In this document: piece after piece, positions 1 to 32,954 of the stretch
Position numbering within the stretch: position 1 is the first letter of the stretch
Layout of the letters: each line of letters starts with the position of its first letter
From: an uncultured Methanobrevibacter sp.
Lineage (GTDB): Archaea > Methanobacteriota > Methanobacteria > Methanobacteriales > Methanobacteriaceae
Assembly: GCA_964418715.1 (NCBI GenBank)
Contig: CAYQMW010000003.1
Span: forward strand, 1-32,954
Length of the DNA stretch: 32,954 nt
Direction of reading: 5' to 3'
The notes under the pieces: generated by a model
Database searches by the model: none
Told to the model about the DNA's origin: nothing
Seen by the model: only the letters and a program-made list of their open reading frames with translations
Position numbers and translations under genes: made by a program

Positions 1-114
1 ATAAATATTTTATTTTTAAACATAACTATTTTTAAAAAATTAATGAAAATTAAAACAAAACTTATTTTTATATTAAAAAATAAATTATAAAAAGAATAAA
101 AAAAATTTTTATAT

Positions 115-241
115 TATTCTCAGGGCGGAGTGAAATTCTCCACTGGTGGTAAATTAAATATATTAATGAGTCCACGAGCACGAAAGTGTTGATTTGGTGA
201 AAATCCAAAACCAACGGTGATAGTCCGGATGAAAGAGAATA
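115..241 (+). ncRNA. FMN riboswitch (RFN element) aptamer upstream of ribB
   Basis: P1 is TATTCTC (115-121) paired with GAGAATA (235-241). Conserved RFN segments occur in order: TCAGGGCGGAGTGAAATTCTCCACTGGTGGT, AGTCCACGAG, P4 GCAC-GAAA-GTGT, GATTTGGTGAAAATCCAAAACCAACGGT, ATAGTCCGGATGAAAGAGAA. It is a GC-richer patch in AT-rich DNA directly 5' of a riboflavin-synthesis gene. Confidence 0.95.
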
Positions 242-306
242 TATGCTTTAATAAATTATAAACTAAATTGGTTTTTATATAATTTACTAATTTATATCTT
301 TTTTTA

Positions 307-356
307 GCCCTGATTCTAGTAGTAAAATCTAGAACCTTATATAAAAACTCAGGAGT
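307..356 (+). promoter_or_regulatory. Riboswitch expression platform (alternative pairing with aptamer or SD) and Shine-Dalgarno of ribB
   Basis: GCCCTGA (307-313) is the exact reverse complement of aptamer TCAGGGC (120-126). CCTGA (309-313) can alternatively pair with TCAGG (349-353), which overlaps the SD AGGAG (351-355), enclosing the hairpin TTCTAG/CTAGAA (314-334). ATG is at 364. Confidence 0.75.
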
Positions 357-363
357 ACATACT

Positions 364-996
364 ATGAATCAAGAAAAACTAGAAGGAACCTATTTAGAAC
401 GTGTTAACACTGCTGTAGAATACCTTAAAGAAGGTAAAGGTGTTATTGTAACCGATGATGAAGAACGTGAAAATGAAGGAGATATGTTCTTTTCAGCAGA
501 TTACCTAACAAAAGAACAAATGGCACTTTTAATAAGAGAAGGTAGTGGAATCGTTTGTTTATGTATAACAGAAGAAAAGGCAGATGAACTTGAATTACCT
601 TTAATGGTTCAAAATAATACAAGTACCTATGGTACTGGATTTACAATTACAATTGAAGCAGCTCGTGGTGTTACAACCGGTGTTTCAGCTCATGATAGAG
701 TAACAACAGTTAAAGCTGCTACAAAAGAAGGTGCAAAACCTAGTGATTTACATCATCCAGGTCATGTTTTCCCACTTAGAGCTAAAAATGGTGGAGTATT
801 AGAACGTGACGGCCATACAGAAGCTAATATTGAATTAATGAAATTAGCAGGCCTTACTCCAGCAGGTGTTTTATGTGAAATAACTAAAGAAGATGGTACA
901 ATGGCAAGAATGCCTGATGTAATTAAATTCTCTAAAGAACATGACATGCCTGTTGTAACTATTGATGATATTAAACAATATTTATTAGAAAATTAG
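364..996 (+). CDS. ribB: 3,4-dihydroxy-2-butanone-4-phosphate synthase, stand-alone bacterial type
   Basis: Motifs [45 protein letters not shown] and GVLCEI. Confidence 0.97.
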
Positions 997-1012
997 AGTA
1001 AAAAACTCTAAT
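992..1012 (+). terminator. Possible stem-loop at the end of ribB
   Basis: ATTAGAGT (992-999) and ACTCTAAT (1005-1012) form an 8-bp inverted repeat overlapping the stop codon. Only a short T tract follows. Confidence 0.35.
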
Positions 1013-1051
1013 ATTTTAAATTATAATCTCTTTTAGAAGTGGGGAACTAAT

Positions 1052-2728
1052 ATGGAAAGTAAAATAATTCAATCAGATGTATTAATTGTAGGCTCAGGTG
1101 GAGCTGGAGCAAGAGCTGCTATTGAAGTGTCAAATGCAGGATTAAAACCTATTATTGTTTCAAAAGGATTAAGTTTTAGATCTGGTTGTACTGGAATGGC
1201 TGAAGGTGGTTATAATGCAGCTTTTGCATTTGTAGATACTGATGATACTAAAGAGTACCACTTTAATGACACCTTAAAAGGTGGAAGTTACCTAAATGAC
1301 AGTAAACTTGTTAACATATTAGTTGATGAAGCACCAGATAGATTAGTAGATTTGGAAAGTTATGGTGCTCTATTTGACAGACAAGAAAATGGTAAATTAA
1401 ATCAAAGACCATTTGGAGGTCAAAGTTATAGAAGAACATGTTTTGCTGGAGATAGAACAGGACATGAACTTATAACTGCACTTAAAGAAGAGATTATAAA
1501 AAGAGATATTGAAACTGTTGATGAGGTAATGATTACTAAACTTATTTTAAATGAAGATGAATTTCCAAGGGTTATTGGTGCAGTTGGATTAAATCTTAAA
1601 GATTCAACTACTATCTTCTTTAATGCTAAAGCTGTAATTCTTGCAACAGGTGGAGCAGGACAATTATATCCTATTACATCAAATACTTTCCAGAAAAATG
1701 GTGATGGATATGCTTTAAGCTGGGATGCTGGTGCAGATTTAGTTGATATGGAACAGGTACAATTCCATCCAACAGGAATGATTAAACCTAAAGCAAAAGC
1801 AGGAGTACTTGTTACAGAAGCTGTTAGAGGAGAAGGTGGTAAACTAATCAACAGTGAAAATGAAAGATTCATGTTTAATTATGATAAGAAAGGTGAACTT
1901 GCAACCCGTGATGTTGTAGCAAGAAGTATCTATAATGAAATCCGTGAAGGAAGAGGAACTGAAGATGGTGGAGTATATTTAGATATAACAGACCTTGACA
2001 GTGGTGTAATTGATGAAAAGTTAGAGACTATGGTAGAACAATTTGCAGACGTTGGTGTAGATATAAAAAATGAGCCAATGGAAGTAGCTCCAACAGCACA
2101 TCACTTTATGGGTGGATTATTTATTGATGAAGATGGTAAATCATCAGTTGAAGGTCTTTACGGATGTGGAGAAGTTACAGGTGGGGTTCACGGTGCAAAC
2201 CGTTTAGGTGGAAATGCACTAGCAGATACACAAGTATTTGGAAAAAGAGCTGGAAAAGCAGCAAGTATACATTGTGAATTTGTAGAATTTGAATCAAATA
2301 ATAAAATGGTTGAAGCAGAAGAAGAACGTATAAAATCCCTTATAAAAGATGGGGAATATAAAGCAGATGATATAAAGGAAAAAATCAAAACTATTATGTG
2401 GAAAAATGTTTCAATTATTAGAAATGAAGAAGATTTACGTTCTGCTCTTAAACAATTAAATGATATTAAAGATAATGAACTTAAAAATATTGATGTTAAA
2501 AATACTAAAAATTATAATAAAGACCTCCAAGACGCTCTTGAAGTAATTAATATGGTTGAAGTTGGAATATTAATCGTAAAATCAGCTATAATAAGAAGAG
2601 AAAGTAGAGGTGCACACTTTAGAGAAGATTTCCCTGAAACAAAAGAAGGATGGGCTAAAAGTATTCTTATGGGAAAAGTAAAATTAAGATTTATTAAAAG
2701 AAATAAGGAATTTACATTAGATAAATAA
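1052..2728 (+). CDS. tfrA: Thiol:fumarate reductase (CoM/CoB) flavoprotein subunit A (SdhA/FrdA family)
   Basis: FAD-binding GSGGAG, QFHPTG, LVTEAVRGEGG, ELATRDVV, HHFMGG, HGANRLGGNAL and RRESRGAHFREDFP. RSGCT replaces the covalent-FAD RSHT motif, as expected for methanogen TfrA. Confidence 0.88.
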   Translation: MESKIIQSDVLIVGSGGAGARAAIEVSNAGLKPIIVSKGLSFRSGCTGMAEGGYNAAFAFVDTDDTKEYHFNDTLKGGSYLNDSKLVNILVDEAPDRLVDLESYGALFDRQENGKLNQRPFGGQSYRRTCFAGDRTGHELITALKEEIIKRDIETVDEVMITKLILNEDEFPRVIGAVGLNLKDSTTIFFNAKAVILATGGAGQLYPITSNTFQKNGDGYALSWDAGADLVDMEQVQFHPTGMIKPKAKAGVLVTEAVRGEGGKLINSENERFMFNYDKKGELATRDVVARSIYNEIREGRGTEDGGVYLDITDLDSGVIDEKLETMVEQFADVGVDIKNEPMEVAPTAHHFMGGLFIDEDGKSSVEGLYGCGEVTGGVHGANRLGGNALADTQVFGKRAGKAASIHCEFVEFESNNKMVEAEEERIKSLIKDGEYKADDIKEKIKTIMWKNVSIIRNEEDLRSALKQLNDIKDNELKNIDVKNTKNYNKDLQDALEVINMVEVGILIVKSAIIRRESRGAHFREDFPETKEGWAKSILMGKVKLRFIKRNKEFTLDK

Positions 2729-2887
2729 ATTATAAATTAAAATTAATCAAATAATCAAACAATATTATAATTTTAATAAATTTAATAACTTAATCTTTAA
2801 AAAAAATAAGTAATTAAAGAAAAATAGAAAAATTAGAAAAAAACATTTAGAAAATAAAATAAAATGCAGAATAATTATATTAAATAA

Positions 2888-4210
2888 TTATTCAGCTTCT
2901 TCTTTTAATCGAATCATTTCATCTATTGTTTCTTTTGCATTTTCTAAAATTTCAGCCTCATCTAAATTGATGAGTTTTCTATTTTCCATTAAAATTTCAC
3001 CATTACAAATAGTAGTATCTACATTGGATCCATTTGCAGAATATACTATATTTGAACTTAAAGAACTTGTAAGTGGTGTGAAATTAGGACGTTTTGTATC
3101 AACTAAAATAATATCAGCAATTTTTCCCTCTTCAATAGAACCAATATCATTTAAACCAAGTGCCTTAGCACCATTTACAGTAGCAAGAGATAAAGTTCTC
3201 TCAGCAGATAAAACCTCAGGATCAAGAGTTTGAGCTTTTTGTAAGAGTGCAGTAAATTTCATCTCTTCAAACATGTCAAGATTATTATTACTTGAAGCAC
3301 CATCAGTTCCAATAGATACACAAATATTATTATCAATTAATTTAGATATAGGTGCAATACCAGATGCAAGTTTAGCATTACTACAAGGATTATGAGATAC
3401 TTTAATATCATATTTTTTAATTAAATCAATCTCAGAATCTGATAACCATACACAATGAGCTGCAACAATATCATCAGATAATATTCCTAAATCATCTAAA
3501 TATTCAAATGGTCTCATAGATCTTAAATCCATACAGTCATCTATTTCTTTTTGAGTTTCATTCATGTGAATGTGAATACCAACATTATACTTATCTGCTT
3601 CTTTTCTAACACGGCTTAAAAGCTCGCTTGATGTTGTATAAATTGAATGAGGTCCAAACATAGTTGTGATTCTACCGTCACAAGTATTATTATGATTTTT
3701 AATTAAGGATATATTTTCCTTAAATTCGTTTTCACGTTTTTCCTCATCCCCAAAATCAATCATACCATAGGATAAGACTCCTCTTATACCTGCCTTATCA
3801 ATTGCCTTTGCAACATCTCCCATATAAAAATACATATCAGAAAATGTGGTAGTACCTGATTTAATCATTTCAATAGCACCAAGCATAGTACCATTATATG
3901 TAAATTCACTGTTTAAGTTAGCTTCCATAGGCCAGATATGGTCATTTAACCATGTATCTAAATTTAAATCATCTGCAAAACTTCTAAATAAAGTCATTGG
4001 TATATGGGAATGTGTATTGATTAATCCTGGCATAAGGACTTTACCTTCACCGTCAATAATATAGTCAGCATTAGAGTCTTCTATATCTTCGCTTATTAAG
4101 GATATTTTATTATTTTCAATAAGTAAAGATGATTTAAACTCTTCAACAGTCCCTGTAAGTTTTGGATTTAAAATTATTGGATTTTTAATTAATATACTAT
4201 TAGTTTCCAT
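2888..4210 (-). CDS. dadD: 5'-deoxyadenosine / MTA-SAH deaminase (amidohydrolase)
   Basis: PGLINTHSH metal motif, EMIKSGTTTFSDMYF, GPHSIYT, HIHMNET, AAHCVW, HNPCSNAKLASG and GTDGASSNN. Confidence 0.85.
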   Translation of the reverse strand: METNSILIKNPIILNPKLTGTVEEFKSSLLIENNKISLISEDIEDSNADYIIDGEGKVLMPGLINTHSHIPMTLFRSFADDLNLDTWLNDHIWPMEANLNSEFTYNGTMLGAIEMIKSGTTTFSDMYFYMGDVAKAIDKAGIRGVLSYGMIDFGDEEKRENEFKENISLIKNHNNTCDGRITTMFGPHSIYTTSSELLSRVRKEADKYNVGIHIHMNETQKEIDDCMDLRSMRPFEYLDDLGILSDDIVAAHCVWLSDSEIDLIKKYDIKVSHNPCSNAKLASGIAPISKLIDNNICVSIGTDGASSNNNLDMFEEMKFTALLQKAQTLDPEVLSAERTLSLATVNGAKALGLNDIGSIEEGKIADIILVDTKRPNFTPLTSSLSSNIVYSANGSNVDTTICNGEILMENRKLINLDEAEILENAKETIDEMIRLKEEAE

Positions 4211-4491
4211 TAAATCACCGAAATTTAATAAGTTTATATAAATAAATAATTATAAAAAATATTAAAAAATACTTTTTATAAATAAACATTATATATAATA
4301 TAAAGAATATTTAAATTTAAATTTAACTAATTTAAAATTAAAAAAATTTAAATAAAATTTAAAGTACTGTTTCAAATGAAAAAAGTAAATTAAGAATATA
4401 TCTAATATAAGTTTTAAGTTATAATTAATTACAAAATATAATTTACAATATATAATAATATAATTATTGAAAAATTTTAGGATAAAATACT

Positions 4492-5358
4492 ATGAAAATA
4501 CAAATTGCTATACCATCAAAAGGAAGAATTAGTGATCCTTCTGTAGAAATTCTTGAAAAAGCAGGAATAAAACTAAAAGATTCATCTAATAGAAAATTAA
4601 CCTCTCAAACATATAATCCAAATATTGATATAATGTTTACACGTGCTAGTGATATACCAATATTTGTTGAAAAAGGTATTGTAGACTTGGGAATTACAGG
4701 TATAGATTTAATTAGAGAAAAAAATGCAGATGTGGAAGGGATAATAGATTTAGATTTTGGTCAAACAAAACTTGTACTTGCTGTAATGGAAGAATCAGAC
4801 ATAAAAAGTATTAGTGACTTTAAAGATGGTATGAAAATCGCAACAGAATTTCCAAATATAACAAGAAAATACTTAAAAGATAATAATATAGAAAATGTAG
4901 AAATTGTAGAACTTGCTGGTTCAACAGAAATTGCACCATTAATTGGTATTGCAGATGGAATTACAGATTTAACAAGTACAGGTACTACACTTAAAAAGAA
5001 TCATCTAAAAATCATAGATACACTACTTGAAAGTAGTATAATGTTAATTGGAAATAGTAACTCTCTAAATGAAAAATCATCTATTATAGAAGCTGTCAGT
5101 ACAAGTATTACTGGAGTAATTAAAGCTGAAGGTAAAAAACTAATATTAATGAACGTAGAGAAAGAAAACCTTGAGAAAGTAAAAGATCTTATGCCTGGTA
5201 TGGGTGGACCAACAATATCTGAAGTATTATCAAATAAAGATGTATTTGCTGTACAGGCAGTAGTAGATGAAGATAAAGTCTTTAAACTTGTAAATGACTT
5301 GAAAAAGGTTGGTGCAAAAGATATTTTAGTAGTACCAATTGAAAGAGTAATTAATTAA
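4492..5358 (+). CDS. hisG: ATP phosphoribosyltransferase, long form
   Basis: IAIPSKGRI, RASDIP, DLGITGID, IATEFP, GSTEIAP, DLTSTGTTLKKN, plus a C-terminal regulatory domain (PGMGGPT, GAKDILV). Confidence 0.96.
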   Translation: MKIQIAIPSKGRISDPSVEILEKAGIKLKDSSNRKLTSQTYNPNIDIMFTRASDIPIFVEKGIVDLGITGIDLIREKNADVEGIIDLDFGQTKLVLAVMEESDIKSISDFKDGMKIATEFPNITRKYLKDNNIENVEIVELAGSTEIAPLIGIADGITDLTSTGTTLKKNHLKIIDTLLESSIMLIGNSNSLNEKSSIIEAVSTSITGVIKAEGKKLILMNVEKENLEKVKDLMPGMGGPTISEVLSNKDVFAVQAVVDEDKVFKLVNDLKKVGAKDILVVPIERVIN

Positions 5359-5514
5359 GAACTAAAATAATAATAAAATTTACTAATATATATCTAAAAA
5401 TCATTGAAAAAAATGATAAATTAATCTAATATACAATTTAAAAAAAAATATACAATATAAAAAAATCTATTGGAGAAAATATTCTCTAATAGAAAAAAAT
5501 ATCAGGAGATTCAT

Positions 5515-6300
5515 ATGAAATTTATAAGGTTTGTTTTTGACGAGAAAGAAAAATCCGGAATATTAAATAAAGGCAATATAATATATGAACTTAACAATGA
5601 TTATATTAATTATAATACAGATTTACTTGATATTGACTTTGAAAGTGAAGTAAATAAAAATAAATCCTATAAATTAGAAGACATTAAAATAATTGAGCCT
5701 GTTAAACCTTCTAAAATAATTTGTGTTGGTCTAAATTATACAGAACATGGTGAAGAATTAGAAATGGATCTACCTGATGAACCAAAACTATTTCTAAAAC
5801 CATCAACTACAACAATAGCACATGAGGAAAAAATTGATTATCCTCAAATGACAAAGCAGGTAGATTATGAAGGAGAATTAGCTGTAGTAATAGGTAAAAA
5901 ATGTAAAGATGTTGAATATAAGGATTCTAAAGATTATATTTTTGGTTACACTATTTTAAATGATGTTACCGCAAGAGACTTACAATCACTTGATGGTCAA
6001 TGGACAAGAGCAAAAAGTTTTGATACATTCTGTCCTATAGGCCCTGTAATAAACACAGACCTTAATCCAACAAATCAAAAAATAACAACAAAAGTAAATG
6101 GAATTGTAAAACAAGATTCAAATACAAATAAACTGATATTTGATGTTTATGAACTTTTAAGTTTTATATCTAAAATAATGACCCTAAATTCAGGAGATAT
6201 TATTGCAACAGGAACACCAAAAGGAGTTGGACCATTAAGTATTGGTGATATTGTAGAAATTACAATAGAAGATATTGGAACATTAAAAAATTACATATAA
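5515..6300 (+). CDS. Fumarylacetoacetate hydrolase family protein
   Basis: KIICVGLNY, FLKP, DYEGELAVVIGK, NDVTARD, WTRAKSFDTFCPIGP and GDIIATGTP. Start moved from the track's TTG at 5470 to ATG 5515, which follows SD AGGAG (5504-5508). Confidence 0.92.
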   Translation: MKFIRFVFDEKEKSGILNKGNIIYELNNDYINYNTDLLDIDFESEVNKNKSYKLEDIKIIEPVKPSKIICVGLNYTEHGEELEMDLPDEPKLFLKPSTTTIAHEEKIDYPQMTKQVDYEGELAVVIGKKCKDVEYKDSKDYIFGYTILNDVTARDLQSLDGQWTRAKSFDTFCPIGPVINTDLNPTNQKITTKVNGIVKQDSNTNKLIFDVYELLSFISKIMTLNSGDIIATGTPKGVGPLSIGDIVEITIEDIGTLKNYI

Positions 6301-6324
6301 AAATAATATATAAAAATTGATACT

Positions 6325-6810
6325 ATGAAAATACTGATTTTATACGATGATGTGGATACATATGCATCTCAAATCTCACAAGATATTATAGATGATATTA
6401 ATTCAGATTTTATTAGAGCACTTCCAGTTAAAAAAGCAAAAGATACATGTCTGTTAAAATATGATTTTATAGTCCTTGGATCATCTATAAAAAGAGGTAA
6501 AATACCAGGTCCTATGAAAAGATATGTTGAAAGAAACAAAGCAACTATAAAAGGTAAAAACATAGGATTATTTATCAGCTGTTTTAACAAAGAAAAAGTA
6601 GACAAATACTTATACAAATCTTATTCCAAAACAATAGTAGAATCTGCAAGATTTAGCCAATATTTTATTGAAAAAAACAGCAGTAGATTCAAAATATTAA
6701 GAAAAAATGAAGAAGAAATAGATGAAGAGACAATTAATAAATTCAACCAGAAGAGGAAAGAAGAACTGGTAGATAATATAAATCAAATAATAGAAAAGTT
6801 TGAAAAATAA
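6325..6810 (+). CDS. Flavodoxin-domain protein (HemG/Flavodoxin_5-like), divergent
   Basis: MKILILY start, YDFIVLGSSI..G and IGLFISC match the flavodoxin pattern. The FMN phosphate-binding loop (normally S..G.T) reads DDVDTYA. Confidence 0.65.
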   Translation: MKILILYDDVDTYASQISQDIIDDINSDFIRALPVKKAKDTCLLKYDFIVLGSSIKRGKIPGPMKRYVERNKATIKGKNIGLFISCFNKEKVDKYLYKSYSKTIVESARFSQYFIEKNSSRFKILRKNEEEIDEETINKFNQKRKEELVDNINQIIEKFEK

Positions 6811-6954
6811 TCTCTTAAATAATAAAATAAATAAAAAAATATTTTAAAATAGAAAATAATTTTGTAGAAAATAAGTAAAAATTCATAAATAATTAAATTT
6901 ATTTTTTATAAAAATTAATAATAATATAATAAAAGTTGAAGATTACTAATTCAG

Positions 6955-7896
6955 GTGATTGAAATTTTTAAGCATAAAAATCTTATATCAATTAAGGAAT
7001 TATCAACAGATGATATTAACTTTATATTAGAGAAGGCATCTACTTTAGAAAAATATGCAAAATCACAAGATGTGTCCAATTCACTTAATGGAAAAGTAGT
7101 TGGAATGATGTTTTTTGAACCATCTACCAGAACAAAATTATCTTTTGAAACTGCTATGAAAAGATTAGGTGGTGAATGTATTGGATTTGATAATACAGCA
7201 TCAAGTTCAATAACAAAAGGAGAAACAATTGCAGATACAGCTAAAATGTTTGAATCATACTGTGATGTTCTGGTTATAAGACATGAACTTGAAGGAGTAT
7301 CACAATTTATATCTGAAATTGTAGATATACCTGTAATTAATGCTGGTGATGGTGCAAGCCAACATCCAACACAAACCCTACTAGATTTATATACAATGAA
7401 AAAAGAATTTGGACATATTGAAGGTTTAAAAGTAGCGCTTGTTGGAGATTTAAAATATGGCCGTACTGTTCATTCACTTTCATATGCATTAGGATTATTT
7501 AATGCTAAAATGACATTTGTATCACCGCCAGAGTTAAAAATGCCAAAAGAAATTAAAAAAGATCTTGATAAAAATAATGTGGAATACAAAGAAGAATCAG
7601 ACTTAAATAAGGTTATTGATAATATAGATGTTTTGTATGATACAAGAATTCAAAAGGAACGTTTCCCAGATGAAGAAGAATATGCAAAAATCAAAGATGC
7701 ATATTTAATTAATAAAAAATTATTAGATGGTAAAGATCTTATTGTTATGCATCCTCTTCCAAGAGTTAATGAAATATCCTATGATGTTGATAATACAAAA
7801 CATAATAGGTATTTCGAGCAGGCTTTCAATGCTGTTCCTGTAAGAATGGCTATACTTGAAACCTTAATAGAGGAAAACCCTAAATATACTGATTAG
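6955..7896 (+). CDS. pyrB: Aspartate carbamoyltransferase catalytic subunit
   Basis: FFEPSTRT, NAGDGASQHPTQTLLD, GDLKYGRTVHSL, TRIQKER and MHPLPRVNEI. Confidence 0.97.
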   Translation: MIEIFKHKNLISIKELSTDDINFILEKASTLEKYAKSQDVSNSLNGKVVGMMFFEPSTRTKLSFETAMKRLGGECIGFDNTASSSITKGETIADTAKMFESYCDVLVIRHELEGVSQFISEIVDIPVINAGDGASQHPTQTLLDLYTMKKEFGHIEGLKVALVGDLKYGRTVHSLSYALGLFNAKMTFVSPPELKMPKEIKKDLDKNNVEYKEESDLNKVIDNIDVLYDTRIQKERFPDEEEYAKIKDAYLINKKLLDGKDLIVMHPLPRVNEISYDVDNTKHNRYFEQAFNAVPVRMAILETLIEENPKYTD

Positions 7897-8050
7897 TAAT
7901 CAAATTATAAAAAATCATAAAATATATGATTAAATCATGTTAAGAATAAATTGTAAAAATATATATTAATAATGAGAAAAAAAGTAGTTTAAGCTATATT
8001 TGATTATATTTAGTAATTATTAATTAAAAATAAAATAAGTTAAAGAAGGA

Positions 8051-8206
8051 TTATAAATATCCTGCTTCTTTAAGCTTTTTTTCAGCTTCTTCTTTTCTAG
8101 CTACAATAGCATTCCATTCTTCTTCAGATAATCTATCTTTTCTCTCTTTAAGAACTTCATAACTATTAAGGATTTGTTCTAAATTACCTCTCTCATGTTT
8201 ATCCAT
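8051..8206 (-). CDS. Small 51-aa charged helical protein, absent from the ORF track
   Basis: Manual translation: MDKHERGNLEQILNSYEVLKERKDRLSEEEWNAIVARKEEAEKKLKEAGYL*. SD AGGAG lies 9 nt upstream (complement CTCCT, 8216-8220). The stretch has coding-like composition amid AT-rich spacer, with a TTTATATA box upstream. Confidence 0.75.
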   Translation of the reverse strand: MDKHERGNLEQILNSYEVLKERKDRLSEEEWNAIVARKEEAEKKLKEAGYL

Positions 8207-8340
8207 AAACAACATCTCCTATTAAACATTTTAGAATAAATATATATATAAATTTTAATATATAAACTTTAAGAAATTATCTAAAAAAATTTATAAAGAT
8301 TAGAAAATCTATTTTTTATAAAAAAAGAATGATTAAATTC

Positions 8341-9495
8341 CTATAAGGAATTTAATGTTTTTTCTACTAATTTTTCATCACATTGAAGCTTAATAATATT
8401 GGTTCTACCTTTACCTCTTCCACGGGAAACAGTATTAGTAGAGATAATACCAAGCATTTCAAGTTCGTTAATAAAATCAAAAATTCTTCTATAAGTAACT
8501 GAATCTCCTTTAGAAACATCTTTATAGGTTTCATATAATTTACCAGAACTGATTTCCTCATTGTTTTGAGTAAGAATAAGTACTGCTTCAAGTACTCTTT
8601 GTTGTTGAGTAGGTAATGTATTAATAATATCAGTTACCTTATTATGTTCAATTCTATTTTTAGCAGCAATAACATAATCACCTAGAATTTCAGAAGAATC
8701 ATTTTCATCTGCAATATCTCCAGCAGTTGAAAGTAAATCAAGAGCATACCTTGCATCTCCTTCTTCTTTAGCAGCCATTGCAGAACATAAAGGAATTACA
8801 TCTTCTTTTAGAACATTTTCTTTAAAGGACATTTCAGATCTTTCATTTAAAATATCTGCTAATTGATCTGCACGATAAGGTGGAAATACAATTTCTTTAT
8901 CCCTGAGACTACTCATTACTCTAGGTTTAATGAACTTTTTAAAGTCAAGATAATTACTAATTGATAATACAGATACGTTTTCAGTACGAGTTAAGGTGTA
9001 TAATAATCCATCACCATCTTTTTCAAGTAAAATATCAACTTCATCTAAAATAATTATTAAAATAAGTTTTTTACCATGCATCTGTTGATTGAGAACATCT
9101 CTAAAAGTATTAATAATTTCTCCTTTGGTCCATCCCCTGTATGGAACATCACGTCCTAATCTTTGACAAAGTTGTGCTAATACCTGATATTCAGTAGTAT
9201 AATCAGTACATCTAATATATTCAACATCAATATATACATTGCTATCTTGTGCAGCTTCTAATAATTGTTTTTGTGCAAATTTAGCTGCAGCAGTTTTACC
9301 TGTTCCAGTTTTACCATAGATTGTAACATCAGATGGAGTTACATTATCTAATGCATCGACCCAATATTTTGCAATCTTAGTTATCTGATCATTACGATGT
9401 GGTAATTGTTCAGGTAAAAATTTATGACTTAAAGGACTCTTGTCTTTAAAGACAGTCTTTCCTCTGTCCATATTCGTAAAAATATTATCTTTCAT
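8341..9495 (-). CDS. cdc6: Orc1/Cdc6 replication initiator
   Basis: LPHR, Walker A GKTGTGKT, Walker [22 protein letters not shown] and a winged-helix C-terminus (ELEMLGII...SRGRGKGRT). Confidence 0.97.
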
Positions 9496-9666
9496 ATTGC
9501 CACCTACACATATATTTAAAGCAAAATCTTACTTTAAAAATTATGCAATCAAATTAAGTTTAAAAATTAAAATTATAGTAGTGATTTTAAAATTAATTAA
9601 AATTACTATAAAATATCAAAATTATTAAGTAAATAAGTAAATTTCAAAACATCTATTTAAAGATGT

Positions 9667-10086
9667 ATTTCAAGTGTAAAAAAGTTGTAATTTTTTAAAA
9701 AAAATAAAGTACAACTGCAAGTGTAATATTGATATTTATCTTTTATAAATATTTCTATATTTTGAATTTTTCACTGACAGTGTGTGAGATATATTTCAAG
9801 TGTATGCAACATTTGTAAAAAATGAAAATCATAAGGTGCATTTCAAGTGTAAAATTTTTTAAATATTTTCATATGAACATGTGATAGATTTTTGAAAATT
9901 TTTAGTGAGAGATAAAAATTATGATTTTTACAGTGGAAATATACCCCTTAAGTCATAGTATATCCTCGAATATGTTTCACTGGAAATACCTCTCTCACAC
10001 TGGAAGATTAAAAAATCATATTAAAAAAATAAAATTATAATCTTTAAAATTTCATAAAAAATTATTAAGTACAATTTCAAGTATAA
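9667..10086. other. Probable chromosomal replication origin (oriC) with mini-ORB repeats
   Basis: 13-bp elements related to TTACACTTGAAAT. One orientation: 9667-9679 ATTTCAAGTGTAA, 9714-9726 ACTGCAAGTGTAA, 9773-9785 (degenerate), 9793-9805 ATTTCAAGTGTAT, 9840-9852 ATTTCAAGTGTAA, 10074-10086 ATTTCAAGTATAA. Opposite orientation: 9928-9940 TTACAGTGGAAAT, 9975-9987 TTTCACTGGAAAT, 9995-10007 TCACACTGGAAGA. All lie in a ~890-bp intergenic region directly upstream of cdc6. Confidence 0.9.
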
Positions 10087-10384
10087 AAGAGAAATTTTTA
10101 CAACATTTTTTTAATAAATATATTAAAATTTTAGTCAAATAGAAAAATAAAATATAAAATGTTATCATATCAGATTATCTATTATATTTCAAATTTTATA
10201 CATAATATAATAACATAATAAATAAATAAAAATAATAAATAAAAATAGTAATAAAATTAAAAAATAGAATAATAATAAAAATAAACATATATTATTAATT
10301 ATATTAACAATTAATAAATTATTATTATTTAATATAATAAAATATTAATTATTAATTATTTATATTAAAAATAAGATTAAAATA

Positions 10385-10858
10385 TTATAATTCATCAATA
10401 TTTATGTTTTTTTGAGAGAATGTTCTCTCGATAAGCCATAGACATTGAAGTTTTGCTTTGTAGATTCTTTTTATTGTATGAATTAAATTGTCTTTTGTAA
10501 GGCCGTCTTCAAATATTTCATCTGTTATAAGAAAACGTGTAAGTTCATTATCAGGATGGTTTAATTCAAAATCAACTAAAAACTGATTTAAACCAAATCG
10601 CATTGACCATATGAAATTTTCTTTCATTTGATCAGTTGCATTGTTAATCATTTCTTTTTGTTCAGCCGCTATTTCAGTTGCACAACCAACAAGAATCATA
10701 TCCTCTTTTCCAACAGGTTGAATTAAATCCATCATATGATCTGGAGGATAATTTATAATATAGTGAAAATTAGCCTTTGCATCTTCAATTTGATTGTTTA
10801 ATAAACCTTCATCATTTAACCATTTAAGCAGTAAGTTTTGATCTATCATTTTATTCAC
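10385..10858 (-). CDS. Conserved archaeal hypothetical protein (DUF2299-like)
   Basis: Clean 157-aa ORF. WL.DEG, ANFHYIINYP and IFEDGLTKD resemble the conserved archaeal protein recalled beside Methanobacteriales cdc6/oriC. The family call is from memory. Confidence 0.65.
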   Translation of the reverse strand: MNKMIDQNLLLKWLNDEGLLNNQIEDAKANFHYIINYPPDHMMDLIQPVGKEDMILVGCATEIAAEQKEMINNATDQMKENFIWSMRFGLNQFLVDFELNHPDNELTRFLITDEIFEDGLTKDNLIHTIKRIYKAKLQCLWLIERTFSQKNINIDEL

Positions 10859-11134
10859 ATTATTTAATTATTGTACTAAAACAAATCTTATAATCTATTT
10901 ATTTATTAAATAATATTTTTTAATATATAATATTCAATATGATTATATTATTTTATATTTTTTATATTATTTTTTATTTTATTTTTAATTAATTTTTTAT
11001 TTTTTTATTTAATTAACAATATTTTAATTATAATTTTATTTTCATTTATCAAATGATTTGAAAATTTTTTAAAAATAATAATAAAAATTCCCAATAAATG
11101 ATATAGAATATATATTATACTCATTAAAATAAAA

Positions 11135-12244
11135 ATGATGATAAATATTATTCTTTATGACAATTTTTTTATAACAATTGTATTATTTTTTTCAGTATTT
11201 CTAATTGCATTAATAATTGATGGAGTTTTAGGTGAATTTCCAAATGCAATACATCCTGTTGTTATAATTGGAAAACTAATTGCAATAGTAAAATTACTCC
11301 TTAAAGATATAGACATGTATATAGGAGGTCTATTATTATTTGTAGGAGTTATGGGTGTATTTTTAATCGCTGCTAATATTATATATTTAGTTGTTAAATT
11401 CTTACCTTTAATTTTTATTATATTTATTGTTGGAATACTGTTTTCACAGGCATTTTCAATTAAAATATTACTTGATTCAGCAGAAAGGATAAGATATTCT
11501 CTTGAGCAAAAAGATCTTAATACAAGTCGTCGTGAAGTGGGAAAACTTGTTAGTAGGAAAACTGATAATTTGAAAAGGCCTCATCTTATATCTGCTACTA
11601 TTGAAACATTAACTGAAAATATTACAGATTCTGTTGTTGGTCCAATATTCTATTATTTTGTATTTGGAATTATTAGCATAAGTGTATTCTGCTATTATCA
11701 TATATTTGACAATGAGTTTATTATAACCAATTTAAACCTTTTTGTAATGAATAATCTTGGTTTAAGCCCAAATAGTTTTGTAATCGATATAATTTATATA
11801 TCTTTACTTTTAGCATTTGTCTATCGTGTAATAAATACAATGGATGCTATGGTTGGATATAAAAAATATCACAAATTCGGATTTATTCCTGCAAAAGTTG
11901 ATGATATAGTTAATTTAATACCTGCAAGAATTACAGGTTATTTAATGGTTATTGCTAGTTATATACTTTCAATGGATTGGAGAAACAGTTATAGAATAAT
12001 GAAAAGAGATGCTAGAAATTGTGAAAGTCCTAATTCAGGTTATCCTATGGCAGCTTGTGCAGGTGCACTTGATATACAACTAGAGAAAAAAAATAGTTAT
12101 GTTATGGGTGATGAATTTAAACCACTTGAAACATATGATATTAGAAGAGCATATAACTTAAGCAGATGGACTATATTTTTATTTATTTTAGCACAAGTAT
12201 TTTTAACATTACTTTTAATTGTTATAATATGGTTTATAGTCTAA
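11135..12244 (+). CDS. cbiB: Cobalamin biosynthesis protein CbiB/CobD (adenosylcobinamide-phosphate synthase)
   Basis: GEFPNAIHPVV.IG, LVSR.T, IETLTENITDSVVGP, YRVINTMDAMVGYK, DDIVNLIPARIT and SPNSGYPMAACAGAL; multiple TM segments. Confidence 0.93.
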   Translation: MMINIILYDNFFITIVLFFSVFLIALIIDGVLGEFPNAIHPVVIIGKLIAIVKLLLKDIDMYIGGLLLFVGVMGVFLIAANIIYLVVKFLPLIFIIFIVGILFSQAFSIKILLDSAERIRYSLEQKDLNTSRREVGKLVSRKTDNLKRPHLISATIETLTENITDSVVGPIFYYFVFGIISISVFCYYHIFDNEFIITNLNLFVMNNLGLSPNSFVIDIIYISLLLAFVYRVINTMDAMVGYKKYHKFGFIPAKVDDIVNLIPARITGYLMVIASYILSMDWRNSYRIMKRDARNCESPNSGYPMAACAGALDIQLEKKNSYVMGDEFKPLETYDIRRAYNLSRWTIFLFILAQVFLTLLLIVIIWFIV

Positions 12245-12466
12245 TCAAGTATTTTTTTACTTATTAGATTTATTAAATATTTATTATTTTTTAACTTTTT
12301 TTTATTTTTTAGATTTTTTAAAAAAATTAATTTATTATAAAAATCATAACTACTTTTAAGAAAAATGTAATTTTTAAATTAATTATAATTGAAATTATTA
12401 CTTAATTAACAATTTAAAAATATTTTTTTTACAATAATTTATTTTTACAATTTTAAAGGTAATATT

Positions 12467-13630
12467 ATGAAAATAGCAATATTAACAGTTACAGATAATG
12501 GATTAGAATTAGCAGAATATATAAAAGCTAAATTAGATCATGATTATACTGTAATTAGATGTGATATTCATCATAAAAATATTATGAAAAATATTGAAGA
12601 GGATTTTAAAAACTATGATGGTATTATATCAATAATGGCAACAGGTATTACCATAAGAGCAATAGCACCATATGTTCAATCTAAAGTAAGTGATCCTGCA
12701 GTATTGGCTATTGATGAAAAGGGTAAGTATGTTGTTAGTCTTTTATCTGGTCATTTAGGAGGCGGAAATGCTTTATGCGGTAAAATTGCTAAAATTATTA
12801 ATGGTGAAGCTGTAATATCCACATCTACTGATGTTAATTTTAAGTATGGTATTGATTCTATTGCTTCAAGATACTTTTATACTATTGATGATACTAAAAA
12901 AATCCTTCCATTCAATAAGGCTATTTTAGAAAATATTCCTTTAAATATTCGCTCTGATAAGGATTTAAGTTATTTAACTAAATATTTCATTGGAAGTACA
13001 TTTAATCAGGTCAACATAGATCAGTTAAGTTTTGATAATAAAGATTTAAATGAGGATGAGGATATTTATTCATCCACTAATGATTCAAGTGAAAATGAAC
13101 TTGTTCAATCATCTGATAAAGATTTGAGTACTGATGAGGATGGATTAGTATCTTCTGATGATAATGATAATATAGATGATATTCCACTATCTATTGTTAA
13201 TTTTTCATTTGAAAAAGATAATGAAATTCACAATATGAATATGAAGGAGAAAAAGTTAGTCATAGGTATTGGTTCAAGACGTGGTAAGACAAAAGAAAAT
13301 GTGATTCTTGCAATTGAAGAAGCTATTAAAAATTTGAATATACCTTTAAGCAGAGTGAATAGTATTGCAACAATTTCAATTAAAAAAGACGAACTTGGTA
13401 TTATTAATGCAACAAGTGATTTAGATAAGAAACTTGAAATTATTGATATAGATGTTGTTCGTAATTTTCACTCAGATGACTGTTCAAAATCAGACTTTGT
13501 ATATGAAAAATTCCAAATAGATGGTGTATGTGAACAATGTGCTATGATAGCAGCAGGTGAAGATTCTAAACTAATTCATAGAAAACTAGGATTAGATGGT
13601 GTAACAGTAGCTGTGGCTATTTCCAAGTAA
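12467..13630 (+). CDS. cbiG: Cobalt-precorrin-5A hydrolase with an internal acidic insertion
   Basis: MATGITIR.IAP, DPAVLAIDE, SLLSGHLGGGN, VISTSTD, GIGSRRG, GVCEQCA and GVTVAVA. Confidence 0.93.
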   Translation: MKIAILTVTDNGLELAEYIKAKLDHDYTVIRCDIHHKNIMKNIEEDFKNYDGIISIMATGITIRAIAPYVQSKVSDPAVLAIDEKGKYVVSLLSGHLGGGNALCGKIAKIINGEAVISTSTDVNFKYGIDSIASRYFYTIDDTKKILPFNKAILENIPLNIRSDKDLSYLTKYFIGSTFNQVNIDQLSFDNKDLNEDEDIYSSTNDSSENELVQSSDKDLSTDEDGLVSSDDNDNIDDIPLSIVNFSFEKDNEIHNMNMKEKKLVIGIGSRRGKTKENVILAIEEAIKNLNIPLSRVNSIATISIKKDELGIINATSDLDKKLEIIDIDVVRNFHSDDCSKSDFVYEKFQIDGVCEQCAMIAAGEDSKLIHRKLGLDGVTVAVAISK

Positions 13631-13680
13631 ATAAATTTTTTAGACTTTTTCGTGTATTATCAGCTTATTTTAACTGATTT

Positions 13681-14886
13681 CTATTTTCTTATAAGGTCAA
13701 TTACTTTTCTTGATGCTTGACCATCATCAAATTCATTGAACTTTTCATTGAATTTAATATATTTATCTCCATAGACTTCTTCATAGGTTTCTAAACGGTT
13801 TTGAATAAATTCAACAAGATCTTTTGTAGTCATACATATTGGACCTGGAACCTCTTCTACCATATCAAAGTAAAAGTCTCTTAGATTATTTTTATAATTA
13901 TCTAAATCATAGGTATAGAAAAGCATAGGTCTTTTTAACAGTGCATAATCAAACATTACAGATGAATAATCAGTAATCATAATGTCAGACACAAGATATA
14001 GTTCCTGTATATCCCAGTCAGCATCACATTCAATTACAAAATCGCCATATTTACTCCAGTCAATATTGTCTTTAACAAGATAATGGAATTTGACAATTAG
14101 ATAATATTCATCTTTAAGATCTTCATAAAGCATGTCAAAGTCCATTTCAGTTGCAAATTTATATTCTCCTTTTTGATAAAATTCATTATCTCTCCAGGTT
14201 GGAGCATAAAGGATGATTTTTTTATCTTTTGGAATGTTTAATTTTGATTTAATATTATCAATGTCTTTTGGATTGTTTTTATTAATTAATATATCATTTC
14301 TTGGATAACCTATCTCAAGCATTTCACCTTTAAAGTCAAATGCACGTCTGAAAATCTCTGATGAGTAGGTATTTTGTGATATAAGATATTGCCACACATG
14401 TGAATTTTTTCTAAAATCATCATGATATTGGGTTATGTCCTGATTTCCGCTCATATCAATATAATCCATATCAAGAGCTAATTTTTTAAGTGGTGTTCCA
14501 TGCCAGGTTTGTACATATTTAGTGTTTTTATTTTTTTTAAGATAATACAAGTGTCTTGAATCAAATATCCATGTTCCACTTCTAAGTGTATAATATAAAA
14601 ATCTAAAAAAAGGCTTTTTGACCTTTACCGGATTACCAGGAATTTGTACTTTTGTATTTGTAAGTACCCAAACAGATTTAAACTCCTTATCAAGGCCCTG
14701 GTTTAGGATTTCTTCATAAACAGATTTTGGATTACCAGTATAATTACGGCCATTACTTGATTCAAAAAGGATAATATTTTCATTTGGAGGTATAATATAT
14801 GAAGCTATATAATATAAAGCCCTTGCAGAATATTTAGCACAATTATAAATTATATCCTTTATTTGTTTTTTAAATGTTTTAGCCAT
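13681..14886 (-). CDS. CDP-glycerol glycerophosphotransferase (TagF/TagB family)
   Basis: ILFESSNGRNY.GNP, QTWHGTPLKK, GYPRND, ILYAPTWRD, VKFH and ITDYSSVMFDY. Both catalytic His motifs are present. Confidence 0.93.
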   Translation of the reverse strand: MAKTFKKQIKDIIYNCAKYSARALYYIASYIIPPNENIILFESSNGRNYTGNPKSVYEEILNQGLDKEFKSVWVLTNTKVQIPGNPVKVKKPFFRFLYYTLRSGTWIFDSRHLYYLKKNKNTKYVQTWHGTPLKKLALDMDYIDMSGNQDITQYHDDFRKNSHVWQYLISQNTYSSEIFRRAFDFKGEMLEIGYPRNDILINKNNPKDIDNIKSKLNIPKDKKIILYAPTWRDNEFYQKGEYKFATEMDFDMLYEDLKDEYYLIVKFHYLVKDNIDWSKYGDFVIECDADWDIQELYLVSDIMITDYSSVMFDYALLKRPMLFYTYDLDNYKNNLRDFYFDMVEEVPGPICMTTKDLVEFIQNRLETYEEVYGDKYIKFNEKFNEFDDGQASRKVIDLIRK

Positions 14887-15010
14887 ATTATCCCTTTTTT
14901 GATTTAGTTAAATATTTTTTTTTAGTTTATTAAATTATAATTATATTTTGTTTATTTTAATTAAATTCCAATACTTATTTATTTTATTTTAGTTAAATTA
15001 CAAATTAAAC

Positions 15011-15778
15011 TTAACTTTCAAGTTCATCTACTAGTTTTTGAGCATATTCCCAATCATTATGATCATCAATTTCGCTCCATTTTAATCCATTTGTTAGGAC
15101 AAAGTCAATAGGTTTAATTTCACTTAAATCTTTAAATGAAAAATCATAATAGTTTTGAGGATCTTCATTTATTGACTCATTTAAAAATCTATTAAAGTCA
15201 TTAATATCAGATTTAATTACTTTTGATACTCCAATAAATTCACCAGTAGAACTAGGAATATCCAATCCTTTACCGATGGAGTTTATTACCCCATCTGCAA
15301 TGGATTTATCAGAGTTAAAACTTTCATTATCAATAATTAACTTAAAAGATTCTTCATTTAAGTCTTTAAAGTTGTCAATAATCATAGCAGTATTATCTGT
15401 TTTTGCAAGTCTTTTTATAATTAATGGATCTACCACATTATCTCCATTTACTAGGATAAAGTCATCTGGGCTCTCTTTTTCTATATATGTACTTGCAAGA
15501 TAAGTTGAAACAGATGTATTAGTTACATCATATTTTTCATTAGTAATGGTTTTAATTTCAATATTGTATTTATTTTCAAGTTCTTTAGATAAATCTTCTA
15601 CCTTCTTCCCATTATATCCAACTACAACAATGAATTTGTTAATATCTGCATCAATACAGTTTTTTATCATTCTCTCAAGTAAACTTATATTATTTATTTT
15701 AAGAAGTGCCTTTGGAATATCTTTTGTAAGAGGCATTAATCTTGTACCCATACCTGCTGCTAAAATTACACCTATCAT
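15011..15778 (-). CDS. LicC/IPCT-like nucleotidyltransferase (putative polyol-phosphate cytidylyltransferase)
   Basis: ILAAGMGTRL.PLT...PKALL, VVGY, N.KYDVTN, LVNGD, GEFIG and WSEIDDHND. Start moved from 15826 (overlaps gpsA) to ATG 15778, which follows a GTGA SD. Confidence 0.85.
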   Translation of the reverse strand: MIGVILAAGMGTRLMPLTKDIPKALLKINNISLLERMIKNCIDADINKFIVVVGYNGKKVEDLSKELENKYNIEIKTITNEKYDVTNTSVSTYLASTYIEKESPDDFILVNGDNVVDPLIIKRLAKTDNTAMIIDNFKDLNEESFKLIIDNESFNSDKSIADGVINSIGKGLDIPSSTGEFIGVSKVIKSDINDFNRFLNESINEDPQNYYDFSFKDLSEIKPIDFVLTNGLKWSEIDDHNDWEYAQKLVDELES

Positions 15779-15807
15779 ATTATCACAATAAAACTTTATT
15801 AATTTAT

Positions 15808-16773
15808 TTATTCTATATTGCTCCATAATGTTTTAAAAGCTATTTTTGGAGGAATCTGTTTAACAATCACATCATATACAAAATCTACAATTACACTTTT
15901 AGTACCAGTATTTGTACAAATGTCTTTAATAGCCATTATTGAATTTTTACCTTCAAAAACAATACCACTAGCTTTCTCATCAACAATGATTCTCTGACCA
16001 TATAACATACCAAGTGTATGGTTTCTACTTTCTGATGAGGTTGAAGTTAAAACCAAATCACCAAAACCACAATATTCACTTGCTGTTGATGTATTTCCGC
16101 CAAAGGCTTTTATTATATCTTTTGTTTCTCTAAATCCTTTTGTAAGTACTGAATATCTTGCATTTTCATTAATATTCATACCTTCACATATTCCATTAGC
16201 TATTGCATTAATGTTTTTAATTACACCTGATAATTCAAGACCAAGTACATCATCAATAATTTTTACTTTAAAATCATCTGTTTCAAGTGTCTGTTTAACT
16301 ATTTTAGCATTTTTCATATTATATGATGCAATATTTGTAATGGTTGGAAGGTTTAATACAATTTCAGATGCAAAGTTTGGCCCTGAAAGGGCAACATAAT
16401 TATTATCATAATATTCTTCAATGATTTTACCCATTGTTTTAAGTGAAGGATATTCAATACCCTTTGCAGTTGTAACAAGAATTGTATCCTCACTAATTAC
16501 TTCTTTTAAATCTATAAGCATTTCTCTAAAGCCAGATGAAGGTATTGATAAAAAGATAATTTCACATAGTTTTAAGTCGTTTATATCAGTTGTTGCAGTA
16601 ATATTATCTTTTAGCATTGTATTTGGATAATATTCACTATTGTAATGGTTTTCATTTATACTTCTTTTTAGTTCTTCTTTTCTTAAGTAAAGGATTACTT
16701 CATCAACATTTAATGCTACTGTTTGAGCAATTGCTGTTCCTAAACTTCCAGCACCAATAATACCTACCTTCAT
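15808..16773 (-). CDS. gpsA: NAD(P)H-dependent sn-glycerol-3-phosphate dehydrogenase (bacterial GpsA family)
   Basis: GAGSLGTAIA Rossmann motif, AKGIE, LSGPNFASEI, catalytic KN in GVIKNINAIANG, and GFGDLVLT...SRN. Confidence 0.92.
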   Translation of the reverse strand: MKVGIIGAGSLGTAIAQTVALNVDEVILYLRKEELKRSINENHYNSEYYPNTMLKDNITATTDINDLKLCEIIFLSIPSSGFREMLIDLKEVISEDTILVTTAKGIEYPSLKTMGKIIEEYYDNNYVALSGPNFASEIVLNLPTITNIASYNMKNAKIVKQTLETDDFKVKIIDDVLGLELSGVIKNINAIANGICEGMNINENARYSVLTKGFRETKDIIKAFGGNTSTASEYCGFGDLVLTSTSSESRNHTLGMLYGQRIIVDEKASGIVFEGKNSIMAIKDICTNTGTKSVIVDFVYDVIVKQIPPKIAFKTLWSNIE

Positions 16774-16856
16774 TTAATCACCATTAACTTTAATTTTTAG
16801 CTATTTTAGATTTAATCTTAATTTATTAGTATTTTAGATTTGATTAGAGTAATATT

Positions 16857-17987
16857 TTAATCTTTACCTATTTTAGATTTAAAACGACTAGTTAAATTGT
16901 CTTTCTTATAATCAATCCATCCTTTAGTTGATTTAACAGTTTTAATTTCACTTGTTAATCGTTCATTTTGTTTAGAATAATAGTTATAATTTCTCTCTTT
17001 CTCACGTATATAGATTAATTCATCTATTTTTCCTTCAATTAAAAAATCATATTTAATCTTATTAATCATTGTAAGATTTTCAAACAGTTCTTTTGGAAAA
17101 TCTTCAATAATCGGTTTAATATCATTAATTATAAATTCTCTATACTCCACATCACCAATATCGATTTGGTCTATAAATAATCTGTAATCAATTTCAAGTA
17201 ATTTAAAGTGATATGCATCTAGAAGACTCTTATATTTTTCGTCTGATTTAAATAAATCTTCTATTTTGTTTATTATAAAAATACGATCTTCAATATTCTT
17301 TTTATTTGTCCTATCTTGTGTAGTTGATTTATTAGATTTATCTCTTCGACGTCTCCAGTAATATTTTACCTCTGGTAAAACACCAACAGAATCAGTTGAT
17401 GAGAACAGTTCCATTGAAAAGAGTAAGTCTTCATATAATCTGTCAATAAATTCTATATTGTTGTCAACTAAGAGGCTTGTTTTAATTAATTTATTACAAG
17501 GTGAAGTGTCATAGACAAATTCAGGATGTTCTAATATACTGCTTTTAGTTACTTTTTCTTGAATAGATCTCTCATGAAGTTCACTTCCACCTATTATACC
17601 TTTATGGTCAAATCTTACAACATTAAACAGTACCATATCAAGATCATTTTCAAGTGAAAAATTTAGAACCTTTTCATATCCATCCAAATCAATTTTATCA
17701 TCACTGTCCATAAAGGCAATATATTCACCTTTAACATATTTAAGTGCAATATTTCTAGCTATTGCCTGACCTGTATTTTCTTTATTGTATAATACTTTTA
17801 CTCTTTCATCAGATGCAGCATATTTTTCTAATATTTTAGGTGAATCATCACTAGACTTATCATCAATACATATTATTTCAATATCTTTAATGCTTTGATT
17901 TATAAGACTATCTAAACATTCTTCTAGATAAGTAGAGGTATTATATACAGGTACTATAATACTTATTTTTGGATTATCTAAAGACAT
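16857..17987 (-). CDS. Glycosyltransferase family 2
   Basis: ISIIVPVYN, EIICIDDKSSD, ARNIAL, GEYIAFMDSDD, CNKL and YEDLLF. Confidence 0.92.
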   Translation of the reverse strand: MSLDNPKISIIVPVYNTSTYLEECLDSLINQSIKDIEIICIDDKSSDDSPKILEKYAASDERVKVLYNKENTGQAIARNIALKYVKGEYIAFMDSDDKIDLDGYEKVLNFSLENDLDMVLFNVVRFDHKGIIGGSELHERSIQEKVTKSSILEHPEFVYDTSPCNKLIKTSLLVDNNIEFIDRLYEDLLFSMELFSSTDSVGVLPEVKYYWRRRRDKSNKSTTQDRTNKKNIEDRIFIINKIEDLFKSDEKYKSLLDAYHFKLLEIDYRLFIDQIDIGDVEYREFIINDIKPIIEDFPKELFENLTMINKIKYDFLIEGKIDELIYIREKERNYNYYSKQNERLTSEIKTVKSTKGWIDYKKDNLTSRFKSKIGKD

Positions 17988-18109
17988 CTTATCACCTATT
18001 AGTTTAAATCATTATTTATTTTCTTTAAAAGTAATTTCTTTAAATTTTATAATTTAAAAACGATTTATTAATCTTAAAGTTTTTATTATTAGTTTTAATT
18101 TGATATAAT

Positions 18110-19303
18110 TCATTTAATTTTATCTTTAATATCTCTAATTGGTTTAGTCATTTTCCAGCTTGTTGAGTTTAATATTTCATTTTGTGTTTTTTTAAGTTTA
18201 TTATTTTCTTTGGTTAATTTTCTATTATTTGACCTTAATTTTTTATATTCAGCTTTTAACCTTTTATATTCTTTTATATTCTCATGATACCTTTTTTCTC
18301 TAATTGTTGCACGTTTTATCATTCTTAAGAAATAATTATTTTTAAAATCACCATATTCTATATTATTGAAAAACACATTAAATGGGTAATTATCATTAAA
18401 GAAATTAGAGTTTCTAAAGTTTTTATAAACATCACTGTTTAATAATTCATCTACAACTTCTCTTTTTAGGGTATTATCTTCAAGTTTATCCCTTATTCTA
18501 TTAACATAAGAATAGAGATTATTAGTTATTAATGCTGTAGTCATATATTCATTAATTTCATATTTTTCACATATATCTAACAGGTTTGTATATGCTATTA
18601 AGCTATTTTTAAGCTGTTTTAGATTAATGTTATTTGATACAGACTTATCTTCACCATCTCTAATATTATAGTTATAAACTGAATAATTGTTAATTAATAC
18701 AATCTTTTTTGCTTTAAAATAAGCTTCATTTACAAACAATAGGTCTTGAGCAGAAATATCTTCTCTAAATTTAAGATCATTGTTTAGTATAAAATCTTTT
18801 CTAAAGAGTTTTGAAGCTATTGCAGGAGCAAGATCCATTAATTTTAATTCATTTTGAGAATCAGATACAATTGTAGTCTCACTATCTCCATTTATACTTT
18901 TATCTTTTATAGTATTATCTGAATTTAGACGGGTATATCCTCCAATTGCAATATCAGTATCTCCATCTTGTGAGATTACATTATATAACCTTTCAAGGCC
19001 ATCAGTGTTTAGATAATCATCACCATCTAAAAATAAAACATATTTGGAGCTGGCATTTTTAAGACCAATATTACGTGGTCTTCCTCCATATCCACTGTTT
19101 GTATCTAGATGAATAACTTTAACATTACTAAACTCATCTGCCCACCTGTCAATAAACTCAACACTCTTATCACTTGAAAAATCATCAACAAATATTACTT
19201 CAATATTTGAAAATCCAATACTTTGATTTTTTATACTTTCAAAGTTTTTTTCAATATATTTTTCAAGATTAAAAACAGGTACAATTACTGAAATTTTATA
19301 CAT
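18110..19303 (-). CDS. Glycosyltransferase family 2 with C-terminal coiled coil
   Basis: ISVIVPVFN, VDDFSSD, PRNIGL, FLDGDD and QDLLF, then a K/E/N-rich heptad tail ending ILNSTSWKMTKPIR. Start taken at ATG 19303. Confidence 0.92.
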   Translation of the reverse strand: MYKISVIVPVFNLEKYIEKNFESIKNQSIGFSNIEVIFVDDFSSDKSVEFIDRWADEFSNVKVIHLDTNSGYGGRPRNIGLKNASSKYVLFLDGDDYLNTDGLERLYNVISQDGDTDIAIGGYTRLNSDNTIKDKSINGDSETTIVSDSQNELKLMDLAPAIASKLFRKDFILNNDLKFREDISAQDLLFVNEAYFKAKKIVLINNYSVYNYNIRDGEDKSVSNNINLKQLKNSLIAYTNLLDICEKYEINEYMTTALITNNLYSYVNRIRDKLEDNTLKREVVDELLNSDVYKNFRNSNFFNDNYPFNVFFNNIEYGDFKNNYFLRMIKRATIREKRYHENIKEYKRLKAEYKKLRSNNRKLTKENNKLKKTQNEILNSTSWKMTKPIRDIKDKIK

Positions 19304-19525
19304 CAAATCACACAAGAAATATATTATTAGTAATTTATTTAATTTAATCCTTATAATAATTTTGAATATTCTTAGTTTTTTTAAGTTTAGATTTATGTTT
19401 TTTTAAAATCAGTATTGATAAAATATTTTTTATTTAATTAATTCAATTCATAAATTATAAATTATTTTTTAAAATTAGTCAGATTAAAAAATTGTTAATA
19501 ATTTTATTTTAAAAAAAGAAGGGGT

Positions 19526-19550
19526 AAAAAGAGTTATTTAAACTCTTTTT
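19526..19550 (-). terminator. Stem-loop terminator downstream of the adhesin gene
   Basis: AAAAAGAGTT (19526-19535) and AACTCTTTTT (19541-19550) form a 10-bp inverted repeat about 20 nt past the stop, followed by T tracts on the minus strand. Confidence 0.65.
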
Positions 19551-19568
19551 TAATAAATTTTTAGTTTT

Positions 19569-21569
19569 TTATTTTTTTACAGTTATTTTTACTTTTTTAA
19601 TTGCTTTGTTGTAGTAGTTGTTTGCTGGTGAGCTTATTGTTGCTGTGTATTTTTTAGCTGTTTTTAAGTTGGTTATTTTAAAGGTTGCTTTTCCTTTTGC
19701 ATTGGTTTTTGTAGTAAATGTTTTTCCATTGACTTTTAAGGTTACTTTTGCTGATTTTATTACTTGGTTTTTGTTGTTTTTTAGTGTTATTGTGTATTGT
19801 TTGGTTTTAATGTTTAGTTTGTAAGTTTTTGCACTTGCGATTATTTTTTGTGCAGCTTTTTTAACTGTTACTTTTACAGATGCAGTTGATCCTTTGTAGT
19901 TTGTATCTCCTGTGTATGTGATTTTTGCTGTATAGGTTTTTGGTATGAGTGTTGCAGCATTGATTTTTACCTGTCCGTTTTTATCGGTTGTGTATTTTTT
20001 AGAGCCTCCAAGGTTTACGGTTATTGCTGCTTTTGGTATTACTTTTCCATTTGCATCTTTTAATCTAATTGTTAAATATTTATTTACATTATAAGTGGTG
20101 GTTACAGCACTTGCATAGATTTTACTTGCTATTTGGTTTACTGTTATTGTTGCGTTAGCTGATTTTTCCTCAGGGTATGATGTGAGAGTTAAAACAGCAG
20201 TATATATACCAGGGTTTAAATCAACAATCCAACCTTCACCTGTTAAACCGTAAGCAGTTTCAATTAATTGGTTACCATCATATATTTTTATTGTGGCATT
20301 AATGCCGTTGTAGAGTGTATTGTTTATTGTTAGGTTGAATTGTAGTTTTTCACCTGATTTGTAGCTTGAACTGTAATTGGAGACTATTATTTCTGCAGGA
20401 ATGATTGTTGTGCCTTCGATAGTATTTCCGTTGAATGTACATAAAACTGCATAACCTCCATACATTGCTTTGCCATGTTCTGCGTTGTTGTCTGTAAATG
20501 TACAATTGTATGCATTTACATCCCATAATGCTCCACCCCGTTCGCTTGCGTTGTTTTGTGTGAAAGTTGAGTTGTATGCATTTCCATGTGCTATTGCTCC
20601 ACCAATAAGTCCACCATTATTTTGTGTGAATGTACAGTTGGTTGCATTTCCATAGCATATTCCTCCACCAATAAATGATGCGTTATTTTCTGTAAATGTA
20701 GAGTCATATGCATTACCCATCCATACTGCTCCACCCATTTTTCCACTGTTATTTGTAAATGTACAGTTATATGCATTTGCTAGGAATATTGCTCCACCAT
20801 TTTCATTTGCAGTGTTGTTTGTAAATGTACAGTTATATGCATTAGCTCTCCATACTGCTCCACCATCTTCTGCTGTGTTTCCTGTGAAAGTTGAGTTGTA
20901 TGCATTACCTTTACAAATAGCACCACCATTTACTGCTGTGTTTTGTGTGAATGTACAGTTTATTGCATTACCGGAGTCCATAGCACCACCGTCAAATGCA
21001 GTATTGTTTGTAAAGTTACAATTTATTGCAGTAACTTCACCAACGATAGCACCACCATTATAATATATATCTGAACTTGCATTACCGTTTATAAAATTAA
21101 TATCATGGAATATTACATTTTCTACGGTTACATTGAATATTCTTGCCATGTGGTTTCCATCTAGTGTAACATCATTTCCATAAATAGTTAAAGCACGGTT
21201 AATTATAATTCCATTTTGAAAATTAGAGTCAGATCCATTATTGTAGGTATAATTATTGGATAAATATATTGTAGTATTATCATTACCGTTAATGGTTTCG
21301 TTTAGTTGTGTGAATGTTAATGGTGTGTCGGTTAGTGTAGGTGTCTCTTCACTTTCTGAAACTTCATTATTATTGTTTTCTTCTAAAATTAGTTCATCAT
21401 TTTCATTATTACATGAAACATCATTTTCTTGGATGTTTTCTTCTAAAACAAGTTGTTGATTTTCATTAGTACTAGTCACATCACTTACAGCATCCTCAGC
21501 AGCACTAATGGCCGAGATACTTAAAAAACAAATAAGGCATACTAGTACTAAAAGTGTTTTGATTTTCAT
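19569..21569 (-). CDS. Adhesin-like surface protein (signal peptide, PMP-like beta-helix repeats, Ig-like basic C-terminal domains)
   Basis: N-terminus MKIKTLLVLVCLICFLSISAISAAED, about 10 GGA...FTxN repeats, and C-terminal TTDKNG / KTNAKGKATFKI Ig-like repeats. ATG 21569 follows SD GAGGA; the track start at 21581 is an alternative. Confidence 0.9.
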   Translation of the reverse strand: MKIKTLLVLVCLICFLSISAISAAEDAVSDVTSTNENQQLVLEENIQENDVSCNNENDELILEENNNNEVSESEETPTLTDTPLTFTQLNETINGNDNTTIYLSNNYTYNNGSDSNFQNGIIINRALTIYGNDVTLDGNHMARIFNVTVENVIFHDINFINGNASSDIYYNGGAIVGEVTAINCNFTNNTAFDGGAMDSGNAINCTFTQNTAVNGGAICKGNAYNSTFTGNTAEDGGAVWRANAYNCTFTNNTANENGGAIFLANAYNCTFTNNSGKMGGAVWMGNAYDSTFTENNASFIGGGICYGNATNCTFTQNNGGLIGGAIAHGNAYNSTFTQNNASERGGALWDVNAYNCTFTDNNAEHGKAMYGGYAVLCTFNGNTIEGTTIIPAEIIVSNYSSSYKSGEKLQFNLTINNTLYNGINATIKIYDGNQLIETAYGLTGEGWIVDLNPGIYTAVLTLTSYPEEKSANATITVNQIASKIYASAVTTTYNVNKYLTIRLKDANGKVIPKAAITVNLGGSKKYTTDKNGQVKINAATLIPKTYTAKITYTGDTNYKGSTASVKVTVKKAAQKIIASAKTYKLNIKTKQYTITLKNNKNQVIKSAKVTLKVNGKTFTTKTNAKGKATFKITNLKTAKKYTATISSPANNYYNKAIKKVKITVKK
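20428..21058 (-). repeat. Intragenic tandem repeats, about 10 x 63-66 bp (21-22 aa, GGA(I/V)xxxNAYN(C/S)TFTxN)
   Basis: Recurrent TGTAAATGTACAGTTATATGCATT-like units on the + strand. The translated repeats were counted by eye; boundaries are approximate. Confidence 0.85.
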
Positions 21570-21617
21570 CCTTTTCCTCATTTTTCTTTATCAATTTAAT
21601 AAATATTAATAAAATCT

Positions 21618-21640
21618 TTTGAATAATAAGCTTATTCAAA
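21618..21640. promoter_or_regulatory. Palindromic operator candidate upstream of the adhesin
   Basis: TTTGAATAA-N5-TTATTCAAA is a perfect 9-bp inverted repeat next to TTATATATAA (21641-21650), about 50-70 nt upstream of the start codon. Confidence 0.4.
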
Positions 21641-22069
21641 TTATATATAAGGTTATTATATTTATTATATAAAAAATTTATCTATAGGCCTTAAATGCAC
21701 TATTATTTTTTAAAATCCATATTAAAGATTTTAAATTAAAAATATTAAAAAAACAAATTAAATTTTAAATAATAAAACAATTTTTTACACATTACTATGA
21801 ATTAGTATAAAGATAGCTATAAAATTTATTTTTACACTACTATCATTGTTAGTATGAAATATATTTATTAAAAAATTTTTAAAATGTCTAAAACTTAAAG
21901 AATATTAGAAATAAACTTTAATAATGTCTTTTTACCTAATTTAATTTAATTAATTATTCAAATGTTTTTAAATAAAAATCTATAAATAAAATTTTAAATA
22001 GATAATAATTAAAAAAATCAAGTTTTTAAAATTCTTTTTTAAAAAATTATTATATCATAGTGTGTTAAT

Positions 22070-24397
22070 ATGGCTAAATCTGGATTTTCAATAATCATAT
22101 CTGAAGGAGTATTAAATAAATATTTTAAAGATTTTTTTAAATCTTTTACATCAGATATGGATATATGTTTAGTTTTAAGTGATAAATCTGATGATTTAGT
22201 TTCAGATGATAATTTAGATTATGATATTATTTCAGATACTAATACAGATTATAGAGTAGTTTCAGACAGATTATATTATAATGATTATCCAGATATTAGA
22301 TTATTCGCTGATTTTAATTCAATATTAGAAGAAGATTTTAGTCCTGATACTATCTATTTTATAAGTGAAAATGATTTTGATTTAGTTAAAAATACAAGTA
22401 TTGAAAATAATAATCTAATAGTTATTCCGGGAAATCTTGAAAATAAAGAGTTTATAAATTGGAAAATCTCTCATATGAGGGAATTGATAGGTATTTTTAA
22501 AAATAATTCTTATTTTATTGAAAATTTATTAGTCTATAATATTTATGAGATTATAGAACTTGATTATAGTATATTTGAAAAGTCCAGGTATTTGGAGATT
22601 ATAAGTTCAATAATAAATATTCTAAAATCTGTTTCAAAAGATACAATATTAAATTCAAACTTTTTAAATAATGATATGAAATCATTTTTAATTTTTATTA
22701 AAAACAATCAGGAATATACACTGGATATTAGGGATAAAACAGTTTTATTATATACAGGCGACTATTTAATTGATGATTTGGCATTTAATAATATAAAAAT
22801 AGATATTATTGATTTAAAAGATGGCTTTTTAAGTATTGATGCATATATTAAAAGTAATTTTTACTTGGAAAGTATTAGATTTGAAGCTATTTTAGATAGT
22901 GGAAATTCAAAAGAAAAATTTAACTCTAATCTATTAGAATATCCCTCTACTGACCGTAGAACCTTTAAGTATTTAGGTATAAGTTGGGTATTTTATTATA
23001 ACTTTAATATTCAAATACCAATTGATTATAATAAAACTTATAGAATTGATTTAAAAACCATATTTACCGAATCAGATAATCAGATAACAGTAAATAATAG
23101 TATATCATTTAGAAAACATGGAAATATATCCCATTATACTAATTATACTTACCTAGACTCTAAGATTATAGAGTTTAAAAATAATTCATTTTATTTGTAT
23201 GATTATTCCACATCAAAAGTCTTGTCTTTAGAGTTTAAATCATTACTACGTATTTTAAAATCATCTAAACCATTCTGGTATAAGGCTATTTTCTATAGAA
23301 TACTATATCTTATTTTAAAACCCTTTTATAAAAATAAAAAAATATTCTTATTTGAAGATCGGTCCCATCAGGCTGATGATAACGGTGAAATATTATTTAA
23401 ATATGCAGTTACCCAGGATGATAATATAGATAAATATTTTATTATTGATAAGAATACCTCTGATTATAAGAGATTATCAAAGGATTATAAAAATATAATT
23501 CCATTTAAGTCATTTAAGCATAAAATATTATATCTTTTTGCAGATAAACATTTCTCCAGTCATGTTGATAGGGTATATTTAGATCCATTTGATAGTGAGT
23601 CTCCTGAATTATATAATAGTTTAGCCACATTTAGAAGATATTTCCTCCAGCATGGTGTAATCCAGTCAGACTTATCCCACTGGATTAGAAAATATTATCA
23701 TAATCTTGATTTATTTTTAACCTCATCTAAATATGAAAGAGACTCTATTGTTAATGGCTATTATAATTATGATAGTAATATTGTCCAGTTACTTGGACTT
23801 CCGAGATATGATTATCTTGAAAATAAAGAAGGCCGTAAGGAAATTTTATTTATGCCTACATGGAGAAAGTATCTTAAAACAAAAGAAGATTTCCTCCAAT
23901 CAGATTACTATAAAAGACTTAATAGGTTTTTTAATAATAGTAAACTAAAAGAGGAGCTATTAGAGTATGGCTATAAAATAGTCTTTAAACCTCACTTTAA
24001 TATATTAGAGTATTTGGACTTTTTGGATATTGATGAGGACTATGTTAGACTTGCAGTAGATGAATCATATAGAGATCTTTTCAACAATTCAAACTTACTT
24101 ATTACAGATTATTCATCTGTATTTTTTGATTTTGCATATTTAAAAAAACCAATTATATATTATCAAGAAGCAGATGAGTATCATTTTAATAAAGGTTATT
24201 TTGACTATGAAACTATGGGTTTTGGAGACATCATCAAAGACGAAGATGAATTAGTTGATTTAATCATTTCTTATATGGAAAATGATTGTAAAATGAGTGA
24301 TAAGTATATTATGAGAGTGGAAGACTTTTTCAAATACACAGATAAAAACAATTCTAAAAGAGTTTACAATTGGAGTTTAAATGAAGATAAGCATTAG
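22070..24397 (+). CDS. TagF-family glycerophosphotransferase with an eroded N-terminal region
   Basis: C-terminal half has ADDNGEILF, FLQHGV, GLPRYD, ILFMPTWR, FKPH and LITDYSSVFFDFAYLKKP. It is a paralog of the next gene. Confidence 0.88.
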   Translation: MAKSGFSIIISEGVLNKYFKDFFKSFTSDMDICLVLSDKSDDLVSDDNLDYDIISDTNTDYRVVSDRLYYNDYPDIRLFADFNSILEEDFSPDTIYFISENDFDLVKNTSIENNNLIVIPGNLENKEFINWKISHMRELIGIFKNNSYFIENLLVYNIYEIIELDYSIFEKSRYLEIISSIINILKSVSKDTILNSNFLNNDMKSFLIFIKNNQEYTLDIRDKTVLLYTGDYLIDDLAFNNIKIDIIDLKDGFLSIDAYIKSNFYLESIRFEAILDSGNSKEKFNSNLLEYPSTDRRTFKYLGISWVFYYNFNIQIPIDYNKTYRIDLKTIFTESDNQITVNNSISFRKHGNISHYTNYTYLDSKIIEFKNNSFYLYDYSTSKVLSLEFKSLLRILKSSKPFWYKAIFYRILYLILKPFYKNKKIFLFEDRSHQADDNGEILFKYAVTQDDNIDKYFIIDKNTSDYKRLSKDYKNIIPFKSFKHKILYLFADKHFSSHVDRVYLDPFDSESPELYNSLATFRRYFLQHGVIQSDLSHWIRKYYHNLDLFLTSSKYERDSIVNGYYNYDSNIVQLLGLPRYDYLENKEGRKEILFMPTWRKYLKTKEDFLQSDYYKRLNRFFNNSKLKEELLEYGYKIVFKPHFNILEYLDFLDIDEDYVRLAVDESYRDLFNNSNLLITDYSSVFFDFAYLKKPIIYYQEADEYHFNKGYFDYETMGFGDIIKDEDELVDLIISYMENDCKMSDKYIMRVEDFFKYTDKNNSKRVYNWSLNEDKH

Positions 24398-24573
24398 TTC
24401 TAATCTGTATATTTTAGCTTTTATTGAAATTTGATAATTTTAAGTCTTTATAATTTGACTTTAAAACGAAGGTTTATAAAAACTCTAAAAATTTAAATAA
24501 TACAAAATTATAATAATCTTATAAGAATTAAAATAATCTATTAGATTTTTACTATTTTATCATTGGTGAATTT

Positions 24574-27225
24574 ATGAGTAAAAAATTCAAATTTTCTATT
24601 ATCATTTCTCTTTTTGAGTCTCAATCTTATATTAATGAGTCATTGGACTCTATTATTAATCAGTCATTAAATTTTAAGGATAATGTTCAAATTATTATAG
24701 TAGATAATGGTAGTATTGATAATAGTAGAGAAATTGTTGCTGAATACAAATCTAAATATCCTGATAATATTCTGCTTCTTGATAAAGAGAATGAAGGCTT
24801 TACATCAAGCTGTAATTATGCATTAAAATATGTAGAAGGAGAATATATTAATTTTTTACTTGCTAATGATAAACTTACAAAAAATACATTAAAAGAAGTA
24901 TATACCTTTTTTAACAATCATTATGATGAGATTGATATTGTAAATCTTCCTGTTATAATCTTTTCAAAACAAATGAGTAAGAATTTATTAGAATATTTAG
25001 ATTTAGATAAGCAACTTTTAGTTAATCTTGATGATGAACCTGTCAAATCTATTTTACCATATTACAGTAATTTTATTAAATCAGATTTAATTAAGGATAT
25101 TGAGTTTGATACTGATTTGGTTAGTGGAGCTATTGATCTTGTAATTGCTGAAATTTTACTTAAAAAAAGAGTTTACGGTGCTGTAAATACATCAAGATAT
25201 CTATTTAGAAAAAGAAATACTGATGACAGGTTTGTTGAAGATTCTCTTTCAAAGAGAAATTTTACAGAGAAAATTAAATTGTTTTACCTTAAACTAATAG
25301 AGATTTCCAAAGATAGTAAAGGTAATGTTCCTTATTTTATACAACATATAATTGTTAAACAACTGACAGAAATTGTTTTAGTAGAAGATTTATGGGACTA
25401 TTTAGATACTCAAGAAGAAATTGACGAGTTTTGGCAGTACTTTAATCAGATTTTACCAATATTTGATGAAAAATTTATTTTCTCAGATAAAAAGGTTAGA
25501 GACAGTGTAAAATCATTTTTAATTTATTTGAAAAACAAAGAATTCCATATAGAAACATATCCTGAAAAACATGAGGTTTACCTTAAATCTAATGATTATA
25601 TAATTACTCAACTTCACAGACATGTTATCCGTTTTGATATTGTAAATTTACATAATGGAGTTTTAAACTTTTCAGGAAGTGTCCTCTGCCGTTGTGATAA
25701 TCAGGCATTTCATATTGAAGCTGTTAAAACAGATGAAAACGGAAATGAATCTGTTTATAAAGGTAAATTCTTTGAATATGTAACTACTGGCCGTAAATCC
25801 AGGAAGTTTTTAGGTATTTGGTGGAATTATTATCATCATTTTGATGTAAGTATTCCAGTAGAATCTGATAATAAATGTCAAGTTAATTTCAGATTAGTTT
25901 ATACTGAAAATGGTGAAAATATTGTAATGGACAATAGAATCGGTTTTAGACAATTTCCGGGAATGTCAAACTTTAATAATTACTTTGTAAAAGAGTCCAA
26001 AATCCTTTACTTTAAACTTAAAACATTCTACTTAGAACCATTTTCATACAGAAGAATGCTTCCATTAGAGGCATTTTCACTAGCAAAAATTACTCTTAAA
26101 AAGGAAAAGGATTTAAAATTAGGATTATTTTATAAGTTATCAAGATTAGCATTATTCCCATTTATGAATAATAAAAATATTTGGCTATTTATTGATAGAG
26201 CAGAATTTGCAGATGATAATGCAGAGATATTATTTAAATATGCATATGAAAAGGATGATAATATTAGTAAATATTTCCTTATCAATGAAGATAGTCCAGA
26301 TTATGAAAGATTAAAAGCCGATTATGGTAGTAGTATTGTTCCGTTTGGATCTTTTAAACATAAAATTCTTTATTTCTTTGCAGATAAAATCATGTCTTCA
26401 CAGATTACAAGAAGTCTTATAAATCCATTTGCATATAAAAATACATATATTTTTGAAGGACTCTCATCACATGAGTATTGTTTTATACAACATGGAGTAA
26501 TTTTACATGACTTGTCAAGTTGGATTAGAAAATATAACAGACAAATGCTTCTATTTGTTACAACTGCACCACTTGAACGTGATTCTATTGTAAATGGATA
26601 CTATAATTATGGTGAAGATGTTGTTCAAGCTTTAGGTCTTGCTAGATATGACAATTTAGTAGATGATGCAAAAAATGAAATACTCTTTATGCCAACCTGG
26701 AGAAGAAAACTGGATACAGAAGATCAATTTATTAATTCAGATTACTTTAAATACTTGAAAAGTTTCTTAAATAATGATAAATTAATTGATTATCTTGATG
26801 AGAAAGGTTATACCTTAGTATTCAGGCCACATCCTAATTTGTGGAAGTTTATAGATCTATTTGATTTAAACGATAAAATTAAAATTTCAGATGTGCCATA
26901 CAGGGACATGTTTAGAGATGCATCACTTATGGTAACTGATTACTCTTCAGTATTCTTTGATTTTGCTTACCTTAAAAAACCTGTTTTATATTATCAAAGT
27001 GAATCATTTGATGATTTCCATTATGGTAAAGGTTATTTTGACTATGAAACAATGGCCTTTGGAGAAATTGTTCACAATGAAGATGAACTTGTTGAAATGA
27101 TTATGGAATATGTGGAAAATGATTGTAAAATGAAAGATGAATATAAAGATAAGGTAGATAAATTCTTTAAATTCAATGATAGAAATAATAGAAAAAGATT
27201 ATATGATTGGATTATAAGTCATTAG
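24574..27225 (+). CDS. GT2-like / TagF-family glycerophosphotransferase fusion
   Basis: N-terminal GT2-like fold (FSIIIS, SLDSIINQS, IIVDNGSIDNS, GEYINFL). C-terminal FIQHGV, GLARYD, FMPTWR, FRPH and VTDYSSVFFDFAYLKKP. Confidence 0.9.
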   Translation: MSKKFKFSIIISLFESQSYINESLDSIINQSLNFKDNVQIIIVDNGSIDNSREIVAEYKSKYPDNILLLDKENEGFTSSCNYALKYVEGEYINFLLANDKLTKNTLKEVYTFFNNHYDEIDIVNLPVIIFSKQMSKNLLEYLDLDKQLLVNLDDEPVKSILPYYSNFIKSDLIKDIEFDTDLVSGAIDLVIAEILLKKRVYGAVNTSRYLFRKRNTDDRFVEDSLSKRNFTEKIKLFYLKLIEISKDSKGNVPYFIQHIIVKQLTEIVLVEDLWDYLDTQEEIDEFWQYFNQILPIFDEKFIFSDKKVRDSVKSFLIYLKNKEFHIETYPEKHEVYLKSNDYIITQLHRHVIRFDIVNLHNGVLNFSGSVLCRCDNQAFHIEAVKTDENGNESVYKGKFFEYVTTGRKSRKFLGIWWNYYHHFDVSIPVESDNKCQVNFRLVYTENGENIVMDNRIGFRQFPGMSNFNNYFVKESKILYFKLKTFYLEPFSYRRMLPLEAFSLAKITLKKEKDLKLGLFYKLSRLALFPFMNNKNIWLFIDRAEFADDNAEILFKYAYEKDDNISKYFLINEDSPDYERLKADYGSSIVPFGSFKHKILYFFADKIMSSQITRSLINPFAYKNTYIFEGLSSHEYCFIQHGVILHDLSSWIRKYNRQMLLFVTTAPLERDSIVNGYYNYGEDVVQALGLARYDNLVDDAKNEILFMPTWRRKLDTEDQFINSDYFKYLKSFLNNDKLIDYLDEKGYTLVFRPHPNLWKFIDLFDLNDKIKISDVPYRDMFRDASLMVTDYSSVFFDFAYLKKPVLYYQSESFDDFHYGKGYFDYETMAFGEIVHNEDELVEMIMEYVENDCKMKDEYKDKVDKFFKFNDRNNRKRLYDWIISH

Positions 27226-27337
27226 ATAAAAAATACATTTGTTTAAAATTAAATATTTTCATTCCATTAATATCTTTTTTAATCAAGAAAAAATTTCTAA
27301 ATATAATTTTTAAATAAAAAAATGAGATATTTATAAT

Positions 27338-28327
27338 TTAAATTGGCTTTGCAATTAAATTATAAACCCCATCTGTGAGTTTATTTAGATATTTAGTTAC
27401 AAGATCTCTTGAAAGTATGTATGTAACTATGACTGCAAGTCCAAATGTTAGTATTAGACATAGTAGTATGTTACTTTTAAGTGAATGTGGTATTATTGCT
27501 TTTAGACATGACATGAAATAGAAATGAAGCAAATATACTGCTAGTGAATTTTTACCGAATTTGGTAAGGAAACAGTTTCTATTTGTCATAAATTTATCAA
27601 ATACCAATACAAGTCCAATTTCTACTACAACCACAATTAATCTTTTAATCATTTCATATAGTAGATTTCCAGAATATGGTTCTGTAAATCTAAATATTCG
27701 AATTTGGAACTTATAACATAGGATAACTGCAAGGATTATAATTAAAATTGATATAATCTTGTAGTGTTTATTGAATAAATTAACTATTTTTGTATATTGA
27801 GTTGTAATATTATTCTTTGTTTGTTTATGGTAGAATCCTACTAAAAATATAGGGAAATATGCAAAAACACGGGTTAATCCTAGTATAGTGGAATTTAGAT
27901 GTATGAATCCTATGCCTATTGCACATATTATTGAAATTAAAATTGGGTATTTGAATTTGTTGAAAATTGGCAGGATCATTTTCATTATAAACAATGCCAT
28001 CAAAAACCATAAACCTGAAGTAGTTGTAAAGAACATATATTGAAAAGGTATATTTTTACTAAAAACGATCCAATTAAAAATCGTGGCTATTATATAAAAG
28101 ATTATATAGGGTACTATTAAACGCTTGAAACTTTTTATACTTTCATCGGGCCCTATTTTTGAAAAATAACCTGCTACATAAAAGAGTAATGGTAAGTTAA
28201 TTACAAGCATCAAATTATGTGGAAACCCACTCAAAACACCTAATATATTAAAATGCATTAATACAATAAGAAATATTCCTATTCCTCTTAAATTATCATA
28301 TTTGTCTAATCTTGTTTTAACTTCCAT
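27338..28327 (-). CDS. Acyltransferase family 3 (OafA-like, multi-TM), probable polysaccharide O-acyltransferase
   Basis: R...YDNLRGIGIFLIVLMH, LPLLFYVAGYF, RLIVPY, LWFL and FGKNSLAVYLLH; about 10 hydrophobic segments. Confidence 0.9.
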   Translation of the reverse strand: MEVKTRLDKYDNLRGIGIFLIVLMHFNILGVLSGFPHNLMLVINLPLLFYVAGYFSKIGPDESIKSFKRLIVPYIIFYIIATIFNWIVFSKNIPFQYMFFTTTSGLWFLMALFIMKMILPIFNKFKYPILISIICAIGIGFIHLNSTILGLTRVFAYFPIFLVGFYHKQTKNNITTQYTKIVNLFNKHYKIISILIIILAVILCYKFQIRIFRFTEPYSGNLLYEMIKRLIVVVVEIGLVLVFDKFMTNRNCFLTKFGKNSLAVYLLHFYFMSCLKAIIPHSLKSNILLCLILTFGLAVIVTYILSRDLVTKYLNKLTDGVYNLIAKPI

Positions 28328-28617
28328 ACTTTTTATTTGGTTGGAAGTAATATATAAACTTATTATCTTATAAGAACAATATAGTGTTTAAAAGATAAAA
28401 AATGGAATTTAAATCAGTTTTGTAATTATATTATAAATTTTATCTCTAAATTTAATTAGATATTTAGTTAGAACATCCCTTGAAAGGATAATTAAATTTT
28501 AAAAAGATTTTCAATTATTTTTTTTAAAAAAAGAGTAGTTAAATTTTTATATCTTTATAATCTTTTTAGAAAAATAGTATTTTATTTAATAAATTAATAA
28601 AAATAGAATTAATTTGA

Positions 28618-28866
28618 TTATATAGATTCTAATTTACTTAAAATCTCCCAAATTAAAGTTCTTGCGTGTACAGGAATATTAGGATCATTACTAATATTGT
28701 CTAAGATTACAATTACAGCACTAGCCCTAACTGTTTCATCTTCTTCTTCATTACTTAATATATCTTTGGATTCTTCAGCTGCTCTTCTTATATTACGTGG
28801 AACAGTATTGTTTTCCATAATATATGCTAATATTTCTGAAACTTCTTCAAATATCTCATTAGCCAT
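28618..28866 (-). CDS. UPF0147 family archaeal protein
   Basis: [26 protein letters not shown] and LESI; SD GGAGAGG upstream. Confidence 0.9.
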
Positions 28867-29045
28867 TTAATCCTCTCCTTAATATTTTGATTTTATTAAA
28901 CATAATAAAATAAAGTATAATAATATTTAATTTATATGCTTTTATATTTTGTGGTAAATTAAAAAAATGAGAATAATAATACTAAGAATAAAAATTTAAT
29001 TAAAAACTACAAAAAAACTAATTAAAAAAGTAGAAAAAATTAAAA

Positions 29046-29633
29046 TTAGATGGAATTCAACATATTTGCAATAAACTGGGTTTTTGCTGAATATTCAACA
29101 AATTCTGCAAGGTCTGTTGCCTCAAGAAGATCTACTCCAGTTGTAATAATTCCATGTTCTTTTAAAACTAAAACATCTCTTGCTTCACTTTTACTAAATG
29201 CATCTCCAACTGATTCAGCTAATTCAGTAGTGCCTGGTTTTATATAATCTATTTGTGGTAAGTATGGAATATTTATTGGACCAAAACCTTCATATCTTTT
29301 AATTTTTTTATGGGAATGAGCAAAACCAGTAGCATATGGAGAATGAGTATGTACTATAGCTTTAATATCACTACGTTTTTTGTAGATATTACAATGCATA
29401 TAGACTTCTGATGATGGTTTATTTTCTCCGATAAGATTTCCATCTAAATCAACAATTGCTACATCTTCTTCTTTTAAAATTCCAAGTGATAATAATGTAG
29501 GTGATATTGCAATTAAATCATTGCCATCTTTATCTGTAAATTTAATACTTATATTGCCTGATTTACCTGGTGTTAAATCTTTATCATATACTTTTTTAGA
29601 ATAATCTACAATCAATTTTTTTACATCTTCCAT
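29046..29633 (-). CDS. fucA: Class II aldolase (L-fuculose-1-phosphate aldolase-like)
   Basis: SGNIS, KPSSEVYMH, AIVHTHSPYAT, PGTTELA and LKEHG. ATG 29633 is preferred; the track's GTG at 29642 overlaps the SD. Confidence 0.85.
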   Translation of the reverse strand: MEDVKKLIVDYSKKVYDKDLTPGKSGNISIKFTDKDGNDLIAISPTLLSLGILKEEDVAIVDLDGNLIGENKPSSEVYMHCNIYKKRSDIKAIVHTHSPYATGFAHSHKKIKRYEGFGPINIPYLPQIDYIKPGTTELAESVGDAFSKSEARDVLVLKEHGIITTGVDLLEATDLAEFVEYSAKTQFIANMLNSI

Positions 29634-29822
29634 AAAAATCACTAATCAATTTTTAAATACTTAAAATTAATTATGTTGTTTATATTTTAAAAAATTTTGT
29701 AATTTTTCAAAATTAAAATTTATTTATGAAAAATTAATCAATTAATTTATCTAAAAAACAGTATTATAATTATTTCTAGAATATAAGTAAAATAAGAAAA
29801 GTATTAAGATGATTAAAAGGAT

Positions 29823-31685
29823 TTATACAAATTTCAACTGTTTATAAACACCTTTATCAAGTATAGGTACCTCTGCTGGTGTTGGTACAATATTATAAAT
29901 TTTCTGGAACTCGGTTTGAGTCTGGAATGTTCCTGAATTAATTAAATGTATACCATTATAGACTTTATGTGTATTAATGTGTACATGGCCTGTATGGAAT
30001 ACGTCTGGTACATCATCTATTACAAGATAATCTTCAAGTTCTGATGCAAGAGGAGTTCTCTCACCATAAATAGGTGCAAGATGACGTTTTTTAAGTAGTT
30101 CTTCCATAAGAATATCGTTTCTCTCATGTGAAAATCCTTTTACACTCATTGCCAAATCATCAAAACTACGGCCATGGTAGATTAAAACTTTAATTCCATC
30201 TAGTGATACATAACCTGGATTTGATATAAATTCAACATTATCTAATTGGTATAATGCATCTGCATATTTTTCAGGTACAGCTGGCTGTGGCTCTGCAACT
30301 CTTGATGCATCGTGGTTTCCCGGTGAGATAATAATTTTAATATCATTTCTGATTTGACCTAAATAACTTGCTGCTTTATCATATTGCTGGCGAATATCTT
30401 TAATTTCAAGTTCTTTTTCCTGGTTAGGATAAACACCTATACCATCTACAATATCTCCACCAATAATAAGATATTTAACATCTTTTGCTATAGCTACTTG
30501 TTCATCACTACCATATTCACAGTTTATCCACATAATAAACCTTTCAAATGCTTCAGGAAGAAATGTTTTACTTCCAATGTGAACATCAGATAAAAATACT
30601 ATACCAAAGTCCATTTCTTTTTTAGGTATTCTTGGTACATCCGGATGAATAATCTGGTTTGCAATTGCAAGTTTATTATCCCCTGACATTTTAGTTGCAA
30701 GTATACCGACAACTTCATCTTTTACAAGTTTTTCAGCTTCAGCCATTAATTCATCATTGTCTTTACTAACAAGAATAGGAATTTGACCTGTATCATCTTC
30801 AAATTCAATTAATTTATGGCCATTTTTAGTTGTTCTAACATCATTAACCATTAAAATTAGTGAAAGATCAGTCTGATCTTTAGTAATCTCTTCGATTTTT
30901 TGAGTAACCTTTAAATCAGGCCTTTGTGATAATATTTTTGACACCTTTTCATAACGGCTTGCAAAGTAACTGATTAGATTACTAATCTCACCACTGGTAT
31001 ATGATTTTTTACTTGTATCTTGAAGGATTTCAAAGTCATAGTTTACATTGGATTTTTCCATGTTTCTTCTGTAAATTGAGTGTTCGCTTTTTACATTTTT
31101 AACATTTTCAATCTTTTCAGGTCTAATATCAGTTCCAGGATTATATCTAATTTCTGAAGCATCAAATTCTTTTTCCTCTTTTTCGTTATCATATAATCCT
31201 TTTTTCACCTTTGGTTTTTCTGCTGGTTCAGTTGAGGCCTCACTTTCAGATAAACCATTACTATCACTTGTAAGGCCATCTGTTATAGTATTATCTTTAG
31301 TATCACTTGCAACACCACTAGATACACTTCCACTTCCAGCAGTATTTTCATTTAAAGCACTTGATGATTGATTATTATTATCACTAATATTAGTCTTATC
31401 TTCAGTAGTTTCACCTTTCATGCTGGTTTGATTATTTTTATCTCCACTACTTTGAGTATTAACACTTGTAAAATCAGTTTCTGGAATATCTATACCTAAT
31501 ATTTCACTAACTACCTTTTCTGAAACTGAAACATAGTCATCCTTATTATAATCTCCACTTTTTAATTTTACAATTAAACTTGATGTTAGACCTTTAGAAT
31601 CATCAGATTCTAAAATCATCTGATAAGCTTTTGGAGATAAATTAATACCTTTTTTAGCACATTTAAGTAAAATATCTGAAGACAT
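29823..31685 (-). CDS. polB: DNA polymerase D small subunit DP1 (3'-5' exonuclease)
   Basis: OB fold ([14 protein letters not shown]) and calcineurin-like motifs [42 protein letters not shown] and [12 protein letters not shown]. Confidence 0.96.
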
Positions 31686-32128
31686 AATAATCCATCAATT
31701 TATATAGCTTTAATTTTTAATATTAGTTTTTTTTACTTTTTAAAATTAAGAATTTATAATTTTATTTTTTTTTATAACTAGTAATTATAATATAATTTTA
31801 AAATTATTTATAATTTATTTTTATTTTATAGGCATATTTTTACCATGTTTTTTTGATAATTTTTTTTATAATTAATCTTAAAAAAATTAATATTTTTTTA
31901 AATAAATTTATGAAAATTTTTATTTTCATTATAATTTTTAAATAGACTAATTGTTTTTTTAAATATTCTAATTTACAGTCATAAATTATCAATAAATTAG
32001 GTATGTTTTTATATAACTTTTATTAAATATATTTAACAATATTATAGATTTACCTAATTTCAAAAAAATTATTTATTACAAGTTTTATTAAATCTAATAA
32101 TTTATCCATAAAATTAAAAAGTGATAAA

Positions 32129-32686
32129 ATGAATAAAGCCCTTAAAGCAATACTTATAATTATTTTATTTATAGGTTTTTTTGAAGCTGGATTATTAAGT
32201 TCTTATACAATAGTAACTTCTCAAGTTCCAGATGTAAAAGGTTTAATGGATTTACAATTAGATACTATTGGAAGTATTTTCTCTCAGGAAAATATTAACA
32301 ATGTTGTAATTAGAGATCCAAGCTATATTAATATTACAAATAAAGAGGACTTTACCACTCACCTGAAGGAACAGGCCGGAGTAGATGGAATAGATTATAA
32401 TAATTTAACTGTAGGTACATATGATTCAACAGATGATGATTTAATTCATTTAAATATTACTGCCTATGGATATTCAGCTCCTTCTTCATCTTCATCAGGA
32501 ATCGTATTTAGTGCAACTCCTGACTATAAAATATTAGCTATAGGTACAGCTAATCTAACTTATGAAGGTTATAAGGTTAATATAGATTCTGTTGAAATAG
32601 TTTCTATCTTGAAAATATATAATCCTGATTCAATTGATGTTGGAAATAATCTAAATAATAATACAACATCTGAATATAATTTTTAG
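32129..32686 (+). CDS. Hypothetical membrane-anchored protein
   Basis: N-terminal TM (KAILIIILFIGFFEAGLLSSYTIV), SD GTGA and a clean 185-aa ORF. Confidence 0.8.
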   Translation: MNKALKAILIIILFIGFFEAGLLSSYTIVTSQVPDVKGLMDLQLDTIGSIFSQENINNVVIRDPSYINITNKEDFTTHLKEQAGVDGIDYNNLTVGTYDSTDDDLIHLNITAYGYSAPSSSSSGIVFSATPDYKILAIGTANLTYEGYKVNIDSVEIVSILKIYNPDSIDVGNNLNNNTTSEYNF

Positions 32687-32954
32687 ATTATTATTTTCTT
32701 AAATTTCAAATCCTATTTTTTCTTTTTTTAAATATTTTTATTTTTTATTTTAAAATTTACTTATTTTTTAGATTTTTATTTTAAGCTTAGCTATTTTTAA
32801 TATTTTAATTTTAACTTTATTTATTTTTAATATTTTTTCTTTTAAAGCTTATTTATTTTTAAAATTTTAATTTAAACTATAATTATTTTTTTTTTTATAA
32901 ATTTAAGATTAAGTGCATTGTTACTCTTTTACAAATTCTAATTAATTAAATTAA

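Follow-up and report, generated by a model that had tools for sequence, protein, structure and literature searches.

An FMN aptamer ahead of ribB

The window analysed here, a stretch of 32,954 nucleotides from an uncultured Methanobrevibacter sp., carries near its beginning an FMN aptamer (RF00050, 112-244; P1 formed by 115-121 with 235-241) and behind it ribB (364-996), which encodes a bacterial-type 3,4-dihydroxy-2-butanone-4-phosphate synthase of 210 aa (TIGR00506). These and all further features of the leader lie on the + strand. Cmscan of the whole window matched RF00050 over model positions 1-138 with 113.7 bits (E 5e-26). This exceeds the gathering cut-off of 66.2 bits over the full model, and the Rfam check proposed in the initial annotation thus came out in favour of the element. 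FMN was the sole Rfam family found across the window, and the genome holds a single copy of RF00050. In 59/59 archaeal loci, the gene behind the aptamer is ribB.

The RibB of the window scores 254 bits against TIGR00506 (cut-off 177) and 77 bits against the archaeal PRK05773. It is identical to E. coli RibB at 138/206 positions (67%) and to an archaeal-type RibB at 76/201, and its nearest relatives are found in Methanobrevibacter records (92-93%). With one tblastn match, it is the genome's only ribB. The host markers in the window are archaeal: TfrA and the PolD small subunit score above their NCBIfam cut-offs, and orc1/cdc6 is present. The window begins at a contig end of an assembly of 207 contigs, with the aptamer 111 nt from that end, and the assembly lacks ribK, located upstream of ribB in relatives. 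Judging by the gene order of loci L012 and L014, ribK may lie in an unassembled gap immediately before the window; in the same assembly (G000), a CobQ-like gene is cut off at the start of contig C64, the start of C3 being the other end noted.

Further features were observed along the window. At the ribB stop, a small hairpin AGAGT-AAAAA-ACTCT followed by a T-rich stretch (995-1020) may end the ribB transcript before tfrA. The orc1/cdc6 gene (8341-9495) and the very AT-rich sequence at about 9500-10400 (GC 12% at 10001-10500) form a candidate replication origin region. A cluster of glycosyltransferase-like and glycerophosphate-transferase-like genes spans 13681-27225 and includes an adhesin-like repeat protein at 19569-21581, all of them named by eye.

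Covariation in the aptamer was counted in 53 of the 59 archaeal copies, excluding six near-duplicates of genus g14. In this set, 96.6% of the cells are paired, and double changes occur in 9 pairs. The 60 double-change cells stand against 14 in shuffles (0/500 shuffles as high), a count that is inflated by kinship among the genomes, which are not independent. The six-stem junction of RF00050 is supported by this covariation, and the pattern of exchanges indicates that the FMN aptamer is under selection in archaea.

The FMN-contact bases G123, G124, G145, A177, G191, A214 and A229 are present in the window and correspond, in that order, to G10, G11, G32, A48, G62, A85 and A99 in the F. nucleatum numbering; this is our own mapping, made by structural position. 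A further contact base, G84, which pairs with C31 in the consensus, is replaced by A213 paired to U144 (144-213, same mapping). The claim that every RFN stem and conserved loop is present thus goes slightly too far, on account of this pair. The list of contact bases follows PMC6298564. The U-A replacement occurs in 8/8 copies of the window's genus and in 0/51 other archaeal copies. It is also seen in bacterial leaders (L092 and 5 Pasteurellaceae loci), where it apparently arose independently. For three natural G84A aptamers, FMN affinities of 37-106 nM are reported, while G84A without compensation lowers the affinity about tenfold (PMC12219259); as the natural G84A aptamers still bind FMN, U144-A213 is probably tolerated.

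Variant FMN riboswitches with altered ligand (subtypes 1/2) were considered and rejected. They are defined by several contact G's exchanged for A and by linkage to transporter genes, never synthesis genes, and the window has one contact change only and is linked to ribB.

Promoter, transcript and predicted switching

A candidate archaeal promoter lies at 56-74, where a purine-rich BRE-like stretch is followed by the TATA-like TTTATATT at 67-74; the predicted start is at about 95-100. In 34/59 loci, a BRE-like element plus TATA motif begins 30-42 nt upstream of the aptamer, compared with 4.5 in shuffles (maximum 11). The candidate in the window is located further out than in the relatives, at about -53. 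Bacterial-type terminators and sigma-70 promoters were not found on the + strand upstream of ribB, where their counts match shuffles.

In a relative of genus g5 (locus L026), RNA-library contigs join aptamer and ribB in 5/7 RNA runs from 3 studies; these contigs stem from the relative, not from the window's organism, and do not prove a single transcript. Their upstream ends lie at 1629, 1620, 1615, 1614 and 1555, the aptamer 5' end being at about 1630; run X14 continues, and one low-depth X2 contig covers 1601-1762. The ends near the aptamer 5' end are a weak hint and do not define a transcription start; missing coverage further upstream carries no weight.

The motifs read off in the initial annotation, GCCCTGA at 307-313, TCAGGGC at 120-126, TCAGG at 349-353 and the Shine-Dalgarno-like (SD) AGGAG at 351-355, were all located at these positions. 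The ON pairing it proposed, 120-126 with 307-313, is reproduced in the free leader with pair probabilities of 0.75-1.0. GCCCUGA (307-313) is thus predicted to serve as anti-P1 strand: it is complementary to the 5' strand of the aptamer, a feature of the E. coli ribB-type platform, and shares its last three bases with the OFF helix. GCC(C/T)TG is found in 59/59 archaeal leaders, with spacers of 16-164 nt. The ON helix itself cannot covary, because its aptamer side is invariant.

Two more elements are predicted for the ON state. The pyrimidine/U7 tract at 292-305 (U7 = 299-305) forms a computed duplex of -6.7 kcal/mol with 229-246, and would pair with the P1 3' strand; it is also a possible archaeal termination signal. 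A small hairpin at 314-334 (314-319 with 329-334; predicted probability about 0.7 in the free leader) would tie up the remaining sequestering strand. Sequence similar to this hairpin is present in genera g1 and g14, and its in-silico knockout has little effect.

The OFF state was modelled by taking the aptamer out of the fold. Under this condition, 311-321 pairs with 360-371 at probabilities of 0.8-0.97. The 3' strand of this stem contains the AUG (364-366) and codons 2-3, and the hairpin extends weakly over the SD, which is partly paired with 328-330 (probability about 0.55-0.63). Since the stem overlaps the anti-P1 strand at 311-313, the two pairings are mutually exclusive, again as in the E. 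coli ribB-type platform. Over 51 aligned leaders (44 archaeal and 7 bacterial), 90% of the cells of the AUG stem are paired, a somewhat flattering figure, because the 15 archaeal leaders omitted are mostly near-duplicates and also include L035 and L047, which have long spacers and lost the predicted stem. The alignment holds 25 double-change cells (0/500 shuffles), and slid registers pair at 22-48%. In archaea alone, 18 double-change cells are observed vs 3.2 in shuffles (0/1000). Covariation and predicted folding identify 311-321 with 360-371, which would bury the ribB start codon, as the conserved OFF helix.

Support from other computations is uneven. In single folds, the AUG stem exceeds a probability of 0.5 in only 34/53 leaders, and on its own the OFF hairpin shows no stability beyond that of shuffles (z -1.15). 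RNAalifold found no consensus pairs on the platform alignment, a result that gaps and bulges of shifting position probably explain; the case for the stem is thus carried by the count made on the named structure. For the window, opening the initiation region is computed to cost 8.2 kcal/mol (OFF) vs 3.4 kcal/mol (ON). OFF exceeds ON by >1 kcal/mol in 47/59 archaeal leaders, and the order is reversed by >0.5 kcal/mol in 7/59, mostly of genus g14. In-silico knockout of 314-319 or 307-310 removes the difference, whereas knockout of 349-351 leaves it. In four g5 loci with RibBs starting MSK, the SD is predicted to be paired instead of the AUG; together with L012 (see below), they suggest that, in some lineages, the target of the OFF helix has shifted between AUG and SD. 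L035 and L047, both of genus g3, lack a U-run, and their start-codon stem is predicted weakly or not at all; they are possibly decaying or rewired switches.

From these pairings the following mode of action can be proposed. The archaeal BRE/TATA promoter would start the mRNA just 5' of the aptamer. Without FMN, GCCCUGA (307-313) would pair with 120-126 and the U-tract (292-305) would take the P1 3' strand; these ON pairings would shorten the sequestering stem and leave SD and AUG open to the ribosome. FMN would lock P1 and J1/2 and so release 311-321, which would then form the stem with 360-371 that covers the AUG. With the AUG buried, RibB would not be made, and riboflavin synthesis would be under feedback.

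The locus comprises an E. coli-ribB-type FMN leader before a bacterial-type ribB in a methanogen, and we consider it likely that this leader acts as a translational OFF switch burying the start codon. The FMN element is genuine and conserved, and most probably a functional translational riboswitch of bacterial origin. The earlier view of a selected and probably working translational FMN switch is thus retained in its main part, in good agreement with the covariation, the occurrence in 10 genera, the promoter position and the RNA contigs of the relative; the OFF helix had been misassigned.

Distribution and origin in the Methanobacteriaceae

The FMN aptamer is present in 56/151 Methanobacteriaceae genomes and in 10/27 genera. 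It occurs in all 8/8 genomes of the window's genus (7/7 others) and, for two genera, in 13/13 genomes each. When genomes were drawn from across the phylum, all 62 matches (of 151) fell into the Methanobacteriaceae, with 0/15 in three other families. The survey covered this phylum and one Woesearchaeota genome, which gave no RF00050 match.

Four states are found in the family: native ribB without the switch, both genes, the bacterial gene only, and the switch before an archaeal-type gene. Both ribB types are present in, e.g., G010, G017, G029, G064, G071, G084, G114, G135 and G142; two riboflavin-kinase matches each were observed in G071, G084, G135 and G142. The bacterial ribB alone is found in the window genome and in genera g1, g6 and g14. 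In genera g5 and g19, the switch heads an archaeal-type ribB in 17/17 loci (L017, L020, L021, L024-L026, L031, L033, L034, L038, L041, L043-L045, L057-L059), and the leader sits between ribK and ribB, the ancestral locus. Thirteen of these 17 RibBs start MN(Q/H)E, i.e., with stem-forming codons, and four, all of g5, start MSK, while the archaeal RibBs examined that have no switch begin with MI or ML in 26/26 cases. The simplest inference from these sequences is that leader and first codons were grafted onto the native ribB and kept because they worked. With these four states, the family clearly exemplifies the passage of a regulatory RNA from one domain to another.

A RibB tree places the bacterial-type RibBs of archaea among bacterial sequences, in two groups. 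The first comprises g1, g3, g6 and g14 (100/97), the second the Methanobacterium-type g9, g11, g17 and g18 together with a Desulfobacteraceae protein (98/91). A single origin of the archaeal bacterial-type RibB is not rejected (AU p 0.147), and no bacterial sister was resolved in this tree for the Methanobrevibacter/Methanosphaera clade. As the RibB is of bacterial type and close to that of E. coli, leader and gene were likely imported together, presumably from an anaerobic or gut bacterium, and would have displaced the native archaeal ribB here.

Alternative readings and related systems

A first alternative adds a second layer of control: FMN might also free the U7 tract (299-305) for recognition by aCPSF1/FttA or for use as an intrinsic terminator, and this termination would stand in for the Rho-dependent step in E. 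coli. We regard this dual control as possible but rather doubtful. A U-run of at least 5 just before the anti-P1 strand occurs in 55/59 archaeal leaders, compared with 8/62 bacterial leaders and 4% of other 12-nt spacer windows; at similar spacer T content, it occurs in 8/8 Methanobacterium-type vs 8/25 Pasteurellaceae leaders. The tract is predicted to be less paired in OFF than in ON in 47/59 archaeal leaders, and a termination layer is conceivable because aCPSF1 binds terminator U-tracts, which serve as its termination signals (PMC8716108). On the other hand, the bacterial pyrimidine tract in the same place also pairs with the P1 3' strand in 51/61 leaders, and the U-run may thus be an AT-biased form of that pairing strand. 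For the window tract, pairing prevails in either computed state (0.26 and 0.16 unpaired), and the RNA data are contigs, which cannot show 3' ends. A wider version of the same idea, equally doubtful in our view, is that the Methanobacteriaceae rewired the imported switch, with an archaeal promoter, the stem kept and a U-run exposed by FMN to aCPSF1/FttA, as a portable unit grafted onto the native ribB of another lineage. If true, this would place transcription termination in archaea under the control of a metabolite-sensing riboswitch.

Unlikely in our view is a non-regulating relic, i.e., a leader that arrived together with ribB and has since been kept solely as promoter/RBS region or to stabilise the mRNA. 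The loss of the predicted sequestering stem in L035 and L047 and the changed FMN-contact pair of the window's genus are what such a relic might display. They are outweighed by the compensatory changes in both the aptamer stems and the sequestering stem, set against spacer lengths of 16-164 nt, by the retention in 13/13 and 8/8 genomes of the genera named above, and by the leader being retained after its move onto a different ribB.

Still less probable is the OFF helix originally assigned, in which CCUGA (309-313) pairs with UCAGG (349-353) over the SD. The two strands are indeed complementary (-5.3 kcal/mol alone, -8.6 kcal/mol extended), yet no pair reaches a probability of 0.3 with the aptamer removed. 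Its computed probability in the window is 0.02, and it was rejected as the main OFF helix. In its alignment, 64% of the cells are paired, with no excess over shuffles, and likewise in archaea only; TCAGG/CCAGG near the SD is found in only 5/53 loci, and in-silico removal of the pairing causes no change. A different picture is given by L012, a locus of the same genus that lost the lower start-codon stem: here CCUGA:UCAGG is predicted at 0.98, and the pairing may be a lineage-specific back-up.

An assembly chimera or bacterial contamination, which the contig end so near to the aptamer in a 207-contig assembly and the missing ribK might suggest, is effectively refuted, because independent genomes have the same gene order, with ribB followed by tfrA in 24/25 switch loci of the three genera g1, g14 and g6 (the junction at which contig integrity had been questioned), because the FMN element is present in several single-contig genomes, and because the bacterial-type archaeal RibBs of g1, g3, g6 and g14 form their own clade (100/97).

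The preferred reading, a translational FMN switch, bears on a specific gap. The initial annotation had contrasted the element with control by RbkR, a comparison inapplicable to this lineage, as Methanobacteria have a kinase-only RibK and RbkR is reported to be absent (PMC5397151). This is in good agreement with the RibK reading frames across the family, mostly about 125-165 aa (126 aa in a same-genus locus) and too short for an extra domain; the fusion of riboflavin kinase to a winged-helix domain that marks an RbkR regulon is thus not seen in the relatives. Without RbkR, riboflavin control in Methanobacteria was left unexplained; the switch would fill this empty regulatory slot and provide a specific answer for about one third of the sampled family genomes. 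Methanobrevibacter-type methanogens are common gut archaea, and the locus would be a natural test case of a bacterial riboswitch on archaeal machinery, allowing a compact test, at base-pair level, of a bacterial translational switch on archaeal RNA polymerase and ribosomes. If functional, it could provide methanogen genetics with an inducible part of native origin, and flavin analogues acting on FMN riboswitches could be tried on rumen methanogens.

The view that FMN riboswitches are bacterial elements, also held in 2017 (restricted to Bacteria, PMC5397151), applies to the origin of the module; as to its occurrence, McCown et al. 2017 (PMC5473149) already described FMN riboswitches as "occasionally present" in Archaea, in one sentence whose available text names no taxon, gene or mechanism. 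Our search found no paper on the mechanism of archaeal FMN aptamers or on a Methanobrevibacter switch; the Gupta and Swati surveys, Nawrocki 2014, the PMC5473149 supplement and PMC7950411 may list matches. The available parts of PMC5780412, PMC12452182, PMC13035836 and PMC3849165 hold nothing on a Methanobacteriaceae FMN element.

Among archaeal systems, RbkR shares the FMN feedback on riboflavin genes and differs in being a DNA-binding protein (PMC5397151). The fluoride riboswitch of Thermococcus kodakarensis is likewise natural, archaeal and presumably translational, and differs in ligand and fold; as of 2021, the fluoride riboswitch was the only experimentally tested natural archaeal riboswitch (PMC8241225).

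The closest counterpart is the E. coli ribB switch, with which the window shares the aptamer class, the anti-P1 GCCCUGA, ribB as regulated gene (67% identical protein) and a stem over the start codon that uses the first codons (Met-Asn-Gln); the GCCCTGATTC...ATGAATCA layout is likewise present in the E. coli leader. Most of the sampled leaders of Desulfobacteria, Desulfovibrionaceae and Pasteurellaceae (53/58 parsed loci) share this layout before an MNQ-starting RibB. The window differs from E. coli in its archaeal host, in a BRE/TATA-like promoter instead of sigma-70 and, to our knowledge, in the absence of Rho from archaea, as well as in the U-run in place of a mixed pyrimidine tract, U-A in place of C31-G84 and an extra ON-state hairpin. 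In E. coli, an anti-P1 stem competes with a stem over SD and AUG (PMC11571811), and Rho termination is used in addition (PMC11571811, PMC5499598). The archaeal U-run can pair with the P1 3' strand, similar to the anti*-P1 stem proposed for E. coli. RNA class and platform are hence known; the archaeal host is what is unusual.

Follow-up and report, generated by a model that had tools for sequence, protein, structure and literature searches.

A gpsA–cytidylyltransferase–tagF gene cassette in an uncultured Methanobrevibacter, predicted to supply and transfer glycerol phosphate for a surface glycan

Gene content of the gpsA locus

The window (the whole stretch of 32,954 nucleotides that was analysed) is contig C3 of the source genome (G000), whose completeness is 90.95% (about 91%). 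The archaeal host proposed in the first-pass annotation is confirmed by Pfam and NCBIfam profiles for Cdc6, the DNA polymerase II small subunit and TfrA. The host is Methanobrevibacter-like, as the nearest named homologues of the window nucleotidyltransferase belong to Methanobrevibacter. The following genes make up gpsA and its surroundings.

13681..14886, minus strand: TagF-type glycerophosphotransferase, 401 aa, catalytic domain alone (PF04464, E 3e-112)
15011..15778, minus strand: LicC/PntC/IPCT-type (COG1213-like) cytidylyltransferase, 255 aa, predicted to convert CTP and G3P to CDP-glycerol
15808..16773, minus strand: GpsA, NAD(P)H-dependent glycerol-3-phosphate dehydrogenase, 321 aa, predicted to convert DHAP to sn-glycerol-3-phosphate
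16857..17987, minus strand: GT2 glycosyltransferase, co-oriented, 83 bp upstream of gpsA
18110..19315, minus strand: GT2 glycosyltransferase, co-oriented with gpsA, upstream
22070..24397, plus strand: second TagF-family protein, 775 aa, of a different TagF clade from 13681..14886
24574..27225, plus strand: GT2-TagF fusion, 883 aa, candidate sugar/glycerol-phosphate co-polymerase
27338..28327, minus strand: Acyl_transf_3 membrane acyltransferase, candidate glycan O-acetylase

The gpsA gene is intact, as first described. Its open reading frame is whole, with 321 codons and zero internal stops, and the product carries both Pfam domains of the family (the N-terminal Rossmann domain PF01210 and the C-terminal helical domain PF07479) and scores 264.5 bits against NF000942, above the cut-off of 257. 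It is the sole PF07479 match in the source genome. Residues K104, K186, N187, D239, R250 and N251 align with solved G3P dehydrogenases and are invariant in 100/100 aligned GpsA rows, two of which are duplicates; we take this conserved Lys, Lys-Asn, Asp and Arg-Asn to be active-site residues. Reduction of DHAP to the sn-3 enantiomer is predicted from family membership.

The mechanical call for the cytidylyltransferase begins at 15826 and overlaps gpsA. We place the start at 15778, where an ATG follows a GTGAT stretch; this leaves a gap of exactly 29 bp, the spacing given in the first-pass annotation, and close homologues are likewise 255 aa long. The tagF gene, also correctly described there as co-oriented, follows on the same strand, 124 bp beyond the cytidylyltransferase and 921 bp beyond gpsA. 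Its product matches the TagF structure 3l7i with E 6e-93 and the TarL structure 8va1 with E 2e-31, and scores 334.6 bits against the TarF model and 140.9 against the TarL model, both under cut-off. A fourth TagF-family gene of the genome lies on contig C44 and, like the two at 22070..24397 and 24574..27225 and the two GT2 genes, goes unmentioned in the first-pass annotation. It falls in a clade seen beside tarIJ; among its orthologues, the best score is to TarL, under cut-off. Either this C44 enzyme has switched to CDP-glycerol, or it has been orphaned, or tarIJ is unassembled. A scan for promoter and terminator patterns, which are bacterial-type while the host is archaeal, returned 63 matches, compared with 52.7 +/- 6.4 in shuffles.

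Within the glycan locus lies an adhesin-like gene with PMP repeats and Ig-like domains (19569-21581). The orthologous locus in genome G159 holds a 299-aa adhesin-like protein instead, on the other side of tagF. Nine Acyl_transf_3-like ORFs are distributed over contigs C3, C26, C28, C64, C70, C159 and C190 of the source genome, two of them perhaps halves of one gene, which suggests extensive glycan acylation.

The cytidylyltransferase is of the LicC/PntC type

The structure model of the cytidylyltransferase (pLDDT 96.7) finds its best folds in PntC (6pd2, TMq 0.83) and LicC (1jyk). Profile and model group the enzyme with PntC, LicC and inositol-1-phosphate cytidylyltransferase (IPCT), and the fold and motifs are common to COG1213 (LicC, PntC, IPCT, CpgD) at an identity of ~20-23%. 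The pocket residues read E-S-F-K in the window enzyme, E-W-F-L in LicC and E-A-T-K in IPCT. The best TIGR01518 score in the genome is 32.9, against a cut-off of 165.4, and occurs at other loci. Because the fold is of the LicC type and TIGR01518 stays far under its cut-off, the window enzyme is not a TagD (HIGH-fold).

The solved relatives act on phosphocholine, aminoethylphosphonate or inositol-1-phosphate, so the assignment of G3P as substrate rests on context. A further relative uses phosphoglycerate (PMC12275187), and G3P does not appear among the COG1213 substrates listed in the accessible part of that paper. We took the best 150 relatives in a 50%-cluster library and scanned the 23 longest for fusions; eight of these carry a TagF domain, one an Fe-ADH and one a HAD domain. 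Judged by their domain content, these fusions tie the family to polyol-phosphate transfer, and they do not fix its substrate. On this prediction, CDP-glycerol would be made by a second family of enzymes, of the COG1213 type.

A cytidylyltransferase is the constant partner of gpsA in Methanobacteriales

We surveyed 201 Methanobacteriales genomes, which are relatives and hence not independent. gpsA occurs in 79, any PF04464 match in 137 and a close activator match (E<=1e-30) in 53. With strong TagF defined as E<1e-20, a threshold chosen in this analysis, 78 genomes hold both gpsA and strong TagF, one gpsA only, 47 TagF only and 75 neither. As the genomes are related, the Fisher value of this table overstates the association. 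gpsA carriers thus have strong TagF in 78/79 cases, and 1/76 genomes without strong TagF carries gpsA. This one genome is G126, in which the 4.2-kb contig stops just after the activator. gpsA is found in 53/53 genomes that match the LicC-type enzyme at E<=1e-30. In two other families, both thermophile, gpsA and TagF mark identical genomes (5/9 and 4/5), so that the pattern recurs within groups.

Strong-TagF genomes that lack gpsA (47/125) carry TarI in 38 cases, leaving nine unexplained (G029, G033, G038, G100, G108, G115, G151, G182 and G191). TagD was considered as donor enzyme in those nine, and none has a match over the cut-off.

We inspected the neighbourhood of each of the 98 gpsA copies in the order. 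A co-oriented cytidylyltransferase lies within 400 bp of gpsA in 89 of them, namely 53 LicC-type, 28 TarI-type and 8 HIGH-fold fusions. Anywhere in the fetched stretch, the count rises to 96/98 (seven further off), and the other two copies sit at contig ends. Where the nearest partner is LicC-type (n=56), TagF is present in the stretch in 44; where it is TarI-type (n=31), LicD is present in 30 and TagF in only three. Neither TagF nor LicD accompanies the cytidylyltransferase in 13/96 stretches. The constant partner of gpsA is therefore a cytidylyltransferase and not TagF. The link between gpsA and TagF drawn in the first-pass annotation stands at the level of genomes (78/79 carriers) but not at that of neighbours, as the cytidylyltransferase nearest to gpsA is TarI-type in 31/98 copies. 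Similarly, the module once described as self-contained is upheld in that gpsA is tied to CDP-polyol supply-and-transfer genes, but its partner is often a TarI-type enzyme with LicD.

At eight loci (L037, L038, L042, L045-L047, L050, L051), a HIGH-cytidylyltransferase/GFO oxidoreductase fusion and LicD, often with an aminotransferase, directly follow gpsA. As these fusions look like an insert with its own aminotransferase and LicD, we do not claim that they act on G3P; they are possibly a separate CDP-amino-polyol pathway. PEP mutase-cytidylyltransferase fusions adjoin the gpsA-TarI-LicD loci L087, L091, L097 and L099, hinting at phosphonate-modified glycans.

Alternation of glycerol and ribitol supply genes

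In the genus of the window, gpsA and TarI are complementary in 7/7 genomes: gpsA is present without a TarI match in G000, G159 and G234, and TarI without gpsA in G014, G034, G082 and G105. The gene after TarI is a TarJ homologue in 17/17 fetched stretches (E 3e-116 to 6xh9). Given this complementarity and the invariable succession of TarI and TarJ, GpsA plus the LicC-type enzyme takes the slot of TarJ plus TarI. The two systems coexist in genus g5, so that the exclusion is local.

Phylogeny and origin of GpsA

The GpsA tree comprises 59 hand-picked rows (LG+C20), with eight named bacterial references as a thin sampling. A branch at 100/97 sets apart 33 rows as one group, which was defined after a first tree. 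Genomic context is known for 28 of these, and a nearby cytidylyltransferase is present in 27/28, all but a long-branch row from a Bacteroidales MAG. The clade is mostly archaeal, and all eight named bacterial references fall outside it. TarI-partnered copies are nested within it (100/100), and therefore the cytidylyltransferase partner was replaced. The triad at one locus, L213, contains a long-branch GpsA that does not belong to the clade.

Archaeoglobus fulgidus GpsA (1txg) is likewise archaeal and is reported to be an NADP+-preferring G3P dehydrogenase (PMC5059525). It differs in scoring 77 bits to the window GpsA, below bacterial GpsAs. The GlpK-linked clade that we take as its own (Archaeoglobus-type, an inferred label) is separate from the cassette clade in the tree and without the TagF link, and other Asgard copies are separate as well.

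No bacterial donor of gpsA was resolved, and identity to plasmid-borne GpsAs does not exceed 35%. Since bacterial sampling is thin, we claim neither donor nor direction. The GC3 of gpsA (0.124) equals that of housekeeping genes (0.10-0.15), and any transfer is therefore old. An import from bacteria, as first proposed, finds no support, given that the clade is mainly archaeal, that no donor was resolved and that the GC3 is that of the host. On short contigs of G242, two bacterial-like copies of gpsA (L260, L261) group with Fusobacterium and adjoin a TagF-family or TagD-sized gene; contamination is possible, and they were left out as evidence. If bacterial, they indicate that bacteria too place gpsA within such loci.

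Occurrence in other archaea

Among the best 80 of 429 matches in a scan of species genomes, the same triad appears in at least five records outside Methanobacteriales. These are the isolate Methanoculleus nereidis and MAG contigs, which can be misbinned, labelled Baldrarchaeota, Crenarchaeota, Nitrososphaerota and Methanotrichaceae. An EgsA-family match is present in only 3/5 of these triad-bearing genomes.

In the phylum of G252, gpsA occurs in 43/401 genomes, with TagF in 10/43 and absent from 33/43. The triad is seen in 11/45 matches, L134 included. Across 44 stretches from this phylum, a LicC-type gene abuts gpsA in 10 (nine with TagF in view), one is a fragment and 33 have neither a LicC-type gene nor TagF, with a GlpK-like gene in 7/33. 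The phylum of G253 has gpsA in 7/269 genomes, two of the cassette type and five of another type without cassette genes nearby. The first-pass annotation had named gpsA occurring apart from TagF as evidence against its reading; such separation exists in archaea at large (33/43 in the phylum of G252) but not in the cassette clade.

Genome inventory and destination of the product

In the source genome (91% complete), we found no PlsY, PlsC or GlpK, no TarI/IspD or TarJ, and no TagA (PF03808) or LCP (PF03816). LicD, the partner of LicC proper in the phosphocholine pathway, was likewise not found in this genome with a profile built from relatives; together with the differing pocket residues, this sets the window enzyme apart from LicC proper. 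An Fe-ADH_2 gene on contig C46 is EgsA-family, and we take it to be the probable egsA from its Pfam family. Candidate exporters are a Wzm/Wzt pair with rhamnose genes on C44 and five Wzx-like genes. Contig C38 holds a homologue of PF02397-type initiating sugar transferases, and C11 PMT-like membrane transferases. Every cassette protein has a 19-residue hydropathy mean of at most 1.6, which is consistent with assembly at the cytoplasmic face.

Some triad-bearing lineages are not known to have pseudomurein, so the acceptor need not be the wall. As the triad extends outside Methanobacteriales and TagA and LCP were not found, 'surface glycan' is a safer term than 'wall teichoic acid'. The earlier proposal of a wall polymer rather than lipid thus gains from the failure to find acyltransferases (PlsY, PlsC) or GlpK in the source genome, but 'wall' is too narrow.

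A proposed supply-and-transfer cassette

We postulate, with a probability of roughly 0.7, that the three adjacent genes constitute a supply-and-transfer cassette for glycerol phosphate of a surface glycan and not of membrane lipid. From gene identities, gene order, co-occurrence and clade, we infer co-transcription and the following substrates, stereochemistry and product. DHAP would first be reduced by GpsA to sn-glycerol-3-phosphate, from which the LicC-type enzyme would form CDP-glycerol as the donor for TagF, and the latter would attach glycerol phosphate to the glycan. The glycan is likely assembled on a lipid carrier and exported via the Wzm/Wzt or Wzx of the genome, and the product may consist either of single caps or of an extended poly(glycerol phosphate) chain. 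The EgsA-family enzyme encoded elsewhere likely still supplies sn-glycerol-1-phosphate for lipids. The likely reason for carrying gpsA is that TagF-type transferases can depend on an sn-3 donor, a compound that the core metabolism of archaea does not provide. Among TagF-like polymerases, Cps3D shows no activity with pure CDP-1-glycerol, and Cps7D takes both enantiomers (PMC8262930), so the sn-3 requirement is not universal.

The same architecture could serve another molecule, if the GpsA clade reduced another ketose phosphate or the LicC-type enzyme activated another alditol- or amino-alcohol phosphate for TagF or LicD. The activator family is diverse in its substrates (PMC12275187), a nested sub-clade of GpsA pairs with a TarI-type enzyme that exceeds the ribitol-5-phosphate cytidylyltransferase cut-off (275 vs 166 bits), and the cytidylyltransferase-HAD fusion at L121 could rearrange phosphate. 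We nevertheless regard this as unlikely, given that every GpsA sub-type keeps unchanged the residues shared with solved G3P dehydrogenases, that the adjacent TagF is far nearer to solved TagF than to TarL, and that no homologue of the L121-type HAD domain was found in the source genome.

That G3P or CDP-glycerol enters membrane lipid, as head group or bacterial-type backbone, with the TagF link being secondary, appears highly improbable: PlsY and PlsC were not found in the source genome, and gpsA is patchy (79/201) and tracks TagF rather than lineage, down to the same 5/9 and 4/5 genomes of the thermophile families. This holds even though bacterial GpsA supplies lipid G3P (PMC5059525) and a Brevibacillus gpsA adjoins plsY. 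We give as little credence to a cytidylyltransferase that uses EgsA-made G1P and leaves gpsA as a passenger or a redox or catabolic enzyme. One archaeal glycerol-phosphate cytidylyltransferase activity does prefer G1P (PMC8262930, citing Rodrigues 2017), and another archaeal GpsA clade lies by GlpK-like genes in 7/33 stretches. However, all 53 genomes matching the LicC-type enzyme have gpsA, the gene remains whole and next to the cytidylyltransferase whichever of the three partner types is present, and GlpK was not found in the source genome.

The supply-and-transfer cassette for a surface glycan can be extended to a bolder form, which we hold only tentatively and at less than even odds. The product would be a teichoic-acid-like archaeal polymer of poly(sn-glycerol-3-phosphate), made by an old, mainly archaeal multi-phylum cassette with a COG1213 enzyme as non-homologous TagD and an LCP-free anchor, and glycerol and ribitol would be swapped in serotype-like fashion in gut methanogens.

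Relation to known systems and implications

The cassette resembles the supply arm of teichoic-acid synthesis and fails membership of the wall teichoic acid route on TagD, TagA and LCP. With the Gram-positive route, which runs through GpsA, TagD, TagB/TagF, TagGH, TagA and LCP, it has in common a TagF-type transferase, a predicted CDP-glycerol donor and a Wzm/Wzt-type exporter (here on C44). In contrast, the activator here is LicC-type and not TagD, gpsA lies within the locus, the source genome yielded neither TagA nor LCP, and the host is archaeal. The TarI-TarJ ribitol supply pair of many Methanobacteriaceae likewise combines a reductase and a cytidylyltransferase beside TagF-family genes, but with another reductase fold and another predicted polyol, and it alternates with the GpsA pair in the genus of the window. 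A self-contained supply and transfer cassette for glycerol phosphate within a surface-glycan locus is also described for pneumococcal gtp1-gtp2-gtp3-wchX, which differs in using CDP-2-glycerol and yielding glycerol-2-phosphate (PMC1391919). In a Streptomyces record, a LicC-type gene adjoins an Fe-ADH gene, and the two are fused in P0358. If, as we presume, Gtp1 is EgsA-like and Gtp2 LicC-like, the pneumococcal cassette would mirror the archaeal one.

The presence of gpsA in Methanobacteria is already in print: GpsA is reported from Archaeoglobi and Methanobacteria, M. ruminantium included, as non-monophyletic and likely transferred (PMC5059525). Its distribution in archaea is described as sporadic and a role in membrane synthesis as unlikely (PMC6431249). 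M. ruminantium is reported to have homologues of teichoic-acid genes, high wall phosphate and a glycopolymer of no known identity (PMC2812497), and its TagF-type gene is transcribed and induced (PMC5816558). Archaeal gpsA and teichoic-like genes are each published; our literature search, which covered mainly openly accessible papers, found neither a link drawn between gpsA of archaea, a cytidylyltransferase and TagF nor an assay of any enzyme from this clade.

The cassette provides a testable job for Methanobacteria GpsA, so far mainly discussed as evidence on the lipid divide, and argues against reading this GpsA clade as an indication of bacterial-type lipids. It also offers likely genes for the unexplained wall phosphate of Methanobrevibacter. 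The glycan is furthermore a candidate for a variable antigen on the surface of rumen and gut methanogens, which bears on methane-mitigation vaccines and viral receptors.

Other features of the window

An ORF of 185 aa with an N-terminal hydrophobic segment (32129-32686) has no Pfam or NCBIfam match. The window ribB (364-996) scores 254 against TIGR00506 (cut-off 177) and only 77 against NF004437, which we take to be the model of archaeal-type RibB; the enzyme is possibly bacterial-type. The AT-rich gap upstream of cdc6 holds, at 9661-9851 and 10057-10097, three 18-nt repeats with ATTTCAAGTGTA in common (spacing 126 and 47) and related copies. They resemble methanobacterial origin boxes, and this region is probably oriC.
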